In this document: positions 1-64,000 of the stretch, in pieces
How positions within the stretch are numbered: the stretch's first letter is position 1
Layout: each line of letters opens with the position of its first letter
DNA from: Promethearchaeota archaeon
GTDB taxonomy: Archaea > Asgardarchaeota > Lokiarchaeia > Sigyniarchaeales > SOKP01
Length of the DNA: 64,000 nucleotides
NCBI GenBank assembly: GCA_029838195.1
Contig: JALGVJ010000001.1
Location: 227,107-291,106 of the forward strand
Direction: 5' to 3'
Position numbers and translations under genes: made by a program
The notes under the pieces: model-generated
The model's input: the letters and a program-made list of their open reading frames with translations, nothing else
The model's database searches: none
Told to the model about the DNA's origin: nothing

Positions 1-54
1 TATGAGAAGACATGAAGGTTTCATAAATAAAAAAGAGAATTACCTCAAAAAAAC

Positions 55-630
55 TTATTTAACCCTATCAAACGCCCATTTCGCCTTATCCACCAAGCCT
101 AAGGCTTCATAAGATTTTCCTAAATAATAAAAAGCGTCGGGAAAATTAAAATTCTCCTTTACCAGTTTAAATAAAGAGCCTATTGCCAGATCATACCGTC
201 TTCGAAAATAATTAATTTTCCCCCGTAAAAAAAGCAATTTTTGTTTTTGGTCCTTAGATAAGTGGGTTTCATTATAACCATTTAGCATGGCAAGAGCACT
301 ATTATATTGTTTTTTCTCGATCATGAATTCTAAAGCTTCTATAAATTTTAAAAAGCGAATCTTCTCCGTGATTACTTCAATCTTCTTTGCAGCTTTCTCT
401 TGCGCCACCCGTTTCTCTTCTTCTAATCTCTCTTTTTCAAATTGTTTCAGATAAGTTTCATATTTAGCTAAAACTGATGGGGGATAAGGTTCATGACAAA
501 CCGGGCAGTTCTTTGAATGTACATACCATTCTTTAAAACAGTGCTCGTGCGCCACATGGCCATTCGGACAAACAACTGCACCATTTAATGAACTCTCAAC
601 CTCTAAATAACAAATTATGCATTTCGGCAT
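55..630 (-). CDS. RING-H2 zinc finger protein with C-terminal TPR repeats (putative E3 ubiquitin ligase)
   Basis: N-terminal C-x2-C...C-x3-H-x2-H-x2-C...W...CPVC RING-H2 pattern, a charged coiled linker, then TPR helices (LFLRGKINYF..YDLAI; DAFYYLGKSYEALG..DKAKWAF). Confidence 0.85.
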   Translation of the reverse strand: MPKCIICYLEVESSLNGAVVCPNGHVAHEHCFKEWYVHSKNCPVCHEPYPPSVLAKYETYLKQFEKERLEEEKRVAQEKAAKKIEVITEKIRFLKFIEALEFMIEKKQYNSALAMLNGYNETHLSKDQKQKLLFLRGKINYFRRRYDLAIGSLFKLVKENFNFPDAFYYLGKSYEALGLVDKAKWAFDRVK

Positions 631-890
631 TAGATAGCTCTCCTTACTCTTCTAATAATATTTTCTCATGCCTATTTATAAACTAATAATAAAATTATGG
701 GTTTTTAAGAATTTGCTATTCAACAAGCAGTGACATATCTATTATACTACTAATATTTTTTACCCTCCTTTTCTCCTCGTCCTCATGACCTCTCACGAAA
801 AATGATCCTCATTTCTAATTGAATATCATGTCAAAGTTTTTTTACAATAAATTTTATATTCTTCACTAAAAGAATCACGAATTTTATTGT

Positions 891-2453
891 TTGAACTTTA
901 TCATGGTCTTAAATAGAAATCAAATTTTTTCCACTCTGTTCAATAATTTTCTCTCCGAAAAGAATGAAGTCGTTGCTGTCATTCTCTCTGATGACCAAGG
1001 GCTCATGCTCGCAGGTGAAAAAAGAAAAGAGCTGGACATGGAAATCATCGCCGTATTAACTAGTATCATTAATCCCATATTACAACGCATCCGAAATGAA
1101 TTTGCTTTCCAAAAATTTGGCTCCGCTTCCTTTGATACGAATAAATATCGGTTGCTCTTTATTTCCATTGATGAATTCACCACGCTGAGTCTGGTCTTAG
1201 ACACGATGGCTTCAATTGATAAAATTGCGCCTTATGGCTATTTTCTTGCCGAAAAATCAGCTCAAATTCTCGAAGCTACCGATGAGGACATGATACAAGT
1301 TTCCATACCGAATTTTGAACATGAAGCGGAAGAAAGTGAAAGGTTAAAAAACCAAATTTATCAATTGCGCTTAGATCATGGAGGAAAATATCGATTCAAG
1401 TTCATTATAATTGGAGATCATGAGGTTGGAAAGACCTCGCTTATTAAACAATTTGTAGAAAAAAAATTTTCCCATGATTACCGCGCTACAATCGGAATTA
1501 ACATAACCACACACTCAATTCAACTATTCGGGAATGAGATTATATTTTCTTTGTGGGATATCGGAGCTCAAGAATATTTTAGACGTTTTCGTCGAACATA
1601 TTATAATGGAAGTAAGGCGGCGTTTATTGTATTTAGTTTAACGGATGAAAAATCATTTAAAAACGTGAAAACGTGGTTTGATGAATTAATGGATTTTCTT
1701 CCCACTAAAGACATTCCCATTATTATAGTTGGGAATAAGATGGATTTGGAAGATCAGCGGGTAGTATCTTATCAAGAGGGTGTGAAATTAGCCGGTAGTT
1801 TGGGAATGAAGAGAATTTCATACATCGAGACATCTGCGCTAACGGGAGCCAATGTAGAAGACGCATTTTCTCTCATTGCCTTTAATTACATTCAAAAAAT
1901 TAGAGAAAATGAAGAAATACGGCTTCAAGAAGAGCTTTTAAAAGAATTGGACCTCATTTTAGAGAAGAAAAAACCGCTCATTTTGGTATTCATCACGGAA
2001 TCGGCTTTCTGGAGTCCAGGGCTTCAAATCATGTGTGAAACTATGGGAATGGGTCGGTGCGTATATTCTGAAGATAAAAAAGAATGGAGGATCTATGAGT
2101 TCTCCAACGGTTTAATTGTAAGAAGTCATTTACCGGCTAACATGAAAGTAGCTGATGCGAATGGCATCTTATGCATTTTTGACGCCCGAGGAAAAGCCCA
2201 TGCGGAGCCGCGATGGCGGGAAATAATTATTAGGATCATGGAAGAAGTGGAAGAAAACACCGTGATCTTAGTGGGGATACACGTTAGCAGCGATATTAAT
2301 TGGTCTCAACTTTTAGAAGAATTGGACGTGAGTGATTATCTCGAAAAAAAGATGGTCTCGGTATTATTTTTTAAAATAGGGTTCGAATATGAATTAGAAA
2401 TTTATGATCAGCTAAAAGTAATGCTTAGCACGATTAATTCACTCATATTTTAA
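891..2453 (+). CDS. Roadblock/LC7 domain + Rab-like small GTPase + degenerate C-terminal GTPase-like domain
   Basis: N-terminal VVAVILSDDQGLMLA Roadblock pattern; G1 GDHEVGKT, G2 YRATIG, G3 WDIGAQ, G4 NKMD, G5 TSAL. The C-terminal ~170 aa has GILCIFD and VILVG strands but no P-loop. The start may be ATG 903. Confidence 0.85.
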   Translation: MNFIMVLNRNQIFSTLFNNFLSEKNEVVAVILSDDQGLMLAGEKRKELDMEIIAVLTSIINPILQRIRNEFAFQKFGSASFDTNKYRLLFISIDEFTTLSLVLDTMASIDKIAPYGYFLAEKSAQILEATDEDMIQVSIPNFEHEAEESERLKNQIYQLRLDHGGKYRFKFIIIGDHEVGKTSLIKQFVEKKFSHDYRATIGINITTHSIQLFGNEIIFSLWDIGAQEYFRRFRRTYYNGSKAAFIVFSLTDEKSFKNVKTWFDELMDFLPTKDIPIIIVGNKMDLEDQRVVSYQEGVKLAGSLGMKRISYIETSALTGANVEDAFSLIAFNYIQKIRENEEIRLQEELLKELDLILEKKKPLILVFITESAFWSPGLQIMCETMGMGRCVYSEDKKEWRIYEFSNGLIVRSHLPANMKVADANGILCIFDARGKAHAEPRWREIIIRIMEEVEENTVILVGIHVSSDINWSQLLEELDVSDYLEKKMVSVLFFKIGFEYELEIYDQLKVMLSTINSLIF

Positions 2454-2485
2454 CGTGTTCAATTCACTCATATTTTAACGTGTTC
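2436..2485 (+). repeat. Exact 25-bp tandem duplication spanning the GTPase stop codon
   Basis: aattcactcatattttaacgtgttc at 2436-2460 and again at 2461-2485. Confidence 0.95.
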
Positions 2486-2738
2486 AATGAGGGCGTGAAA
2501 GAGAAAAATTATTGGAAAAGCAAGGTTTGGTATAGAAATTAATTTTAAGAAATAACATGTATTTAATTTCAAAGAGCATCAACCACGAGCTTGTTATACC
2601 TTATTCTTTATTCCATTAAAAGGAAATGCTCCTGAAGATAAATACAGAAAAACAAAAGAGAAAAGGAGCAAGAATTCTAAAAAAAATGGAGGTGAAGAAT
2701 GCAAAAAAAGTTTAGTTTTTAATGCCCCCCTCGAAAAA

Positions 2739-3680
2739 GTGAGTAACCCTAGTACAAATCATTTAAGTTCAGTCAGGCACTTGCTAAAAAAATCTTCCAC
2801 ATTTAAGGAGAAAAGTGGCGTAAAAGATAGTATTGGCTCTGAAAATACATTCAAGAAAGAGAAATCAGACTCAGAGTCTTTTGAACATGTTCGGATCAAG
2901 AAGTTTTTAAGGGATAATCTCCCCTTGCACAATGATATAACTGTAATTGCCGAAGAAAAAGTATTTGGTACGAGACGTGCTGATCTTTATTTACTATTAA
3001 AAAACAAAAAGAAAATCACAATTGAGATTCAGCATTCTCCCATGACTTCAAGGGAGTTGCTCAAGCGTACTACTGATTATACGGCTCAAGATATTCACGT
3101 GTTGTGGATTTTTAACGGAACCACTTTCTCAAGATACCCTTTCCTCCAACATGGGATTCAAATGACACGGCTTGAAAAACTCGTCCATCACTTGTACAAT
3201 GGAAGGATCTATTACGTGAATGCTTTAGAAGAAGGACTAGCCACTTCCATTTACCCCCTTCACTTTGCTCCTTTTCAAGAAACTCAAAAATTAATGCATG
3301 GATTAGTATATTTTAAGCGATCTCATCATAAAAAATCGGTAATTCCGGGTAAATTGTCCTCCCTCAAATTACTTACCTTCCGACATGAAAAATTAAAACT
3401 TGCCCGATTTACCGACGAAAATGTGAAAATAACATGCAAAAAAAAGCTCCTTTCTTTTATTAATAACTTCAAACTCGCTGAATTCCAAAAGGTACATGAA
3501 ATTTCACCCTCCTTGACCGATATCGAGAAATTATTGTTCATGATAATGAGAAAATATGAACATGAGTTTGGAATCCATTTAATCTATGATATATTAAAAC
3601 AAATACGCCTCTTGAAGAAAAATGAGTTTTATTTCTTAAAAACCATTTCAAGATATAACCGGAAAAATTTTCAAGGGTGA
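2739..3680 (+). CDS. CoiA-like PD-(D/E)XK nuclease family protein
   Basis: EHVRIK...RRADLYL...IEIQHS...RTTDY...VLWIF motif series typical of CoiA-like nucleases; start codon uncertain. Confidence 0.7.
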   Translation: MSNPSTNHLSSVRHLLKKSSTFKEKSGVKDSIGSENTFKKEKSDSESFEHVRIKKFLRDNLPLHNDITVIAEEKVFGTRRADLYLLLKNKKKITIEIQHSPMTSRELLKRTTDYTAQDIHVLWIFNGTTFSRYPFLQHGIQMTRLEKLVHHLYNGRIYYVNALEEGLATSIYPLHFAPFQETQKLMHGLVYFKRSHHKKSVIPGKLSSLKLLTFRHEKLKLARFTDENVKITCKKKLLSFINNFKLAEFQKVHEISPSLTDIEKLLFMIMRKYEHEFGIHLIYDILKQIRLLKKNEFYFLKTISRYNRKNFQG

Positions 3681-3813
3681 ACTTAAATTAAAAATTATAA
3701 AAAACAATTACATGAGAGCAAAAGAAAAAAAAGAATTTAAAAAAAATTAATAGGATGTAAAAAAAAAATTATTTAAAAATTAAGATTTAAAAAGTTTCCC
3801 TTGAACCACTTCT

Positions 3814-4239
3814 TTATCCTTCTAAATCTTCAAGGAAATCGCCGAACATGGCTAGAATTTCTCCATACGCAATGGCATCTTGTAAATTTCCTTCAATCTT
3901 CAAATCTCCGGACATGTAGGCGCTTGTAGAATCAATTTCCCCGCTTCCAAGTCCGGCCCACGTTGCTGCTGTAGCACTCATTGTCACGGTTGGCTCCTCT
4001 GCTTCTCCTTCTCCATATTCAAACTTCCCTTCTCCTAATTTTATCCAGAACTTGAAATCGGTATCACTATAATTATTTTGAACTACAATCGTGTCTAAAT
4101 CTTCCAGTTCCTCCTTAATTTCTTCATCTTCCTGAGCAATTTGCTTGTAGACTTCAAAAAGAGTTAACGCGTCTCTCGGTTCGGCTTGTCCTTTATCTCT
4201 CATTTCCGCTAATTTTTTTAATAATTCTGCATCCACCAT
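3814..4239 (-). CDS. SCP2 sterol/lipid-binding domain protein
   Basis: EPTVTMS...GEIDSTSAYMSGDLKIEGNL signature of SCP2 domains. Confidence 0.88.
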   Translation of the reverse strand: MVDAELLKKLAEMRDKGQAEPRDALTLFEVYKQIAQEDEEIKEELEDLDTIVVQNNYSDTDFKFWIKLGEGKFEYGEGEAEEPTVTMSATAATWAGLGSGEIDSTSAYMSGDLKIEGNLQDAIAYGEILAMFGDFLEDLEG

Positions 4240-4392
4240 TTTATTCCCTCACCTCATATGAAAGGATATAAATTTTAACTTTTTAAATAAAATTTCTGTT
4301 AGATGATTAGTATTCTTTTTTTTTAATTAATAAAGATTTTGCCTATCCTTAGGAGGTTCTTTAACCTTCCTTCCTCATGAAAATTATCTTAT

Positions 4393-5460
4393 TTATTTCT
4401 TTAAGCGCAGTTTTAATTTTTGGGCTATGAGATCGCCCATTTCCACAGTAGACAGCGTTTTCAAAGTGGAATTTTTGATATCCACAGTCCTTCCTTCTGC
4501 TAATGCCTCTTCCACGGCAAACTCGATTTCATTTCCTAATTCGTTTTGAGCAAAACTAATGGATAGCATTAATTTTACGCTTAAAATGGTGCCAATGGGA
4601 TTGGCAATATTCTTCCCTGCGATATCTGGTGCTGAACCATGAATGGGCTCATACATTGACACTTTATTAGGATGAATGTTTCCGCTAGAGGCCATTCCAA
4701 GGCTTCCAATTAAAAATGCAGCCTCATCACTTGCGATGTCGCCAAACATGTTTCCTAGAACGACTGTTTGAAATTTATAGGGCTCCCGAATTAACCATTG
4801 GCAAAATGAATCGATATAATAATCTTCTTTTTTCAGTGAAGGATATTTTTCTCCTATTTCATGAAATATGGTCCTCCATAATTGGCTTGTTTTCAACACG
4901 TTCGCCTTGTCAACGGAAGTGATTTTTTGATGGTTCATTTGCTTAGCAAATTCAAACGCATAGGATATTATTCTCTCACATCCTTTTCTCGTGTATATCA
5001 TGAGGTTTTGAGCGACCTCGTTTTTCAAAATACCGCCGATATTTGCATAAAGACCTTCCGTATTTTCCCGCACGAACGTAATGTCGATGCCCGGACCAAT
5101 GTATTCCTCTTTTAGGGGGCATCTATCTCGCAACGTCTCATAAAGCTTGACAGGCCGTAAATTAACGTAAAGATCGAGTCCTTGTCGGATTTTTAGAATC
5201 GCAATTTCTGCCACCCCTTGCGGCAGACCGGGTATACCGATGGCTCCAAAAAGAAGCGCGTCTGAATTCTTTATAGTTTCAAATGACTTGTCGGGCAAAC
5301 TTACACCATATTCCTTCCACACACCTCCTCCGGCAGGTGCTTCTCTCAATTCAAACTGTAATTCGGAATAATCCTCTATGACTTTTAATATTTTAATTCC
5401 TTCTCTAATGACTTCTGGTCCTACACCATCTCCTTCGGTTACGGCAATAACTTTTTTCAC
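4393..5460 (-). CDS. leuB: 3-isopropylmalate dehydrogenase (isocitrate/isopropylmalate dehydrogenase family)
   Basis: GDGVGPEV, NLRPVKL, RENTEGLY, VDKANVL, NMFGDIASD, EPIHGSAPDIAGKNIANP. Confidence 0.85.
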   Translation of the reverse strand: MKKVIAVTEGDGVGPEVIREGIKILKVIEDYSELQFELREAPAGGGVWKEYGVSLPDKSFETIKNSDALLFGAIGIPGLPQGVAEIAILKIRQGLDLYVNLRPVKLYETLRDRCPLKEEYIGPGIDITFVRENTEGLYANIGGILKNEVAQNLMIYTRKGCERIISYAFEFAKQMNHQKITSVDKANVLKTSQLWRTIFHEIGEKYPSLKKEDYYIDSFCQWLIREPYKFQTVVLGNMFGDIASDEAAFLIGSLGMASSGNIHPNKVSMYEPIHGSAPDIAGKNIANPIGTILSVKLMLSISFAQNELGNEIEFAVEEALAEGRTVDIKNSTLKTLSTVEMGDLIAQKLKLRLKK

Positions 5461-6047
5461 GTGAATGCTCGCCTCAAATTCCTATTCTACGTTTTGTTTC
5501 TAAAAATGAACGATTCTTTAATTAATTTTTTGAGAATCATACGTTTTTTGTTAATCGGGCCTTCAAACGAGGTCCAGTGCTAAAGTTAAACAATAATGAA
5601 AAGCGGAAAGTATAAAATGAAAAAGAAGACATGTCTCTTGTATTTTTAGGTCAGTTTCATCTTATTAATTAACAAAATTAAATTGAGCAAATTAGAAAGA
5701 TTGTGCCCTTAACACTCGTGAATCGCATGGATCTATCTTTCCTTTCCAAATTAAAATAAATTTTTTCATTGATTCAAATCGTAAATTATTCATGTCTGAT
5801 CTAATAAAAATCTCATTCAATTATTTAGCCAAAATAAGTGAATATTCAAAATTCAATGGCCGTTTATTACTCACATCCCTCATTTTCAAGGTCTATCCCT
5901 CAACAGGAAAAAAATTTAAAATCATGAAAGATCTCAAGGCTAAAGGCTCAGAACCCCATTTGCCGGTTTTTTGCTTAAACTTCACTTTTTGTCGAATTGG
6001 TTGAAAATATTAACTCAATCATGCAATAGGAACGATCTAACATAACA

Positions 6048-6055
6048 TTTATATA
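6048..6055 (+). promoter_or_regulatory. Probable TATA box of the histone gene
   Basis: TTTATATA about 90 bp upstream of the ATG; GGAGG Shine-Dalgarno at 6134-6138. Confidence 0.45.
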
Positions 6056-6146
6056 TTTGAATTGAATATTATTATTTAAGAAACTTCTATGTAAGAATTT
6101 TCTCATGTAAAATTTTATCAAGAATAAAAAAGTGGAGGAATAAAAA

Positions 6147-6359
6147 ATGGCTAAAAAAATATTCGCCTGGAGCCCAATTAGAAAATTAATGAAAGATAAT
6201 GGCGCAGAAATGGTAGCACGAGATGCCGTGGACGCTTTAATCGATTATTTAGAAGCTTTAGCGAAAAACGTGACCAATAAAGCTCTTGAAATGACCCGAC
6301 ACGCTGGACGCAAGAAGCTCGTGCTCGAAGATCTCGAATTGGCGCTCAAGGTTTTATAG
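6147..6359 (+). CDS. Archaeal histone (HMf family, tail-less)
   Basis: 70 aa histone fold: PIRKLMK..GAEMVARDAV...HAGRKKL..EDL; good SD; T-rich tract downstream. Confidence 0.93.
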   Translation: MAKKIFAWSPIRKLMKDNGAEMVARDAVDALIDYLEALAKNVTNKALEMTRHAGRKKLVLEDLELALKVL

Positions 6360-6929
6360 AATTGCAATCTTTAAAGTATCAATTTCCCAATAACTAACGT
6401 TTTTTTCTTTTTCTATTTATAAAAATTCTCTTTTAAAAGTTAATCGCCCTTCTTAATTGAGCCTATTTTTGACTCTCTAAAATTAATGGAAGTTTAAACA
6501 TCGTTTATCAATAACCGACAAAAATTCACTCCATCTCGTCTTAAATCATGACGGATTCATCCGTAAAAATTTCAGCCCACAAAAATGATCATTTTCATGC
6601 AGTTCCTTCCACGTCCATGAAATTTCTGCAAGAACGCTTTAACCCGTTGTAGAACCCGATTGCTCGATTCTTGACAAAATTCACGGGGGTAAAGATTTGC
6701 TTTTCGTCGGAGCATCTTTAATGATTTTTAAAATTCAGTTAAATATAAAATATTAAAAATGCCCTCCATTTAAATTGGGAGATTAAAAAAAATCAACGAA
6801 CAAAACAATATACATCATCCTAAAAAAAAAACAACAAAAATAAAAAAACCAATAAAAATAAAAAAAAACAACGAAAATAAAAAAAAAGTTAACATGCTTT
6901 TTACAAGCGTTCTGTTTCCTCAAGAATCC

Positions 6930-7220
6930 CTATTCATCTTCTTCCTTGTGAAAATACCACTTGTAGAGCAAACTCATGTTTTTTCTGGGAAATAATCCTA
7001 CTATATCTCCCTCCTTAACGTTCTTATTAATTCCCGCATACCTGTTATTAACAAATATATGCCCAAGTTCAGAAGGCTCAATAGAAAATTTTTCTATTAT
7101 GTCTTTAACCTTCCTTACATCTGCCGAGTCTACTTGAATAATACGGGGAAATCCCGTCTCCGTCGTATCTCCCTCTATTTTCTCCTTTAAAAGCCCAAAT
7201 AGCTTGACCTTTATGCCCAT
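6930..7220 (-). CDS. MoaD/ThiS-like beta-grasp protein lacking the C-terminal GG
   Basis: IKVKLFG..., IFVNN...VKEGDIVGLFP; directly downstream of the AOR gene; ends in RKNMSLLYKWYFHKEEDE. Confidence 0.75.
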   Translation of the reverse strand: MGIKVKLFGLLKEKIEGDTTETGFPRIIQVDSADVRKVKDIIEKFSIEPSELGHIFVNNRYAGINKNVKEGDIVGLFPRKNMSLLYKWYFHKEEDE

Positions 7221-7238
7221 CTTCTCATTTTGTTGTTC

Positions 7239-8984
7239 CTAAAACACTTTATCAAGTTCTTCCTCTGAAACGTTGAAAACTTCATTCGTGGGTGGTAAAG
7301 GCTCCAAAACCATGAATTCAGGAAGTCTATCATGAGCCTTGGTAAAGCCTGCTGCTTTATTGAAATTTAATTCGGTATCCAGAATCTGTTGTCCAATTTT
7401 TGCAACATCTTCCACCTTAAGATCAGTTCCATATACTCCATTTATTGATTCTACAACGCCTTCTAAACCTGATGGGATATCAAGAATTGCAAAGGCGATA
7501 AACAAACAATAACCTGAAGCATCAACGGCAGCGGTTGCAAGTTGTAGATTACGAGATAAATCTGATTTCTTTACATCCCGGGGATCAGCAGTCCCTCCCA
7601 CGCCCATGATTTCAGTGGCTATACAATATCCAGCAGTGTGGTCCGCTCCCATTGGCGTAGTGGCGTAGGTAACACCGATACCTTTAATTGCACGCGGGTC
7701 GTAAGCTGGAATACCTTGTCCTTTGACGGTAGGAACTCTCCAAACACCATAAGCTCGTGCCGTGTATTCTGTACCGTTTGCGATGATTCTCCCTAAGGGC
7801 GTTTTGTTTCGAACTTCTTCTAATAGTTCAATGGCTTTCTGTCCATCTCCAAAATCAAGAACGCCGCCTTCCATGGCAACGGCTATAGTATCCCCGCATT
7901 CAATCGTATCCAGGCCTAAATCATTGCATTGTCGGTTTAGTTCACCTATGATATCTAGGTCATAGATTCCACAATTTGGTCCCAATGCCCAAGTTGATTC
8001 ATATTCTAAAACGCCTACGGGGTTTTCTCCGTTAGGGTCCACCCAAACTTCAGAGCATTGGATGACACAGCCCGGATGGCAGGCATGGGGTCTTTGGCCA
8101 GCTCCACCCCTTTTCTTGATTTCTTCAGCTTTTTTCTCACCGGATACCATGGCTGCTTGATCCGATTGACCGGCAGAGAAATTTTTTTGAGGCAATCCTC
8201 CAGCTTCATTAATGATGTTTATTAAGACATCCGTTCCATAGGAATTTAAAGCACCTCCGGGTTTAGTTACATCATGAGTAGTAAGAGCCTCTCTAAGTTT
8301 TCGAATTCCTTGATTAAATAATTCTTCATTTTTAATTTCCACGCCAGGAGCATCCGTATCATCCACAATGATAAATTTCAAGCCTCTTGAATACATGACA
8401 GCACCTAATCCGCCTCTTCCGGCATATCTGGAGGGCAAGCCATCTATATCATTAAAACACAATCCGGAGTTAGCACTTAATAGTTCTGCTGCTATTCCTA
8501 CACCACAGATTCCTACATTCTTGCCAAACTCGTTGTAAAGATCTTTATAGGCCTCGTAAAGTCCTTTTCCGAGCCATTTATTAGCATTTAGTAATTCTGC
8601 TCCATCCTTGTTAATTTTTAACAGGTATTTATCATTATCCTCTGCCTTACCTTCCACTACGATCGCAGCAATTCGCAAGCGAGCTACTTTTTGACCGAAA
8701 GACGTTCCTGCGTTGGCTTCTTTAATTCCGCCAGTCAAGGGCGATTTTCCTCCAACAGAAATTCTACCCGAGCTTGGAGCTTTAGTTCCGGTGACCAAGC
8801 CAGGTGCTAAAACCACTTTATTAGAGGGTCCTAGGGGGTGGCACGTAGGGGGTACCTCTTTGGCAACGATAGTGGAGGTAAGCCCTCTTCCACCTAAAGC
8901 ATAGTATTCTTCGGGCAGATCTTCAAATTTGATGGAACGATCTGTCATATTTACTCTTAAAATTTTTCTTGGCAATAATTTCAC
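7239..8984 (-). CDS. aor: Tungsten-containing aldehyde:ferredoxin oxidoreductase
   Basis: KSPLTGGIKEANAG, AGRGGLGAVM, CHPGCVIQC, EYES, GLDTI, PAYDPR, GADH motifs. The real start is probably TTG at 8975, with the listed GTG forming part of a GGTGA SD. Confidence 0.92.
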   Translation of the reverse strand: MKLLPRKILRVNMTDRSIKFEDLPEEYYALGGRGLTSTIVAKEVPPTCHPLGPSNKVVLAPGLVTGTKAPSSGRISVGGKSPLTGGIKEANAGTSFGQKVARLRIAAIVVEGKAEDNDKYLLKINKDGAELLNANKWLGKGLYEAYKDLYNEFGKNVGICGVGIAAELLSANSGLCFNDIDGLPSRYAGRGGLGAVMYSRGLKFIIVDDTDAPGVEIKNEELFNQGIRKLREALTTHDVTKPGGALNSYGTDVLINIINEAGGLPQKNFSAGQSDQAAMVSGEKKAEEIKKRGGAGQRPHACHPGCVIQCSEVWVDPNGENPVGVLEYESTWALGPNCGIYDLDIIGELNRQCNDLGLDTIECGDTIAVAMEGGVLDFGDGQKAIELLEEVRNKTPLGRIIANGTEYTARAYGVWRVPTVKGQGIPAYDPRAIKGIGVTYATTPMGADHTAGYCIATEIMGVGGTADPRDVKKSDLSRNLQLATAAVDASGYCLFIAFAILDIPSGLEGVVESINGVYGTDLKVEDVAKIGQQILDTELNFNKAAGFTKAHDRLPEFMVLEPLPPTNEVFNVSEEELDKVF

Positions 8985-9278
8985 CTTTTTTTTGTTGTAT
9001 TAATAATATTATCAGCGTTTTATTTAAATTTATGTTTTTAGCGTCATGTATGCATTGATATAACGCATGGAGAAGACGATAGGAATTAGTAAATCTCTCT
9101 CAATTAAAAAGAAATGGCAAAACTTCATGGTAAAGGATGGTGGAAGCATCTTGAGCTCGTATTGAGAGAAATTTTTCGCTTTTACAAAAATAATATAAAT
9201 TGTACTTTGATTACATGATACCATGAATCTCTTTTAGGATTTATCCTGCATTATATTCTCGTAGAATATCTATAAGGA

Positions 9279-10466
9279 TCAGCGTTTAAATTTGAAGAGA
9301 ATGATGAGAGTGGAAATAATGGGAAAAATGATCATCAAGGAGATGCCAAAATAATAATCTGGGTTAATGGTTAATAACAAGGTAAAGAGCAATCCCCCTG
9401 AAAAACCTCCTAAAAAGAAGCTTGAATTTACATAGCCAATGTATTTTCCCTTGTTTTTAGGCGTGGTATGCTTGGAAATATAAAGATAAATGGCGGAATA
9501 AAACATGCTGTAGCTTAAAGCTATGAGGATTTGAGATATGAAAAAGCCAAAAAAAGTGGTAGAAAAGAAATATCCAATTAATACGAAAATGCTTAACACG
9601 TATCCCACCACCATGAACGCTTTTTCATTCTTGTCATTAATTAGGTTTCCGAAAATAATGATGAGAAAAAACTGTAGTAAAGGATTAATTCCCATTAAAA
9701 ATCCAATTTGGACGTCATTGTTAAGATATAATGCCATGATGATTGCAAGGATGGATAAAACGGGACGGATTCCAAAATGCCGGAAAAAAAGGGAATAATA
9801 TACGGATTTTGAGATATTATTGCCGGAATTTTCATTCATATCCATGATTCCATGATTTTTAGAGTTCTCGCTTGAGTTTTTTGTTTCTTCGATTCTATTT
9901 AAAATAATAAAGCGATTTTCTCGGGCAAAAAACACCAAGATCATGCTGATAATGTTAAAAATCAAAAAAAAATAGAAAACATGTTCTATACCATTAATTT
10001 CCACGAAAATTCCGCATAATTGAGCTCCTGCAAACCATCCTAATGCTCCTGTTGCATTAAGATAGGAAATCATTTTTTGATCATTTTCTACCAATTCTTG
10101 AAACAAGACTAAAATTAGGCCAAAACAAGCCGAGAAAAATCCATGGGCAAACAGGGCAATGATAATCATGATTAGCGTTCGATGGAATAACAGCCATGAA
10201 AATAAGATGGTATCGCCAATTGCTCCGAAAATGAAAATATAGTATCGATTTTGAATTTTATCGCTATAATTTCCGACAAGCGGGGGAAAAACAAAATTAG
10301 TAAATGCCATGATAGTTGAAACTAGTTGGATTATTGATTTTTCAATTCCCATGTAATAAAGATATCGTGGAAGATAGGTATAAAGAGCCATTCCAAGGAT
10401 GCCAGAAAAAAAAATAGATAAAAAAATGATGAATCCTGATTTTTTTGATAGAATCAATGTCCCCAA
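9279..10466 (-). CDS. MFS transporter
   Basis: About 12 hydrophobic helices in two halves; GNYSDKIQNR motif A-like loop; KGKYIGYVNS. Confidence 0.85.
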   Translation of the reverse strand: MGTLILSKKSGFIIFLSIFFSGILGMALYTYLPRYLYYMGIEKSIIQLVSTIMAFTNFVFPPLVGNYSDKIQNRYYIFIFGAIGDTILFSWLLFHRTLIMIIIALFAHGFFSACFGLILVLFQELVENDQKMISYLNATGALGWFAGAQLCGIFVEINGIEHVFYFFLIFNIISMILVFFARENRFIILNRIEETKNSSENSKNHGIMDMNENSGNNISKSVYYSLFFRHFGIRPVLSILAIIMALYLNNDVQIGFLMGINPLLQFFLIIIFGNLINDKNEKAFMVVGYVLSIFVLIGYFFSTTFFGFFISQILIALSYSMFYSAIYLYISKHTTPKNKGKYIGYVNSSFFLGGFSGGLLFTLLLTINPDYYFGISLMIIFPIISTLIILFKFKR

Positions 10467-10636
10467 ATTTCCGTGATGTAGTAGAGGTCTATTAAATGTT
10501 AAAATCTAATGCCTTGGAGTAAAAAATGATAAAAGCCTCTTAATTTTTATGGAAAAGTACTCTCTTACGTCATGATTAAAATGTCATGAGGATTACACGC
10601 TAATGATTTTTCATCGGGAATTGATAATTCCTTTTT

Positions 10637-12670
10637 TTATTTATTCGATTTTGAATAAACAGGCATGATCAAGTAGCTGGGGTGATTTTTATCATGATAA
10701 ATCTTTTGGACAGCTTTCATATACTCGAATGGCTTTCCTTTTCCCCCTAAATTTGAATTAATGTCAAATCTAGGAAAATTGCTGGAAGTTATTTCTAATC
10801 GAATTCGATGTCCTTTTCGAAAAAGATTAGAGGTATTACCAAGCTCAATTGTATATTTAATAATCTCGTCGGGATTAATGAGAGAAGGGGCTGAAATACC
10901 GTTTCTAAAGCGAGCTCTAATTCCAGCGTCTAAAATATTATAAGCTTTCCCATTAGGAAATACATCCACTAGTTTCACCATGAAATCCGTGTCTTGAGCT
11001 GAAGAAGCTGCGAACAAGACCATTTTCACGAGCCCAGTGATTTCTATTCCTTTTTGTAAAACATTTGAAGTATACACGAGCACGTCTAAACGCTGTTCTG
11101 CATCTTTTTGGTCATGGCTTCCTTTTAAAATATCTAAATTCCTGCCTCCCCGAGTAATAACGGGGTTCATGGGATCAAATTCATACTGGTCAGGTGGTTC
11201 TTCTTTAGGATATTTAGGACTTAATTTTCCATGGACCTTCATGCTATTAGCATCACCATCGGAATGAAGATATAATTTTCGGTATCTTATTTCTTTAGGA
11301 GGCCAATAATCCGTATATCTCCAGAGATTTCTCCCCATGACCCAATATTTAATTGGAGGTTTATCTATATCGGTAAAAGTGGATCGTTTTTCTTTCAACC
11401 AGTAATCAAACCATTGCTTGTTTAAAAACAGCTTGTAAAACATTAACATTCCCGCATTAAATAACGTGCTTTCTGGGTGTCCGCTTTCAGCATGAGCCCA
11501 AGGGCCTATTACCATTTTAGAGTGTTTTTTTACAAAATCATTTGCATTTTTTTGAAGTTCCAAGAAATCTTTTAATTGATGTTCTAAAAACATGTCTTGC
11601 CAGCCAGCAAGCATGAAAACTGGTTGCTCTACATGTTCAACGGCATAGTCTAATAAGCCTAACATTCGTTCCGTGTCTTTTTCAATTTTCTGATGAAATA
11701 AGAAATCATTCAAGAATTTAAAAAACAACGAGAAGTTCCGTTTCTTGAAATTAACGTGGTTATTGAGGTAATGTTCCGCTATTTTCCGTTTTACTTTATC
11801 AAGATTTAAATCTTTAAAATCAGAAAATTTAAGAATGGAAGATTGCTTTTCTAAAGGATCATTATATAGAGCTGTGGTCGGATTCAAATATCTTTCTTGA
11901 ATTTCTCTCGGCAAGAGATCTACCGGCGGTTTTTCACGATTTACCGTGATATTTAATAATATCCGATACATTGCTGTTGTTAATGAATGAATGTTTAATC
12001 CTCCAGACGAGTTCCAGAGATTCAATGTAGAGCAAATCGCCGGAGAAATGCAAGTAAGGATTCCCTCATTCTTAAATGAAACACATAACTGAGTTAATCC
12101 GAAATAGCTCCCTCCATTCATTCCTATTTTTCCATTGTACCAAAATTGTTTTTTGATCCACTGAAGAGTTTCTAGTCCATCGCTTCTATCTGCTAAAAGG
12201 TAAAAATTGAACCCTTCAGAATGAGCACATCCTCGAACATCTTGCAATACAACCGCAAACCCGTGGATGGCATAAAAGTGAGCTAAATAACTAAAAGAAT
12301 CTTTCCAATACGGTAATCGGATGAGCATGGTTGGACATTTACTTCGTTTTTTGTACACTTTTTTAGGCAAATACACATCTGTTGCTAATTTCGTGCCATC
12401 GCTCATTTCTAACATGTATTCGGGAAAACGTTTTACTCCTTTAAATGAAAATCCAGAATCGAGGATCAAGCTCAAGATTCTTACAAATGGCAGAACACCA
12501 TTTCTCATTATCCGCTCTAGGAGGCGTCGGAAAAAAGGAGGGAGATTATCTCTTTTAGGAATTTGTAAATAAGAAAAACTAGTCACGTAATGATCTACAT
12601 TCATGAAAAATAAAAATTGTTCATCTATAAAAAGGGACATTAAATTTCTAAAAACAAATAATCGTGTCAA
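10637..12670 (-). CDS. CocE/NonD family serine hydrolase
   Basis: MSDGTKLATDVYLP, RLPY, QDVRG, GGSYFG nucleophile, GWQD, IGPWAH, TSSNFPRFDIN. Confidence 0.92.
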   Translation of the reverse strand: MTRLFVFRNLMSLFIDEQFLFFMNVDHYVTSFSYLQIPKRDNLPPFFRRLLERIMRNGVLPFVRILSLILDSGFSFKGVKRFPEYMLEMSDGTKLATDVYLPKKVYKKRSKCPTMLIRLPYWKDSFSYLAHFYAIHGFAVVLQDVRGCAHSEGFNFYLLADRSDGLETLQWIKKQFWYNGKIGMNGGSYFGLTQLCVSFKNEGILTCISPAICSTLNLWNSSGGLNIHSLTTAMYRILLNITVNREKPPVDLLPREIQERYLNPTTALYNDPLEKQSSILKFSDFKDLNLDKVKRKIAEHYLNNHVNFKKRNFSLFFKFLNDFLFHQKIEKDTERMLGLLDYAVEHVEQPVFMLAGWQDMFLEHQLKDFLELQKNANDFVKKHSKMVIGPWAHAESGHPESTLFNAGMLMFYKLFLNKQWFDYWLKEKRSTFTDIDKPPIKYWVMGRNLWRYTDYWPPKEIRYRKLYLHSDGDANSMKVHGKLSPKYPKEEPPDQYEFDPMNPVITRGGRNLDILKGSHDQKDAEQRLDVLVYTSNVLQKGIEITGLVKMVLFAASSAQDTDFMVKLVDVFPNGKAYNILDAGIRARFRNGISAPSLINPDEIIKYTIELGNTSNLFRKGHRIRLEITSSNFPRFDINSNLGGKGKPFEYMKAVQKIYHDKNHPSYLIMPVYSKSNK

Positions 12671-13035
12671 AAAATCTGCTCTACCGCTTCATGCTTGACT
12701 CCTAAATTATAAATAAATTAGAATCGTGATTGAAATCAATACATGAAGATTTTTTAAAAACGATAGAAAGAAGAAATATTGTTTTATAATCTTCTTAAAA
12801 AGAATTTTTATTCATGAGAATTGATAATAATTATCAAAAAGTAACATTTAATTAAACAATATTTAATACAAAAATCAATAAAACATAAAATTAAATTATC
12901 TTTTTAGAAAAAAATAATCGATTTTCATAATTATTCATTTCAAAATAAGTCATGGTTTTAATAGGAGTAATTCTATTTTTATCATATAATTTTTTACTCA
13001 TTGACTTGCGATAGTGAATAAGAATTCCAATTGAT

Positions 13036-13566
13036 TTGTCTTTTAAACTCTGCGTGTTCGGGGCTAAGGGTTCTGGGAAATCGGCGATAATTTATAAACT
13101 CATATCAGCAAAATTAAAAACACAAATGGAGCTTGGAAGAACATTGGGGGCGGATATTATTTTGAAACAAATCACGCGAGTGGGAAAAAAAATTCTATTA
13201 CAAATTTGGGATATTATTGGAGAGAAGCAATTTAGAATGATGCTTCCAATTTATTCGAGGGGAGCGGCAGGAGCTATTTTAGTATTTGATATGAGTAGAG
13301 AAGAAAGTATAGATGAATCTAAAGAATGGCTTGAACTTTTCAAATCAGGTCAGGAAACGATACAACCACGCATTCCTATAATCTTAGCAGGAAACAAGGC
13401 AGATCTCGTGGAAAATAGAAGCCTGATTTATCAGAGAGCTAAAAAATTAGTTATTGATCATGATCTTATAGAATACATGGAAGTTTCAGCGAAAACAGGA
13501 GAAAATATTCAAGAATTATTCACTACATTGATTGATACTATTTTAATCGAAAGGGGGTTTTATTAG
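13036..13566 (+). CDS. Rab/Ras-like small GTPase
   Basis: G1 GAKGSGKS, G2 TLG, G3 WDIIGE, G4 NKAD, G5 SAK; no C-terminal cysteine motif; TTG start. Confidence 0.9.
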   Translation: MSFKLCVFGAKGSGKSAIIYKLISAKLKTQMELGRTLGADIILKQITRVGKKILLQIWDIIGEKQFRMMLPIYSRGAAGAILVFDMSREESIDESKEWLELFKSGQETIQPRIPIILAGNKADLVENRSLIYQRAKKLVIDHDLIEYMEVSAKTGENIQELFTTLIDTILIERGFY

Positions 13567-14666
13567 AAAAAAATCTCTTCAATTAGATGTTCCATGGGGG
13601 AGAATGCGTTTAAATTTCCCTTCCAATCCTCTAAAATGGGTGAAAAAAGTTCTTCAATTCTGCTGGTTAATTTATTGAGTAAAATTTGATAATGTTTTAA
13701 AAGCTCATCACAAATTAAAATGGAATATACATGAGTAGATGGCTGTACGATTATTATTTTCCCTTCTTTTTCGATAATTGAAAGTCCTTCAACTTGGGTG
13801 GCTTGTTCTAACATCATTTTTAGCATGATCAAGCTTCCAGAAAAAACATATTCGCCTGCGGATGTATCTATTCTTTTTCTGAAGTTTTTCTTATAAATTA
13901 ATAAACCCGATTTATGAATGATGAAGATACTTTCCAGCTTGTCTTGCCAAGCATATTCTGTTAAAGAAGGAACAGAAATAAAAAACCACGCAAGCAAGAT
14001 AAATCCAATTAATTGAATGATATCTCCATAAAAACGGTAAATCACGCCAAATGGGACGATTATATAAGGCGTGGTTAATAGAAAACCGATAATGATGATT
14101 AAAATTCCTAATGAAAACTTGAAAATCTCAAATTGTAAATTGATAATCCCCTTTTTAACTTGTAGTTTAGACCTCATGCTTATAAAATAGAGGATAAAAA
14201 AAATGATGAGTATTGACATGTAGAGATAACCGAAGATAAATCCAATGGATATATCTATTAAGATTATTATCATGTAAATAGGAAGAAATATTAAAGAGAT
14301 TCTGGTGAATAAATATCTTTTAAAATACACTTTTAGATTTTCCATTATCTTAAAAAATAAAATGATGCTGGCAACTTGAATCGACATCCCGATGGTAGAA
14401 AAAAGGTCATGAAAATAGGAAGATTGAACGTAAAAATCCGCAATAACGAAAAACATCCACATGAACGCATATCCCAAAAATAACCAAAAATACGCTTTTT
14501 CTTCTAACGATTTTAATTTCATTTTGTTTTTACCATGAAATCGTGTCCATAAAAAAAAAGATTGCTCGAAAAAGAGAAAGGTGATTAGATATTCCAAGAT
14601 TAAAAGAGGTTCTCTAAACATTCCGGTTATAGGAAAAAAATCTTGTGTGATCACGTGAACACCCAT
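13563..14666 (-). CDS. 7-TM membrane protein with C-terminal longin-like domain
   Basis: Seven hydrophobic segments, then LESIFIIHKSGLLIY...VFSGSLIMLKMMLEQ...IIEKEGKIIIV...FSPMEHLIEEIF (longin beta-beta-alpha-beta-beta-beta-alpha-alpha pattern). Confidence 0.7.
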   Translation of the reverse strand: MGVHVITQDFFPITGMFREPLLILEYLITFLFFEQSFFLWTRFHGKNKMKLKSLEEKAYFWLFLGYAFMWMFFVIADFYVQSSYFHDLFSTIGMSIQVASIILFFKIMENLKVYFKRYLFTRISLIFLPIYMIIILIDISIGFIFGYLYMSILIIFFILYFISMRSKLQVKKGIINLQFEIFKFSLGILIIIIGFLLTTPYIIVPFGVIYRFYGDIIQLIGFILLAWFFISVPSLTEYAWQDKLESIFIIHKSGLLIYKKNFRKRIDTSAGEYVFSGSLIMLKMMLEQATQVEGLSIIEKEGKIIIVQPSTHVYSILICDELLKHYQILLNKLTSRIEELFSPILEDWKGNLNAFSPMEHLIEEIFF

Positions 14667-15821
14667 CTAATAATTGGTCATAATTTTTTGTTTTATAACA
14701 GTATCGAAACTTGAAAATAGTTTTTGTTTAAATTCTTTTGATTGAGCAATCTTCATTAAAATAGGAGAATATAGCTTGATGAACTCCTCTTTTACTTGTT
14801 TGATTATATATCTCAAGCTGTTTAACTCTTTTTTAACAAAAAGGTAAAAGATTAAAAAATCAAAAGGCTTTTCAGCATGTTGGATTAAAATCAAGTATTT
14901 TTGGTGAGATATCTTATCTACGTTATCATTTGTAGATTCAGAGATAAAAGAGATGATGCTTTCCATTCCGATTAGTCCTCGTGAAAATAATATATTTGAT
15001 CCCTTCTCTTGTTCTTCCCATTGCTCATGGTTCGAAATAGGAATAAGATTAAAGTGATATTGATATAGAATTTCAAAATTCACCCTATTTACAACGTATA
15101 AACTGATAATATTCTCCTTCCAATCAAATTCTAAAAACATGGGAAATTTATAGGCGCCCAAGAAAAAAATTAAAAGTCCAATAATAAAAAGGGGTACGGA
15201 AATGATTTGAAGTAAATCAGTATAAGCACTCAATAATACATTGCTCGGCGTATAACCTCCTAAAAAATGAGATACAAATATTAATATGATGGCCCAAAAA
15301 ATAAGATTTAACCTTTTTCGAATATCTCCTGTAGTGAGCTGAGCTAACTTATTTTGAAATTTTAAAATAATGGAATAATAAAGTACTAACGTAATGCCGG
15401 CAATCGTGCTATACAATAAAGTTTCTATGGTCATGATTAGAGAACAAAAAATAGGAATCAATAAAAGGAATGATAATGCACGAATAAAATTAGTCCTTAT
15501 AATGGCATTAAATGCTTTAGAAGAAATAATCAGATAAAAAACCATAATCCCCGTATATAATAAAAGATATGTCGTTCGAACTAAGGGAGAAAATATCTTT
15601 GGATAATAAATTCTTAAAAAATATAAATTTAGAATACGAATCGTAAAACCTGTTAATGTGATTCCAAATATCAAGCCATACCCTAATAATAAATTATTAA
15701 ATTTAATTTTCTCATTTTTGTATTTGGCATGCAAATATAAGAAATAACCCGAAATCTGATATCCAATTACAATAGCAATGAACATGAGGGGTAAATAAAA
15801 TTCTCTAAAATAATTCGCCAT
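14667..15821 (-). CDS. 7-TM membrane protein with C-terminal longin-like domain (paralog of the downstream gene)
   Basis: Seven TM segments, then EFDWKENIISLYVV...LFSRGLIGMESII...LRYIIKQVKEEFIKLY...FSSFDTVI; same architecture as 13563..14666. Confidence 0.68.
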   Translation of the reverse strand: MANYFREFYLPLMFIAIVIGYQISGYFLYLHAKYKNEKIKFNNLLLGYGLIFGITLTGFTIRILNLYFLRIYYPKIFSPLVRTTYLLLYTGIMVFYLIISSKAFNAIIRTNFIRALSFLLLIPIFCSLIMTIETLLYSTIAGITLVLYYSIILKFQNKLAQLTTGDIRKRLNLIFWAIILIFVSHFLGGYTPSNVLLSAYTDLLQIISVPLFIIGLLIFFLGAYKFPMFLEFDWKENIISLYVVNRVNFEILYQYHFNLIPISNHEQWEEQEKGSNILFSRGLIGMESIISFISESTNDNVDKISHQKYLILIQHAEKPFDFLIFYLFVKKELNSLRYIIKQVKEEFIKLYSPILMKIAQSKEFKQKLFSSFDTVIKQKIMTNY

Positions 15822-15967
15822 GGAACTCTTGCATTTTAGAGTTTATTTCGATATAAATTTAATTTTTTGTAATAAATAAATTTAAAATAACACGGCATAT
15901 AAATTCTTTTTTCAGTGCACATGGAATTCTCCCCCTAAAAAAATTGAATCTTGGGATAATTTCTCTC

Positions 15968-16639
15968 TCATTTTGGTTTTTTTCGAAAAATAGCAAAAAT
16001 AAAGCTAAAATTTTCTACAAGTTTCTTATTCTTCGTAAAGATCGGAAAAAATGATGAATAAATTGCAAGTTTGGTAAATCCATTAGAGATGGCTAATTTT
16101 TCAACCTCCTCTACTGACAGAATAGTTACATGGGTAGGATCCCAAGAAAAAAAAAGATTGTAGATAATTCTACTGAATTTATTGCTAATAGTTGGAATCT
16201 CGAAACAGAATAATCCATTATCGTTTAAATGTTCATGTATATTTTTAAGTGCCTTATTCACGTCATGAAGATGCTCTAGCACGGAAATAGCAGTAATGAC
16301 ATCGAATTTCTTAGAGTATGGAATCCCATTTTCCACGATATCTGCTTGCAAGCAAGCACATTTTACTCTATATTTAGAAACTTTTATTGCATGATGAGAA
16401 ATATCCATTCCGTGAACGTTAAAATCATTTTTAAGGATGTTCAAAAAATGCCCATAACCACATCCAATATCCAATAACGTTCTCTGACCCGATTCCACGT
16501 GCCGCAAGATGAATTTTCTATATTTTTCCGTACGCCAAGAATTAAGTCTGGTAAGCAAATCGTACCCACCAAATTGGGAAAAATGCGAATCTTCAAAATA
16601 TTCTCGTTCAAATACCTCTCTTGAATTCACCTTGCTCAC
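15968..16639 (-). CDS. Class I SAM-dependent methyltransferase
   Basis: LLDIGCGYG, GMDIS, FDVITAISVLEHL, L..NGLF motifs. Confidence 0.9.
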   Translation of the reverse strand: MSKVNSREVFEREYFEDSHFSQFGGYDLLTRLNSWRTEKYRKFILRHVESGQRTLLDIGCGYGHFLNILKNDFNVHGMDISHHAIKVSKYRVKCACLQADIVENGIPYSKKFDVITAISVLEHLHDVNKALKNIHEHLNDNGLFCFEIPTISNKFSRIIYNLFFSWDPTHVTILSVEEVEKLAISNGFTKLAIYSSFFPIFTKNKKLVENFSFIFAIFRKKPK

Positions 16640-16824
16640 ACGTATTTTAAACCGTTAATGAATTAAAATTTTCACATTAATGCATCCTTAATTGAAGTAG
16701 ATAATACTTCATGATTTTAAAAGAGAGGAGATATCAAATTAAAATTTCTCTTACATATTTTAATCCTCTTAGAAAAATTAAGAAATCCTCAAAACCATCA
16801 ATTTTAAAAAAGAACTGTGAGAAG

Positions 16825-16918
16825 CAGGCTCGGAGGGATTTGAACCCTCGATCTTCAGCTCGCTCCACGTTAAAAAGTTTAGGAGGCTGCCGCCTTATCC
16901 AGACTGGGCCACGAGCCT
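16825..16918 (-). tRNA. tRNA-Arg(CCT) with a 19-nt intron at canonical position 37/38 (intron 16861-16879)
   Basis: Minus strand reads AGGCTCG-TG-GCCCAGTCTGGATAAGGC-G-GCAGC-CT-CCT-A-[aactttttaacgtggagcg]-A-GCTGA-AGATC-GAGGG-TTCAAAT-CCCTC-CGAGCCT-G. CTCC/GGAG forms the 4-bp central helix with two 3-nt bulges (BHB). CCA is not encoded. Confidence 0.95.
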
Positions 16919-17314
16919 TTTCAAAATCAAATTTTCTTGATCATTTTAACGTTTTATTGTTTAAAAATTTTAATATCTATACATGACCATTAGATATTTA
17001 ACATGCTGCGATAAAAGGCCACGCCACATGGTTTACAATAATACGAAGTGCCAATTTTGATTGCATCCTCAAGTTTTATCGTTTTTTGACAATTTTTAAT
17101 GCTACATTTAGTGATATTTTTTTCTCTCATAGCTTTCATGATCAATTGTATAAAATCCTTGATCCTTAATAATTAGAATTGTTAATTAGAAATGATTAGG
17201 AAATAAATATTTTTTTATAAAAGGATAAGGTTTTAATTTAGAGCATTTTTTTTACTAGTTGTTAATAAATACTTTTAAAGATTTTTTTTTAATAATTAAA
17301 GTGAGCATGTTAGA

Positions 17315-17593
17315 ATGGAAAGGAAGATATACCAGCAAAGACCTCAGAGACCAATTGATTATCTTAAAGATAGCATGAATAAAATAATCCTCATTAAAGT
17401 AAAACGTAACCGACTATTCAAGGGCAAACTTTTAAGTTTCGACGATCACCTGAACCTTTACCTAGAAGGCGCGAGTCAAATTTTCGAATACCAGGATGAG
17501 GATGGAAGCATTCGAGAAGAGCATGAAGAATTGGGGTCAATCGTGATAAGGGGGGATAACGTGATCTTCGTTTCGCTTACCAATACTGATTAG
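17315..17593 (+). CDS. Sm/Lsm-like RNA-binding protein (SmAP)
   Basis: RPIDYL, Sm1 FKGKLLSFDDHLNLYL, Sm2 LGSIVIRGDNVIFVS. Confidence 0.95.
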   Translation: MERKIYQQRPQRPIDYLKDSMNKIILIKVKRNRLFKGKLLSFDDHLNLYLEGASQIFEYQDEDGSIREEHEELGSIVIRGDNVIFVSLTNTD

Positions 17594-17744
17594 ATACAAG
17601 TTTACAGGAAAAAGAGACAATTTTTCAGGAAATAGATTAAGCATTTTCTTTCTGGTAATAAAAAGCGTTAATTTCCTCAAAGGAATGCTTCGCCGCAAAA
17701 ATAGGTGTAAACTTTTTTTCGAGAGCGAACAAAAAGACGATTCG

Positions 17745-17789
17745 ATAATTTTTGTTAGTCTAACAAATACGGATTAAAGACAAGTTTCC
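17745..17789 (+). repeat. Diverged second copy of the Sm gene 3' end (encodes IIFVSLTNTD* plus downstream acaagttt)
   Basis: att ttt gtt agt cta aca aat acg gat taa agacaagttt versus the gene copy atc ttc gtt tcg ctt acc aat act gat tag atacaagttt; offset 184 bp. Confidence 0.85.
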
Positions 17790-17795
17790 ATGAAT

Positions 17796-17861
17796 CATTC
17801 GCGGGGAAAATGTTAAATATAAAATAAAAAGCGCTCTTTTAGTATATTTTCTCCTCGAATG
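17796..17861. other. Long imperfect inverted repeat / hairpin
   Basis: cattcgcggggaaaatgt (17796-17813) pairs with atattttctcctcgaatg (17844-17861) with one mismatch and two G-U pairs. Confidence 0.6.
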
Positions 17862-18081
17862 GAACCCCTATTATATATCTTCTCAAAATAGTAATAGATT
17901 GTTTTTTGTTCTCATGAAAGAGTCGGGATTATTAGGTAAATGTTCTCGAACTCAATGGGGACTTCATGAGTTTTTTTTGGATTCATTCATTTTAATGTTA
18001 AGAATTATTTTTATTTGGCTTTTATCTTTTTCATACATAAAAATTGTAAGATCAATCAAGAACGTGTCAATTAATTAAACC

Positions 18082-20217
18082 ATGATCCCAAAATCTCTTT
18101 TCTTCCCGCGAGCCGAGCAGTCCAAAAATATCTGGTTGATTAATCCTAATTTAGGGCATCCCTTGTTCTTGAATACCGACCCCGATTTAAAAAAAAGAGA
18201 ATTTGAGGCAGATTTTTTATTCATGAGCAACATTGACGACGAAAAGGAGGTTGAGCGCATCCTTACTAGAGAGATTCAGTTGATTCCGATTCTCGAATAC
18301 AAGTGGAAAATTAAAAAAATTATAGAATCAAAGAAAAGGGAAATAGAAGAAAGGTTAACATTAGAGAAAAAAGAAAAAAGAGGGTTATTTTCTCGCTTGA
18401 AAAGGAAATTCTCCATGAAAAAAAAAAAGACCAAGGAAACAGAGAAAGCGGAATCCCAATTCATGCAAACGATTACTTCGGGTATCGAATCTCTTAAAGA
18501 GTTTGCTGAAGAGAAATTTGAAAAACTTAGTCCTCGGGCAATGAGGGGAGATTCGATACCTACGGCAGTCTTGCGGGTTGAGAGAGTGGGCATCAAGACA
18601 TTAAGAGATGCAGATTACATAAAAAACGAGACGTGTACGCCCCTTCCTCATTTTACTAAATTTAACTCTCTGAGACCCGACTTGAATCAGTTTTACAAAG
18701 TTTCCATTAATTTTGACATTACTCAAGAGGTTTTTGAATATTTAGAAGATCATGGCTTTATCATGTTTGACGTGGAATGTTTTCGCAAGCGCATTAATTA
18801 CCATGCTCTTGTCATTTCTAAGAAAGATTGGCAAAAATTTACGTTTGTACAAGCCACGGATCTTCATTTGGCCGAAAGAAATGATAGAATTTACGAAATC
18901 GTGAAGAGATGGACCCGGACTTCCGTAAAGCGTAATGTTGATGCATTTCTTAAGGGTGTCATGAAAAAATTAAAAATTAAAAAAGATGAAGTATTCACGG
19001 AAGAATTCAAGGCGCCTCTCAGAAAACGCTTCATTAACCCTAATAATCAATTTAGAAAATTCATAAAATTAATGAACAGGAAGGTCCTAAATAATGAATT
19101 GGATTTCATTGTACTTACCGGCGATTTGATTGATTTTACTCTCCTAAGTAAACTTTTCAAATCCTTAAAAAAGATAACCAGCTTTAAATTTAAGCATACT
19201 AACTGGAAAATTTTTAAAGATATCATTTTAAATTCGCCTCATCAAAGAAGATATCGAGGCATGATTCGTGGAGAAGAATTACTCTGCCCCATTTTCACGA
19301 TTTTAGGCAATCACGATTATCGAGCGTATCATTATGACCTTACATGGGCGGGTCTTTATAGAAAAATGGGATTAAATGCATCAGAAGCTGTTGCCTTGAA
19401 CGAGTTTTTTTCGGCCTCTCCCATTACGGCTATCATCTCCTCAGAAATGGTGCTTCGAGGATATTTTACGGAAATCAACCCATTATTCGATTATTCATTA
19501 ATATTAGGAAAGAATCTCTTCATCTTTTTAAACAGCGGCTCGGATTCATTCCTAAACTTTCGGGATTTGATAGCGGGCCATCCTTCCGTTACAGGTCTTA
19601 CTAAGAATCAAATATCATATCTCGAAAATTTAATAAAAACCACGATTAAGAAAGGAATGAACGTCTTTTTTTTTGTTCACGGACCTCCCATAAATACAGC
19701 CCCCAAACCGTATCTACTCAAAAGAAATAGTAATAGATCTATTGAAGTGTCGGGAAAAACTATTGAGGATTTTAAAGAATCTACATTATTAAATAGTGGT
19801 TTTACCCTCCAAGATGCTCGAATCGATGACGTGTTTAATGTAAAATTCGGCACCATTGCTTCTAATTGGGAAAAAGTAATTGCTTTTTGTAAGGATTATT
19901 GTACTTTAACATTGGCCGGACATACTCATTCTTTAAGAGAATATCGTCTAGCTGATCCATCATTTAAAACAAAAATTTTTGATTCTCCTCCGTTCAAATT
20001 GAAACGCCTAGAAATTCCAGCGGCTATTTATTATGACCTTTACTCCGAATTGTATCAAAGCCCAGAAGAAATAAAACAAAATGGACCGTTTGTTGTTCAA
20101 ACTCCCGCCTTAGGCATGGGCGGATATAAAAATCCTTCAATTGTAGGTGCCTATAGAGAAATTGTCATTAAAAATGGAATGATTAACTCGTTTAAGGTAA
20201 AATATATTAATCGATAA
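18082..20217 (+). CDS. Calcineurin-like metallophosphoesterase with long N-terminal extension
   Basis: TDLH, LTGDLID, GNHD, VHGP, GHTH metal-binding motifs. Confidence 0.85.
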   Translation: MIPKSLFFPRAEQSKNIWLINPNLGHPLFLNTDPDLKKREFEADFLFMSNIDDEKEVERILTREIQLIPILEYKWKIKKIIESKKREIEERLTLEKKEKRGLFSRLKRKFSMKKKKTKETEKAESQFMQTITSGIESLKEFAEEKFEKLSPRAMRGDSIPTAVLRVERVGIKTLRDADYIKNETCTPLPHFTKFNSLRPDLNQFYKVSINFDITQEVFEYLEDHGFIMFDVECFRKRINYHALVISKKDWQKFTFVQATDLHLAERNDRIYEIVKRWTRTSVKRNVDAFLKGVMKKLKIKKDEVFTEEFKAPLRKRFINPNNQFRKFIKLMNRKVLNNELDFIVLTGDLIDFTLLSKLFKSLKKITSFKFKHTNWKIFKDIILNSPHQRRYRGMIRGEELLCPIFTILGNHDYRAYHYDLTWAGLYRKMGLNASEAVALNEFFSASPITAIISSEMVLRGYFTEINPLFDYSLILGKNLFIFLNSGSDSFLNFRDLIAGHPSVTGLTKNQISYLENLIKTTIKKGMNVFFFVHGPPINTAPKPYLLKRNSNRSIEVSGKTIEDFKESTLLNSGFTLQDARIDDVFNVKFGTIASNWEKVIAFCKDYCTLTLAGHTHSLREYRLADPSFKTKIFDSPPFKLKRLEIPAAIYYDLYSELYQSPEEIKQNGPFVVQTPALGMGGYKNPSIVGAYREIVIKNGMINSFKVKYINR

Positions 20218-20354
20218 GGCGAGATATCTTCCTTCAATTTATCATTCCTTCTATCTTTAATAAATTACCATCTCTCCAAAACGAAAATATATATAAATAA
20301 GTTCAACTCTTATCTAAAAATAAAACCCAATTAAATAATAAAATAAGAAGAATT

Positions 20355-21314
20355 ATGTCTGAAGAAATAAAAGAAGAACTTATTTCAAAAAAAGAGTTGC
20401 GATTCATTGCCATTAACGCAGCTGTCGTGTTTGTCGTGGGCCTCATCTTATTATTACTTGGATATAACATTTATTTTAATGAATTGTTCTATTATAATGA
20501 GCAAATGTATGCGATTTTCTCCGTGATTACGAATCTGGGAGATTTAATTGTTTATATCATAATCATCACGGTTGCTTGGTATGCTTATGATAAAAAAGTG
20601 GCAAAAAATTTAGCATTCTCTCTCTTATTGGGAGGTGCTTACGCGAATGCCCTTCTAAAAGATATCTGGAAAGATCCGAGACCATGGACCAGAAGAGAAG
20701 TGACGGGCTATGGCTTTCCTTCAGGCCACTCACAATCATCCGTGACCGTTTATGGATATCTTGCTCATGATGTAAGGGAAAAAAATAGAGGTATAGCAAT
20801 AATATTTGTAATTCTATTTTACGTGATAGCCATTTCCCGGGTTATTATCGGCGTTCACGACATCCAGGACATCTGGGGAGGGCTATTGTTTGGCATGCTT
20901 TTTCTCACGCTTTTTATCATCTTAGAACCACGAGCCTCGGCAAAAATTAATGCTTTAACCCTACCCCTTAAAATCCTCCTAGTAATTATCATTCCCTTGA
21001 TCCTGTTCATTGTTGCAGTCCTTATCTTTCCACCGATGGAACAAGGCTATGGGATGCACGCGGGAGCAATGATTGGCTTAGGCCTTGGATATATCATTGA
21101 ATGCGAGAAAATAGGTTATGATCCTACCATCCTCTCGACAAAACAGCGCTTATTGAACATGATTATAGGATTATTAGTAGTGTTCGCGTTGTATTTTCTT
21201 TTGAACTTTATTCCCTTAGAATCCGTGATCTGGGAGCTTATTGAATTTTTCATATTATCCTTTCTTCTGACGACTCTAAATCCTTGGATTTTCAATAAAA
21301 TACAAAAAAAGTAA
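20355..21314 (+). CDS. PAP2 family membrane phosphatase
   Basis: K.IWKDPRP, FPSGHS, SRVIIGVH...D motifs; multiple TM helices. Confidence 0.92.
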   Translation: MSEEIKEELISKKELRFIAINAAVVFVVGLILLLLGYNIYFNELFYYNEQMYAIFSVITNLGDLIVYIIIITVAWYAYDKKVAKNLAFSLLLGGAYANALLKDIWKDPRPWTRREVTGYGFPSGHSQSSVTVYGYLAHDVREKNRGIAIIFVILFYVIAISRVIIGVHDIQDIWGGLLFGMLFLTLFIILEPRASAKINALTLPLKILLVIIIPLILFIVAVLIFPPMEQGYGMHAGAMIGLGLGYIIECEKIGYDPTILSTKQRLLNMIIGLLVVFALYFLLNFIPLESVIWELIEFFILSFLLTTLNPWIFNKIQKK

Positions 21315-21432
21315 ATTAATATTTTTTTCCTTATTTTGATTTTAATTTATATTTTAATTCGTAAATGTTTCAAGTTAATGGGCGGTTTGCTGAATATAAA
21401 TTATCATAAAAAGCAAAAAAAACTATGGGTTC

Positions 21433-22089
21433 TTAAATCAATTGATATCCCATTTCTAACGCTTGAATATTAGGAGAATGCTCTCCGAAATATTTTTTTA
21501 GAATTTCCATGATAACCTCCTTTCGAAAAACTTCCCTGAATTCTTTTACAGCCACTCCTAAAATGATGCTATTTGCGAAGATCGCCTCTCCAAGAGTCTC
21601 TTGCGACAATTCGCTGAAATCCATGGAAACGATTTTTCGGGCAAATTGATCAAGTATTTCTAATATTTTAGCATTGGAAGGGTAAGCTTTTCCCGATGAA
21701 CTCCCTCCTAATAATGTTTTTTTAGGAAAATTATTGCGGGTGTTCATTATGATGACGGTCTTCTCTGAAATATACCGGAGATTTCTGATTGTTTCTAATG
21801 GTTCTAACCCCAAAACTAAATGAGCATCGTTCATTAGGATGATAGGTGAGATGAGATCTTCGGGGGCACGGTATTGGTCAAGAGAATATATCCTACTTTC
21901 AATGAGATATCGAATGGTAGAAATTACAGAGCCTTCTCTTTGGGAAACTCCTCGACTTTCCGTCCCTACCACGTTCTTTATTAACGGCGTTCGTAATCCA
22001 AATTCTCTCAATAAATTTCCCATTAAGATAACACCTTGGCCTCCTACACCCGCAATTAGAACATTAAATATATCTGCCATTAAACTCAT
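21433..22089 (-). CDS. iorB: Indolepyruvate:ferredoxin oxidoreductase beta subunit
   Basis: AGVGGQGVI, ESRGVSQREGSV, LEPLE; follows iorA. Confidence 0.88.
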   Translation of the reverse strand: MSLMADIFNVLIAGVGGQGVILMGNLLREFGLRTPLIKNVVGTESRGVSQREGSVISTIRYLIESRIYSLDQYRAPEDLISPIILMNDAHLVLGLEPLETIRNLRYISEKTVIIMNTRNNFPKKTLLGGSSSGKAYPSNAKILEILDQFARKIVSMDFSELSQETLGEAIFANSIILGVAVKEFREVFRKEVIMEILKKYFGEHSPNIQALEMGYQLI

Positions 22090-22113
22090 TCCTCTGTAAT
22101 TTTATTTGAATTT

Positions 22114-24168
22114 CTATTTTTCCTTCCTTGAAATAATTGTTTTTTTTATAGCGTCATTTTTACATGTGGATCTACACGTTCCCGGGCACACGTTAGCTAT
22201 GCATTTTGATTCATCGATGTAATAAATTAAATTTTTCTTTTTAGTAGTAGGTTCCATTCCGGTTCTATTTACAAGCTCATGAAACGTGGCATTAATGGCC
22301 GGACATCCAAAATATTCAATACATTCATTGCATTGCACGCACGTGTCTAATATGGTATAATATTCTTCCCTCTCGCCGTGGGGTTTTTTATTTAATCTTC
22401 TTTTCTTTTCAAGAGCACATTCCTCCTTGATTACTATAACTTTCAACCCTTTCTTTAGAAGCGTACCCTTAAACAGCCGTTCTAATTTTTCTATATTATA
22501 AGCATTAGTAATAACAAGGTGTTCAATACCCAAGCTCTCTAATAATTTTTCCAAGTCAATCTCTCTTAAATCTGTTTTGCGATAATTACCTGAATAGGAA
22601 ATTACTTCGTGAGGAGTGGAAACATGAGCTTGGTGACCGGTCATGGCCGTGTAAAAATTATAAAATATGATGATAGTAAAATCCAAATCATTTTTAATAG
22701 CGTTTAATATGGGTGGGAGGCCCGAATGGAACAAAGTAGAATCTCCAATGTATGCAATGAGTTTTTGCTTTTCGGAATCTAAAGCATGAAACATACCATC
22801 GGCAATTCCGACCCCAGCCCCCATGCATACGACCCAATCCAATAATTGATAAGGATATGCCTCAGCAAGCGTGTAACATCCAATATCTCCCGCGTGAATG
22901 AATTCTAAATCGTGTTCTTTTTCTAATTGCTGTAGTACTTTTTTTAATGCATAGAAGACTGGACGATATTGGCAACCAGGACAAAAAGTGGGTTCCCGGC
23001 GGGGAAGTAAGGGTAAAATTTCTTTTAAAACTTGTTCTTTTTTAGTAATTTCCTCAATTATGGAATTATTTTTTACGAAAAAATAGTGGAGGAAAAAATG
23101 CATGATAGTTTCAACGTTTAATTCGCCCGTTCGGGGGAGAAAATCTTTTCCGTGTATTGAAATATCAGTTGATAATTTCATTTTCCAGCATTTTAATTCT
23201 ATTAAAGACTGAAGAAAGGGTTCTAATTCTTCGACAATAAATAGCTTCTGTAAGTGGAATTTCTCAATAAAATCAAGGATAATCTCACTATTAAGGGGAT
23301 ATATCAAGCCTAACTTTAAAATAGGAGGTGTTATTCCTAACTTGTAGCAAACATCAAGCACGTATCCATAGCTTGCGCCACTGGTAATGATACCAATAGA
23401 TTCATCTTGGTGGGGACTTGAATTTTTTAGTTCGGGAGGGAAATCTTTAATGAAATTTAATTTTTGGTGAATATTTTTGTCTTTCTCGAGACGAGAGATG
23501 ATATTAAAATAGTTCTCTTGGTTGGCTAAAGCTCTTCCGAGAGTATTGATGAAACGATCGGGATTTTTTTTAAAAAATCCGGTTGCGTTGGGGGATTCAA
23601 TCTTTCCTAACTTTACAATTCCGTGTCCATGACATATCCGTGGAGTGGTATTAATCATGACGGGTATTTTGAATTTTTCCGAAAGGTGAATTCCTTCAAT
23701 AATAAAATTCTTGCATTCTTGAATGGTCGACGGTTCTAAAATGGGAATATGGGTATGTAGGGAATAAAATCGATTATCTTGAGCATTGGTGGAAGATAAA
23801 ATGCCGGGATCTCCTCCATTTAATATAACCATGCCGCCATTAACTCCTGAATAAGGAAAAGAATGAAGTGGATCTGCTGCAACGTTCATTCCCAAATGCT
23901 TGAACATTGCAATGGCTCTTAACCCTGCCCAACTCACGCCAATGCATGACTCTAAGGCTACTTTTTCATTAACAGAATAATCAAAAATAAAATCTTTAGA
24001 TGTTTCAGACAAATAATGCAAGTAATCTCCTACTTCAGAAACGGGCGTACCGGGGTAATTTGCTGCAAAAGTAATGCCCGCTTCGAACACGCCCCTAGCG
24101 AACGCTTCGTTTCCTGACATTAGCACTTTTTTATTTGGAGAATCTTCAAAAAGTTCAGAAAGGTTCAA
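22114..24168 (-). CDS. iorA: Indolepyruvate:ferredoxin oxidoreductase alpha subunit
   Basis: MSGNEAFARG, YPGTP, NEKVALE, KHLGMNVAAD, FCPGC, GDIGCY, GDSTLFHSG, C-terminal ferredoxin cysteines. Confidence 0.93.
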   Translation of the reverse strand: MNLSELFEDSPNKKVLMSGNEAFARGVFEAGITFAANYPGTPVSEVGDYLHYLSETSKDFIFDYSVNEKVALESCIGVSWAGLRAIAMFKHLGMNVAADPLHSFPYSGVNGGMVILNGGDPGILSSTNAQDNRFYSLHTHIPILEPSTIQECKNFIIEGIHLSEKFKIPVMINTTPRICHGHGIVKLGKIESPNATGFFKKNPDRFINTLGRALANQENYFNIISRLEKDKNIHQKLNFIKDFPPELKNSSPHQDESIGIITSGASYGYVLDVCYKLGITPPILKLGLIYPLNSEIILDFIEKFHLQKLFIVEELEPFLQSLIELKCWKMKLSTDISIHGKDFLPRTGELNVETIMHFFLHYFFVKNNSIIEEITKKEQVLKEILPLLPRREPTFCPGCQYRPVFYALKKVLQQLEKEHDLEFIHAGDIGCYTLAEAYPYQLLDWVVCMGAGVGIADGMFHALDSEKQKLIAYIGDSTLFHSGLPPILNAIKNDLDFTIIIFYNFYTAMTGHQAHVSTPHEVISYSGNYRKTDLREIDLEKLLESLGIEHLVITNAYNIEKLERLFKGTLLKKGLKVIVIKEECALEKKRRLNKKPHGEREEYYTILDTCVQCNECIEYFGCPAINATFHELVNRTGMEPTTKKKNLIYYIDESKCIANVCPGTCRSTCKNDAIKKTIISRKEK

Positions 24169-24361
24169 GCGAAAAACCGAGACCTATAAATAATTATAAT
24201 GCAATTTAATACCAAGAAATAAATTCATTCATGTTCAAAAAATCTTCCCGTAATACTTAAAAAAAGAAGGATTTAATAAACAAGAATTGGACTCCCAATT
24301 TTTTTTTATTTACCATTCAGATTTAATTATTAATAGGAAATAAAAGGTAAAGAGTATCGGA

Positions 24362-24502
24362 ATGCAGTTTAAAAAAAATAAAAAAGATGAAGAAGAGCAG
24401 TTAATAATAGAACGGGAATATTGGGAACGCTTTAGAAATGTGGAGAAAAAGAAGAAAATCCATGAACGGTATCAAGAATTAGAAAAATTAATAAATTCTT
24501 AA
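24362..24502 (+). CDS. Small charged hypothetical protein (46 aa; not in the ORF track)
   Basis: MQFKKNKKDEEEQLIIEREYWERFRNVEKKKKIHERYQELEKLINS fills the iorA-cobC gap with purine-rich coding-like composition. Confidence 0.4.
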   Translation: MQFKKNKKDEEEQLIIEREYWERFRNVEKKKKIHERYQELEKLINS

Positions 24503-24549
24503 ATTGTCTTAAACCAGACTTTTAGTTCGCATTTCTGATTTTTAATCTT

Positions 24550-25173
24550 TTATAGGTTAATGTATTTTATTTTAAACCACGGAGTATTTTTAACATCAAA
24601 ATTTACAAGTATTTTTGTGATAGAACCCGGGTCGATTTCTAAAGTAAAACTATTTTTTAAGGGAATTTCTAACACGCGTGTTAGAATAGAACGGATAACC
24701 CCTCCATGGGTAATGATAAGTACGTGCTCGTGTTCTTGCTTTTTTATCAACTTCAAGAAGAAATCAGAAACGCGCTCATGAAGCTCGAGATAGGATTCTC
24801 CATTTGGGGGGGAGATACTAACAAAATCCTCCATCCATTTATTTACTTCTTCAGCGTCCAATTCATCCCAGTTTTTCAATTCCCATTTTCCAAAATTAAG
24901 CTCTATTAAACGAGGATCTTCGATTGGTTCGCTACGTGAAAGAGCTCTCGCAAGCACCCGACATCTTTTTAAGGGACTTGAATATATAGCAGTGTTCTTA
25001 GTTATTTTTACCTGTTTATTAATTTTTTTAACTATTTTTTTATAATCGTCTGAAGGTTCTACATCAGATTGGCCATGAATAATGCCTTGTTCAATTTTAA
25101 CAGTTCCGTGTCTTACTAAGTAGATTTCTATACTCATGTTCGACTTTTCCCTAGGGTATTCATGTTCTTTCAT
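24550..25173 (-). CDS. cobC: Alpha-ribazole/adenosylcobalamin-5'-phosphate phosphatase (histidine phosphatase)
   Basis: YLVRHG, SSPLKRC, ELNFGKWE, PPNGES, THGGVIR; last gene of the cobamide operon; start likely 25137. Confidence 0.82.
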   Translation of the reverse strand: MKEHEYPREKSNMSIEIYLVRHGTVKIEQGIIHGQSDVEPSDDYKKIVKKINKQVKITKNTAIYSSPLKRCRVLARALSRSEPIEDPRLIELNFGKWELKNWDELDAEEVNKWMEDFVSISPPNGESYLELHERVSDFFLKLIKKQEHEHVLIITHGGVIRSILTRVLEIPLKNSFTLEIDPGSITKILVNFDVKNTPWFKIKYINL

Positions 25174-25217
25174 GGCAATGATTTAAAATAAATTTCATTT
25201 TCAGGTATTCTTTTTTC

Positions 25218-26345
25218 TTAATCTTTTTTTTTCTCGAGATCCTTAACCACGAGAGAGACGAGATAAGATTTTAAAAAAGACAAAATTTCCTCGATTACCT
25301 CCTTTTTTCTAACCTTATTCGAATGTAAATTGAAATCCGCCCCGATGAAATTAAATAGAAATCTTATTTTTGAAAATAGTTGCTCTCTCGATAAAATATT
25401 CCATTGATACTCGTCTAACAAGTAAGGGAGTAATGAAAGGGAAGCATTGATACCTTGATATTTTTGCAAAATAGAATTTAAGATTTTTTCAAATTGCTTT
25501 TCAGAAATTTCCTTATTTTCATTTAAGGTATTATAATATTCATGTACAACTTGAGGTGTAAGCTTATATCGTTCTAATTTTGAAAATAAATTATTTTGCG
25601 TGCTTGAAGTTAAATTTTCTTGGAATGCAATAGCTCTTTTTACGCCTTTAATTATCACGCGTCCGATCAATTCTCCTAATTTCGAATGCTTTCCAGCATT
25701 CGTGAGAGTAATGGAAGAATCCATGTTTCCTATCAATATACATCCATCCGTGCCCGTTCCCGTTGCAATTCCCGTCGAATATTTGCTTCCGATCAGTAAT
25801 TCTTGTAAAGCAACGGATTTTGCTTCCGTACAAGTAATTAATGCCCTGGTCAATGTACCGGGAGATAAACGGGCATTAATTTGTACTAACATGTTAATAG
25901 TGCCGGATATTTTTTTGCTCTCAGATAATTTTCGTTCATCAAAAGAACTTGGGTCTCCTGCTCGTGCCGCATTTCCTTTTGTCCCAGCTGTAATAATTGC
26001 GCATGCGGAAAGCCCCTCATGACTCATGATGGTCAAAGATGCATTTTTCATGTCCGCCGTTGTACTAATGCCGGTAGTGTGGCTAGGGGAAAGCCCTAGA
26101 TTTTTAGCTACTTGAATCAAGTGTTGTTCATAGGTTAGTCCTTCTAAATCATATTCGTTGTAAGTTCCCTTTTTCCCATCATAATTGTACACGTATTTTA
26201 AATGTTCGGCATATCCGCCATTAAATATTGAAGTACTTACGACATTCCGCTTTCCGTTAAATTTTATGACAATGGCTTTAGGATAAAGATAAGGATAAAG
26301 ATAAACATCATCTCCCAGCGGCGTTTTTAAGCATCTTAGGCTCAT
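25218..26345 (-). CDS. cbiZ: Adenosylcobinamide amidohydrolase
   Basis: TAG..GNA, GTIN, TEAKS..L, ATGTGTD, GKHSKLGELIG. Confidence 0.9.
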   Translation of the reverse strand: MSLRCLKTPLGDDVYLYPYLYPKAIVIKFNGKRNVVSTSIFNGGYAEHLKYVYNYDGKKGTYNEYDLEGLTYEQHLIQVAKNLGLSPSHTTGISTTADMKNASLTIMSHEGLSACAIITAGTKGNAARAGDPSSFDERKLSESKKISGTINMLVQINARLSPGTLTRALITCTEAKSVALQELLIGSKYSTGIATGTGTDGCILIGNMDSSITLTNAGKHSKLGELIGRVIIKGVKRAIAFQENLTSSTQNNLFSKLERYKLTPQVVHEYYNTLNENKEISEKQFEKILNSILQKYQGINASLSLLPYLLDEYQWNILSREQLFSKIRFLFNFIGADFNLHSNKVRKKEVIEEILSFLKSYLVSLVVKDLEKKKD

Positions 26346-26349
26346 GGTT

Positions 26350-27009
26350 TCACTCCTTTTTTATTTTTTTCATGGCATTCATGTAATCTTTAATCGTGTT
26401 AATATTATATAATAAATCTCTCTCTTCATTCAAATAAATTGCTTGTTCAATAGAGGGTAAACCTATATAATTTCCATCCAATAAATTAATTCCTATGGGA
26501 TATAATGAGCACGATTTACCTTCAAGTTCCATATCAATCGTGCTATAACCCGTAATTCCTTCTTTTTTTAATAAACTTTCATGAGACATGACACTCATGG
26601 CAGGTTTATTTTTTAAAAAATATTGTTCGATGATGCGTTCTAAATATTTTGGCTTAATTAAGGGAAGATCAGCCGTGATTGTAATAATCCTTTTCAAATG
26701 TAATTTTTGCACTACATGCTTTAAATCATGATGATATCCCTTGCCGGGCGTTCGAATTATTTCAATAGGATGTCCTAAAGATATAAGAAAGGATTCTGTT
26801 TTAGGAACATGAGGTGAAGTAGCAATAATGACCCGATTAATTGATTTCACGTTTAATACTGCTTCCATGACTCGTTCGATTAAAGTTTTTTCTCCAAATT
26901 TTAAAAGGGTTTTTTCATGATGTTCAAGCTTTAATTTTTCAAAATCAAATCTAGAACTTTTTCCACCAGCCATTATTACACCCGTGATTTCAATCAATTT
27001 CTTCACCAT
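26350..27009 (-). CDS. cobY: GTP:adenosylcobinamide-phosphate guanylyltransferase
   Basis: MAGGKSSRF, EK.LL, TPGKGY..DL, ADLP, NINT; position in the cob operon. Confidence 0.88.
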   Translation of the reverse strand: MVKKLIEITGVIMAGGKSSRFDFEKLKLEHHEKTLLKFGEKTLIERVMEAVLNVKSINRVIIATSPHVPKTESFLISLGHPIEIIRTPGKGYHHDLKHVVQKLHLKRIITITADLPLIKPKYLERIIEQYFLKNKPAMSVMSHESLLKKEGITGYSTIDMELEGKSCSLYPIGINLLDGNYIGLPSIEQAIYLNEERDLLYNINTIKDYMNAMKKIKKE

Positions 27010-27023
27010 GTAAGTTCACTGAA

Positions 27024-27884
27024 TTATATTAAATTTAGAGAATAAAAAATTATAATGAAGATCAAGCAAAAAAGACGCGTACATTCATTTAATGCTCCCA
27101 TGCAATCTCCCGTGAAGCCCTTGAAGTTCTTGTAAGCAATTCTCATGATTAATAATAATGATAAGAAAGTACTAATGAAGGCAATGAAGAATACGCTAAA
27201 AATAGAATAATAATTAAAAATTGAAAAGGCTTCAATTGAAATTAAAAAATTTGGTAGAACCAAAATGGTATTTGTCATGAAAGAATAGATCGAATTCAAG
27301 ATAATAGTAAGATAAATGAGCACGCATGTAAGAATGAGGGAATAAATAAATTGCATTACCGAATTTTTCTCCATGAAAGGTCGCACTATTTCTGTATCAG
27401 CAGATTTACCTAAAGAGCAAGCAGCTACCATTGAAAATTTAGCGCAGACTTCTGCTATCAATAAAGATATAATGATATGAGATTTAGAAAATGCAATAGA
27501 AAAACCAGTTAAACTCATGATGATGAATCCTAATGAAAAACCGCCGGCTCCAATCGAGACATCGTGCATTATTTTGATTTTATGTTCGGCTGTTCCCCTT
27601 GCCATGATACCGTCACCAAAATCAATCAGTCCATCCAGATGATGAGCGCCCGTGAGATAAATGAGAATCCCCAATATAATAAAGCCAACTATTGTGGCGG
27701 GTAAAAATTTAAATAGAATCAGAGCAATTATACTTCCTATTAAAGCTAGAACCCATCCAACTAGAGGAGAGAGCCAAAAAACAGCGGCAACATCTTCATA
27801 GTTATTTAATTCGACCTTCACGGGAATTCTTGTCAAAAAAAACAAATTATACTTAATTTTTTTCATTATATTGATTTTCTTCAT
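27024..27884 (-). CDS. cobS: Adenosylcobinamide-GDP ribazoletransferase (cobalamin synthase)
   Basis: FLTRIP, TGAHHLDGLIDFGDG, IMHD..IGAGG, GFTGDCMGA..E. Confidence 0.93.
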   Translation of the reverse strand: MKKINIMKKIKYNLFFLTRIPVKVELNNYEDVAAVFWLSPLVGWVLALIGSIIALILFKFLPATIVGFIILGILIYLTGAHHLDGLIDFGDGIMARGTAEHKIKIMHDVSIGAGGFSLGFIIMSLTGFSIAFSKSHIIISLLIAEVCAKFSMVAACSLGKSADTEIVRPFMEKNSVMQFIYSLILTCVLIYLTIILNSIYSFMTNTILVLPNFLISIEAFSIFNYYSIFSVFFIAFISTFLSLLLIMRIAYKNFKGFTGDCMGALNECTRLFCLIFIIIFYSLNLI

Positions 27885-27885
27885 C

Positions 27886-28992
27886 TTAGAACCCCCTGAT
27901 TAAATATAAAACAAAATAACAGACTATGGTTAAAAAAAGAATGAACATGTAACTCGTGAGTTTTATTATTTTATAAGATTCTTCAATGTCAGAAATTTCT
28001 AAAGATTTTTTTGGAGTACCAAGAACATACTTTCCAATTTTTTCTAACTGAACGCCTAATAGGCCCGCCATCGCTCCCATTGTCCAACCCGCATTCACGC
28101 TTTCTAACGAATTACGCTCATTTTTCAACACGCGAAGGGCATTTTTTATATCTTTTCTCAATAAGAAGCCGGCACATAAAATAAAAAAGGCAGTAAGCCG
28201 AGCAGGAATGTAATTTGCGATATCATCCATTCGAGCAGAAAACCATCCAATATTGCGAAATTTTGGATTTTTATATCCTACAATGCTATCAGCGGTGTTT
28301 ATCATTCGATACATGTAAGCAAGGGGAAGTCCCAATAATAATAACCATGCACTTGATACATGGAATATTTTAACCATGAGTGCAGCAAAAATGTTTCCAA
28401 TAAGGTAAAACCAAAAAACACTAGTAATACTATCTGTTGAGCTCTCAGCAATGCATTCAACGGTTGCGGAAATGATATGAACTTTATCAAGAGATGTGGT
28501 ATCTCTTCTCACGATAAAAGATAAATGATGACGAGCAGAGGGTAAATCTTCATTTTTTATCCCTTGAATAATGGGTTTGGACACGTCTCCCAAGTTTTTA
28601 AGCGCAAAACTCCATTTAAAAACAAATGCACTAATTAATGAATAAATTATAATGTTGTATAAAGTATACTCCTTCCATGAAAGGAAAAAATTATTATTAA
28701 CGATCCACCAAGAACCAATCTGGATTAAAAAAAGAGGAATCCAAACAATTGCGATTGAAATTATTAAAATTACGCTTCCAAATAACTTTTGTAACAATGG
28801 ATTTTGGACCTTCATTACTAAATTTTTAAACAAGATGAAAAGATTGCCCATTAGATTAACAGGATGGTATTTTACATGAGGATCTCCAATTATTCCATCG
28901 ATTAATAGGGCAAATAATACTGTGAGAAGAGTAATCAGGGGAAAATAAATATTTAATACCAAAAAATTCATTTTTCTTTTGATTCCTCTCAT
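27886..28992 (-). CDS. cbiB: Adenosylcobinamide-phosphate synthase
   Basis: GDP...HPV, IVRRDT, YRMINTADSIVGY, GWFSARMDD.ANYIPARL, SVNAGW.MGAMAG. Confidence 0.93.
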   Translation of the reverse strand: MRGIKRKMNFLVLNIYFPLITLLTVLFALLIDGIIGDPHVKYHPVNLMGNLFILFKNLVMKVQNPLLQKLFGSVILIISIAIVWIPLFLIQIGSWWIVNNNFFLSWKEYTLYNIIIYSLISAFVFKWSFALKNLGDVSKPIIQGIKNEDLPSARHHLSFIVRRDTTSLDKVHIISATVECIAESSTDSITSVFWFYLIGNIFAALMVKIFHVSSAWLLLLGLPLAYMYRMINTADSIVGYKNPKFRNIGWFSARMDDIANYIPARLTAFFILCAGFLLRKDIKNALRVLKNERNSLESVNAGWTMGAMAGLLGVQLEKIGKYVLGTPKKSLEISDIEESYKIIKLTSYMFILFLTIVCYFVLYLIRGF

Positions 28993-30503
28993 GTATTAAT
29001 TAATGTCATGAGGTCGTCCATGTTCAGGTGTTTTTCCACGACTGTTGCCAACTTATCGATATTAATTTCAATTAATTCTTTATATTTAACCAGGGGTTCG
29101 TGATATTCTTTTCTTCCTTGCTTCCGCATGAAAAGGTATTCCAAGAATTTTTCTCTAAATTCATCCGTGTTAAAAAATCCATGAAGTAAACAACCAAATA
29201 CATTTTTTTTATCATTAATAGCTCCTGCGAAGCTATTATCATGATTATTCGCTTCGGCTATGATTTTTAATAAATAATTGGCACGCGGCTCGTGAATGAT
29301 TTTACCCATGTGAATTTCATATCCACTCACGATAAAGCCCTTACATGATGGCAAGCCGATAATCTGAGCCTTCACTTGTTTAGTAATTTTTTTATATGTT
29401 GTAAATTCGGTGGAAATGGGTAATAAATCTAATCCTCCGTGAATATCATCTTCATCTCCTTCAATTTTCTTGTCTATTATGTTCTTTCCTAACATCTGAT
29501 ACCCTCCACAAATCCCTAGAATTAGAACATTTTTTTGGGCTAACTCCTTTAATTTAGAAAAGAATCCTTTTTCCTTTAACCATTGCAAATCTTTTACAGT
29601 ATTTTTTGTACCCGGTAAGATGATTAGATCTGCATGATTCAATTCATGTGGTTCTGAAATATAAGAAATATGAACAGAAGGCTCCCAGCTCAAAATCTCA
29701 AAATCGTTAAAATTGGAAATCCTGGGAAATCTAATTATTTTTACCTCAATTTGCCCTGAAGTCTCAAGGTGATCTTCTAAAGAAAGCGAATCTTCAGCTG
29801 GAATTTTTAAATCTTCAATATAAGGGATTACGCCATTACATTTAATGCCAATCAATTCTTCTAATTGCTTAATACCTGGTTCTAAAATGCTTACATCGCC
29901 TCGGAATTTATTTATGATAAAATATTTAATTCGCTTTTGGTCTTCAGCATGTAATAGTTTAATGGTACCATAGATGGAAGCAAAAACCCCGCCTCTATCA
30001 ATATCTCCAATTAATATCACGGGCGCATTTAATAGTCGAGCAACAAACATGTTTGAAATATCCTTATCATATAAATTTATTTCAGCAGGACTTCCTGCTC
30101 CTTCAATTATGATTAAATCATATTTTCTTTTCAATATTTGAGCAACTTCTTTCACATGAGAAATTAATCGGGGAACAAGGTCATCATAATATTCATTTAC
30201 TTTATAATCAGCGAAAGGTTTCCCCATTAATATGATTTGAGAAGCATTATTTCCTTTTGGCTTTAATAATATGGGATTGAAAATAGCTTGAGGTTCAATC
30301 CTTGCAGCAATAGCTTGCACCGCTTGAGAATAAGCAATTTCAGCCCCATTTTTAGTGACATGAGAATTCAAGGACATGTTTTGCGCTTTAAAAGGTGCCA
30401 CCGTGAAGCCTTTATTATTAAAAATTCTACATAAGGCGGCAACTAAAAGCGATTTACCCGCGTGAGAAGAAGTACCTTGAATCATTAGGGCTTTACCTTT
30501 CAT
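28989..30503 (-). CDS. cbiP: Cobyric acid synthase (CbiP/CobQ)
   Basis: QGTSSHAGKS, PFKAQNMSLNS, EGAGSPAEINL, DIDRGG, GICGGYQMLG, GYEIH. Confidence 0.95.
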   Translation of the reverse strand: MKGKALMIQGTSSHAGKSLLVAALCRIFNNKGFTVAPFKAQNMSLNSHVTKNGAEIAYSQAVQAIAARIEPQAIFNPILLKPKGNNASQIILMGKPFADYKVNEYYDDLVPRLISHVKEVAQILKRKYDLIIIEGAGSPAEINLYDKDISNMFVARLLNAPVILIGDIDRGGVFASIYGTIKLLHAEDQKRIKYFIINKFRGDVSILEPGIKQLEELIGIKCNGVIPYIEDLKIPAEDSLSLEDHLETSGQIEVKIIRFPRISNFNDFEILSWEPSVHISYISEPHELNHADLIILPGTKNTVKDLQWLKEKGFFSKLKELAQKNVLILGICGGYQMLGKNIIDKKIEGDEDDIHGGLDLLPISTEFTTYKKITKQVKAQIIGLPSCKGFIVSGYEIHMGKIIHEPRANYLLKIIAEANNHDNSFAGAINDKKNVFGCLLHGFFNTDEFREKFLEYLFMRKQGRKEYHEPLVKYKELIEINIDKLATVVEKHLNMDDLMTLINT

Positions 30504-30516
30504 GAATTATCCCCAT

Positions 30517-30870
30517 TTATTCTTTCTTGTTTTCTTTTAAGATTTTTTTTCGAAGAGCTAAAAGGTTCTCTCTTGAGATTAAATCAAAATTTTCATCGAG
30601 TTCTATCAAGCCTTTTAAAATTTTCTCGGCATTTTTTCTCACGTGTGGAAAAATACAGGAAGAGCATGCCCAAACGGGTTCTTTCGTAATTGAACTCAAT
30701 TTTTCAAAACCGCCAGTATCCATTTCATGACAAGGGTAAAAAGGGCAATAACAAAAAGTACAATCTTCTAAGCCCTCATGACATGGAAAATAGGGGCACT
30801 CTTTATCCAATCCAATAATGGTTTTTCGTTTCATTGCTTCTTTTATGAGCTTCCTCCCTTTCTCATGCAT
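30517..30870 (-). CDS. Cysteine-rich small domain protein associated with cobamide genes
   Basis: CPYFPCH...CTFCYCPFYPC...WACSSCIFPH. Confidence 0.82.
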   Translation of the reverse strand: MHEKGRKLIKEAMKRKTIIGLDKECPYFPCHEGLEDCTFCYCPFYPCHEMDTGGFEKLSSITKEPVWACSSCIFPHVRKNAEKILKGLIELDENFDLISRENLLALRKKILKENKKE

Positions 30871-30894
30871 TTGATTTAAAATTTCTATTCACTC

Positions 30895-32037
30895 CTATTT
30901 TTTAATTTTTAAATTCAATACATTTTTAAGGCTCATTATTAATTTTTCATTGGATTCTCTCTCTTTAATTGAAATTCTAAAGAAGAACTCATCCAATCCT
31001 TTATAATTGGAACAATCCCTAATTAAAATACCTTCTTGCAATAAAGCATTTTTAATTGATCGTGCCGTGATGCCCATTTTTCTCGTATTAATTAAAAAAA
31101 AATTGGAATCAGACGGATAAATTTTCAAGTCGGGGTATTGATTTAAAAAATTTAATAAATATTCCTTTTCTGTTTGAATTAATTGACGGGTTTTTTCTAT
31201 TAACGTGCCATTATTTAAAACGTGCTGGGCACATTCTTGCGCAATGCAATTAACAGGCCATAATTCTTGACCATTTTTCAGGTATTGAATTATTTCAGGA
31301 GTACTAATTCCAAAACCAATGCGTAAACCTGGTAAACCAAAAAATTTCGTAAAACTCCTAGCAATGAAAATGTTATTATATTGATTTATTTTATTTTTAA
31401 AGGAATTATGTTCTCCCGTGAATTCGATAAAAGCTTCATCTAAAAAAACTAAAATATTTTTCTCAGAGGCGGTTTCTATAATTGTTAAAATTTCTTTAGA
31501 ATCATCCAATGCTCCATTGGGATTATTTGGATTGCACATGATGATAATTTTTGTTTTAGAACTGACTTTTTCAAGCACTTTTTCGCTTTTTAAAAGAAAA
31601 TCATTTTTCTCCTCTCGCCATGCATTAACAACCTTACAATTATTTCTTTTAATAGCCCAATCATATTCAGTAAAAGTAGGGTGAACCACAATAACTTCAT
31701 CTTTCTCCACCAAAAACATGTCGCAAAATAATCGAATGAGTTCCATCGAGCCTGCTCCAATGAGTAGGTTATCTGGTGAAAGAGAATTTCCGAAATATTT
31801 AACTAGAGCATTTTTTACAGTAGTTGAATTAGAATCAGGATACAATAAAATTGAATTTAGACTTTTTTCAAGAAGGTTCTTGAAAATATCAGTAGATATT
31901 AGAGGATTAATGTTTGTACTATAGTCTAATATGTTTCCCTCGTGTGCTTCGGAAGAGATTGCATGTATTTCGCCCCCATGCCTCTCGTGAGTTAAATCCA
32001 TCAATGATTTTTTAAAAATTCTATTCAGATCTGCCAA
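30895..32037 (-). CDS. cobD: L-threonine-O-3-phosphate decarboxylase
   Basis: HGG, DYSTNINP, NPNNPNG, DEAFIEF, SFTKFFGLPGLRIG, IRDCSNY.GL; operon context. Confidence 0.88.
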   Translation of the reverse strand: MADLNRIFKKSLMDLTHERHGGEIHAISSEAHEGNILDYSTNINPLISTDIFKNLLEKSLNSILLYPDSNSTTVKNALVKYFGNSLSPDNLLIGAGSMELIRLFCDMFLVEKDEVIVVHPTFTEYDWAIKRNNCKVVNAWREEKNDFLLKSEKVLEKVSSKTKIIIMCNPNNPNGALDDSKEILTIIETASEKNILVFLDEAFIEFTGEHNSFKNKINQYNNIFIARSFTKFFGLPGLRIGFGISTPEIIQYLKNGQELWPVNCIAQECAQHVLNNGTLIEKTRQLIQTEKEYLLNFLNQYPDLKIYPSDSNFFLINTRKMGITARSIKNALLQEGILIRDCSNYKGLDEFFFRISIKERESNEKLIMSLKNVLNLKIKK

Positions 32038-32041
32038 AATA

Positions 32042-33295
32042 TTATCCTCTCATGTTATTTAAAATTTTCAAAATATCTTCTGCTTTTTTCACGATTTTCA
32101 CGTTGTCTCTCTTCTTTAATTCATTATAGATTCGTATTGCTGAGCCACCAGTATAATCTCTTTCTTCAATTGGCTCTTTTTCATGAATTATGATTGGTTT
32201 ATCGGACTCTTGTAAAATTTCTAAATTTCCCAAGTTATATTTTCCAAAAGGGAGATTTGCCAGAACCACCACATCGACCTTCTTTAAAAAATCTTTTAAT
32301 TTAAGTTTTGATTCCTCAGTTATCGGAGAAAAAGGTGCCTCTGATACGATCTTATAATTCAATTCACTTGCTAAAGTATGATCATCATCTAACACATTAA
32401 TGATTCCAATAGATACGTCATGAGTATTTAAACTTGGTAAAAATTCTACAGCAGATCCTCCTCCTGCGATTACATGGACCTTTTTAGCGTTTTTCCTTAT
32501 AGCTCTATTGTTTGAATCTTCTTGAATGTTTAATAGCGTGACGAATATCGAATTTGTATAAATATTTTTTCTCACAACGACATCAACATTATACACTGCT
32601 TTGATATTTTCTCGCGTGATTATCTCTTCCACGGTACCAAATGCTTTAATCTTTCCATCATTCAATAAAATTAATCTATCACAAAATTGTGCCGCTAAAT
32701 TTAAATCGTGAAGTACAGCAATGATTATTTTACCTTTTTCCACGTAATTTCTCATCATCATCATGAATTCGATTTTATAATTAATGTCCAAATGCGTGGT
32801 AGGCTCGTCTAAAAGAATGATCTTGCTATTCTGGGCCAATGCTCTACCAATTATGACCTTTTGTAATTCACCTCCGCTTAATTCATTGAAACTTCTCTTC
32901 TTGAGCTCAAGTAGTTTTAATTTTTTTAATATTTCCTCCACGATGTACTTATCTTCAGGAGACTCTTGTGAAAATCTGCCAATATGGGAATATCTCCCCA
33001 TCATCACGATTTCTTCCACGGTATAATCAAAATTAATGGAGGTCGTTTGGGGAACCATGGCTATTTTTTTGGCAATTTCCCGTGGATCCATCGTATTTAT
33101 TAAAATATCATCCACGATCACTTCCCCTAATTCCGATTTCAACACGCCACTCAATATTTTTAAAAAAGTAGTTTTACCGCTCCCATTGGGCCCCAAGATA
33201 CCATACAAGAACCCTTTTTGAAAATGTATCGTGATATCTTTTAGAACTAATTTACTTCCATAATTAAAACTAATATCATTAGCACTGATAGTCAA
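32042..33295 (-). CDS. btuD: Cobalamin ABC transporter ATPase with C-terminal extension
   Basis: GPNGSGKT, LSGGE, LLDEPT, HDLNLA; extra C-terminal domain starting VHVIAGGGS. Confidence 0.85.
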   Translation of the reverse strand: MTISANDISFNYGSKLVLKDITIHFQKGFLYGILGPNGSGKTTFLKILSGVLKSELGEVIVDDILINTMDPREIAKKIAMVPQTTSINFDYTVEEIVMMGRYSHIGRFSQESPEDKYIVEEILKKLKLLELKKRSFNELSGGELQKVIIGRALAQNSKIILLDEPTTHLDINYKIEFMMMMRNYVEKGKIIIAVLHDLNLAAQFCDRLILLNDGKIKAFGTVEEIITRENIKAVYNVDVVVRKNIYTNSIFVTLLNIQEDSNNRAIRKNAKKVHVIAGGGSAVEFLPSLNTHDVSIGIINVLDDDHTLASELNYKIVSEAPFSPITEESKLKLKDFLKKVDVVVLANLPFGKYNLGNLEILQESDKPIIIHEKEPIEERDYTGGSAIRIYNELKKRDNVKIVKKAEDILKILNNMRG

Positions 33296-33338
33296 ATGTG
33301 CACCACGCTCACTTCTTTTAATAAAATAATTAAAATTT

Positions 33339-34370
33339 TTATTTTAATTCTCCCAATGCTTTCTTTTTTATGACGAGATATAAGAAAAAAGGCCCACCCA
33401 TGAGCGCCGTAAAGATCCCTACTGGAATTTCTCGTGGTGAAATCAATGTTCGAGCCAAAAGATCTGCCCATACTAAAATTAATGCTCCAAAAATGCCCGA
33501 AAGAGGGATTAACTTGCGGTTGTCACTTCCGGTAAGCAAGCGCATGGAATGAGGAATAATGAGCCCTACAAATCCGATACTTCCGCAAAACGCGACTGCC
33601 GTGGACGTTAATAAAGTCATGAGCAATAATATCACTTTTTTTGAACGTTCTACATTTACACCGATGGTTTGGGCAGCTTCATCCCCAAATACCATCACGT
33701 TTAAGTCTTTAGCATAAAAAAATAATGCAATCGAACAAGGTATCATTGAAATTAAAGTAATATAGACTTTATTCCACGAGATTCCCCAAAAACTCCCCAT
33801 CAAGTAAGAGAGAATAAAATGTGCCTTGCTTTCGGAAAAATATAAAATAAAACTCGTCAAGGCTGAAAAAAAGAAGGAGATTGCAATGCCGGATAAAAGC
33901 AAGGCCGATGTGGATAAACGAAACGTAGTCTGAGAAAGCTCATATACTAACAATATTGCAAACATGGCAAATAGGAAAGAAACTAAAGGAAGCGTGAATA
34001 ACGAAAAGATCGTGGCTCCAAGAACAACCATCAATGCAGTTCCGAAACCTGCAGCAGAAGAAATACCAATGATATAAGGATCTACAATGGGATTTCGAAA
34101 TAATCCTTGAGCTGCCACGCCTGCCATGCCCAACATCGCACCAACAACAGCAGCCATGATTACTCTCGGAATTCTAATGTAAATGATTATTCTCTGTTCT
34201 CCTAATGTCCATGTTTGAGGAAGATCAAATCCTATTGCATCCAAAATGATATACCAAATGGTTCTAAATTCAATATGAACGGAACCAATATAAATTGCAA
34301 AAAACATGCTAAATAGTAAGAAAAAAAAAGAAAAAATTAAAATAATAAAATTCCTTGCCATGAATCGCAT
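33339..34370 (-). CDS. btuC: Cobalamin ABC transporter permease (FecCD family)
   Basis: RIPRV, QGLFRNP..DP..IGISSAA, GSIGFVGLIIPH, EIPVG. Confidence 0.88.
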   Translation of the reverse strand: MRFMARNFIILIFSFFFLLFSMFFAIYIGSVHIEFRTIWYIILDAIGFDLPQTWTLGEQRIIIYIRIPRVIMAAVVGAMLGMAGVAAQGLFRNPIVDPYIIGISSAAGFGTALMVVLGATIFSLFTLPLVSFLFAMFAILLVYELSQTTFRLSTSALLLSGIAISFFFSALTSFILYFSESKAHFILSYLMGSFWGISWNKVYITLISMIPCSIALFFYAKDLNVMVFGDEAAQTIGVNVERSKKVILLLMTLLTSTAVAFCGSIGFVGLIIPHSMRLLTGSDNRKLIPLSGIFGALILVWADLLARTLISPREIPVGIFTALMGGPFFLYLVIKKKALGELK

Positions 34371-34380
34371 GTTTCCTCAC

Positions 34381-35304
34381 TTAAAATAATTCTGGGTAAA
34401 GATATTCTGCCATTATTTCTAATGCCAGGACGCTTCGAGGTCCAGCCCTCGTGAATACATCATCATCGCACACGTATATCTGGTCATTAATGACAGCATT
34501 AATGACATCGTATCCCTCTCTCTCTTTCACGTTTACCGTGTAGGATTTACGGCCCATTGCCGTGATGAATATGACATCGGGATTTCCGTTAATCACGGCT
34601 TCATGACTAACGGTTGGAAATTCTTCATTAATGTTTCCAAAAATATTAATTCCTCCTGCTTTCTCGATCATATCATTGATGAAAGATTCGCCTCCCGCAA
34701 CGATGGGAGTTTCCCATACTTCAAAATAACACTTTTTCTTCTCTTCCTCGGTGAGTTGCATTACAGTAAAAACTACTTTATCAATTCGATATTGCATGGT
34801 ATCCGCTAATTCATTTGCTTGGGATTCTGCATCCACTAATTGCCCCATGAGCCTAATATTATTAACGATCTCATCCATGGAATGGGCAATTAGAATAACT
34901 ATGGTAATGCCGTTATTTTCCAAGGTTTCAACCATCTGAGCATCATAGTACTCTCCGATTACTAAATCGGGTTCAAGACTAATGATGACATTAAGATTGG
35001 GGCTGGAAAATCCTCCTACTCTCGTTTTAGACACCACAGCCTTGGGATAATTACAATAATCGGTTACTCCTACAACTCTATCTTGTACTTGGATGGCGTA
35101 TAGCGTTTCGGTTATCGAAGGCGCTAAAGAAATGATTCGCTCGGGATGCTCCGGAACTTTGACTTTTCTGCCAACGGAATCAACAAAGTAGCCCTCTTCA
35201 TCAAAACCTTCGGTAGATACTTGTATGGTGCCCATGATGGCTAAACTAATAACGATAGCTCCAATGACAATTGCTAATATAACAATTTTTCCAATAGCTT
35301 TCAT
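34381..35304 (-). CDS. btuF: Cobalamin ABC transporter substrate-binding protein
   Basis: N-terminal TM anchor, RIISLAPSITE, VGVTDYCNYP, RAGPR. Confidence 0.88.
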   Translation of the reverse strand: MKAIGKIVILAIVIGAIVISLAIMGTIQVSTEGFDEEGYFVDSVGRKVKVPEHPERIISLAPSITETLYAIQVQDRVVGVTDYCNYPKAVVSKTRVGGFSSPNLNVIISLEPDLVIGEYYDAQMVETLENNGITIVILIAHSMDEIVNNIRLMGQLVDAESQANELADTMQYRIDKVVFTVMQLTEEEKKKCYFEVWETPIVAGGESFINDMIEKAGGINIFGNINEEFPTVSHEAVINGNPDVIFITAMGRKSYTVNVKEREGYDVINAVINDQIYVCDDDVFTRAGPRSVLALEIMAEYLYPELF

Positions 35305-35364
35305 TTTTTCTTAATTTATCAGTAAATGATGTTAAATAATAAAAGAAAAAACCCTTTAAAAGCT

Positions 35365-35383
35365 TTAGGATAAATTATCCTAA
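35365..35383. promoter_or_regulatory. Perfect 19-bp palindrome in the divergent btuF/cobT promoter (candidate operator)
   Basis: TTAGGATAA-A-TTATCCTAA. Confidence 0.6.
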
Positions 35384-35462
35384 TATTTATTAAGCATTCA
35401 ATATTTAAAATCCTACTAAAAATACATGAGGATTTTTTTTCATCATTTTGTAGGAATGAAAA

Positions 35463-36554
35463 ATGGAAAGCATTATAAAGATAGGAAAACCTTCTAAAGT
35501 TGAGAATTTTCTTGAAAGGGTTCGAAATAAAAAGCCTTTATTCATTGTCGTGTTAGGAAATACTGAGACTGCTAAAATTCCGGGAATATCTGCCGCTGGG
35601 GCGAATCCTGCTCTCACGGATTATACGCCTGCTGCTGATGTGGAATATCTATTTCATGGAGCGTGCAAGTCGATCGAGGGCGTTCCCATCACGCCAGATG
35701 GAATTCCAACGCCTGCCTTAATAACAAAAGCTTGCTTGGAACTTTCGGATATCCCCTTATTAGTGGCTATAGGAGGGGTGAGGATTTATCCGCAAACGCC
35801 TTATGTAGAATTTGGAGGAAAACCCGGTCATGACATTTCGAAAGGGAATGCCGTCGAGTCGATTGAAAGTGCCCTTAAAAATGCGAAATTATTCGGCGAG
35901 AATATTTCAAAAATAGCCGATTATCTCGTGATTGGAGAGAGCATAGCAGGAGGAACCACTACTGCTTTAGGTGTCTTAACGGCCATGGGGTATGATGCCT
36001 CAGATAAAATTAGTAGTAGTTTGCCGATGAATCCTATTGACTTAAAAAAGAAAGTCGTAAATTCTGGATTAAAATCTATCGGAATTACCGCCGGGCCATT
36101 CCGTGAAAATCCGTTAAATGCCATCAAACATCTAGGAGATCCCATGCAACCCGTACATGCGGGCATTGTCATGGGTGCCGCAAAGAAAATACCGGTGCTA
36201 TTAGCGGGTGGAACACAGATGGCTGCAATTATAGCTATCATTAAGGCATTGGGGCTTTCCATTTTAGAAAATATCGCTATAGGAACAACCCGCTGGATTG
36301 TTCAAGATTCACAGACCGATTTAAAAGGTATTATTGATCAAATTGCTCCGGATTTGCCCATTTTCGCCGCCAATTTGGATTTTTCCGCGATGAAATACGA
36401 TGGCCTAAAGGCTTATGAACGTGGAATTGTAAAGGAAGGTGTTGGAGCCGGGGGAATCACTTTAGCTACGCTCTTTTCTCACGAAAAAACCACGGATATG
36501 GAAACAATTCTCTCAAAAATCGAAGAAAATTATGCTAAACTCAGATCAAAATAA
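35463..36554 (+). CDS. cobT: Archaeal-type nicotinate-nucleotide:dimethylbenzimidazole phosphoribosyltransferase
   Basis: IPGISAAG, TPAADVE, PTPALIT, GESIAGGTTTA, LAGGTQM, VKEGVGAGG. Confidence 0.92.
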   Translation: MESIIKIGKPSKVENFLERVRNKKPLFIVVLGNTETAKIPGISAAGANPALTDYTPAADVEYLFHGACKSIEGVPITPDGIPTPALITKACLELSDIPLLVAIGGVRIYPQTPYVEFGGKPGHDISKGNAVESIESALKNAKLFGENISKIADYLVIGESIAGGTTTALGVLTAMGYDASDKISSSLPMNPIDLKKKVVNSGLKSIGITAGPFRENPLNAIKHLGDPMQPVHAGIVMGAAKKIPVLLAGGTQMAAIIAIIKALGLSILENIAIGTTRWIVQDSQTDLKGIIDQIAPDLPIFAANLDFSAMKYDGLKAYERGIVKEGVGAGGITLATLFSHEKTTDMETILSKIEENYAKLRSK

Positions 36555-36683
36555 CTTGTTTAAAAATTCCTGTTTTTCTTCTTTTTCACTTATTTTTCCC
36601 TAAAAGAAATGCAAAATTAAAAAAAAATGATGTTAAATATAGAACCATAGGAATTTAAAGAAAAAACTTCTTATTCATCTTGC

Positions 36684-37334
36684 ATGGAAAATAATTTTTT
36701 AGATTTTAAAAAGCGCCAAATTAGGAGTTATTTTTTCCATCTCCAAAAAAAGGAGGTTAATGAAGCTAAATTTAAAATTCCCATAACTTACATCCAAATG
36801 AGGCTCCCCGTTGAAAAAATAACGCCACAATTTGAACAAGCCGTTCAAAAACAAATTGATTCAAATTACTTGCATGTACTAATTCGAGAGGCCAAAAAGG
36901 AAGACTTAAAACATGTTCTTTACATCTATAATAAAGCATGGCAAAAATTAGATGATCCCCATGGGCAAATGACCCTTGAGGCACTGCAAAAAATTCACGC
37001 ATTTCCTGAAATTACCATTTTCATCGCAAGCATTTATGGAATGGATGTTGGCTTTATCATGTTAGATAATGAAAAGGATGAATCTGGAAATCCAATAGGC
37101 ATCATCGCTGGATTGGGAATTCTGCCTAAATTCCAAACAAAAGGCATTGGAAAAGTTCTTGGAATGACCGCCTGGAAGTACTTCAAGGATAAAGGGATCA
37201 AGGAACTCCGGTGTGAAGTTTTTATAGAAAACAAAAAATCATATAAGTTCATTAAATCCCTAGGATTCGAAGAATTTAAAACCAAAATATATAAAATTGA
37301 AGATTTTAATCTACATCAAAATAATTCTGGTTAA
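36684..37334 (+). CDS. GNAT family acetyltransferase
   Basis: GILPKFQTKGIGK acetyl-CoA motif; N..SYKF..SLGF. Confidence 0.85.
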   Translation: MENNFLDFKKRQIRSYFFHLQKKEVNEAKFKIPITYIQMRLPVEKITPQFEQAVQKQIDSNYLHVLIREAKKEDLKHVLYIYNKAWQKLDDPHGQMTLEALQKIHAFPEITIFIASIYGMDVGFIMLDNEKDESGNPIGIIAGLGILPKFQTKGIGKVLGMTAWKYFKDKGIKELRCEVFIENKKSYKFIKSLGFEEFKTKIYKIEDFNLHQNNSG

Positions 37335-37431
37335 TACACTTAATTTTAACCCCCCCCTCGAAAGAAACGATGAGGAAAAAAACTAAAATTTAAAAAAAAT
37401 TAAAATTTAAAATTAAATTTAAAATAAATAA

Positions 37432-39339
37432 TTAAATGCCTAATTTTTTTCGATTAGCTTCAATATGTTCCATTATGGCATCCACGGCCTGGACAGTGTC
37501 TTTTTCAAGATGTAAAATGCCTCCCGTAAGATCTTTACAATCTTGTGTTAATAAACGCACTAGATCGGGTCCTCCCGTTACGGTTGGAACGGGATTGACA
37601 TACGTATATAAACCAAAAGCAAGAGCAAAAATGGCATCAATAGTAGCTTTTTGTTCCATGTACTCGGGTGCCACGACTACAATTGGAAGATCAGGTACTG
37701 CCACGCCTCCTAATGCCTCAGACACGGCACCAATGAGGTCCGCTACCCTCCCTGTATCCGTACAAGTCCCATAACTTAGGATTGGAGGAATATTTAAGGC
37801 TTCACAAATCTCTCGCAAGCCTGGTCCAGCTAATTGCTGAGCTTCTAATGTACATAATCCCCCCACCTGTAAAGCAGCATTCCCGCATCCCATGGACAAG
37901 ATCAATACGTCTCTCTTTATTAATTCTTTAGCTATTTCAATGGTATGCACATCTTGACCGTAATCCCTCAAGGTTGTACAAGAAATTAAACCTGCTATGC
38001 CACGGACCTTTCCTTTTTTAAGGCTATCAAGGAGTGGCTCCAAGCTTCCCCCCAATGCTTCCAAGATGCTTTCCGTGGAAAATCCCACGATCGCTCTTCC
38101 CAAATCTAATCCAGTAACTGGCTCAACGGTTGCTCTTCGCTCCTTAAAATTATCAATGGCCATTTGTAGCAACATGGCTGCCTGCTTTTCGGCCTCTTCA
38201 GGCTTATAATCTAGTCTCTCATTTATCCCCTCAAATGCAACCGCCTCCGACACCGGAATTAATTTGAATTTATATTTTTTCGCATAAATGGGATCAATCG
38301 ACATGCTGCAATTCATGTCGCATGCATATAAATCTGTGGCCCCAGTTGCCAATACCGCTTCTTGTGTGATCCAATTGCCCGTAAATCCATAAAATACTTC
38401 ATCCATTTCCCATCTCTGAATCATTTCTTGCCCGGTTTCGATGTTAGCTATGATTCGCAACCCTTTGGCCCCGACTGCTTTTGCTTTTTCCTGCCACTCC
38501 TCCTTTCTTGCTAATTGTACCATTGCAAACCCTATAAAAGGTTCGTGTCCATTAGGTAAAACATTCACGTAATCTGGGTTCAAAACTCCTAAATTTACCC
38601 GCATTTCATGAGGTCTAGGAATATTGAATAAAACATCTTGAAGAAATTCATTAACAATTTGAGATTGATATGCCATGGCAATCCCTAACCGCATGGCTTT
38701 AAGAGCCAAACTTGCATAATACCCATCCACGTTTGTTAAGCAAGAACTGGTGGAAAGCATCATTTCTCCGTAAATTCCTCCCGGAAAAATACCTAATTTC
38801 TTCCATAGCTCTTTTCTCTCCTTAGGAGCTAAAGCTTCTACAATGCGGCTAGACTCAGAAAAATCGCGATTGAAATCCTCTTTAATGAAGTCAAGCAAGT
38901 CCCGAGCAAGTTTCTTTAGATCACCAGTCGTTTCGAGCCCTAATCTCTTGGCAAATGCTCTTAATTTCTCGGGTTCTCTGATGCTAAAAGGTGAAGTGCC
39001 TTCAATCGTCGCTTTTAATGTCCGCAGCGTGGTTTCCGTATGGTAATGATACGTGGAAGTGCCCATGACATTTCTTAAAAGCATCATGCGCATGGCCATG
39101 CCATCTGCCGTTATTCCGCAAACACCTCGCTTGTCAATCGATGCATCTGCACGACAAGGACCATTTGAACACAAATCACAGCGAGCTCCCTTGAGACAGA
39201 AGGGGCATCTTTTATCAGGGTCATCCTTTCGGAACCCTTGGGCTTGAAATCGATCCCAAATTGTATTCATTCCATCCTTCTTGAGACGCTCCCTTACTTT
39301 TCGAACAGACTCATGATAAGAAATTCTTTTTCCTTCCAT
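37432..39339 (-). CDS. cooS: CooS/HCP-superfamily carbon monoxide dehydrogenase homolog with an atypical active site
   Basis: B-cluster CDLCSNGPC...CG, NGHEP, DMNC, ISCTT, GCG, GTCTD, EQKA; the usual CCTG motif is replaced by IETG. Confidence 0.85.
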   Translation of the reverse strand: MEGKRISYHESVRKVRERLKKDGMNTIWDRFQAQGFRKDDPDKRCPFCLKGARCDLCSNGPCRADASIDKRGVCGITADGMAMRMMLLRNVMGTSTYHYHTETTLRTLKATIEGTSPFSIREPEKLRAFAKRLGLETTGDLKKLARDLLDFIKEDFNRDFSESSRIVEALAPKERKELWKKLGIFPGGIYGEMMLSTSSCLTNVDGYYASLALKAMRLGIAMAYQSQIVNEFLQDVLFNIPRPHEMRVNLGVLNPDYVNVLPNGHEPFIGFAMVQLARKEEWQEKAKAVGAKGLRIIANIETGQEMIQRWEMDEVFYGFTGNWITQEAVLATGATDLYACDMNCSMSIDPIYAKKYKFKLIPVSEAVAFEGINERLDYKPEEAEKQAAMLLQMAIDNFKERRATVEPVTGLDLGRAIVGFSTESILEALGGSLEPLLDSLKKGKVRGIAGLISCTTLRDYGQDVHTIEIAKELIKRDVLILSMGCGNAALQVGGLCTLEAQQLAGPGLREICEALNIPPILSYGTCTDTGRVADLIGAVSEALGGVAVPDLPIVVVAPEYMEQKATIDAIFALAFGLYTYVNPVPTVTGGPDLVRLLTQDCKDLTGGILHLEKDTVQAVDAIMEHIEANRKKLGI

Positions 39340-39788
39340 TTTTTTACCTTTTATTTTTTTGATTTTTATTCTAATTCATATTGAAGTTCTAGATACTTTT
39401 AAACAATTTCTTTTTAATTTATTAGTCTTAACGTGTTCGTAAAATATATTAAATTCTCCCTCCCTCATCTCATTCTTATTGTCATTTTCTTTTGTTTATT
39501 TAGAACTTCTTACAATTCAGTACGAATTTTTTAGCCACCTTGCTAACTCTTTAAATTGGGCTTTTTGCCCACTCAATTATTAAGATTTGCGGTGCTTTCT
39601 CAAAAAAACCTGATTTTCATTTTCCAAGCCATTAAAAAATTTTTAATCGATTCCGTACTTTAATTCACGCGTGATTTTCCTGATAGCTTTAAGCCATGCT
39701 TCCTTTTAGCAAGGATCTGACTTACATAACGTGAGTATGTTCAATTTCATTTATCTTAATTTATTAACTTTTTCAAAGTGACCCAATC

Positions 39789-39849
39789 ATGAATGGTTAA
39801 TGATCGGATCCCACAAAAATAGACAAACTGGGTAACCATTACCATTCAT
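39789..39849. other. Intergenic inverted repeat / hairpin
   Basis: atgaatggttaatg (39789-39802) versus cattaccattcat (39837-39849), with an inner ccca/tggg stem. Confidence 0.55.
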
Positions 39850-39968
39850 ATTATAATAAACCATCTATTCAATCTCAAAATCTTTTATTGATCTGGCATG
39901 GGAATGAAGAAAAATGTTAGCGATATCATCAGAAATGATCAATATTTTTCCGTTATATTGTTACTAAA

Positions 39969-40283
39969 ATGTCGAAAAAAGATAATTTTTTTATAGGAAT
40001 ACACTATTTGTATCTTGAGATGATAATTACAAAATCTAGTCTGGATCGAACTGAAAAAGCAGAAAATAACTTCAAGAATATCAAGGAATCCATTAAAGGA
40101 TTATACGAAATCTTGAACCTCACCCTCAATAAAGAGGCCCTCTACCATGAACTCGCCATGGAAAACCTGACAGGCTTGTATCAAAATTTAGTTGAAATGT
40201 TGTTAAATGATTATGGCCTCAGGAAATTAATTGAAAAACTTCATGATCAAGAAATAGATCTAGATATCAAATTAGAAGAATGA
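39969..40283 (+). CDS. Hypothetical helical protein
   Basis: Open frame with coding-like composition; real start may be ATG 40020. Confidence 0.6.
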   Translation: MSKKDNFFIGIHYLYLEMIITKSSLDRTEKAENNFKNIKESIKGLYEILNLTLNKEALYHELAMENLTGLYQNLVEMLLNDYGLRKLIEKLHDQEIDLDIKLEE

Positions 40284-40533
40284 TAAAACCATTTTCTCTC
40301 TTTAACGATTTTTGTTGTCGAAGTTCTTTTTGAAAAAATATCATTCTTTAAACCTAAAGAATTATCATTTTCTGGCCCCATTCAATTATTATAACTAAAA
40401 AAATTTGGAATTTTGATTTTATTAAATAACGTATCAAGTTCATTAAAGTTAAATTTCTCGCCATGAGTGTAATACATTCTGATTTTTAGAAAGTAAAAAT
40501 TAAAAGTAAAATAAAAAAAAAAAAGATTTACTA

Positions 40534-41928
40534 TTATAATTTCATCTCGATTAACTTACTTTTTAAATCTTGACTCTTCTCAGGCGTGATATCATAAAAA
40601 AGCCAAAATATTAAAACTCCAATGGCAATAAAAATAGCAGGAATCAAACCAAAATGTAATTGAAGCCCCATTAATGCCAATGGGGCCTGTTCTTCAGAAC
40701 CTTCAACGAATCCCGTTAGCGTGTGAACTATCGCTAGAGTTTGTGCCTGAATTACCCGTGCTAAATTTAAAAAGAACTGACGGAATCCTCCATATGTCGA
40801 TTCTCTCCGCCTTCCGGACAATACTACGCTCTCATCAATAATGTCAGAATAAACTGGAGTAATTAGTGGCCAAAAACCGCCAAATGCCACACCATATAAG
40901 AAGATAAAGATTAAAATGCCCGGCAAATTTCTCATGAACGTCAAGGGCAGAGCGAAAATTGCCATGAATATTGCTGCTATGATATAAGTCTTTCTGTTAT
41001 TTCCCGTTTTATTTGCATGGCGAACCCAAAACGGGATGGAAATCAAACTTCCGATAAAAAGCATGAGAATGATGATGGTGACAATCTCTTCTTCTGTTTT
41101 CAAAACAAAACGGGTGATATAGAAAACCGAGGCTTGCATCGTCTGAATCATGGCTTGATATAGAATATAGAGACATAAGAATGCCAGATAATTTTTATGC
41201 GTTAACACGCTTTTCGCGGCTTTAAAGAATGATTCTTTTTCTTGTTTTTCTTGGTGAGCTAAGTAATGTTCAACTGTAGGCTTATCATCTTTGATGCCTG
41301 GAATCATGAAAATGTAACAGGCCAAGCTTATTGCTACGCAAACGGCTGCCATAATTGAATAGGAACTGATAGTGCCATAATTGATTAATAAGGGTGGCGC
41401 AACAAAGGAAAGAATAACGCCTACGAATCCTAAATACACCTCAAATGTCGCCATGAGCCTTCGCTCCCCTTGATCCCTGAATTTATCGGGGCCAAGAGCC
41501 CAAAAATTTACGGTGAAAAACGATTCTACCGTATCAAAAAGGCATGTAGAAAACACGAGCCAACCGAATGTACCTAATTGGGATCCAATTACAAAAGCGG
41601 GAGGTGTAAATACCAACCAGAAACAAAAAATCATGGGAATGAAGAATCCTGCAATGAAAGGAAAGCGTCTTCCCCATTTTCTTGTCCATCGGAATGGTCT
41701 ATCCGTTAGAAAACCAATTACAGGGTCGTTAAATGCGTCATATAAGGCATATATAGTGATACCTGCCCCTGCCAGCAAAGATTCCAATCCTAATTCTGTT
41801 TCATAGAAGAAGAAAACTAAAACGCTAAGAACGCCTTGAATTAATTCGATAGGAATGCTGGCAACGTTCATGGAGGCCATTTCTTTTTTAGAATGATAAA
41901 TAATGGGTGCTTCTTTAAGTTCACTCAT
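40534..41928 (-). CDS. MFS glycoside-pentoside-hexuronide (MelB-like) transporter
   Basis: DAFNDPVIGFLTDR...WGRRFPF, DIIDE..GRRRES.YG. Confidence 0.9.
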   Translation of the reverse strand: MSELKEAPIIYHSKKEMASMNVASIPIELIQGVLSVLVFFFYETELGLESLLAGAGITIYALYDAFNDPVIGFLTDRPFRWTRKWGRRFPFIAGFFIPMIFCFWLVFTPPAFVIGSQLGTFGWLVFSTCLFDTVESFFTVNFWALGPDKFRDQGERRLMATFEVYLGFVGVILSFVAPPLLINYGTISSYSIMAAVCVAISLACYIFMIPGIKDDKPTVEHYLAHQEKQEKESFFKAAKSVLTHKNYLAFLCLYILYQAMIQTMQASVFYITRFVLKTEEEIVTIIILMLFIGSLISIPFWVRHANKTGNNRKTYIIAAIFMAIFALPLTFMRNLPGILIFIFLYGVAFGGFWPLITPVYSDIIDESVVLSGRRRESTYGGFRQFFLNLARVIQAQTLAIVHTLTGFVEGSEEQAPLALMGLQLHFGLIPAIFIAIGVLIFWLFYDITPEKSQDLKSKLIEMKL

Positions 41929-42290
41929 TTTTTTCCACGTTGTTTTTTTAAAATTAAGTGTTGTTTAACAATTAAAATTACAAGGACTGAGTAATACATT
42001 TTCCTTATAAAAACTTTTTTTTCCATGCCCCAACCCAATGGTTATTTGAGTTTGATTTTAAAGCCCTTCAAGAAAAAAGCCTTCTATTTTAATCTTTTAG
42101 CATGAAATAATGGAATGAATGGTAATGGAAAAACATATAAATCCAATAATTAATAAAAATCACTTATCAAAATCGACGAAAAAACCATGAATATCAAAAC
42201 TATTGAAGTTAGATTGAAAGAAAAGGAGAAAATAAAAATTTTATTGAAAATTTTTTGGAGATAATCGTAAATGGGGGTTTTGAAAAGAAA

Positions 42291-43775
42291 TTAATGGAAA
42301 GATGGGCGCCCTTTTCTATGAATGGCCATACCTACGACGTCTTCAGCGGCTTCCATGACCATTTCCGAAATGGTTGGATGCGAGTGGATGGTTTCTCCTA
42401 AGTCGTGAACGGTTAAACCATGTTTTATTGCTAATGCAATTTCTGCTATTAGTTCTGGTGCTTCTGCTCCAATGCAGGAGGCTCCAATGATCTTACCCGT
42501 ATTTTTTTCAGCTAAAATCATGAGAAAGCCCTCTTCTTCGCTCATGCACTTGGCTTTTCCAAGCGAAGCAAAAGGGAAGCGCCCCATGGCCACATCTATT
42601 CCTTGTCGTTTTGCTTGATCGCGTCGGAATCCAACAGAACCGATATTAGGGCTTGTAAAGATGGTTGCGGGCACGACGGAATAGTCTGCCTTTTTACTGG
42701 TCACGGGGAACCCTCCGAGGCTATTTAAAGCGTTTGCAACGGCTACATCTGCTTCATAATATGCCACGTGAGCGAGCATGATGCCGCCGGTCACATCTCC
42801 GATAGCATAGATCCCTTTTACATTAGTTTCAAGAGTTTCTCTATCGACTTGAATGGCTCCTCGGTCCACTTCAATTCCCATTTCTTCAAGACCAAGGTTG
42901 CTGGATTCTTTTGCGCGTCCAATGGAAACCAAGCAATAATCGGCTTCATAAGTGAACTTTTCAGCAGAATCGATTTGGTCTCGGGGCACGTCAGCTGAAC
43001 AAGTGGTAGCTTTTACTCCTGAACCGGTGTTTTCAATGGATAAGACATTTTGAGACACGTGCAATTCAATGCCTAATGCATCCATTTTTTTCCTTAATTC
43101 CTTGATGATCATGGGTTCTTCAGTAGCAATGGGAGAAGATAAATATTCGAGCATGGTAACCTTACTTCCAAAGGTGGCAAAGATGTTTGCAAATTCGCAA
43201 CCAATAACTCCAGCTCCAATTATTAATAATCTTTCAGGAACGATCTTGAAATTGGGGTCTAAAATATCATCGCTCGTGAGAATTCGTTCATGGTCGATAT
43301 TAAATGCTGGAATCAACGCAGGTGAGGAGCCGGTAGCAATGATCACGCGTTTTGCTTTAATCTCTGTAGTTGTTTCTCCTTCAATGGCGATATTGAACCC
43401 ATTTTCAGCATCTCCGCCTGCCAATTTTCCACGACCCCAATAGATATCATTTTTCCAAGCTTTTTCTAAGCTTTCGATTCCTCCCACCAGTTCTTCGATC
43501 ACCTTATTTTTACGCTCTACGGCTCGTGCAAAATTTAAGGTCATGGGACAATTCTCGATACCAAATTCTCTTCCATGTTCTCTCATTCTTTGGATGAGTT
43601 CGGTTGAGGCATATAAGGCTTTCGTGGGAATGCACCCTCGATTAAGGCAAGTGCCGCCGAGTTTGTTTTTTTCTATTAGAGCTACCTTAGCTCCATATTG
43701 GGCGGCTCTAATAGCGCCATGATATCCACCTGGCCCCCCTCCGATGATTGCTACATCATAAATCTTTTCACTCAT
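42291..43775 (-). CDS. lpdA: Dihydrolipoyl dehydrogenase
   Basis: GGGPGGY, GGTCLNRGCIPTK, GAGVIGCE, AIGD, LAHVA, HSHPTISE. Confidence 0.93.
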   Translation of the reverse strand: MSEKIYDVAIIGGGPGGYHGAIRAAQYGAKVALIEKNKLGGTCLNRGCIPTKALYASTELIQRMREHGREFGIENCPMTLNFARAVERKNKVIEELVGGIESLEKAWKNDIYWGRGKLAGGDAENGFNIAIEGETTTEIKAKRVIIATGSSPALIPAFNIDHERILTSDDILDPNFKIVPERLLIIGAGVIGCEFANIFATFGSKVTMLEYLSSPIATEEPMIIKELRKKMDALGIELHVSQNVLSIENTGSGVKATTCSADVPRDQIDSAEKFTYEADYCLVSIGRAKESSNLGLEEMGIEVDRGAIQVDRETLETNVKGIYAIGDVTGGIMLAHVAYYEADVAVANALNSLGGFPVTSKKADYSVVPATIFTSPNIGSVGFRRDQAKRQGIDVAMGRFPFASLGKAKCMSEEEGFLMILAEKNTGKIIGASCIGAEAPELIAEIALAIKHGLTVHDLGETIHSHPTISEMVMEAAEDVVGMAIHRKGRPSFH

Positions 43776-43948
43776 GATTCTTTCATTTTTCTTATTTGAT
43801 TAAGTTCAACATGTTGAATATAATGATTAAAAAAATGCATGATTAAAAAAATAAATAGGTATTGATGAATTTGTAAATTTAATTTTTTAATTTTGACATG
43901 GTATTGCATGAATAAATAAAAAACAATAATTCTCGGGTAAGTATTATC

Positions 43949-45373
43949 ATGTTTTTGAAAAATAGTTCTCAATTGCTCCAGGATATTAAGCCTGAAAATG
44001 CATTATATTTGCGTAAGGTAGCCTTGAAGACCTTAGAACTGGCCTTAGAGGCGATCAAGCCCTTAAATTTAATTCATGAAGCAGTATCTTTTGAAAAATC
44101 TAAACTAAGAGTGCTTGGACAAGAATTTCCATTAAACAAGGAGGGATTTATTTATATTATCGGAGGGGGAAAGGCCGCTGCCGAAATGGCACTTGCAATA
44201 GAAGAGTTGCTGGGCAAAAATGCTTGGGATCGATATGAGGGGATTATTAATATTCCAGAAGGATTAGAGCTCGGTTCAATTCGAAGTAAAAGTAAAATAA
44301 AAATGAATCGAGCTTCTCACCCCATACCAAACGAGAATGGGGTACGAGGAGTAAAGGAAATGATGAATTTAATAGAAAAAAGCCGGCAAGATGATATTAT
44401 TATCTGTTTAATTACGGGTGGAGGGTCAGCATTATTACCTCTTCCTAGAGAAGGTGTCTCTTTAAACGACTTGCAAGAAGTAAATGCTCAATTATTAGCT
44501 TGTGGAGCAAGCATTCAAGAAATAAATACCATTCGGAAGCATTTATCTGCATTTAAAGGTGGGAATTTAGCGAAAAAAATTCATGATGTGAGTGGAGCTA
44601 CCTTGATTACTCTCATTATCTCTGATGTAATAGGAGATCCATTGGACGTTATTGCTTCGGGACCCACTGTGCCCGATAGGAGTTCTTTTAAAGATGCACT
44701 TGAGATTTTAAAAAAATACAATATTCTTGATGATATTCCCTTATCTGCTCGTCAATTAATAGAAGACGGGGTAAAAGGGAAGAGAGAAGAAACTCCAAAA
44801 GAGTCTGATGCTTGTTTTCGAAATGTTCATAATTTTTTAATAGGGAGTGTTAAAGTGGCGATAAATAAAATCTTACCTTATTTAGAACAAGAAGGGTTTC
44901 AAGCGGAATATTTCTCGGATAAAATTTCAGGTGAAGCAAGAGAATTTGGAAAATATTTATTTGATAAACTTAAAGCGGAATATCACGTGTTTGATGAGAA
45001 ACAAATAGTACTTCAAAAAAAGCAAGCATTAATCGGTTCAGGGGAGCTGACGGTTACAATTAAAGGAACGGGGATTGGGGGCCGCAATCAGGAAATGCTT
45101 CTCAGTTTTATCAAGGAAGCAATCCCTCATGCCATGAGCCGTGATTTCTTAATCTTGAGCGTTAACCTTGACGGTATTGAAGGAAATAGTAATGCAATGG
45201 GTGCCATTGTTGATAATTTGATTTTAGAGCAAACGAAGCAACTTCGCTTGAATCCTGAGCTTTACTTAGAGAATAATGATTCGAATTCTTTTTTTAAAAA
45301 AGTACATTCAGAACTCATTAGTGGACCTACCGGATGCAATGTAAATGATCTTTTAATATGTTTAATTATATAG
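43949..45373 (+). CDS. Glycerate 2-kinase (MOFRL family)
   Basis: GGGKAA, SHPIP, GGGSAL, RKHLS..KGG, SDVIGD...IASGPT, GGRNQE, TGCNVND. Confidence 0.9.
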   Translation: MFLKNSSQLLQDIKPENALYLRKVALKTLELALEAIKPLNLIHEAVSFEKSKLRVLGQEFPLNKEGFIYIIGGGKAAAEMALAIEELLGKNAWDRYEGIINIPEGLELGSIRSKSKIKMNRASHPIPNENGVRGVKEMMNLIEKSRQDDIIICLITGGGSALLPLPREGVSLNDLQEVNAQLLACGASIQEINTIRKHLSAFKGGNLAKKIHDVSGATLITLIISDVIGDPLDVIASGPTVPDRSSFKDALEILKKYNILDDIPLSARQLIEDGVKGKREETPKESDACFRNVHNFLIGSVKVAINKILPYLEQEGFQAEYFSDKISGEAREFGKYLFDKLKAEYHVFDEKQIVLQKKQALIGSGELTVTIKGTGIGGRNQEMLLSFIKEAIPHAMSRDFLILSVNLDGIEGNSNAMGAIVDNLILEQTKQLRLNPELYLENNDSNSFFKKVHSELISGPTGCNVNDLLICLII

Positions 45374-45419
45374 TTAAGTTAAGCATGAACAACAATAATA
45401 AAATAATAAGAAAATTAAG

Positions 45420-45596
45420 ATGAAAGGCGTTGGAAATCCATTTATCATCACTTGTCCGGCATGTGGATTTAGCTTTCAGAAGGTAAATCCCAAATCCGGT
45501 AAGCGAGTAAAAGCTTGTCCCATGTGTGGGTATAAATTCATTGAGTTTGACGATAGTTCCGCTCGAAAAGATGATTATAAAAGGCCCTTAATATAA
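45420..45596 (+). CDS. Small zinc-ribbon protein (58 aa; not in the ORF track)
   Basis: MKGVGNPFIITCPACGFSFQKVNPKSGKRVKACPMCGYKFIEFDDSSARKDDYKRPLI, with two CPxCG knuckles. Confidence 0.8.
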   Translation: MKGVGNPFIITCPACGFSFQKVNPKSGKRVKACPMCGYKFIEFDDSSARKDDYKRPLI

Positions 45597-45643
45597 AAAG
45601 TTCCTTGTTATAAACCTTAATCGGATTATTCATTAATTAGAAC

Positions 45644-46243
45644 TCATAAAATGAATAAAGGCATGAAGGTAGTGAAGCCTGCTAAAATTCCTTCCATCAC
45701 GGCGGAGATTAATAATTTAAGAGCCTTGGAAACATGATCTTTTTTTAACCCAATTGTTAAATAATGAAAACATGCTACGATTTGGGCAAACGAAAGAAAT
45801 GAAAAAAAGGCTATGGCATAAAAGATGGTTTTTTCATGAGGATAAAGTGCAGTTTCTACATCTTCAATCCGATTCAAAGTCCTTGGTTCAATCATGCCAT
45901 GAAAATTAATAAATTCAAAAAAGATTTTGTCTGGTAATGGATCAAGCAAGAAAATGAGAAAAAACGTGAAATAATTAAACATTATTCCGAATCCGAAAAA
46001 CAAATAAAGAACACCCGTGAAAATGCGAGCATTTTTTAATTGATTTTCATTTTTAAAATGATCCGGACTCAATCTTTCGTTGATATAAATGCCCCTAAAC
46101 TTCATGAGAGTCAGTAGCCCCATAAAAATTAAAAAAATACTAAAAATATATTTTAAATAGGAAAAAGTGAGTAAAAAGAAATTATTAATGAGAGTGCATA
46201 ACTTTTCCAGCCCTTGCAGAAGTGTTTCTAAAATATCACTCAT
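45644..46243 (-). CDS. Hypothetical membrane protein (about 4 TM)
   Basis: Four hydrophobic segments; no family recognised. Confidence 0.65.
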   Translation of the reverse strand: MSDILETLLQGLEKLCTLINNFFLLTFSYLKYIFSIFLIFMGLLTLMKFRGIYINERLSPDHFKNENQLKNARIFTGVLYLFFGFGIMFNYFTFFLIFLLDPLPDKIFFEFINFHGMIEPRTLNRIEDVETALYPHEKTIFYAIAFFSFLSFAQIVACFHYLTIGLKKDHVSKALKLLISAVMEGILAGFTTFMPLFIL

Positions 46244-46628
46244 GGTTTTATTAGAGATTACATTTGGACGGCTTATTTTATATATTTCATTTTAAAGTAT
46301 TAAAAGTCAACTAATTTTAATCGCATGATATTAAGATATCCATCATTTAAAATATGAAATATTATGCACTTAGATTTTTTTAAGAAAAGAAAGATAAATG
46401 ATAATTTCTAATTTCAATTTATTTTTTCATGATAAGAATTGATTATACAATATTGTAAAATCAATTTTTAGTCAATCTTTTCTCTATATCAATAAATAAA
46501 TTATTGAACTAAATTATTTAAACCATGTTAATTATTTAATATTTACGAAATTAAAACTAAATTTACCATAAATTAATCCAAATTAAATTAGAAAAAAAAA
46601 TAATAATTAGATCTAGTGAAAAAGAGAA

Positions 46629-48836
46629 ATGTTTGGAAGAAAAAAAGATATAGAGAAAAAGCAAAAAACACCTTCAAAGAAAAAAGAACCATCGACGGCC
46701 CATTGGGGTGCTGAAGAGGAAGATGAGGCCTTAAAAGCGGAGGGACTAAAGAGAATTGATATGGATGTCGGGCGCGTGGAGTTGGTAGATCGGGACACGA
46801 ACACGCCCTATATTGAAACTTATGATGAGGAGACAGGAGAATTAGAGGGGAGTATCTTGCTGAAAGATGGAAATCGGGAAGGTTTACTCGCCTTGGTTAA
46901 GATCATTGAACAAGTTAAAGTGGAGCAAGATCATGGTGCTGACATGAAATCTATTGGGTTTAAAGGGCAATTAAACGTGGAAAACCCGAGTAAAGTTGAT
47001 AGGTTATGGGATATAGATTTGTCTTTAAAAAATATCGAGCAGACTACTCTAAAATCGGATCAGATTAAAATTCAAGAATTAGGTGTCACGGAAGAAGATA
47101 ACGTTGATTCTCAAGAATTTCAAATTAAAGGAGAAGCTAAAAATCTATTGTTAATCAAGGAATACATAAATACCTCTTCAAATGCGGGCGATATTTTAAA
47201 TATTCGCGATATCGAAAATGACCTTCTCTCGTTAAAAGATAAGACGGGAAAGGCAGAGGCTATAGAGGAAATCGAAGAAGAAGAGGAAGGGGAAGAAGAG
47301 GAAGATGAGACTGATGGAGGTGCTGTTGCCTCAGAATATAGTTTGGAATCCTTTGGAATTTCCATCGATAAGGAACAAGTTGTTACTTTTGGAATTGCCA
47401 TGCGTAATCTTTTTGAAAAACCCATTTCGAACGTTAAGGTCGTGAAAAGCATTCCTGCTGAATTTAAAAGCCCCAGGATCGTGGATACTACGATTGGAAG
47501 TGCAGATGTCAAGGGAGATCAATTAATCTGGACTATTGATGTTTTAGAACCCAAGGAAACCGCTCTTTTGAAATTCACCTGTGAAATCATGCCCACCTCT
47601 ATAGAGACCATTAAAACGGGTATCATTGAAGTGAATTACGTGGGAAGTTCTTCCTTCTCGGGAGGTTTGGCCATCGATAAATTTGATGCTTATACGAGAA
47701 ACCGCTTCTATATTGACATAGTTGAAAGAGATGAAGAACCAGATGTATGGGATTGTAAATTGGTGTTTGATAATACTTCTGAATTCGTTGTCCAATTATT
47801 TAATGCAGACGTGTATTCACCCGACGATGAATCAAAGAAGTTTGTAGATATTGATCCGAATGACGTTCCGACTTTACCAGCTGAAGCTCAATGGCATTCT
47901 GTCAAATGGATGTATGAATCGGAAGACTTTCCTACTTTCAAAAAGCTATTAGAATTTCGGGTAATGCCGGATTTTCAAACTATCGTAAATGGTTCCATTA
48001 CAATCGAAGATGTTGAATTATCTATAGCCAGCATTACTGGTGATGTCATTTATAGCTTACATGAAACAATACCGGAAAGAACTGGTGAAATGCCTGAAGA
48101 AGAAGAAGCAATGCTTATTAAGATTCCTACTTTCAAGGAAAAAGAGGTATATGCTTCTCTTAAAATTGAAAATAATGGGTCTGCGCCATTAAATGAAATT
48201 TCCATTATTCAACAATATTTTGATGAATATTATCAACCCCCTAATTCTGATGAGATCCAATTTTTCCTGAATGAGGAAGAAGTGGAATTGACCCCTGAAG
48301 CAGTTACTCTCGAAAATAATGTTCTTACCATCTCCTTAAAGAATTTAAAAGAGAGTTCCGTGGGAATGTTTGAGCCTGAATCCGTTTTGGAAGTTCGCTA
48401 TCCCATTCATTGTATGAAACCTCCAAGAGAGACTATTTTTGAATCAGAAATAATTTATTTGGCAAATACTTTTCCTCTTTCAGAAGAATTAGAATTCAGA
48501 CCTGAAGTTCCCGTCATTGAAAGTGTTCACATCAGAAAGAAGATCAGACTGGGAAAAGAGATCTTACCCATTGGAGAATTGGGCACGTACCAAATTATCA
48601 TTACTGCTGAAAACATTGGAACAAATGAACTAACAGATATAACCCTCTTCGATGTGGTGCCGGATAATTTTGAATATTCTGATTTTAATGTTGAGCCTGA
48701 AATTACTGATGAAATTGAGAAAGATACTTTAAAATGGACCATTGACATGCTCGATGAGGGAGAAAAGAAAGAATTTAGATATACCATTAAAGGTAGTGGA
48801 GATTATAAACCTTCAGAGGCTCAAATTTCTTATTAA
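46629..48836 (+). CDS. Acidic cytoplasmic multi-beta-sandwich protein with an adaptin mu-homology-like domain
   Basis: No signal peptide. Residues ~86-355 resemble the AP mu/delta-COP C-terminal domain, followed by further Ig-like (DUF11-like) repeats (LKWTIDMLDEGEKKEFRY). Confidence 0.6.
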   Translation: MFGRKKDIEKKQKTPSKKKEPSTAHWGAEEEDEALKAEGLKRIDMDVGRVELVDRDTNTPYIETYDEETGELEGSILLKDGNREGLLALVKIIEQVKVEQDHGADMKSIGFKGQLNVENPSKVDRLWDIDLSLKNIEQTTLKSDQIKIQELGVTEEDNVDSQEFQIKGEAKNLLLIKEYINTSSNAGDILNIRDIENDLLSLKDKTGKAEAIEEIEEEEEGEEEEDETDGGAVASEYSLESFGISIDKEQVVTFGIAMRNLFEKPISNVKVVKSIPAEFKSPRIVDTTIGSADVKGDQLIWTIDVLEPKETALLKFTCEIMPTSIETIKTGIIEVNYVGSSSFSGGLAIDKFDAYTRNRFYIDIVERDEEPDVWDCKLVFDNTSEFVVQLFNADVYSPDDESKKFVDIDPNDVPTLPAEAQWHSVKWMYESEDFPTFKKLLEFRVMPDFQTIVNGSITIEDVELSIASITGDVIYSLHETIPERTGEMPEEEEAMLIKIPTFKEKEVYASLKIENNGSAPLNEISIIQQYFDEYYQPPNSDEIQFFLNEEEVELTPEAVTLENNVLTISLKNLKESSVGMFEPESVLEVRYPIHCMKPPRETIFESEIIYLANTFPLSEELEFRPEVPVIESVHIRKKIRLGKEILPIGELGTYQIIITAENIGTNELTDITLFDVVPDNFEYSDFNVEPEITDEIEKDTLKWTIDMLDEGEKKEFRYTIKGSGDYKPSEAQISY

Positions 48837-49143
48837 ATCCATTTTTTTTATTTTATTCCTCTTTTTTCATGCTATTCCCCCTTCTTATTAATGTCCTTCA
48901 AGGTTCCTTCGTTTTAAACGTGATTCACGTGGAACAAACATGAGTTCTTTATAATAATTTGAATTAATTTTATTATCATTATAGGAGGAAAAGAATTAAT
49001 TTAATCACGTGAGGGGGATTCTCTTAAATGTTGTTTAGTTTAACGTTTTTTATTTCAATAAGGATTAAATAGATAAATTTCATGTAATTATTATACAAAA
49101 CATTAAACCGCATGTTTTATTTTCATGGATTTCGAACTAAATA

Positions 49144-50649
49144 GTGTTTAATCTTAACGCATTAAACATGACATTATATAAGAGGTATCAATTGAAATGG
49201 GTCTTTGAAGCTCCTGATGTAATAAGGGCGTGTTCCGTTTTGAAGTGCCCCATCCCTCCAGGATCATACATTCTTTTTGGAGGGCATGATAAAACGCTTT
49301 ACATGATGGACTTGAAACTTAATATCGTGAATGAAGTTTCTTTTGATGGGTGGGTGAGATGCATTCATTCCATTGATTTGGATGGAGATGGCAACCATGA
49401 AGCAGTGCTAATAGGGTCTGGAGATGGGACCATGATGGTATTGAAATTTGATCCGGAAAAAGAAACTTTACGGGCAATAATGAGATACAAGGCAGAGGGC
49501 ATGATTACCTGTTGCACGGCAGGTGATTTGACAAGTAATGGATCTCCAGAATTGCTATTTGGATGTTCAGATAAAACCTTAAGGATTTTTCAAGAGCCTT
49601 TCACTAATGAACCTACATTTACCCTTTATTATGATTCTTGGGTCACGCAGTGTTCTATTGGTTCATTAAAGCTTCCGGAATTCAAGGATCCAATTCAGGC
49701 ACTCTTAATAGGAACGAAAAAGGGAATGTTACAATTAATTATTTTGGAGGCAAAAAAAGATAGATACATGCCAAATATACTCTGGCAGAGATATATGGGA
49801 ACGCAAATTAATGTCATATCGATTGGTGATGTAAATAATGATGGTTTAAATGAGATCGTGGTGAGTACGAATGATTCATTCATAAAAATACTAAATTCCG
49901 CTGGTGAGAATATAAAATACATGCGCGTGGATAATGGTAAATCGATTTCCTTATCTCGCCCCTTAGCAATCAAAATTGATGATATTGATGGCGATAAAGC
50001 TAAAGAACTTATCGTGGGATGTGCAGATGGTACCTTGCGGGTATATCATAATCCCGATCTGAATTCTAATAAATTAAAATTAAAATGGAAAACTAAAGTT
50101 TCCACTTCCATCAAAGATATCTGTACCATTGACGACCCGGAGAAAAAAATCAAAACGCTGATTTTTGGAGGATATGATCGAACTTTGCGGAATATAATGG
50201 ATTTTGAATGGGGGAAAAAACCCGTATTAGAAGTTCCTCAAAAAATTCCAAGAAAGAAAATAAGTGCTATAAAAAAACCATTTAAAATGCCGCCACAACC
50301 CATCCCTACTAACATCATGGAACAAATATTTCTCCTTTTACAAGGAAAGAAATTTTATTGGAATAAAGAACTTTTATCGAGAGAATTAATTGCGATTGGA
50401 TATAAACCTGAAGTTGTGGAAAGAGAATTAAATCGATTGATTGAAAATCATTATCTTTTAGAAGAATCCTTGAATGTTTCTGTTTTAAAATCTTCAGAAC
50501 TCTTGATAAAAGAAATGGAAAAAAATAAACAATTACACCAAAAAAATGATTCACAAGAATTAACTAAACGGGAGAAACTCATTCAAGCTGAAATGAATGA
50601 AGACATACAAGAGGAAAGAGGAACTATACACGAAAGGAATCAAAAATAG
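49144..50649 (+). CDS. Cytoplasmic FG-GAP/WD-like beta-propeller with C-terminal helical (winged-helix-like) domain
   Basis: Repeats DLDGDGNHEAVLIGSGDG, GDLTSNGSPELLFGCSD, GDVNNDGLNEIVVSTND, DIDGDKAKELIVGCADG; no signal peptide; start likely ATG 49168. Confidence 0.75.
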   Translation: MFNLNALNMTLYKRYQLKWVFEAPDVIRACSVLKCPIPPGSYILFGGHDKTLYMMDLKLNIVNEVSFDGWVRCIHSIDLDGDGNHEAVLIGSGDGTMMVLKFDPEKETLRAIMRYKAEGMITCCTAGDLTSNGSPELLFGCSDKTLRIFQEPFTNEPTFTLYYDSWVTQCSIGSLKLPEFKDPIQALLIGTKKGMLQLIILEAKKDRYMPNILWQRYMGTQINVISIGDVNNDGLNEIVVSTNDSFIKILNSAGENIKYMRVDNGKSISLSRPLAIKIDDIDGDKAKELIVGCADGTLRVYHNPDLNSNKLKLKWKTKVSTSIKDICTIDDPEKKIKTLIFGGYDRTLRNIMDFEWGKKPVLEVPQKIPRKKISAIKKPFKMPPQPIPTNIMEQIFLLLQGKKFYWNKELLSRELIAIGYKPEVVERELNRLIENHYLLEESLNVSVLKSSELLIKEMEKNKQLHQKNDSQELTKREKLIQAEMNEDIQEERGTIHERNQK

Positions 50650-50664
50650 CAGAATTAATGAACT

Positions 50665-51099
50665 CTAAAGGAAAAATCTTTTTAATATATCTTTGAAGGG
50701 TTGAAATTGTTCAATCTCGGAAAAATCAACATTATTATAACGGGTTATAAATGCTTGTAAAATAGGATCTGCTTTTCCCAAAAATTTTTTTACCAATTTA
50801 TCAGGATTTTTTTTCGATTTATCCACTAATCCGAAAAGGATTATCGGTTCTTTTTCATTTGAATCTAGGGATTTTACATGATCCACCTTAAAAATGAACA
50901 AGAAATTACCCGATTCTAAATATTCTAGCGAATTATCTGTAAATGCAACTTCTATAAAAGAGCTAATAGCAGAAATGAACGCCCCTCTTAAATCATCTAC
51001 TGATTGTTCTTTCCCTTTTTTTTTATTAATGGTTTTAAAAACGTGATTTACCAAAACAAAACCCCGAAAAACCAATCCAACTTCAATCAACTCTTTCAT
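50665..51099 (-). CDS. Stand-alone longin-like domain protein
   Basis: VGLVFRGFVLV...LRGAFISAISSFIE...LEYLESGNFLFIF...IILFGLVD...FITRY...FQPFKDIL longin pattern. Confidence 0.65.
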   Translation of the reverse strand: MKELIEVGLVFRGFVLVNHVFKTINKKKGKEQSVDDLRGAFISAISSFIEVAFTDNSLEYLESGNFLFIFKVDHVKSLDSNEKEPIILFGLVDKSKKNPDKLVKKFLGKADPILQAFITRYNNVDFSEIEQFQPFKDILKRFFL

Positions 51100-51230
51100 A
51101 AGTGATCCTCTTTAAATTGGTTCGTTTTTTCCATTTTTACTATCTTGAATATAGTTCAAGATATAAATTTAACATGTTAATATGTCTTTTTTAATTTTCC
51201 TTCTTTGAAAAGCAATATAGTGATTATATT

Positions 51231-51458
51231 ATGAAAAGGTTTTATGAAGATAGTTTTAAATCGAAAAAATCTTGTAAATGGTATGAGGTATGTCCTATAA
51301 AATATTTTGTGGAGCAGGGAAAACTTGACCGAAAATGGATCGAGGAATATTGCCTTATTGGAAATAAAGAATGTAAACGATATCAAATGGAAGAATCAGG
51401 AATTTACCACCCGGATAATATGCTTCCTAACGGAGAAATAAAAGAAGATTTAAAATGA
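51231..51458 (+). CDS. Small Cys-rich conserved-looking protein
   Basis: CKWYEVCP...YC....ECKRY...HPDNMLPNG; overlaps the next gene end by 9 bp. Confidence 0.7.
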   Translation: MKRFYEDSFKSKKSCKWYEVCPIKYFVEQGKLDRKWIEEYCLIGNKECKRYQMEESGIYHPDNMLPNGEIKEDLK

Positions 51459-52124
51459 AAAAACGGATCCTACACATATTCTCTTAAATTGCTTCGGAAA
51501 ATTCATTGCAATAGTATCTACATGCGCAGAGCAATGACATGCTCCAATAAAATCAATTCCTTTTAAAAAAGAAAATTTATTGAATCCATGAAATCCCCCA
51601 ATAACAGCTTTAATAGCTCCAATTTCGCGTCCTTTAATAATGTATCTTTCTAAACCCGGATGAGCACATCCAACCAAAATAATTATTTCTCCAGAATTCA
51701 ATTGTAAATATAGACATTGTTCTTTAAAGTTTATTCCAAGTTCTCCTGAGCTATACATGTTTTTTGCTATTTCAGTAAATTCAGAAATGCCATGAATATT
51801 CGCTTTTGGGAAAAAGTTCACAAACGACTTTACATACGTCTTAGGTACATGAATTTTAATAATCGGATTTAACTCATAAATCTTTTGTAAGCCACCCGTG
51901 TGGTCATGATGATTATGAGAAATGACCACATTTTTAATCTCTTCAATATTTATTCCAAATTTTTTTATATTATGAATCAAAACATCTCCATTCCCTCCTG
52001 TATCGAAAAGGAAATAAGACTTAATAATATTGTTGAAAATCAAGGCAGAGAAACCAAAACCGGTTAAAAATCCGGGTTTATAACAATGATTATCATAAAC
52101 GATTCTAATTATAAAATCATTCAT
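51450..52124 (-). CDS. MBL-fold metallohydrolase
   Basis: FDTG, SHNHHDHTGGL, GCAHPG, GGFH, CHC. Confidence 0.9.
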   Translation of the reverse strand: MNDFIIRIVYDNHCYKPGFLTGFGFSALIFNNIIKSYFLFDTGGNGDVLIHNIKKFGINIEEIKNVVISHNHHDHTGGLQKIYELNPIIKIHVPKTYVKSFVNFFPKANIHGISEFTEIAKNMYSSGELGINFKEQCLYLQLNSGEIIILVGCAHPGLERYIIKGREIGAIKAVIGGFHGFNKFSFLKGIDFIGACHCSAHVDTIAMNFPKQFKRICVGSVFSF

Positions 52125-52263
52125 TTGATGAATTATTATTCATTCTAATATTTTATAATATACTCTTCTCTTTGAATAATTTTTCTTTTAATTCAATTCG
52201 ATTTCAAAAAAAAAATTAAAACTTTTAGAGTAGTTTGGGTTCCAATAATTTCTTTTAACTAAA

Positions 52264-52959
52264 TTAACCTTCATTATTTTGTTCTTTTGGAATGATCAAA
52301 TAGATGTTTATCAGCCACATTAAAACGTTAAAAAAACTGGTCCATTGCCAGAGCGGCCATTCAAACAATCTGGGGTCTACATTAAATGTATTAGCCAAAG
52401 TATCTAATTCAGGAATTATTATCGTTAGTAATAAAAGGACGACAAAAACCCCATAAATTATTAATATTTGCTTTAAAGATGGCCATGATTCTTTTAATTG
52501 AACTTTCCTTACCATGACTATCAATAATGAAAAAGCGCTTGTATAAAATGCTCCAAATGCTAATCTGGCAAAAAAAGAATGACCTGGTTTATAAATATCT
52601 CCGGGAATAAACCCAACTCCCATGAATGCAATTCCACCAATCATGCCGGCAATACAAGAAAAGGTAAGAAGCCATATTAAAGTTGGAGCATATTTTTTAT
52701 AAATGAATAGAAAATGAAAAATGATAAAGAAGCCGGATACGGCACATCCTATCGTAAAAAAATAAAATCCTCTTGGATTATAGTCCGTTCTTCCTTGATT
52801 ACTTATCGTATTATTTAAAATAGAATAATGCCCCTTAAAAAAAAATTGAGCTAACGCCCACATGATGAGTAAAAAAATTAAAACGATAACAAGAATGATA
52901 CCATGTTCTTTTTTATTCGTTTCCCCCCTGAAAAATCTTTGGACAAGATCAACAAGCAT
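52264..52959 (-). CDS. DUF998-like membrane protein
   Basis: YSILNNTISNQG after TM1, GVGFIP...H..FA; 5 TM segments. Confidence 0.65.
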   Translation of the reverse strand: MLVDLVQRFFRGETNKKEHGIILVIVLIFLLIMWALAQFFFKGHYSILNNTISNQGRTDYNPRGFYFFTIGCAVSGFFIIFHFLFIYKKYAPTLIWLLTFSCIAGMIGGIAFMGVGFIPGDIYKPGHSFFARLAFGAFYTSAFSLLIVMVRKVQLKESWPSLKQILIIYGVFVVLLLLTIIIPELDTLANTFNVDPRLFEWPLWQWTSFFNVLMWLINIYLIIPKEQNNEG

Positions 52960-53027
52960 TTCGTTATCCCTTTACTTGATATTTATCTATATTTTGTTTT
53001 GGAAAAAATCATGACTATTCCATCGAA

Positions 53028-53546
53028 TCATTTCCATTTCTTTTTTAATTCTCTCTTGCTCATCGTTCTCACGTGATCTACCGCCCAAATTACAAATGTA
53101 TTGCACTTTTTTTGCCAAATATTATTTTTTCGATATTCCATGAATCCATCGGGTTCTGAAAAATCAAAACCACATAATTGGGAACATATTACGGAACCAA
53201 ATTGATTCTCGAAATCCGTGGCAAATTTAGAAGCCTTCAAGTATGCCATGGGGATCATGTCATTGTTCATTCGCTCTTTTCCTCCCATTATGATACCTAA
53301 AGCTGCACATCCTCCACAAACAGCTCCACATGCGCCTTGCCATCCGCTCTTAGATTTAAATCCACCAAATCCGCCAGCCAATGGAATCATGAGATTGTGA
53401 AACACGCCGTTATCAATTCCCAAAACCTGTAAAACACTTGTGAGAGTTAGCTCCGCACAATTCACGCCTTCCTTCATTTTCGGCAGTTCCCCTTTTAATC
53501 GTGCGATCATTTCATCAAATTTTTTATTTATATCTTTCACTTCCAT
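53028..53546 (-). CDS. C_GCAxxG_C_C family putative redox protein
   Basis: NCAE, GFGG, CGAVCGG, GSVICSQL and a final Cys. Confidence 0.88.
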   Translation of the reverse strand: MEVKDINKKFDEMIARLKGELPKMKEGVNCAELTLTSVLQVLGIDNGVFHNLMIPLAGGFGGFKSKSGWQGACGAVCGGCAALGIIMGGKERMNNDMIPMAYLKASKFATDFENQFGSVICSQLCGFDFSEPDGFMEYRKNNIWQKKCNTFVIWAVDHVRTMSKRELKKKWK

Positions 53547-53802
53547 CTCTATTCCCTCTCATTCTCCTTCTATTTACTTTTGAATTAAAACTAATTGAAA
53601 TTTCCTCTCATTTTATATAAATCTTCACTTCATTTTTAACATCCTTGCATCACTTAACTATAGAAATTTCCTAAATGAAATGTAAAAGCTTAAATTTTAT
53701 CAATTGTACGTTTATTTTAATACATAAAAAAATGTCTTTATAACTATTTGTTAATTTAATTATTCTTGAAAGCACAATTTTTTAAACCTCGGGAATCAAA
53801 CC

Positions 53803-54054
53803 ATGCCTACTAATTCCAAAATCGAAAATATTTGTCCATTCTGCAAGAAAAAGATAGACAGACCTTATTGGGCCCATGTCCAATCAGAGCACCCCGATGA
53901 ATATAAAAAAAAACAAACGTGGGTGAAATTATTCAAGGATTACATTAGCTTGGGAATGGATCAAGAAATTTCTTTACAAGTAATCGCAGAACTATATAAC
54001 ACCTCCCCATCCGAAGTAAAATCATTCCTAAAACAGCAAGGCGTTCAAGTTTAA
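53803..54054 (+). CDS. Small C2H2-type zinc finger plus HTH-like protein
   Basis: CPFC...WAHVQSEH followed by IAELYNTSPSEVKSFL. Confidence 0.7.
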   Translation: MPTNSKIENICPFCKKKIDRPYWAHVQSEHPDEYKKKQTWVKLFKDYISLGMDQEISLQVIAELYNTSPSEVKSFLKQQGVQV

Positions 54055-54317
54055 AAATAAAACTTAATTTTTTTAAACCATCTCCCTTTCTTTTTGATTT
54101 TCCCTTAATAAGCTTTTTCTTTACAAGTTAACCGGGAAATTTTATTTGATTTTAATATCCCTCAATACCTGCTTCCACCAGATTAATGATATTTTCTTTC
54201 TGTTCTAAAAATTTCCCATTTAATAATAAAAGAGTAAGATAATAAGGAGAGAAAAAAAACATGAAAATTGTTTAAAATGCCAAGAAGTATTTTCTTATAA
54301 TCTTGAATTTAATAGAA

Positions 54318-54632
54318 TTAAAATTCTTCCTCCTCTTCTTCTTCCTTTAAAAGACCCGCTTGCTTCAGTAAGTCTTCAACGGTATCTCTTGCCTTGATGA
54401 CTTGCTCATTTTCATTTAATTTTAAGTTTTCAAGCAAACTGTCTGAAAATTCCAAGAATTTTTTAATGGAAGTGGAAGAAAATTCAGATACTTTTTCCTG
54501 CGTGGATTCTATAAATTCCTTTCCACTTTCTCCAAATACAGAACCAACGAAATCCTTAAATGCATTATTAATTTTTGAAATAATGGTTTCTCTTTTTTCT
54601 TCTTCTTCATTACTCATGGGATCACCATGCAA
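54318..54632 (-). CDS. Acidic helical hypothetical protein
   Basis: Open frame, Glu-rich ends, amphipathic helices; start may be 54617. Confidence 0.65.
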   Translation of the reverse strand: MHGDPMSNEEEEKRETIISKINNAFKDFVGSVFGESGKEFIESTQEKVSEFSSTSIKKFLEFSDSLLENLKLNENEQVIKARDTVEDLLKQAGLLKEEEEEEEF

Positions 54633-54938
54633 AATAATTAAGAATGTTTTAATATAAATTAGTGCTTTATTAATAATTTTTACACTCTAACATATTCTTA
54701 ATTATATCTTGGAAAACAAGCTTTTCTTCGATATTTTTCTGAAAATTCCCTAGATTTTCTTAAGGAGATAAATTACATTTCACGCAAAAGACAAAAACCC
54801 GCCGATTCATGAAAAGCAGTGCTTTTTCAAATAATTCTTTCATTAATTTCTTTCATTAAAGGAAAGTTCTTGAGGATTATGGGGGGTTTAAATAATTTTT
54901 TTTAGACATATATTCAAAAATAAGGAAAAATTAATAGG

Positions 54939-55277
54939 ATGATCATGACAGAAAATAATGAAAATGAGGTTCCTCTCGTGAGCAAACAAGATCTTCATCG
55001 TGCCATGGTGTTCATGAAAGATTTGAAATTTACTGAGAAAGAAATTGATACCATTTGTAATAAAGCAAGTAATCTCATGAATGATGAGCTTATTAAAAAA
55101 GTATTAACAAAAATTCAAGAACAAGGAAAAGAAGATGACGAGAATCTCGAGGATTCGCTACGAGAGATCTTTAATGGCATGAAACAAGGCGATTATATTA
55201 ATCTTTTTAAAAAAATTGCTTCCAATGAAGATTTTCTCAATTTCATGCAAGACCTTTTATTAGATAAATTAATTTAA
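54939..55277 (+). CDS. Acidic hypothetical protein
   Basis: Open frame with upstream AGGA and downstream T-tract. Confidence 0.65.
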   Translation: MIMTENNENEVPLVSKQDLHRAMVFMKDLKFTEKEIDTICNKASNLMNDELIKKVLTKIQEQGKEDDENLEDSLREIFNGMKQGDYINLFKKIASNEDFLNFMQDLLLDKLI

Positions 55278-55314
55278 GATTAGGTTTTTCTTTTTCTCTT
55301 TTTTTCTTAAATAC

Positions 55315-56487
55315 TTACCTTAGGGGTAAAGGAGGGACTTCTGAATCATTCCACTCATCAATAAAGGGAGTACTCCACCAATGCTGGGGAATTTTAGAAT
55401 AATCGCCATATTTTTTTAACCCTCTCTCAAATGCCTTGATGTTTGCCCTTTTTACATGAATATCACGAGGCGTGGGATAAAAATAAGCGCCGAACCCTCC
55501 CTTTTCTGTTCCCAGATTTCGGATCATGTGCCAAACTTCCCGTTCTACCTCTTCAGGCGTGCCTTTGGGATAAATTGATTGAATGTTAATGCATCCCCAA
55601 AACATGATTTTGCCTCTATATGGTCGAAGATCTTTATAGCCGCTCATTCGAGGGCTGTCAAGTTCTATCGCATCCAACCCCCATTCAATAAGAGCTGGTA
55701 AGAGAGCATCAATTTTTCCGCAACAATGAAGATGCACTTCTAAATCTAAAGCATGAGCCTCATCAATGATGAGTTTATAAGGTGCTTCATAAAATTTTTT
55801 AAAAATGCGAGGGCTAAAAAAAGGACCTTGTTGTTCGCCTAAATCGTCAACTAACCAGATTCCATGAGGTTTAAGCCCATATTTAAAAGCGTATTTCATG
55901 AGATCCACGTGGTATTCTGCAACTAACTTTAAAACTTTCTTTATTTCTTCGGGATGTTTCCAGTGATCCACTAAATAAGTACTAAAACCTCTCATCGCGG
56001 CGACTACTTGGGAAGGACCGAACGTGGGAAAAAGTAGCATTAAATATTTTGTCTCTCTCAACCCTTTGACAAGATTTAAGGCAAATGCATAGCGACTTTT
56101 ATCTGAGGCATCCGGCTTGTATTTTTTCACATAATCATCATAATTATTCCAATCTAATAAAGAAGGTCTGCCGGGATGACCCATATCCGTGTCATTCCCT
56201 TTTAAATTCCAAATGCAACCCCACTCGTCAATTTCTTCATGGGGAATTTTTCTCCAATTAGTTCCTTCATATTCCGGATTATTCTTAGCCCATTCTGGAC
56301 GATCCCAATTATAATGACCCCTCACGTGAGGAAAAAGGCCCTGTTCTCCTTCATTCCATCCGGGTTTCCAATTCTTAGAATAAGTAAGCGGAATGGGAAA
56401 AACATCTCCTCCGACAAGATTAAAGACAGGAACTTTATCCGGATAGTTAAAATATAGGGCTGCTTTAACCCGTTCGAGTGAATCCAT
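55315..56487 (-). CDS. Uroporphyrinogen decarboxylase / MtaA-CmuA corrinoid methyltransferase family protein
   Basis: ERVKAAL...PDKVP, DEWG, DDLG.Q, HCCG, GCINIQ, GTPEEVE. Confidence 0.85.
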   Translation of the reverse strand: MDSLERVKAALYFNYPDKVPVFNLVGGDVFPIPLTYSKNWKPGWNEGEQGLFPHVRGHYNWDRPEWAKNNPEYEGTNWRKIPHEEIDEWGCIWNLKGNDTDMGHPGRPSLLDWNNYDDYVKKYKPDASDKSRYAFALNLVKGLRETKYLMLLFPTFGPSQVVAAMRGFSTYLVDHWKHPEEIKKVLKLVAEYHVDLMKYAFKYGLKPHGIWLVDDLGEQQGPFFSPRIFKKFYEAPYKLIIDEAHALDLEVHLHCCGKIDALLPALIEWGLDAIELDSPRMSGYKDLRPYRGKIMFWGCINIQSIYPKGTPEEVEREVWHMIRNLGTEKGGFGAYFYPTPRDIHVKRANIKAFERGLKKYGDYSKIPQHWWSTPFIDEWNDSEVPPLPLR

Positions 56488-56907
56488 TTTTTTTCTTTCC
56501 TTTTCTTTTAATTAGTTATTTACTTGAAATAATAATCTTAAACATTAAATATTTTTTCTTAGAGTGCTTTCAATAATCATGGTAAGCGTGTAGTCATGAT
56601 AACTTGTTTATCTTTAAAGATTCATCCTAATTTACTGAGTTTTTCTTAAAAAACCATTGTCCGAATTATTCAGTAAACGAACAGAAAATTATAAGATATT
56701 TTAAGAAATGAAATGAAAATGGAGAAAGATCATGAATTTTCTGGATAAAAAGTAAAGAAAACGTCCTTTTTAACTTTCATGAAACGAAAAATTTAACATT
56801 TAAGCTCTCATAATATTTCTGGATAAAAAAACTATTTATAAAAAATCACATGAATCTATTTAAGATAAAAAAATTGGAAAAACTTAAAAAAAAATGAGGT
56901 AATCATC

Positions 56908-58893
56908 ATGAGTGAACGCGAGAAACTTTGGGAACCCACAGAAGAGTGGATAAAATATACGGTCATTACTCGATTCATTGAACACGTGAATAATAAATAT
57001 AATGCGGGCATTTCGGATGGTAAAGCACTCTACAAATGGTCCGTTGATAATATTCCCCAATTTTGGGAAGCCGTGTGGGACTTCAGCGGAATCATCGCTT
57101 CTAAAAAATATGATAAGGTCGTGGAGGATTTAAGTGTATTTCCCGGCACAAAATGGTTCCCTGGAGCTCGTCTTAATTTTGCCGAAAATCTCTTGAGGTA
57201 TAAGGATGACCAGAAAGCTTTTATTTTTCAAGGAGAAACTAAAGTTTCAAAATCCATGACCTATGAGGAATTAAATAAGCAAGTAGCTCGCTTGGCAAGA
57301 TCTCTAAAGGAAATGGGGATAAAACCGGGGGATCGCGTCGTTTCTTATATTCCGAATCTCATCGAAACCCCCATGGCAATGCTTGCAACCACCTCGCTTG
57401 GAGCGATCTGGGCGTCTTGCGGCGCAGAATTGCAATCACGAGCCGTTATTGATCGGTTTGAGCAAATTAAACCACGAGTATTATTTACCGTGGATGGATA
57501 TTTTTATCGAGGCAATACATTCAATACCATTCCTAATGCAAAGGAAGTAGTGGAAGCCATACCTTCAATTGAAAAAGTAATAGTCGTGTCTTATGTATCA
57601 GAAAATAAACCCGATATAAGTAACATACCAAATGCCGTTCATTGGGAGGATTTCATCTCCAAAGAAATGAATCCCCCTCTTGAATTCGAACAGGTTCCAT
57701 TTGATCATCCCGTCTATATCATGTTTTCTTCTGGAACGACTGGTAAGCCTAAATGCATGGTCCAAAGCGGCGGAGGCGTTTTAATCAACCATCTAAAAGA
57801 ATTACTCCTATCCACTGACTTGAAAAGAAGCGATATCATTACCTATATTACCGCTCCCTCTTGGATGATGTGGAATTGGTTGATAAGTTCCTTAGCAGTG
57901 GGTGCAACTATCTTCCTTTATGATGGAAATCCCCTTTATCCTGCACCTGATAGAATGTTCGAGCTCATTGAAAAATACGGCATAACGATATTTGGAGTCT
58001 CCGCCACTTATATTCATTACTTAATGGGGCAAGGATTAAAACCTAAAGAAAAATTTGACCTCAGCTCCTTGCGAGAAATTTCACAAACTGCCAGCACGCT
58101 AAGCCCCGAAGGGTTTAAATGGTGTTACGAACAAATTAAAAAAGATTTATACTTTAATTCAATTTCTGGTGGTACGGATATTAATGGGTGCTTTGCTGCC
58201 GCCCTTCCCATCCTTCCCGTATATTCGGGAGAACTTCAAGGAAAAGCCCTTGGCATGAAAGTACAAGCATATGATGAGAACGGCAAACCGGTTAAAGATC
58301 AACAAGCAGAATTGGTCTGTGAAGCCCCTGCTCCGTCCATGCCCATTTATTTTTGGGGAGATGATGAAAACATGACTAAATATAAAGCAGCTTATTTCGA
58401 TTTCTATAAAGATCTAGGTTTAAATGTCTGGAGACATGGAGATTGGATCGTGGAACATGGTGATACGGGAGGTATTACCTTCTGGGGACGTTCTGATGCG
58501 ACCCTTAAGCCCTCTGGCGTGCGAATTGGAACATCAGAGATTTATAATGTAGTTGAGCAATTACCGGAGATAGTTGATAGCTTGGCGATTGGCCTTCCGG
58601 ATGAAAAAGGTGATGTAAAAATTACCTTGTTTGTTCAATTGGCACCTGGTTTTCAATTAAACGACCAATTGATTGATAAAATCAAGACCACCCTGAGAAA
58701 TAAAACCTCTCCCCGCCATGTTCCCTCAAGAATCATTGAAGTTCCGGAAGATGGCATTCCCTATACGTTTTCCGGGAAGAAAGTGGAGATAGCTGTCACT
58801 AAAATCTTGCGAGGCATGCCGGTTGCGAATAGAGGTGCCTTGAGGAATCCCAATTCGCTCGATTTTTACGAAAAGCTTAAATCCTCCTTATGA
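56908..58893 (+). CDS. Acetoacetate--CoA ligase
   Basis: WFPGARLNFAENLL, FSSGTTGKPKCMVQ, WMMWNW, SISGGTDI, WRHGD, GRSDATL, SGKKVE. Confidence 0.92.
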   Translation: MSEREKLWEPTEEWIKYTVITRFIEHVNNKYNAGISDGKALYKWSVDNIPQFWEAVWDFSGIIASKKYDKVVEDLSVFPGTKWFPGARLNFAENLLRYKDDQKAFIFQGETKVSKSMTYEELNKQVARLARSLKEMGIKPGDRVVSYIPNLIETPMAMLATTSLGAIWASCGAELQSRAVIDRFEQIKPRVLFTVDGYFYRGNTFNTIPNAKEVVEAIPSIEKVIVVSYVSENKPDISNIPNAVHWEDFISKEMNPPLEFEQVPFDHPVYIMFSSGTTGKPKCMVQSGGGVLINHLKELLLSTDLKRSDIITYITAPSWMMWNWLISSLAVGATIFLYDGNPLYPAPDRMFELIEKYGITIFGVSATYIHYLMGQGLKPKEKFDLSSLREISQTASTLSPEGFKWCYEQIKKDLYFNSISGGTDINGCFAAALPILPVYSGELQGKALGMKVQAYDENGKPVKDQQAELVCEAPAPSMPIYFWGDDENMTKYKAAYFDFYKDLGLNVWRHGDWIVEHGDTGGITFWGRSDATLKPSGVRIGTSEIYNVVEQLPEIVDSLAIGLPDEKGDVKITLFVQLAPGFQLNDQLIDKIKTTLRNKTSPRHVPSRIIEVPEDGIPYTFSGKKVEIAVTKILRGMPVANRGALRNPNSLDFYEKLKSSL

Positions 58894-59181
58894 ACATCTC
58901 CTAGCAATCCGAAACTACAATCTAAAAACTCTAACTTTATATTTTTATTTTATTTTCTTTTACCAATTAATTTAGAAAGAGAAATACAAGAATATAAACA
59001 AGAAAAAAAAGGATGAGCTAAAAACTACTACAAACCTTATAGTACTTTTTAACACTTATTTATTTTATTATTTCGAACTTTTTCAATACATTTATAGGTA
59101 TTTCCAATGCATTTATGGATAAGACTTATCCCATTTATTTAAATTGGTTCTTTATAATGCTTTTAAAGAAATTTAATTCCA

Positions 59182-59442
59182 CTAAAAACGATAATTCTTG
59201 TAAGAACTATGCTTTCTAGGGGCAGCTTCAGTGACGACGACATTACTCGCTTGCGGGCCTTTTTGCCCTTCCGTAATGTCGAATTCGACCTTGTCATCTT
59301 CATTTAAGGTTTTATAGGCTTCATCATCACCACTAATTGCTGAATAATGGACAAAAATATCTTTTCCATCTTCATCATTGGTGATGAAACCATAGCCCTT
59401 CTTGGAATTAAACCACTTTACTCTGCCTGTATTGCTTGGCAT
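59182..59442 (-). CDS. cspA: Cold-shock domain protein
   Basis: [15 protein letters not shown] (RNP1), DIFVHYSAI (RNP2), [10 protein letters not shown]. Confidence 0.93.
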
Positions 59443-59759
59443 GTTATTTGGCCTTCTTATTTACTTTTTACTAAATCTTTTTACATGTATTTAAATTTTT
59501 AAAACTTCGTGATGAAGTCAATAACAAAAAGAAAGCAATTGTAATAAATTTATATCTTTTATTTTAATGGAAAAAATTTGTTTTAACGAAAAATGAAAAT
59601 TTTTTTACTTTAACTTTAAAATTTAAAAATAGGGGCGGAAAAAGTCAAATATGCTTGACGAAAATTACTAAAACGGGATAGTTTTTAATGAGAAACTATT
59701 GTAGATTTTTCTTCTTTGTATAAAAATAATATAAATGAGATAAAATAAAAAAAAAGAAA

Positions 59760-60458
59760 TTATAATACTTTTCCAATTCCATGATAAATCGTGTAAGTGC
59801 TAATAAAGCAAGCGAGTGATATGAATGACCATATCATTCTAAAAGTTGGATTGTTCAAGTAGTTCGAGAGAGAAGTGCCCCCCCATACGAAATAATAAAA
59901 TCCGATTCCGATTAAAAAATAACCATATCTTTTTCGGATTAGTTTATTTTCAAAGCGAGTCCGCAATTTTAAAGAGAAATAGATTGTTGGAATGATACAT
60001 GTAAAGATGCATAGGCAGAATGCATAAAGAAAAAAGAAAAGGCTCCAAGCTGGTTTCCAATTCGTGGAATTGTCAATTCGCACCTCCCCATTTAACCCGA
60101 GGAAAAATATTCCCGAGAGAAGCACGGCGAATGAAAAAATAATGAGCACTTGCATCCCCGTATTAATGATTCTCTGGGATTTTAGAAGTAATAAGGTAAA
60201 TAATAATAAGAATACCTGTCCAAAACTCAGGAGATAATAAGTTACCAAGTGTAAGATTAGGACCAGCGGATTGATCATGAGGGGGGCGTAGATGACATTT
60301 ACGACAGTTCCGCATGCAACATTAATGAAAAACAAGGAGAATATCTTATTTTCCCTCGTAGCAGATCGATGTAAAATCAGCCATGCAATGAGAAAGTAAT
60401 AAATACCGCCTATTCCTAATTGGACAATATAAATTTGAATGATTCTTGCAAGATCCAT
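59760..60458 (-). CDS. Stand-alone 7-TM membrane protein (HisKA_7TM-like sensor domain)
   Basis: Seven hydrophobic helices with a basic loop (IRKRYGYFLIG) before TM6; no cytoplasmic output domain. Confidence 0.6.
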   Translation of the reverse strand: MDLARIIQIYIVQLGIGGIYYFLIAWLILHRSATRENKIFSLFFINVACGTVVNVIYAPLMINPLVLILHLVTYYLLSFGQVFLLLFTLLLLKSQRIINTGMQVLIIFSFAVLLSGIFFLGLNGEVRIDNSTNWKPAWSLFFFLYAFCLCIFTCIIPTIYFSLKLRTRFENKLIRKRYGYFLIGIGFYYFVWGGTSLSNYLNNPTFRMIWSFISLACFISTYTIYHGIGKVL

Positions 60459-60767
60459 CGTGTAAAAAAAAAATAGATGTTTGAATATTTATGTTTTTCT
60501 AAAACGATAACTAGTTTGCATTGTTTAAATTTTAAGGTAAATACAATTTAAGAATGACCAATTTTTATGGATTTCAATGAAGTTTCATAGTGGCGCAAAC
60601 AAAAAATTAATAATTGGATAAAACGGGGTACAAATCGTTCAAAATATAGTACTTTTACGAGAAATCAAAAATTCATGATCTCATCCGCATGAAAATAACA
60701 ATAAAATGAAAAGGTTCAGAATAATTAAAAAAAAATTTAGTTAAGTGAATTAATTCCATCTAGTTTT

Positions 60768-62624
60768 TTAGAGATAAATCACTAAGCCGGTCATTTCAAT
60801 CCAAATGGCAATGAAGGTAAATATGAATGCTCCGAGAAACACGCGGCCAGTTTTCCGATAGAAATAAACGGATAATAGAAACAATAAGGCTGCCAAGGGA
60901 ATGAACGACATGAGTTGAATTTCCATCATGGGTGACACCCATTCAATACCATTTAATATGGGACTCCCTCCAAACCACATGGGTATGTATTGAAGTAAAA
61001 TGACGATGACAAGCCCGAAGAGCATGGCATAACATGTTTTTAACCACCAAATCAAGGTCGTCTTGAGTTCGGAGCTCTCTTCTTTTTGACGGAGTTGTCC
61101 AAACAAGAAGACACCGCCATTCATTAAGCTGAATGCTAACAAGGCCCAAATGTAAAACCAAAACTTTATAAACCGCGATAATGTCGTAAATGGTTTTAAA
61201 AAAGACCAGATTCCCCGAAATTCAACGCTAAGAAGATAGTATGCCGGCAGGGTCCAAAGGTACATCCATCCAAATAAAATGAGAGCCATTATCACGGTTT
61301 TTCCAAAAATGATCCAATTAACCGGGATTTTCTGTCCTTCTGTTCCCTCAAAACCGAAACCCATATCGATTAAGGAAATGCTAGGATCTGTTTTCTTAAT
61401 AGAATTATACCATCTTCGAAATAATACAAAGGATATGATTGCATTAATGATGAACCATAGCATGAAAGCCGAAGCAATGCCTATCGTATATATGGGAGGC
61501 AAAATAAGGGGATTAGGAAACGTATTCGTGAAACCGAAAGGAACGTACGGCGTTAAAAACAAATAAGTAATTCCTCCTATAGCGGCATTAATGGTGGCGA
61601 ATGTCCACCACTTCTTTTTTTCCGTGGTAATGACTTTTTGAGGGAGAGGTTGAGCCACGCTCTCAAAAAAAGGTGTTCTTACTAATATTTTAAATATCGG
61701 AATGATGGAAAGAATGGTCGTGAGTAAGGCAATCAACCCGAATACTTCCGAACCAATCCAAATTTGGTTAGCTGGATTGGCAATTATCCACGCTTCTGCC
61801 TCAGATAGCCCCTTGAGTGCTTGGAGCATCCAGGCAACAATTTCAGAGGTGGCTTTAATGCTACATGTTAGACCGGGATGAGTAGATCTTATTAAGGCAT
61901 GTCTTCTAGCTGTACCATCCGAGAAACTTCCATATGTTTTATCAGCCTCTCCTACCGGAACGCCATAATTAGACGCAATCTGAGCATAACCTCGTTCCAA
62001 CCAAGCTTGGCGATTCTCGAGTGCACTCCTTCCAAACTCTTCTCGAATGGCCCAAAGATGAAGTAAATTATGATAATTTGGATTTGCATCATCTGCGCTC
62101 GGTGCAAACGATTGGACGGCAATTGCGTCATGATCTGGAAATGCTAAAGCGATCTCTCTTGCCCTGGTGGAGCCCATGGAATGTCCAAATATGCCCATCT
62201 TATCTGCGTTTACGAATGGCAAACTTTTAAGATATGCGTACCCATCTAAATAGGAATTGGTTGGCAAAATCATGTCCGTAATTAAGCTGCCACCCGAATC
62301 GCCATGGCCTGCTTGATCCAGAGAGAGCACGACGAATCCCGCTCGAGCCAATTCAATAGCGCCGGGACGTTCGACATCTTTATCATTATTAAACCCATGC
62401 AAACCAAGAATTCCTGGAGCTGGATTGGATGCGCTCACTCCAACAGGACGATACAACTTGCCGACTAGGCGCTCTCCATTACTACCGGTAAAATAGACAA
62501 TCTGTACATCAATAGCTCCAAAATCATTCTGAAAAGCGGAGGACATTATTGCTGAAAAATTTAGAATAAAAACGCATGCTATTAATACAAGAGCAATTTT
62601 ATCATCTTTTATTTTTTTTAACAT
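60768..62624 (-). CDS. Membrane-bound alpha/beta hydrolase with C-terminal multi-TM domain
   Basis: N-terminal TM, LHGF, DQAGHGDS, GHSMG nucleophile, then about 8-9 TM helices. Confidence 0.82.
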   Translation of the reverse strand: MLKKIKDDKIALVLIACVFILNFSAIMSSAFQNDFGAIDVQIVYFTGSNGERLVGKLYRPVGVSASNPAPGILGLHGFNNDKDVERPGAIELARAGFVVLSLDQAGHGDSGGSLITDMILPTNSYLDGYAYLKSLPFVNADKMGIFGHSMGSTRAREIALAFPDHDAIAVQSFAPSADDANPNYHNLLHLWAIREEFGRSALENRQAWLERGYAQIASNYGVPVGEADKTYGSFSDGTARRHALIRSTHPGLTCSIKATSEIVAWMLQALKGLSEAEAWIIANPANQIWIGSEVFGLIALLTTILSIIPIFKILVRTPFFESVAQPLPQKVITTEKKKWWTFATINAAIGGITYLFLTPYVPFGFTNTFPNPLILPPIYTIGIASAFMLWFIINAIISFVLFRRWYNSIKKTDPSISLIDMGFGFEGTEGQKIPVNWIIFGKTVIMALILFGWMYLWTLPAYYLLSVEFRGIWSFLKPFTTLSRFIKFWFYIWALLAFSLMNGGVFLFGQLRQKEESSELKTTLIWWLKTCYAMLFGLVIVILLQYIPMWFGGSPILNGIEWVSPMMEIQLMSFIPLAALLFLLSVYFYRKTGRVFLGAFIFTFIAIWIEMTGLVIYL

Positions 62625-62972
62625 TGGTTTTCATCTCAAGACATTTAATCTTAAATTAGGGTGATTGACATTTTGTTTTTGAAATATTTAAATATATATC
62701 TTATAATTTGTTACAAATTCTTTTTTAATTTTCCTATTTCCTCATTAGATGATTTAATTAGAAAAAGAATTTTTAACATGGGGATCCTAAATCTTATAAT
62801 GACGACTTAAATTAATGGAATCCATTTAAAAACAACACGGGAAAGGAAAATGAGTTAATTAAAAAATGCTTCATGGATGACGTTTTCTCTTTTCACGTTT
62901 TATAAAAATTTAAATAGAGAGCGACCTAACTTTCAATTAATTCAATAAGATTATAAAGTACATGACCAAGCA

Positions 62973-63857
62973 ATGGTATCAAATTTAATAGAAAAATTAG
63001 GATTTGAGCCTTCTGAAAAGGTAATAATTATTCATATTGATGATATCGCATTTTCTCATTCCTCTAATGTTGCATCTTTCGAATGCTTGGATTTTGGCGT
63101 GGCTAGTTGCGGCTCCATTATCGTTCCAGCTCCTTGGTTTAATGAAACCGTGGAAATTTATAAGAAAAATCCGAAATATGACGTTGGCGTTCATTTAACT
63201 CTCACTTGTGAATATGAACGATACAGGTGGCGAGCTCTTAGTAGCGTGGACCCTAAAAGTGGTTTATTAGCTCCGGATAGGGCTTTATGGAAAACAGCTG
63301 AAGAGGCCATTCAGAATGTACCCGTGGAAGCGGCAGAACAAGAAATGCGGGCACAAATCCAATTGGCTCTTGATAGTGGAATAGATATTACTCATATCGA
63401 TTCTCATATGGGTACTGTCATGGATCCAAAGTATCTCCCCACATACTTGAAATTAGCAAGAGAATTCGGAGTTCCTGCTTTTTTCCCGCGAGTTACAGGA
63501 GATCAATTACGAGCTATTGGCTTGGGGGATCAAGTGGATGTATATCTTAAATTATTTGAAAAACTGAGCGATATGGGCATTCCTATCCTCGATCACATGG
63601 TAATTGACACGCTCCATGCCGTTGAAAATAAAGTTAATTATTATTGTGAATTATTCAAGCAGATAAAACCAGGCGTCACACATTTGCTTTTTCATCCCGC
63701 AAAAATGACCGAAGAATTAAAAGCCATAGTTCCGGAAACGGCAGATGCAAGAAACCAAGATTACGAGGCTTTTACAAATCCTCGAATCAAGGAATGCGTG
63801 GAAGAAAATGACTTGAAGATAATTGGCTATCGGCAGATTCGAGAAATTCTTGAATGA
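62973..63857 (+). CDS. YdjC/ChbG family carbohydrate deacetylase
   Basis: IIHIDD, GVHLTL, THIDSHM, FHP motifs. Confidence 0.9.
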   Translation: MVSNLIEKLGFEPSEKVIIIHIDDIAFSHSSNVASFECLDFGVASCGSIIVPAPWFNETVEIYKKNPKYDVGVHLTLTCEYERYRWRALSSVDPKSGLLAPDRALWKTAEEAIQNVPVEAAEQEMRAQIQLALDSGIDITHIDSHMGTVMDPKYLPTYLKLAREFGVPAFFPRVTGDQLRAIGLGDQVDVYLKLFEKLSDMGIPILDHMVIDTLHAVENKVNYYCELFKQIKPGVTHLLFHPAKMTEELKAIVPETADARNQDYEAFTNPRIKECVEENDLKIIGYRQIREILE

Positions 63858-63916
63858 GGTTTTCATAATTTAAATTTTTTTTTTTTTATGAGGTAGCAAA
63901 TTAATCTCACCTCCGA

Positions 63917-64000
63917 CTAAATTGCGGCCCCGCCTTTTTTTGCTTTTTGTCGAACATGCTTATTCACATCCACGTCAAATTCCCTGTATTGCTTGCTTCT
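63917..64000 (-). CDS. C-terminal fragment of a gene running off the window end
   Basis: Minus frame reads ...RSKQYREFDVDVNKHVRQKAKKGGAAI*; too short to assign. Confidence 0.35.
   Translation of the reverse strand, partial: RSKQYREFDVDVNKHVRQKAKKGGAAI

Follow-up and report, generated by a model that had tools for sequence, protein, structure and literature searches.

A 64,000-nucleotide stretch of DNA from an Asgard archaeon (the window, within which the positions of A, B and the GTPase are given) encodes two paralogous proteins, A and B, which each combine seven membrane helices with a cytoplasmic longin domain, and which occur as an ordered gene pair that is inherited together with a clade of Rab-like small GTPases. 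This co-inheritance makes the pair a good candidate for an archaeal small-GTPase membrane anchor or regulator. We put at about one half the probability that A and B form a membrane-anchored longin heterodimer platform which holds or switches its cognate Rab-like GTPase. The family welds its longin to a seven-helix domain and occurs as obligate paralog pairs.

Genomes of Asgard archaea hold dozens of genes for Ras-superfamily GTPases, as well as many for longin and roadblock proteins. A membrane-spanning longin platform would explain, in a concrete and testable way, how the lipid-free Asgard GTPases reach or read the membrane. When one study expressed Asgard GTPases and roadblock proteins in human cells, they stayed diffuse (PMC10933270). 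If the platform reading is true, the longin-heterodimer/Rab pairing, a definer of eukaryotic organelle identity, was already membrane-bound in archaea.

Layout and spread of the gene pair

Gene A (384 aa, 14667-15821, minus strand) is the first ORF of an A-B bicistron and encodes the less conserved subunit, and gene B (367 aa, 13563-14666, minus strand) is an ORF encoding the more conserved one. The stop codon of A (14667-14669) directly adjoins the ATG of B (14666-14664). Upstream of A, on the minus strand, lies an AT-rich intergenic region of 146 bp (15822-15967) in which TATA-like boxes can be read, and which is likely to be the promoter of the bicistron. An ORF of 176 aa that Pfam assigns to the small GTPases, here Rab-like (13036-13566, plus strand), converges on the pair, and the 3' ends overlap at the stop codons, the TAA of B (13563-13565, minus strand) sharing 2 nt with the TAG of the GTPase (13564-13566). 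The start of the GTPase is ambiguous, at either TTG (13036) or ATT (13030), and relatives have I-D-x-x-F-K there. The original prediction had described two exactly abutting paralogs, each with seven membrane helices and a longin-like domain, the second with a stop codon overlapping that of the GTPase; the ORFs, hydropathy and AlphaFold models agree with it.

BLASTP aligns A and B over the C-terminal 165 residues only (20% identity, E 6e-4). Profile-profile comparison with hhalign aligns them over their full length (343 columns, 14% identity, probability 99.4%, E 5.5e-22), in line with the paralogy that had been proposed, and on this sequence evidence A and B are ancient, remote full-length paralogs. 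Conservation is asymmetric in the family alignments (34 sequences for A, 36 for B), with B far more conserved than A.

The 7TM-longin family is a large one with no name as yet, and has been seen in no group but the Asgard archaea, of which roughly 350 genomes have a match; B matches 1374 representative clusters at E<=1e-3. At each of about 28 close loci A precedes B on the same strand, with a gap of 0-45 bp, and this order is kept in all 49 other pairs examined across wider loci. Single or tandem homologs occur in deeper Asgard lineages. Closed genomes from this order also carry homologous pairs (e.g. G135) and may include those of cultured strains, which would put experiments within reach. 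A search for longer forms returned no 7TM-longin-GTPase fusion, which is weak evidence of absence. One protein from that search, P0191 (739 aa), has the longin domain alone in common with the family.

Membrane helices, linker and longin domains

Hydropathy and the AlphaFold models both give seven membrane helices in A and in B. In the AF2 model of A (pLDDT 81.9, pTM 0.76) they occupy residues 2-223 (15153-15818, minus strand), and in that of B (pLDDT 79.8) residues 18-231 (13974-14615, minus strand). The topology of both models is N-out/C-in. Inner loops hold 9 K+R against 2 in the outer loops of A, and 14 against 2 in B, and by this positive-inside rule the longins are placed in the cytoplasm. 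The outer loops of both proteins have at most 10 residues, and the N-terminus has 1-17.

The A bundle found its best fold match in the adhesion GPCR ADGRL3 (8jmt_A, Z 14.8, rmsd 4.2 Å, 209 residues), which the B bundle also matches (Z 13.4, rmsd 3.8 Å, 197 residues); such Z values of 13-15 are borderline, since chance alone can bring unrelated helical bundles to about 13-14. Microbial rhodopsins score Z 9.9-11.5 against the two bundles. The Pfam GPCR families (7tm_1/2/3 and others) and NCBIfam gave no match for A or B, and no transporter or channel family matches the membrane domains in sequence. In one of the 36 B-family members 7tm_3 appears below threshold, at E 0.71. A second 7TM-7TM cluster of the genome (C1:210342-211656) was considered as kin of the A and B membrane domains and rejected, at an hhalign probability of <1%.

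Conserved residues in the membrane domain of B are E25, E34, E56, D77, E109, R211 and D215. Helix 7 of B is joined to the longin by a linker, P233-x3-E237-x2-W240 (13947-13970, minus strand), which is the motif best shared with A. W240 is invariant in the 36-sequence alignment, and P233 and E237 are nearly so. The counterpart in A (residues 226-234, 15120-15146) conserves P227, E231 and W234, and the two motifs align with each other in hhalign. The conserved acidic residues that lie buried in the helices of B, together with the invariant P-E-W linker, suggest a relay by which the platform could read the state of the membrane domain.

The C-terminal domain of B (residues 244-366, 13569-13937, minus strand) has the order beta-beta-alpha-beta-beta-beta-alpha-alpha with a five-stranded sheet, as assigned by DSSP from the AF2 model (E244-251, E256-261, H273-288, E296-300, E303-309, E313-319, H324-346, H352-366). 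That of A (residues 238-381, 14679-15110, minus strand) has the same order in its AF2 model, plus a low-confidence acidic insert (257-283). Both domains superpose on solved longins at Z 10-13.5, confirming, with the strand-helix order, the longin-like fold claimed for them. The best superposition of the B longin is on the SNARE Sec22 (3egd_C, Z 13.5, rmsd 2.3 Å, 116 residues), followed by VAMP7 (Z 12.9), synbindin (12.7), sedlin, CPLANE and the SRX domain (5ck3_A, 11.0); it also matches a Lokiarchaeota longin (8yqg_B, Z 10.4). Closest to the A longin is CPLANE (7q3d_C, Z 12.8, rmsd 2.7 Å, 121 residues), with SRX (5ck3_A, Z 11.3), Mon1-Ccz1 (11.2), BLOC-3 (10.9) and TRAPP (10.8) as further matches. 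Foldseek places zeta-COP and AP sigma at the top for the B longin; run against the PDB with the whole model it returned nothing at E<=0.001, and the two domains were resolved only with VIA-align.

None of the longin-type Pfam models (Longin, Sybindin, Sedlin, Clat_adaptor_s) scores above threshold for A or B. Below threshold, Sybindin appears in 2 of the 36 B-family members (best E 0.0013) and Robl_LC7 in 4 (best E 0.0054), and a Trs23 signal lies at E 0.039, far below the family threshold. A roadblock/LC7 (MglB-type) fold was rejected, with just a 4-5-residue helix before strand 1 and two long helices after strand 5; superpositions on MglB are poor (rmsd >6 Å over about 90-115 residues). In the family alignments neither longin has a conserved arginine, nor do the longins match any known GEF or GAP site at residue level.

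The GTPase could act upstream, in which case the pair would be an effector (a transporter, channel or membrane enzyme) switched by the GTP-bound GTPase on its longins, as SRX reads SR-beta-GTP. SRX is a good fold match for both longins, charged residues are kept inside the helices of B (E25, E34, D77, R211, D215) in a transporter- or channel-like manner, a classical ligand-binding receptor would need longer outer loops, and the genomic linkage fits control of the pair by the GTPase equally well. However, the membrane domain has no sequence match among transporters or channels and its best fold matches are receptors, and we regard this reading as unlikely.

Alternatively, the pair might be a receptor, in which an ion, a lipid, the membrane state or a small ligand would act at the conserved buried acidic residues of B and, through the P-E-W linker, cause the longin heterodimer to load GTP on a dedicated Rab-like GTPase. 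Such a receptor would be the archaeal parallel of GPCR signalling, with no heterotrimer, and Asgard small GTPases would have in it their first membrane-identity device, older than the recruitment of Rab GEFs in eukaryotes. We know of no heterotrimeric G protein in archaea. Like eukaryotic GPCRs, of which the adhesion type and class C match best, A and B have seven helices, an N-out/C-in topology and a cytoplasmic element straight after helix 7, but they share no sequence similarity with GPCRs, no GPCR motifs were recognised and they have no extracellular domain. The ligand gating and GPCR-like logic originally proposed are unsupported, given the tiny outer loops and N-terminus and a fold match that is borderline for helical bundles, and we consider a receptor quite improbable.

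The adjacent GTPase and its link to the pair

The GTPase belongs to the Pfam Ras family (E 1.2e-34), and the top 60 PDB sequence matches of its clade profile are all Rab. Its motifs comprise the P-loop GAKGSGKS (13060-13083), DIIGE at G3 (13210-13224), NKAD and SAK. The glutamate in place of the catalytic glutamine at G3 (DxxGE) is shared by nearly the whole clade. As had been predicted for the window GTPase, no C-terminal cysteine or other lipidation signal is present in its sequence, and its clade has no lipidation cysteine.

In the tree, the window GTPase falls within a clade supported at SH-aLRT 95, whose members are 13 pair-adjacent GTPases and one other. Two of its subclades, with the GTPase divergent upstream or in a G-A-B arrangement, branch like the corresponding B subclades. 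BLAST best hits had made the GTPases beside other pairs appear to be non-orthologs of the window GTPase, a view rejected by the tree, where it is a long-branch member of the same clade. The genome holds 74 Ras-superfamily ORFs. It has one further GTPase of this clade (C77:47354-47887), which is not flanked by a 7TM-longin gene.

Of the 50 pairs, 20 (19 of the 49 others, and the window's own) have a small GTPase no more than 400 bp away. This compares with 33 of 1245 (2.65%) co-directional gene pairs of this genome, an approximately 15-fold enrichment which is overstated because related loci are not independent. The GTPase is found in four arrangements (divergent upstream, as a G-A-B operon with gaps of 28-130 bp, as A-B-G, and convergent), spread over several B clades and three taxonomic families. 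One relative has an identical layout, of methyltransferase, A, B, convergent stop-overlapping GTPase and S15 peptidase, with 54% identity to the window in B and 47% in the GTPase. The pair and the GTPase are thus linked much more than by chance, and the adjacency first noted in the window extends to other loci and to a shared GTPase clade, but not to the 30 of 50 pairs with no GTPase within 400 bp, nor to the single and tandem homologs of deeper Asgard lineages or the family f3 pairs, all of which lack a GTPase over about 5 kb. No other neighbouring gene family is conserved across the pair clades. The methyltransferase and S15 peptidase flanking the window pair recur in close relatives only.

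The pair could also be unrelated to GTPases, as a scaffold, a SNARE- or adaptor-like trafficking part or a lipid or ion sensor, the adjacency arising from the high density and the mobility of GTPase genes. The 60% of pairs with no neighbouring GTPase, together with all deep-branching homologs, fit such a role, as do the many Ras-superfamily ORFs of the genome and the weak complex prediction described below. The best matches of the B longin, a SNARE by superposition and adaptor sigma and zeta subunits by Foldseek, point the same way; by analogy with SNAREs and adaptor sigma subunits, whose longins also serve roles unrelated to GTPases, those of A and B may do so too, which counts against the platform reading. 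However, chance neighbourhood accords poorly with an adjacency about 15 times the background, with four arrangements in several clades that include tight G-A-B operons, with adjacent GTPases that form their own clade and in part branch like B, and with the GTPase being the only neighbour family conserved in this way. We find a GTPase-unrelated role distinctly doubtful.

Prediction of a three-chain complex of A longin, B longin and GTPase gave an ipSAE of 0.54, against 0.34 for the best control; the control in which A was replaced still scored 0.34. In calibration, 58 of 80 solved complexes and 2 of 110 mismatched pairs reached the mark; among these, a score of <=0.60 was seen in only 7 of the solved complexes, but in both mismatches. 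Contact agreement between runs was at least 86%, and the pLDDT of the partners at least 79. The model thus weakly supports a GTPase docked on both longins.

Known longin GAPs work through an arginine finger. A longin heterodimer of the FLCN-FNIP, GATOR1 Nprl2-Nprl3 or C9orf72-SMCR8 type, which would switch the GTPase off at the membrane, has precedent in the longin-heterodimer GAPs of eukaryotes (PMC12290439) and would suit a GTPase clade whose DxxGE glutamate may call for in-trans help with GTP hydrolysis, but is very unlikely here, with no conserved arginine in either longin and with the A longin closest to the GEF-type CPLANE, Mon1-Ccz1 and BLOC-3. These GAP complexes resemble the locus in being heterodimers of longin paralogs on a small GTPase at a membrane, and differ from A and B in their DENN or other extra domains and in having no membrane-spanning segment.

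Proposed platform and its likeness to known systems

In the platform reading, A and B would be co-translated from one bicistronic message and, as the gene pairing suggests, would heterodimerise through their longins. The resulting membrane heterodimer would have seven helices in each subunit, both N-termini outside and both longins in the cytoplasm. In eukaryotes, Rab, Rag and Arf GTPases are all targets of longin heterodimers, and the two longins may form a longin-longin platform as in the Rab and Rag regulators. This platform would bind the neighbouring lipid-free GTPase directly, which would be held or switched at the membrane, most likely by nucleotide exchange or by recruitment that depends on the nucleotide state. 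B would be the conserved, functionally critical subunit and A its fast-evolving partner. The direction of regulation and any sensing by the membrane domain are likewise conjectural.

Among known systems, the tri-longin Rab GEFs (Mon1-Ccz1, BLOC-3 Hps1-Hps4 and CPLANE Inturned-Fuzzy) are alike in having two paralogous longin subunits, which in A and B, beside a Rab-like GTPase, would presumably pair through their longins, and in their fold matches to the A longin (7q3d_C, Z 12.8; 8c7g_C, 11.2; 9rs7_A and 8zwc_B, both 10.9). They have three longins per subunit and are soluble and recruited to membranes, whereas A and B have one longin fused to seven helices; the likeness does not extend to homology in sequence, and GEF activity of A and B is hypothetical. 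The TRAPP core (Trs23/synbindin, Bet5 and sedlin), also a Rab GEF, shares the longin fold (2zmv_A, Z 12.7; 2j3w_A, 12.3; 3cue_C, 10.3-10.8) and gives the A/B family its sole faint sequence signal (Sybindin, Trs23), far below thresholds. Unlike TRAPP, the locus has no Bet3-family partner, and A and B are fused to a membrane domain.

In the SRP receptor, the longin-like SRX domain of SR-alpha binds the small GTPase SR-beta at the membrane (5ck3_A, Z 11.0-11.3; 6frk_y, 10.8). There the anchor is on the GTPase and SRX is soluble, whereas in A and B it is the longin protein that is anchored, and two longins are present. The longin SNAREs (Sec22, VAMP7 and Ykt6), which include the best fold matches of B, also carry a longin on a membrane-anchored protein, but theirs is N-terminal, with a SNARE motif and one C-terminal anchor after it, whereas that of A and B is C-terminal to seven helices and no SNARE motif is present.

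Ragulator/SLC38A9-Rag and MglB-MglA provide a dimeric longin/roadblock-superfamily platform for a non-lipidated GTPase at a membrane or cell pole, and Rag is regulated by SLC38A9, itself a multi-pass membrane protein. Ragulator and MglB have the roadblock strand order with the helix first, in contrast to the longin order of A and B, and Ragulator is lipid-anchored via p18, whereas A and B span the membrane. The actinobacterial conservons CvnA-D are operons in which a Ras-like GTPase is encoded together with a membrane sensor and a protein of the roadblock superfamily, and have been likened to GPCR signalling (PMC13343842, PMC13621833, PMC8510531). The conservon has a histidine-kinase-like sensor, a separate soluble roadblock protein and a DUF742 GEF, and with the GTPase alone of these present at the locus the likeness is an analogy only; in A and B the longin is fused directly to seven helices, in two paralogous copies and in Asgard archaea only.

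Architecture and range of the A-B pair

Genes A (14667-15821, minus strand, 384 aa) and B (13563-14666, minus strand, 367 aa) abut, the ATG of B coming immediately after the stop codon of A, and converge with a GTPase gene (13036-13566, plus strand, 176 aa); all three ORFs lie exactly where the original prediction placed them. A 146-bp AT-rich spacer with TATA-like boxes precedes A, and because the two genes abut behind it they resemble a single bicistron under a promoter of its own. The G+C content of the three-gene region is about 28-32%, against about 34% for the window.

No Pfam or NCBIfam model matches either protein. Confident AlphaFold2 models built with family alignments (pLDDT 79.8 for B; pLDDT 81.9 and pTM 0.76 for A) each comprise seven long helices, a short linker and a C-terminal domain ordered beta-beta-alpha-beta-beta-beta-alpha-alpha, that of a longin rather than a roadblock domain; in A there is also a low-confidence acidic insert between strand 2 and helix 1. 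In an exhaustive comparison with 48,161 PDB representatives, longin domains ranked top for both C-terminal parts. The B longin aligned with Sec22 (Z 13.5, rmsd 2.3 Å, 116 residues), VAMP7 (Z 12.9), synbindin (12.7), sedlin (12.3), CPLANE (12.2), SRX (11.0) and a solved Lokiarchaeota longin (10.4), and the A longin with CPLANE (12.8), SRX (11.3), Mon1-Ccz1 (11.2 and 10.9), BLOC-3 (10.9) and TRAPP (10.8). Foldseek agreed, returning zeta-COP and adaptor sigma subunits, with poorer matches to MglB. Below-threshold Sybindin and Robl_LC7 signals in a few family members, and Trs23 (E 0.039), point in the same direction. The seven transmembrane helices and C-terminal longin claimed for both genes are thus borne out.

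The membrane domains align best with GPCR bundles, led by ADGRL3 (Z 13.4 for B and 14.8 for A, about 200 residues) and then other adhesion, class C, class B and class A receptors, with microbial rhodopsins at Z 9.9-11.5; because helical bundles can reach Z values in the ADGRL3 range without kinship, the models are taken to suggest a GPCR-like arrangement only. N-termini and outer loops are very short in both proteins. Lysine and arginine are concentrated in the inner loops (14 against 2 in the outer loops of B; 9 against 2 in A), so that the N-termini are predicted to face outward and the longins to be cytoplasmic.

A and B are paralogs, as proposed, and old ones: BLASTP aligns only the C-terminal 165 residues (20% identity, E 6e-4), and profile-profile comparison spans 343 columns (E 5.5e-22). 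B is well conserved, with invariant or near-invariant E25, E34, E56, D77, E109, R211 and D215 within helices or at their ends and a conserved P233-E237-W240 in the linker that follows helix 7; A is much less conserved, yet keeps the same linker. That the membrane domain has a role beyond anchoring is hinted at by B's buried acidic residues and by the invariant linker.

Family matches (E<=1e-5) occur in 347 of 400 genomes of the phylum, and 1374 clusters (50% identity) match at E<=1e-3, of which 174 reach E<=1e-30. All named members are 'hypothetical protein' entries of Lokiarchaeota, Promethearchaeota, Hermod-, Hel- or Thorarchaeota, and in the ESM Atlas the only structures similar over the full length come from Asgard clusters. 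In deeper Asgard lineages the copies are single or in tandem and show no A/B differentiation. About 28 loci around the best B matches, together with wider stretches from 60 further loci, yielded 49 A-then-B pairs, every one on the same strand and 0-45 bp apart. Several genomes carry multiple paralogous pairs or arrays. Arrays were seen at loci L045 (G128:C5:1284351-1291645, A-B-A-B-B-B within one 7-kb stretch), L046, L061, L097 and L098, in forms including A-B-B and two tandem A-B pairs, and the family appears to have grown by tandem duplication of whole pairs.

Association with a Rab-like GTPase

The GTPase belongs to the Ras family (Pfam, E 1.2e-34), and the best 60 PDB sequences matched by a profile of its closest relatives are only Rabs, with the solved Thorarchaeota Rab in addition. 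The window's GTPase has NKAD and an ordinary P-loop, its G3 motif is DIIGE (13210-13224) as against the DxxGQ of Ras-type GTPases, and its C-terminus lacks cysteine. An alignment of the pair-linked clade (A3) has DxxGE, with Glu at the usual site of the catalytic Gln, and most members replace N-K-x-D, which the window's GTPase retains, with G-K-x-D. Other pair-adjacent GTPase clades (L047, L093, L077, L096, L098) keep DxxGQ.

The window's genome has 74 Ras-superfamily ORFs, and one lies within 400 bp of 33 of its 1245 co-directional neighbouring gene pairs (2.65%). By comparison, a small GTPase lies within 400 bp of 19 of the 49 other A-B pairs, or 20 of 50 with the window, although related loci are not independent. 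It is divergent and upstream of A at 5 loci, first in a G-A-B operon with gaps of 28-130 bp at 11 (families f1, f4 and f7), last in A-B-G at 2, and convergent in the window and one other locus; these four arrangements demand several independent changes on the B tree. A GTPase tree made by a quick method carries more weight: in it, the window's GTPase falls in a 14-member clade (SH-aLRT 95) of 13 pair-adjacent genes and one other gene of its own genome. Inside this clade, the branching order of the divergent-upstream and G-A-B GTPases follows that of the corresponding B subclades. Because one genome (G183) holds both a divergent-type and an operon-type module, A, B and the GTPase appear to have been duplicated together. 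The layout of methyltransferase, A, B, convergent GTPase with overlapping stops, and S15 peptidase recurs unchanged in a metagenomic relative (B 54% and GTPase 47% identical). Across pair clades, no neighbour family besides the GTPase is conserved. Three observations speak against the link: 30 of the 50 pairs have no GTPase within 400 bp, none occurs within about 5 kb of the family f3 pairs or of any deep single-copy homolog, and a search for fused forms found no 7TM-longin-GTPase protein.

Predicted complex and proposed mechanism

The A longin, B longin and GTPase were modelled together with a separate alignment per chain. The complex scored 0.54, above the best control (0.34) and the partner-replaced controls (0.00 and 0.01), and was graded 'weak support'. 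In the method's calibration, 58 of 80 solved complexes and 2 of 110 mismatches came up to this mark; with a score of 0.60 or less only 7 of the 80 solved complexes did so, and both mismatches that passed lay in that range. Runs agreed in at least 86% of contacts, with partner pLDDT of at least 79. Part of the score may be recall, because longin-GTPase complexes have already been solved.

A and B would form a membrane-embedded heterodimer displaying a cytoplasmic longin-longin platform, which would bind a dedicated, lipid-free Rab-like GTPase and so tether or switch it at the membrane. Exchange factor activity or nucleotide-dependent recruitment is most likely, because A finds its fold neighbours among the GEF-type longins and neither the A nor the B longin has a conserved arginine finger. 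The pair may instead be an effector, with the GTPase controlling the membrane protein. It may also be a GAP, against which stands the missing arginine finger. The observation behind the original prediction is confirmed and its interpretation is supported in part; 'ligand-gated' has no support yet.

In logic, the eukaryotic systems nearest to this module are Rab GEFs built on longin heterodimers (Mon1-Ccz1, BLOC-3, CPLANE, TRAPP core), along with longin GAPs, SRX with SR-beta, and Ragulator/SLC38A9 with Rag. Among prokaryotes, the nearest analogue is the conservon of actinobacteria, in which a membrane sensor occurs together with a roadblock protein and a Ras-like GTPase. All of these lack a longin-seven-helix fusion in paired paralogs, and no 7TM-longin fusion is described in the searchable literature on Asgard GTPases, roadblock and longin proteins. 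The Asgard-eukaryote families listed in one recent preprint include '7TM proteins' and a 'class C GPCR' cluster, with no more detail. The module makes a highly interesting case of how small GTPases might meet membranes in archaea.

Start codons, stop overlap and related clusters

Because relatives of the GTPase have I-D-x-x-F-K ahead of the first strand and the window has ATT-GAT-TTG at this point, its start codon may be ATT 13030 or TTG 13036. In the window (13018-13038) the ATT lies two codons ahead of the TTG; in L100, a close relative, the codon at this place is an ordinary ATG. In seven pair-linked GTPase genes the stretch from the preceding stop codon to the P-loop lacks ATG, GTG and TTG (L036:8243-8353, L037:4271-4381, L038:8012-8056, L039:8129-8239, L040:6919-7029, L042:8220-8294 and L072:7645-7755). 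Each has a GGAGG-like motif and, 5-9 nt on, an ATA, ATT or ATC in frame with the conserved start I-S-I-D-L-A-F-K, which suggests AUA, AUU or AUC initiation.

The stop codons of B (TAA, 13563-13565) and the GTPase (TAG, 13564-13566) share two bases, an overlap also present at L100:5080-5083 with B proteins only 54% identical. To judge from this overlap, the 3' transcript ends of the convergent genes must overlap, and mutual antisense effects are possible.

A 520-aa multidomain GTPase at 891-2453 has full-length orthologs (51-55% identity) in genome G268 on either side of a G-A-B operon (L079:1470-3035 and L079:6315-7871), and such a GTPase is possibly a further module component, on the example of this one other locus. 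A conserved soluble protein of 151-159 aa, with a sequence pattern resembling that of a stand-alone longin, is encoded downstream of B, at a distance of about 0.3-1.5 kb, in four G-A-B operons (L071:3515-3970, L072:4089-4544, L073:3399-3854, L074:7922-8377) and at L063:4271-4750, where no GTPase was found.

The window's genome has a second cluster about 14-17 kb before the window (G000:C1:209844-212818; L055:845-3819), encoding a 165-aa protein, two overlapping seven-helix genes (217 and 229 aa) and a 298-aa Arf-like GTPase (Pfam Arf, 5e-34) that is extended at its C-terminus. Between the 7TM proteins of this cluster and A or B, hhalign detects no similarity (probability <1%). On another contig, a 525-aa multi-pass membrane protein with weak MFS_1 similarity (G000:C22:16422-17999; L056:3423-5000) matches the B-family profile in its C-terminal region (E 4e-11), and 3.3 kb from it is a Rab-like GTPase (C22:21347-21895). 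Fusions of longin-type domains to other membrane scaffolds may also exist.

Follow-up and report, generated by a model that had tools for sequence, protein, structure and literature searches.

How did the end of an Sm/Lsm gene come to be written a second time, a short distance downstream of itself, in largely different codons that keep the same meaning? The question is raised by a metagenome-assembled genome (MAG) of a lokiarchaeial archaeon (4.5 Mb in 94 contigs, 96.6% complete, 7.9% contamination), of which a window of 64,000 nt was analysed. The G+C content around the locus is approximately 32%. The gene itself (Table 1) scores 61.5 bits against the LSM profile, for which the curated cut-off is 23.4, and alignment of its product with those of its orthologs places the Sm2 motif RGDN ahead of the β5 strand. 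All four of its Phe codons are TTC, including the one in the stretch that is duplicated. Orthologs were found in 41 of 41 relatives, and synteny places those of relatives at the same locus.

A methyltransferase gene lies upstream, as does the tRNA gene listed in Table 1, and the order of Sm gene and phosphoesterase gene is kept across the family. The gap between these two genes is 489 nt in the present genome, compared to 372 nt in its only congener (G001) and 122-230 nt in most relatives. The only break in this order found within the family occurs in one genus (L055:651-2708; G008:C66), where a putative threonyl-tRNA-synthetase-like gene, so read from its translation, stands between the two.

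Table 1. Features of the Sm locus and its surroundings; positions are those of the window.
Feature	Position	Strand	Remarks
tRNA-Arg(CCT), 95 nt	16824-16918	-	presumably intron-bearing; ~400 nt upstream of the Sm gene
Cys-rich ORF, 51 aa	16990-17145	-	beside tRNA-Arg(CCT)
Sm/Lsm gene, intact, 92 aa	17315-17593	+	PF01423 LSM, E=6e-17
Copy 1 (Sm 3′ end, nine codons and TAG)	17564-17593	+	ATC TTC GTT TCG CTT ACC AAT ACT GAT TAG
Post-stop motif, 21 nt, two tandem copies	17592-17612, 17613-17633	+	AGAKACAAKTTTNCAKGAA; repeat family D2
Spacer between the two homologous stretches	17611-17747	+	no relatives found
30-aa ORF	17685-17777	+	MLRRKNRCKLFFESEQKDDSIIFVSLTNTD; ATG at 17685; ends in copy 2
Copy 2 (vestigial Sm 3′ end, nine codons and TAA)	17748-17777	+	ATT TTT GTT AGT CTA ACA AAT ACG GAT TAA
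Post-stop motif, third copy, after copy 2	17776-17796	+	repeat family D2
Calcineurin-like phosphoesterase, 711 aa	18082-20217	+	PF00149; downstream neighbour of the Sm gene

The original prediction, that the 3′ end of the Sm gene recurs 184 nt further on with six of its nine codons and the stop silently changed, is confirmed in the sequence. Both copies encode IFVSLTNTD followed by a stop, identical at 21 of 30 nt and at 9 of 9 amino acids, and start to start they are 184 nt apart, with 154 nt and no genes in between. Every change is synonymous, and this includes the switch of a serine codon between TCG and AGT, which amounts to three substitutions in one codon. Within the 4.5-Mb genome, IFVSLTNTD with up to two substitutions is encoded at these two sites only. 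The stretch ACAAGTTT, noticed beyond the stop of both copies, is indeed common to them, and the homology in fact continues for 17 nt past the stop (14 of 17 nt matching), which a repeat finder reports as a 47-nt repeat of 74% identity; its longest exact match, of 8 nt, is ACAAGTTT itself. The 21-nt post-stop motif, of which this stretch forms part, has four exact matches in the whole genome, three of them at the Sm locus.

Homology between the two copies is demonstrable over 47-60 nt only. Comparison of the gene with the spacer, as DNA and as protein, gave no supported homology, and the same was true of the regions that follow the two stops, and of the region upstream of the Sm gene when set against the spacer (z <= 1.4 throughout). 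Some colinear bits are visible by eye without reaching significance, namely AATAAAAAGCG and a TAATAA..AAAG arrangement ahead of both ATGs. On its 5′ side, copy 2 is preceded by KDDSI in place of RGDNV, with similarity at the DNA level no better than chance. DSIIF is a legitimate Sm2 variant in one genus (g21), and KD, which stands just upstream of copy 2 where the invariant RG would be expected, is encoded by AAA and GAC, each a single G-to-A step from AGA and GGC as read from the sequence; KD could equally lie beyond the boundary of homology. Copy 2 may therefore be homologous back to 17739 (DSI) or to 17733 (KD, possibly a decayed RG), and in the latter case the remnant may reach 15 codons with two decay mutations. 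Its last 10 codons, stop included, bear no disabling change. Neither a Pfam nor an Sm-profile match was obtained beyond the last 12 residues, and copy 2 is thus a partial homolog of the adjoining intact gene, on the same strand, that lacks a complete domain.

A plain tandem duplication of 184 nt, taking in the 3′ end and its flank, with the second unit then left to decay neutrally, would be one way to such an arrangement. Weak colinear matches at spacings of 166 and 187 nt (repeat families D3 and D4) are consistent with this origin, as is the recurrence of micro- and mini-duplications at gene ends in the present genome and at the Sm locus of one relative (L124), but the extended homology is not significant, the serine codon switch demands its three substitutions, and the neutral model itself is rejected by simulation. 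Upon placing nine random substitutions on copy 1, none of 400,000 simulations retained the peptide and the stop; with six substitutions both were retained with a probability of about 4e-5, an outcome that was alike with or without an A+T-biased substitution spectrum. Because nine random substitutions never left the peptide intact, the two copies, which are homologous, diverged while both were coding. The simulations thereby uphold the claim that purely synonymous divergence reflects selection on both copies at the protein level, and leave duplication followed by neutral decay as a very unlikely origin. A caution is nevertheless in order, in that the silent-only divergence of a short duplicate indicates, taken alone, neither a mobile element nor a functional small gene.

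Gene duplication is reported to be frequent in this part of the archaeal tree: Asgard archaea, including Lokiarchaeia, display high and often tandem duplication rates in a phylogenomic study (PMC13247210). The Sm locus offers examples of its own. The 3′ ends and flanks of approximately 95 distinct Sm orthologs were listed, and each locus was searched with its own Sm protein, the gene being masked. In MAG TM1M.263 (JBHLRJ010000109.1; L128:2995-3536), two intact Sm/Lsm genes stand in tandem only 17 nt apart, each matching PF01423 (1.2e-16 and 1.6e-17). The pair has in common a lineage-specific ILRGFDEHLNLFLE stretch and uses different codons at 25 of 62 identical residues, and the second gene is a paralog that has diverged, its identity to every ortholog being 72-74%. 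A further relative (L092:3488-3561, the same as L008; G022:C178) carries a decayed and internally deleted pseudo-Sm gene about 210 nt downstream of its Sm gene, which reads NSLFKGRL*GFDEYL and then, in another frame, VVRDNNLI*, that is, an Sm1 motif with an in-frame TAA and an Sm2 motif, the loop between them deleted and with G-to-A decay. A vestigial Sm 3′ end, KIYKGDNVIFV, is found at L078:3279-3323 from 2 nt after the Sm stop (KGDNVIFV from about 14 nt); it differs from the gene by four silent changes, then breaks with a 1-nt insertion that shifts the frame, and is trailed by two copies of TGGCTAGAAAT. Finally, the Sm gene of L124 (stop at 3280-3282) has its final 16 nt, CATAGAGGGGTCCTAA, perfectly duplicated in tandem directly after the stop. 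As read from their sequences, these relatives present a decay series at the Sm site, from intact pair to pseudo-Sm, frameshifted vestige and microduplication.

Against this background, copy 2 and its post-stop motif are best explained as the vestige of a second, once-functional copy of the Sm gene, most likely a tandem paralog, a reading to which a probability of roughly 0.55 is assigned. The whole Sm gene and its 3′ flank would have been duplicated in tandem in the lineage leading to this species, and both copies would have remained functional until their silent sites were saturated, the β5 strand, the tail and the 3′ motif being held constant all the while. One or more deletions would then have removed most of the downstream copy, sparing only its final 10-15 codons together with the stop and the 3′ motif, recently enough that the 10 codons of the remnant carry no disabling change. 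We infer the order of these events, as well as an origin of the second copy in place rather than by import; the deletions are themselves deduced, because no remnant of Sm coding sequence or of a promoter can be recognised in the spacer. The remnant is probably without function now, and is most likely a known kind of object, the ordinary trace of gene duplication and loss.

Several observations are gathered under this single account. Silent-only divergence beyond the reach of neutral decay is what two coding copies would produce, homology would be confined to 47-60 nt since deletion would have removed the rest, and the extra length of the intergenic region and the similar objects in relatives are accounted for as well. 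Short 3′-end vestiges of other genes in the same genome (those for a TFB, a MoxR-like ATPase and an amidohydrolase) also speak for it. The likeness to the decaying tandem paralogs described in the phylogenomic study (PMC13247210) is close, in that copy 2 adjoins an intact parent in the same orientation with partial homology to it, and the relatives L128, L092 and L078 show intact and broken stages at this locus. The difference is one of degree, as here just 10-15 codons survive, undamaged and yet with silent sites saturated with respect to the parent, a combination that points to a lengthy period of function, ended by a sharp and recent deletion, rather than to slow decay by point mutation.

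The paralog reading also has its costs. Ten undamaged codons beside flanks that cannot be aligned demand that the deletion was both recent and sharp. Conservation of the post-stop motif, at 14 of 17 nt, exceeds that of the silent sites, and the constraint needed for this is left unexplained by the reading. The spacer frame leading into copy 2 is free of stops, and the reading must put this down either to chance or to an internal deletion that preserved both the frame and the start of the second copy; for such a deletion neither the Sm profile nor the comparison of upstream region and spacer gave statistical support. Lastly, the genus as represented by the congener G001 contains no second Sm copy or other vestige.

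The distribution of the duplicate bears on when it arose. Among 161 genomes of the class it was found in the present genome only, a degenerate pattern for IFVSLTNTD* having matched none of the other 160, and a comparable duplicate was absent from the first 30 loci of relatives and from 12 metagenome loci that were searched. A weak look-alike match after the Sm gene of another genome (G007; L013) was dismissed as chance, since it is absent from the congeneric G018. The Sm proteins of relatives end in NLA-type tails, and the SLTNTD tail is shared only with a sister lineage known as protein, P0002, from four NCBI MAG records (MHA1688662.1, MHA1725858.1, MHA1762518.1 and MHA1844098.1), whose Sm protein is 91% identical and has the same last 14 residues. 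The Sm protein of the present genome is itself recorded, as P0001, on four contigs, three other assemblies holding the identical protein. As P0002 has the tail and the remaining 160 genomes of the class lack it, the second copy would have arisen within a small clade. Six of the eight positions at which the two Sm proteins differ lie in or beside the Sm1 motif, which reads LFKGKLLSFDD here and LFRGRLGGFDE in P0002, the latter keeping to the family consensus; this clustering suggests that the surviving copy has changed faster. Identities among Sm proteins were also considered as a test of transfer and discarded, the protein being too short and too conserved to inform.

The existence of this sister lineage with the same tail also lends some substance to another account, in which a sister-lineage Sm gene with approximately 150 nt of its downstream flank would have recombined into the genome, by a homologous join on the left and, at codon -10 to -13 of the resident gene, an illegitimate one on the right, leaving the resident 3′ end behind as copy 2. 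Such an event would yield exactly the observed structure, and would account for the purely silent differences with no need for copy 2 to be under selection. The AGT of copy 2 lies one step from the AAY (Asn) codons that relatives have at that position and TCG does not, which fits copy 2 as the resident end. Homology-facilitated illegitimate recombination, described in naturally transformable bacteria, leaves the same product, a foreign allele and its flank joined inside the gene end with a diverged duplicate left over; we know of no demonstration of the process in Asgard archaea, and the present case is unlike it in that no donor sequence was found. Donor DNA was sought in the genomes of the class and of the family and in scans of metagenomes and genome collections, the scans returning no relative closer than about 77-85%. 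Between sequences of only about 70-80% identity, recombination should be a rare event. The relatives, for their part, document tandem duplicates at this site and not replacements. Allele replacement by a divergent homolog, one of the readings offered from the sequence at the outset, thus keeps some standing as the main rival, if an unlikely one; no donor DNA supports it, and a vestigial tandem paralog is the simpler reading because relatives show intact and decaying tandem Sm copies in the same place.

The other reading offered at the outset was that the locus is the scar, or a minimal non-autonomous form, of an element targeting the Sm/Lsm gene. As weighed here, an integrative element would have inserted at the Sm 3′ end, bringing a replacement for it, and the body of the element would later have been deleted. 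The precedent is the icd gene of Escherichia coli, whose 3′ end is replaced by one that the prophage e14 (or phage 21) brings along, the original end persisting as a pseudogene fragment. The likeness is real, as both cases show a directly repeated gene 3′ end, with differences that are mainly silent, and a functional gene that stays intact, and the 21-nt motif repeated beside both copies could in principle be a recombinase site. Unlike the icd/e14 case, the 154 nt between the two copies here contain no element, there is no integrase in the vicinity, the longest identical core measures 8 nt, and relatives show no insertion polymorphism. Only two matches to PF00589 were found genome-wide, on contigs C86 and C56, and the contig that bears the Sm gene has no integrase. 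There is no island at the Sm site in the loci of relatives examined, which comprise the approximately 95 distinct Sm gene ends, and no viral contig carries an Sm relative; two viral matches to the IFVSLTNTD* pattern lie antisense within an RtcB-like gene, with Thr encoded in place of Ser. The spacer, moreover, has no relatives in the genome or in 134 genomes of the family. The element hypothesis is not borne out by these searches, and a scar of this kind appears highly improbable.

Given that the genome is a MAG in many contigs with some contamination, an artefact of assembly must be weighed as well. A chimera of two strains would, however, switch between them at homologous positions without making a duplication. 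What makes an artefact unlikely is that copy 2 is not preceded by Sm coding sequence, and that an assembler would have had at most 8 identical nt in a row on which to join the copies; this explanation is accordingly given only a very small chance.

The spacer was considered as an object in its own right. It has no other copy in the genome, gave matches at the level of noise only against the 134 family genomes, and contains only weak inverted repeats, so a mobile or repeated element was rejected. A structured RNA was rejected also, since the spacer matches nothing in Rfam and its folding is not distinguished from that of shuffled sequence (plus strand, z = -0.53; minus strand, z = 0.04). A hidden Markov model built from 73 orthologs scored it at chance, which speaks against decayed Sm coding, and an intron of the bulge-helix-bulge (BHB) type was discounted in that splicing between the copies would yield the same protein and no supporting structure is present.

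What the spacer does possess is an open reading frame. The frame of copy 2 is free of stops from 17565 to 17777, an occurrence with a probability of about 0.0095 by shuffling, and both this frame and the 30-aa ORF within it are present as originally described, the ORF with a TATA-like box, AATAAAAA, about 25 nt upstream. Copy 2 might accordingly be kept by selection because it is translated, either as the 30-aa peptide, which bears the Sm β5 strand and tail, or by way of a +1 shift at GAT-TAG-A that would add 61 residues to the Sm protein and end in a second β5 strand. The open frame, the start codon with its box, and the retention of peptide, stop and 3′ motif together are in keeping with translation. 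The 30-aa ORF, however, yielded no homologs and is absent from G001 and from the 134 genomes of the family, the 70-aa frame that runs through the spacer has no Pfam match and no homolog among 1.84 billion representative proteins, no known frameshift signal is present, and the comparable vestiges of L078 and L092 are visibly broken. Of the suggestion that the second copy can be read as a 30-aa ORF, then, the open frame has proved real, conservation was not found in the relatives examined, and there is only a slim chance that translation is what has kept copy 2.

A more specific version of this idea is that the remnant has been co-opted. The peptide, with its β5 strand and tail, might pair with the free β4 edge of an Sm subunit and so modulate assembly of the ring, or a long +1-shift isoform of the Sm protein might exist with a second β5 strand. 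If true, this would explain the stop-free frame of the spacer, the intact peptide and stop, and the conservation of the 3′ motif beyond that of silent sites, and the three local copies of the 3′ motif would constitute a shared regulatory site. Co-option in either form is viewed as quite improbable.

Gene ends are repeated elsewhere in this genome too. At L058:1900-2210 (G000:C23), a TFB (TFIIB-like) gene ends at 1932, and 278 nt further on the sequence ATG TTG AAA TGT ATT AGT TAT CAT ATT AAT TAA repeats its last 9 codons and stop with three silent C-to-T differences; the flanks beyond the two stops may be homologous as well (z=2.3). A MoxR-like AAA ATPase gene (L059; G000:C35, minus strand, stop at 144385-144387) ends in VLDKVKFPI*, and VLDKVRFPI* is encoded 129 nt beyond it; apart from this one K-to-R replacement, the two stretches differ by four silent changes. 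About 8 kb before the start of the window (L060; G000:C1:218850-218975), an amidohydrolase gene has its end repeated at a distance of 76 nt, almost unchanged in DNA (KR*/KK*) and around an insert of 31 nt. A genome-wide scan also returned peptide repeats at intervals of approximately 75 nt on G000:C48 and G000:C79, which are putative CRISPR arrays, the former adjoining putative cas-type genes as judged from their translations.

Taken with the intact pair of L128 and the broken copies of L092 and L078, the remnant indicates that the Sm locus has repeatedly tried a second copy, a tendency that is of some interest given that eukaryotes expanded Sm/Lsm into large families of paralogs. The value of the remnant itself lies in its being a clean and datable trace, in Lokiarchaeia, of the duplication and loss of a core RNA-chaperone gene.

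Follow-up and report, generated by a model that had tools for sequence, protein, structure and literature searches.

In clathrin adaptors, the COPI coat and endocytic pioneer proteins, mu-homology domains (MHDs) are the hubs to which cargo and partners bind, and the origin of the domain therefore bears on the rise of vesicle traffic. In the mu subunits of the adaptor complexes AP-1 to AP-4, the domain follows an N-terminal longin and consists of two beta-sandwich subdomains, which are arranged in the order A-B-A within about 267 residues. The AP and COPI heterotetramers further contain two large adaptins and a small chain termed sigma or zeta. The MHDs of delta-COP and of the muniscins do not recognize YxxPhi motifs but instead bind motifs of accessory proteins such as WxW and DPF. 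Upstream of the domain, delta-COP carries a longin and muniscins an F-BAR domain or a disordered region.

Candidates for related proteins in archaea have been listed by Eme et al., 2023 (Nature 618:992; PMC10307638), whose Table S3 includes orthologues of the protein described here as Asgard 'Adap_comp_sub (PF00928)' candidate eukaryotic signature proteins. The entries of this table that concern us belong to the same family, as they are orthologues with the motifs IETYDE, RLWDID and VWDCKLVF, and they include Lokiarchaeales Bin_204 (contig WJIS01000289), which is locus L004 of the present analysis, at 59% identity. In the part of the study that deals with these proteins, the mu C-terminal domain is described as unfused to a Clat_adaptor_s longin, with a detection at the level of Pfam and a 'sparse distribution' (Eme et al., 2023; PMC10307638). 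A text search of the literature for a mu homology domain in Asgard archaea retrieved no report, and the prior listing surfaced via the supplement of that study. The family has thus been known since 2023 at the level of domain detection and, in light of this listing, the idea of an adaptor-like protein is not new. Our analysis adds the full topology of the MHD as predicted by a structural model, the limits of the domain, its Ig extensions and a caveat concerning cross-matches with DUF11 proteins. It also adds three paralogues in the same genome, relatives of the MHD region that can be detected in 226 of the 301 Asgard genomes sampled, and a gene neighbourhood encoding a propeller and a longin.

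Results

Gene and encoded protein

The window, a stretch of 64,000 nucleotides, contains on its plus strand an open reading frame at positions 46629–48836, which according to the ORF listing and its translation encodes a protein of 735 amino acids (all parts of the protein described below are located on the same strand). This protein is very acidic (pI 4.36), composed of four modules and soluble by prediction. It has more than 372 homologues with a length of about 710–750 residues, the named ones originating mostly from Promethearchaeota/Lokiarchaeota MAGs. Its sequence shows neither a signal peptide nor an anchor, and it lacks transmembrane segments; in this sequence, the top Kyte-Doolittle window of 19 residues reaches a value of 0.96, and we read the product as cytoplasmic from its lack of a hydrophobic segment and its pI of 4.4.

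The protein starts with a Lys-rich tail (aa 1–22, 46629–46694), which is part of a region predicted to be disordered (pLDDT <50 for aa 1–38). The net charge of this tail is +6, with values between +3 and +7 in 42 of 42 aligned homologues, in line with the basic N-terminus that had been remarked upon in an earlier note on this DNA. The tail is followed by a short beta-meander (aa 40–77, 46746–46859), whose strands were assigned by DSSP to residues 40–44, 49–52, 61–65 and 72–77 and which contains an invariant IETYD..TG..EG motif (invariant columns T59–G74). The IETYD motif belongs, along with aa 350–450, to a conserved patch. As the same note had supposed, there is no longin within aa 1–83, which are either disordered or part of the short meander in the model and show no match to the longin families of Pfam.

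Predicted structure of the mu-homology domain

The structure of the protein was predicted with AlphaFold2 without templates and with 42 archaeal sequences as the only input. The resulting model shows a mean pLDDT of 79.4, with values mostly between 82 and 95 for aa 84–461 (46878–48011), a region that is predicted to form a complete MHD in which subdomain B is inserted into subdomain A in the A-B-A order. In comparisons by VIA-align, this region superimposes on the C-terminal domain of mu2 with Z-scores of 17.8–18.9 over 225–228 residues and an rmsd of 3.6–3.9 Å, the best alignment (Z 18.9, rmsd 3.6 Å) pairing 225 of 245 residues between positions 84..461 of the model and 169..435 of mu2. After re-ranking of the Foldseek list by VIA-align, the top 50 entries are MHDs without exception, and among 48,161 PDB representatives, searched without bias and independently of Foldseek, MHDs occupy the top nine positions. 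The best structural matches comprise mu2, mu4, mu3, mu1, delta-COP, SGIP1, FCHO1 and Syp1, which align over 210–228 of about 250 residues and cover both subdomains, with Foldseek TM-scores of 0.60–0.73 for MHD matches when normalised to the target, whereas matches of a single sandwich only reach a Z of about 11 over about 116 residues. Grouped by family, the similarity extends to the mu subunits of AP-1 to AP-4 (mu2 in PDB entries 1BW8, 5WRK and 2XA7; Z 15.8–18.9, 210–228 residues) and, with the same fold at Z 13.0–16.5, to delta-COP (4O8Q, 5FJW) and the muniscins FCHo1, SGIP1 and Syp1 (5JP2, 5AWR, 3G9H).

The earlier note had placed a domain of this kind at 46884–47695 (aa 86–356) and had named, as the outcome that would speak against it, matches to generic DUF11 or CARDB Ig domains lacking the interleaved topology. 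We find instead that the best matches are complete MHDs, including those of mu2 and delta-COP with both subdomains covered. The proposed domain is thus recovered with Z-scores of 18–19, whereas its proposed end has to be moved, since the alignment of aa 84–461 to the whole C-terminal domain of mu2 shows that the closing strands reach aa 461, at about position 48011 and beyond 47695.

With 378 residues, the domain is longer than the equivalent part of AP mu subunits, due to a poly-Glu loop and other insertions. The disordered loop (aa 213–237, 47265–47339; pLDDT <50 for aa 214–237) separates the first half of subdomain A from subdomain B and carries a net charge of −14, while in homologues it ranges from 24 to 62 residues with net charges between −3 and −43. 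The string EEIEEEEEGEEEEDETD, which had been taken for an inserted acidic loop, is indeed found in this region at aa 213–229. The following Ig module resembles subdomain B (aa 248–356, 47370–47696, boundaries approximate); it is matched by both DUF11 and Adap_comp_sub of Pfam and aligns with residues 301–402 of mu2 and with the mu3A chain 4ikn_A (chain positions 137–239). In contrast to AP mu subunits, the Lokiarchaeial protein lacks an N-terminal longin, contains the 25-residue poly-Glu loop and continues into two Ig domains downstream of the MHD. Latter are found in neither delta-COP nor the muniscins, although the absence of a longin in front of the MHD is shared with the muniscins.

Sequence relationships and the YxxPhi pocket

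In searches with Pfam, aa 248–323 are matched by DUF11 with an E-value of 1.3e-11 and aa 250–356 by PF00928 (Adap_comp_sub) with an E-value of 9.4e-5. The second match covers positions 125–237 of the 259 positions of the profile and, at 22.3 bits, fails to reach the gathering cut-off (31.6 bits). Among 42 orthologues, the same model detects 24, with E-values down to 6.2e-9, and it reaches 31.3 bits for a paralogue located on contig C34. As a control, we find that it also assigns 84 and 33.5 bits to giant proteins with generic DUF11 repeats, at profile positions of about 110–204. Because the model picks up such repeat proteins, its match to subdomain B is non-specific and its gathering threshold a weak criterion either way, and in view of the control scores we dropped the PF00928 match as sole evidence for an MHD.

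A broad family profile built from 69 diverse members (A4) was searched against 177,635 PDB sequences, where mu subunits occupy the top eight positions, with E-values of 7.5e-4 for mu2, 3.2e-3 for mu3 and 0.076 for mu1. The match is weak, yet specific in rank, as mu subunits are found above every other Ig protein of the PDB. The profile aligns two collinear segments to mu2, namely strands beta1-beta2 of subdomain A, which are located outside the DUF11-like part, and subdomain B. Significance against the PDB was reached by this broad profile only and not by two profiles of close orthologues, with A1 retrieving nothing at E 1 and A3 only mu3 at a non-significant E of 0.95. A phmmer search of PDB sequences with the single 735-residue sequence retrieved nothing at E 10. 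The strings in which the earlier note had recognized the pattern of a mu subunit occur in the order that it gave, with LALVKIIEQVKVEQ at aa 87–100, FKGQLNV at 111–117, LLLIKEYIN at 173–181, NVKVVKSIP at 268–276, SPRIVDTTIGS at 281–291, LIWTI at 299–303, IEVNY at 333–337 and SGGLAI at 344–349. That this resemblance to AP mu subunits exceeds chance is supported by the E-value of the PF00928 match and by the A4 search, which ranks AP mu subunits first and aligns the same first-strand segment along with the later block, as well as by the match of the predicted fold to MHDs.

In the YxxPhi pocket of mu2, Asp176 reportedly binds the hydroxyl group of the cargo tyrosine (Owen & Evans, 1998). In the register of the A4-mu2 alignment, the conserved E94 is paired with E179 of mu2 and G113 with G198, which places Lys91, a residue that is nearly invariant in orthologues, at the position of Asp176 and Leu89 at that of Phe174. 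Since the key Asp is replaced by Lys, the protein probably does not use the YxxPhi pocket of mu1–mu4, at variance with AP mu subunits. The proposal of an archaeal cargo-recognition-like domain in a non-eukaryotic architecture is thus upheld for the MHD fold and the architecture, with cargo recognition itself as a putative role.

Downstream modules and family distribution

The further beta-sandwich domains that were anticipated behind the MHD are seen in the AlphaFold2 model. The third module (aa 466–635, 48024–48533) is a beta-sandwich that resembles Gram-positive pilins and cohesins, with VIA-align Z-scores of 14.2 for RrgB, 13.9 for BcpA and 13.5 for SpaD (model 466/468..632/635). The C-terminal module (aa 637–735, 48537–48833) is an Ig domain of the DUF11 type that matches Ig and CBM structures with a Z of about 10 over 637..735, and two stretches of the protein in total are matched by DUF11 of Pfam. 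As a side observation, the search of the PDB with profile A4 revealed a weak sequence match of this C-terminal domain to the gamma-adaptin ear (E 0.014).

The three paralogues of this genome all share the same layout of four modules, and the two others are located in unrelated gene contexts. Among 30 representative clusters of the family, all named members are from Asgard archaea except for one homologue labelled Bathyarchaeota (P0196), which we set aside because its relatives are exclusively Promethearchaeota, the label thus probably reflecting a binning error. Separately, cluster labels in the Atlas suggest a possible presence of the family in Thermoplasmatota. Look-alikes identified with a language model are all archaeal clusters termed 'DUF11 domain-containing', and annotation pipelines label relatives as 'TIGR01451 repeat protein'.

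Gene neighbourhood

The neighbouring gene on the plus strand (49168–50649, with a likely start at the ATG at 49168) encodes a putative cytoplasmic FG-GAP beta-propeller with a helical tail related to BBS2, BBS7 and ITFG2, as judged from Pfam matches to Beta-prop_BBS7 (84.3 bits, cut-off 27) and, above their cut-offs, to Itfg2 and BBS2_Mid. Compared to BBS2 and BBS7 of the BBSome and ITFG2 of KICSTOR, it contains a single propeller and a short helical tail, with no GAE or platform domain detected. A BBS7/ITFG2 cluster is found among the Asgard eukaryotic signature proteins catalogued in a 2026 preprint (10.64898/2026.10.28.762692). On the minus strand, 1.8 kb downstream of the MHD gene, a gene at 50665–51099 encodes a free-standing protein of 144 residues, whose AlphaFold2 model (pLDDT 81.6) shows the beta-beta-alpha-beta-beta-beta-alpha topology of a longin fold. 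In VIA-align, the longin of VAMP7 scores with a Z of 12.8, Sec22 with 11.8, the Loki longin 8yqg with 11.4, the N-terminal domain of mu2 with 10.9 and sigma3 with 10.0, values that lie within about 2–3 Z units and separate no longin subtype. Pfam provided no meaningful match for 39 members of this longin family, and a search of the PDB with the family profile returned only noise.

In 80 loci, the propeller gene is directly next to the MHD gene, in tandem, in 75 cases, while a glycerate kinase is present in 72 and the longin in 69. As the glycerate kinase is equally syntenic, common descent may account for the adjacency of these genes within the family. In three genomes of a sister family, the genes of the MHD protein and the propeller are convergent and the syntenic glycerate kinase and longin are missing. 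None of the four genomes sampled from genus g3 contains an orthologue of either the MHD protein or the propeller, and genus g4 shows weak matches only; the argument from this joint absence is weakened by the fact that one deletion can remove adjacent genes. In genome G138, the propeller and two longins are located downstream of a giant ORF with CARDB domains, which takes the place of the MHD gene. An oligo-T tract directly after the stop codon of the MHD gene suggests a separate transcript, and no GTPase gene adjoins it.

For partners equivalent to the other subunits of the AP and COPI heterotetramers, the same genome was searched with Clat_adaptor_s and Adaptin_N. Clat_adaptor_s finds no match at E 0.01, but neither does it in any of the control genomes. 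Adaptin_N finds only two HEAT-repeat proteins encoded elsewhere, neither of them adjacent to the MHD gene, and in controls it also matches proteins of Bacillus and methanogens. A possible complex is suggested by the linkage of the MHD gene with that of the propeller and, inside the family, with that of the free longin.

Discussion

The reading that we favour, and consider reasonably probable, is that of a cytoplasmic Lokiarchaeial protein with a genuine MHD, a homologue of the domain found at the C-terminus of AP mu subunits and in delta-COP and the muniscins; this protein would act as a soluble interaction platform. By analogy to eukaryotic MHDs, partner proteins or short peptide motifs would bind on the edges of the sandwiches, and the binding mode of delta-COP and muniscin MHDs offers a working model. 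The basic tail may contact an anionic membrane or the acidic loop of the protein itself, and the adjoining BBS2/7-like propeller would be the most likely partner, perhaps along with the free longin.

As a rival reading, for which the DUF11 cross-match of the Adap_comp_sub model speaks, the protein may be a cytoplasmic multi-Ig scaffold composed of prokaryotic adhesin-type modules (DUF11, CARDB, pilin-like), where an Ig domain has by chance been inserted into another and where the likeness to MHDs reflects shared building blocks or convergence and implies no role in traffic. The language-model look-alikes and the repeat-protein labels of relatives, the pilin and CBM/Ig matches of modules 3 and 4 and the YxxPhi Asp that is not kept are all compatible with such a scaffold. 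We still regard it as unlikely, because both subdomains match in the same insertion order over 225–228 residues with a Z of 18–19, compared to about 11 for a single sandwich, and because the A4 alignment to mu2 includes beta1-beta2 of subdomain A and ranks mu subunits above other Ig proteins of the PDB. Most proteins with DUF11, CARDB and pilin domains are secreted or surface adhesin-like proteins, and the DUF11 and pilin-like modules could place our protein among them, but this is very improbable for a protein with a top hydropathy window of 0.96 that lacks a signal peptide, any transmembrane segment and an anchor and that combines a polybasic N-terminus with a disordered poly-Glu loop and a pI of 4.4.

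A more far-reaching proposal is a primitive complex resembling an adaptor or a coat, in which the MHD protein would assemble with the BBS-like propeller and with the free longin. It would be recruited to membranes through the basic tail or with the help of a small GTPase, and it would select membrane proteins. The three products match building blocks of AP complexes, COPI and the BBSome, the trio is syntenic in 69–75 of 80 loci, the adjacency of the MHD and propeller genes outlasts rearrangement in the sister family, and the basic tail is conserved. However, the support is that of gene neighbourhood only, with the longin linked only within one family, and in G138 propeller and longins occur in the absence of an MHD gene. 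The oligo-T tract behind the MHD gene, the location of the longin gene on the other strand, the lack of an adjacent GTPase gene and the unrelated contexts of two paralogues also argue against such a complex, whose existence we thus consider doubtful. Similarly speculative is the combined assumption that the three proteins represent a pre-eukaryotic adaptor- or coat-like module and that the MHD is of archaeal origin, a DUF11-type Ig domain having been inserted into a different sandwich.

Irrespective of its partners, the soluble Lokiarchaeial protein is predicted to contain a complete fold that extends beyond the fragment detected by Pfam, with relatives in most of the sampled Asgard genomes. 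The cross-match with DUF11 serves as practical warning against calling eukaryote-like proteins from Pfam alone, and there is a hint that the MHD was assembled from prokaryotic Ig modules of the DUF11 type.

Predicted fold and architecture of the mu-homology protein

The region at 46884-47695, which an earlier note had assigned to an adaptin mu/delta-COP-like domain, is enclosed by a single open reading frame of 735 residues (46629..48836, + strand), where all strings quoted for this assignment were found in the claimed order (residues 87-100, 111-117, 173-181, 268-276, 281-291, 299-303, 333-337 and 344-349), as was the quoted acidic run (residues 213-229). The window is AT-rich (G+C ~34%), and named relatives of the gene originate nearly all from Promethearchaeota/Lokiarchaeota MAGs, which marks the source as an Asgard archaeon. 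The protein has a pI of 4.4 and contains no hydrophobic segment, its 19-residue hydropathy peaking at 0.96. Its N-terminus is indeed basic: residues 1-22 have a net charge of +6, and in each of the 42 homologues that were aligned, the charge of this tail lies between +3 and +7. The poly-acidic loop ranges in length from 24 to 62 residues among homologues, though it is net negative throughout.

An AlphaFold2 model, calculated from 42 archaeal sequences without templates, shows a mean pLDDT of 79.4, with residues 84-461 mostly at 82-95 and residues 1-38, 214-237 and 485-494 being disordered. The modules are arranged as a basic tail, a short beta-meander in which the motif IETYD..TG..EG is invariant, a mu-homology domain (MHD) with the poly-Glu loop at the junction of subdomains A and B, a pilin-like sandwich and a DUF11 Ig domain. 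The model thus lacks a longin and contains further beta-sandwich domains after the MHD, as had been proposed; the proposed limits of 46884-47695 lie inside the MHD, the end of which is located near residue 461 (~48011) instead of at 47695. Column conservation is highest at residues 59-74, 119-130 and 350-450, which points to a putative functional surface on subdomain A.

In Foldseek searches, the C-terminal domain of mu2 was matched with target-normalised TM-scores of 0.60-0.73, and multi-Ig proteins (e.g. integrins, PrgB) with values below 0.2. Realignment of the Foldseek list with VIA-align yielded a Z-score of 18.9 for mu2 (225/245 residues, rmsd 3.6 Å, model 84..461 versus chain 169..435), of 16.3-16.5 for delta-COP, 15.1 for SGIP1 and 14.7 for FCHO1, with all 50 listed entries being MHDs, including mu1-mu4. 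A Foldseek-independent search of 48,161 representatives placed MHDs in the best nine ranks (Z 14.3-17.8), followed by pilin domains on residues 468-634 (Z ~14) and Ig/CBM domains on residues 637-735 (Z ~10). If the region were merely a generic DUF11 or CARDB Ig array, such domains should provide the best matches, but single sandwiches align to residues 171-468 with a Z of ~11 over ~116 residues only and are outranked by complete MHDs. The predicted structure therefore supports the initial interpretation with respect to fold and architecture; its function we only infer.

Sequence relationship to AP mu subunits

The Pfam profile Adap_comp_sub (PF00928) matches residues 250-356 (profile positions 125-237 of 259, E 9.4e-5) with 22.3 bits, below its cut-off of 31.6 bits, and overlaps with a DUF11 match at residues 248-323 (E 1.3e-11). 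PF00928 is detected in 24 of 42 orthologues, with a best E of 6.2e-9. As a control, the profile was applied to the giant and probably bacterial DUF11 repeat proteins P0155 and P0262, which scored 84.2 and 33.5 bits at profile positions ~110-204. The PF00928 match alone is thus not specific for an MHD, and the cross-match implies that subdomain B and DUF11-type Ig domains are generally alike. In prokaryotes, assignments of mu-homology by Pfam alone consequently require that subdomain A is checked too.

Profiles of close orthologues found no significant match among PDB sequences. With a broad profile built from 69 diverse family members (A4), the best eight matches were AP mu subunits (mu2 E 7.5e-4, mu3 3.2e-3, mu1 0.076), aligned in two collinear segments that correspond to subdomain B and to beta1-beta2 of subdomain A. 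The latter, located outside the DUF11-like part, coincides with the first-strand correspondence to mu proposed initially. In this register, the conserved Glu 94 of the family falls on mu2 E179 and G113 on mu2 G198. The C-terminal DUF11 domain (residues 637-735, 48537-48833) shows a weak A4 match to the gamma1-adaptin ear (1gyv, E 0.014) and to several ear entries (E 0.014-0.38); none were among the top 50 of the structural search.

In 1998, Owen and Evans are said to have described roles of mu2 Phe174 and Asp176 in the tyrosine pocket. The A4 register places Leu89 and Lys91 at these positions, which makes a canonical tyrosine pocket unlikely, a situation comparable to that in delta-COP and the muniscins.

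Family and distribution

The source genome (completeness 96.6%, contamination 7.9%) encodes three family members, which align over all modules from the MHD on: the described protein and paralogues on contigs C34 (766 residues, 51% identity, PF00928 31.3 bits) and C62 (702 residues, 22% identity). Directly upstream of both paralogues resides a divergently transcribed CxxCxxCC (PF03692) gene (L086:8819-9214, +, on C34; L087:8157-9002, +, on C62), which the window copy does not have.

The phylum was sampled with 301 genomes, of which 226 (61/71 genera) contain a match at E 1e-5 to a family profile covering residues 40-465; full-length orthologues (E ~1e-230) are, within this sample, confined to the taxonomic family of the source organism. 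A search of 1.84 billion cluster representatives yielded 354 matching clusters, with named members from Promethearchaeota, Thor-, Hel- and Jordarchaeia. A member labelled 'Bathyarchaeota' (P0196, MBD3186534.1) is probably Asgard DNA affected by a binning error. In several Lokiarchaeial relatives of ~1000-1060 residues (P0224, P0239, P0251, P0254 and others), the MHD-like region follows a ~400-residue N-terminal extension without Pfam match.

Genomic neighbourhood and potential partners

Downstream of the MHD gene, the stretch 49144-50649 (+) encodes a BBS2/BBS7/ITFG2-like FG-GAP propeller (Beta-prop_BBS7, 84.3 bits), which, judging from orthologue N-termini, probably starts with the ATG at 49168. 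Its product of 493-501 residues is ~55 C-terminal residues shorter than the ~556-residue orthologues, and the same shortening is found in the one other genome of the genus. A long oligo-T tract (48837-48870) starts immediately 3' of the MHD stop codon and is separated from the propeller gene by an AT-rich spacer of ~300 nt. Both features fit an archaeal terminator and a promoter of its own for the propeller gene, suggesting that the two genes would be transcribed separately. On the opposite strand follows a 144-residue protein (50665..51099, -), which is a free-standing longin according to its predicted structure (pLDDT 81.6; VAMP7 Z 12.8, Sec22 11.8, Lokiarchaeial longin 11.4, mu2 N-domain 10.9). 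Just past it lies a metallo-beta-lactamase-fold gene (51450-52124, -), kept there in 15 of 80 loci.

Of these 80 loci, which stem from different species, 75 contain the propeller and 69 the longin downstream of the MHD gene. The glycerate kinase upstream, however, is equally conserved (72 loci), so that shared gene order inside the family provides little evidence that the genes are functionally linked. The entire block of glycerate kinase, MHD, propeller and longin genes is also contained in a contig deposited as 'Candidatus Nanopelagicaceae bacterium' (L049, DATKTW010000130.1), which looks like mis-binned Asgard DNA. In three sister-family genomes, MHD and propeller genes are still side by side but convergent, with neither glycerate kinase nor longin nearby. 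Orthologues of both are jointly absent from each of the four genomes that represent one genus, and are only weakly matched in another genus, which could be explained by one deletion. In one genome of the source organism's own family (locus L106, G138:C25:1-12000), a CARDB/Ig reading frame of at least 1936 residues without match to the MHD profile stands in place of the MHD gene, followed by the propeller gene and a tandem pair of longin genes. The adjacency was not found in other Asgard classes. In the source genome, Clat_adaptor_s has no match at E 0.01, as in the control genomes, and Adaptin_N detects only HEAT proteins located elsewhere, non-specifically, as it also matches in Bacillus and methanogens. 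We hypothesize that the MHD protein has a partner in the propeller and perhaps in the longin as well.

The family is already known as a candidate eukaryotic signature protein (ESP): Table S3 of Eme et al., 2023 (PMC10307638) includes orthologues as Adap_comp_sub candidates, among them the contig of locus L004, and the paper states that in Asgard proteins the mu C-terminal domain is not joined to the Clat_adaptor_s longin. BBS7/ITFG2 and longin clusters are among the Asgard ESPs catalogued in a 2026 preprint (10.64898/2026.10.28.762692). Our analysis adds a fold match over the full topology, corrected boundaries, the caveat of the DUF11 cross-match and the paralogy, together with a distribution wider than the published 'sparse' and a testable hypothesis of a propeller, and perhaps a longin, as partner.
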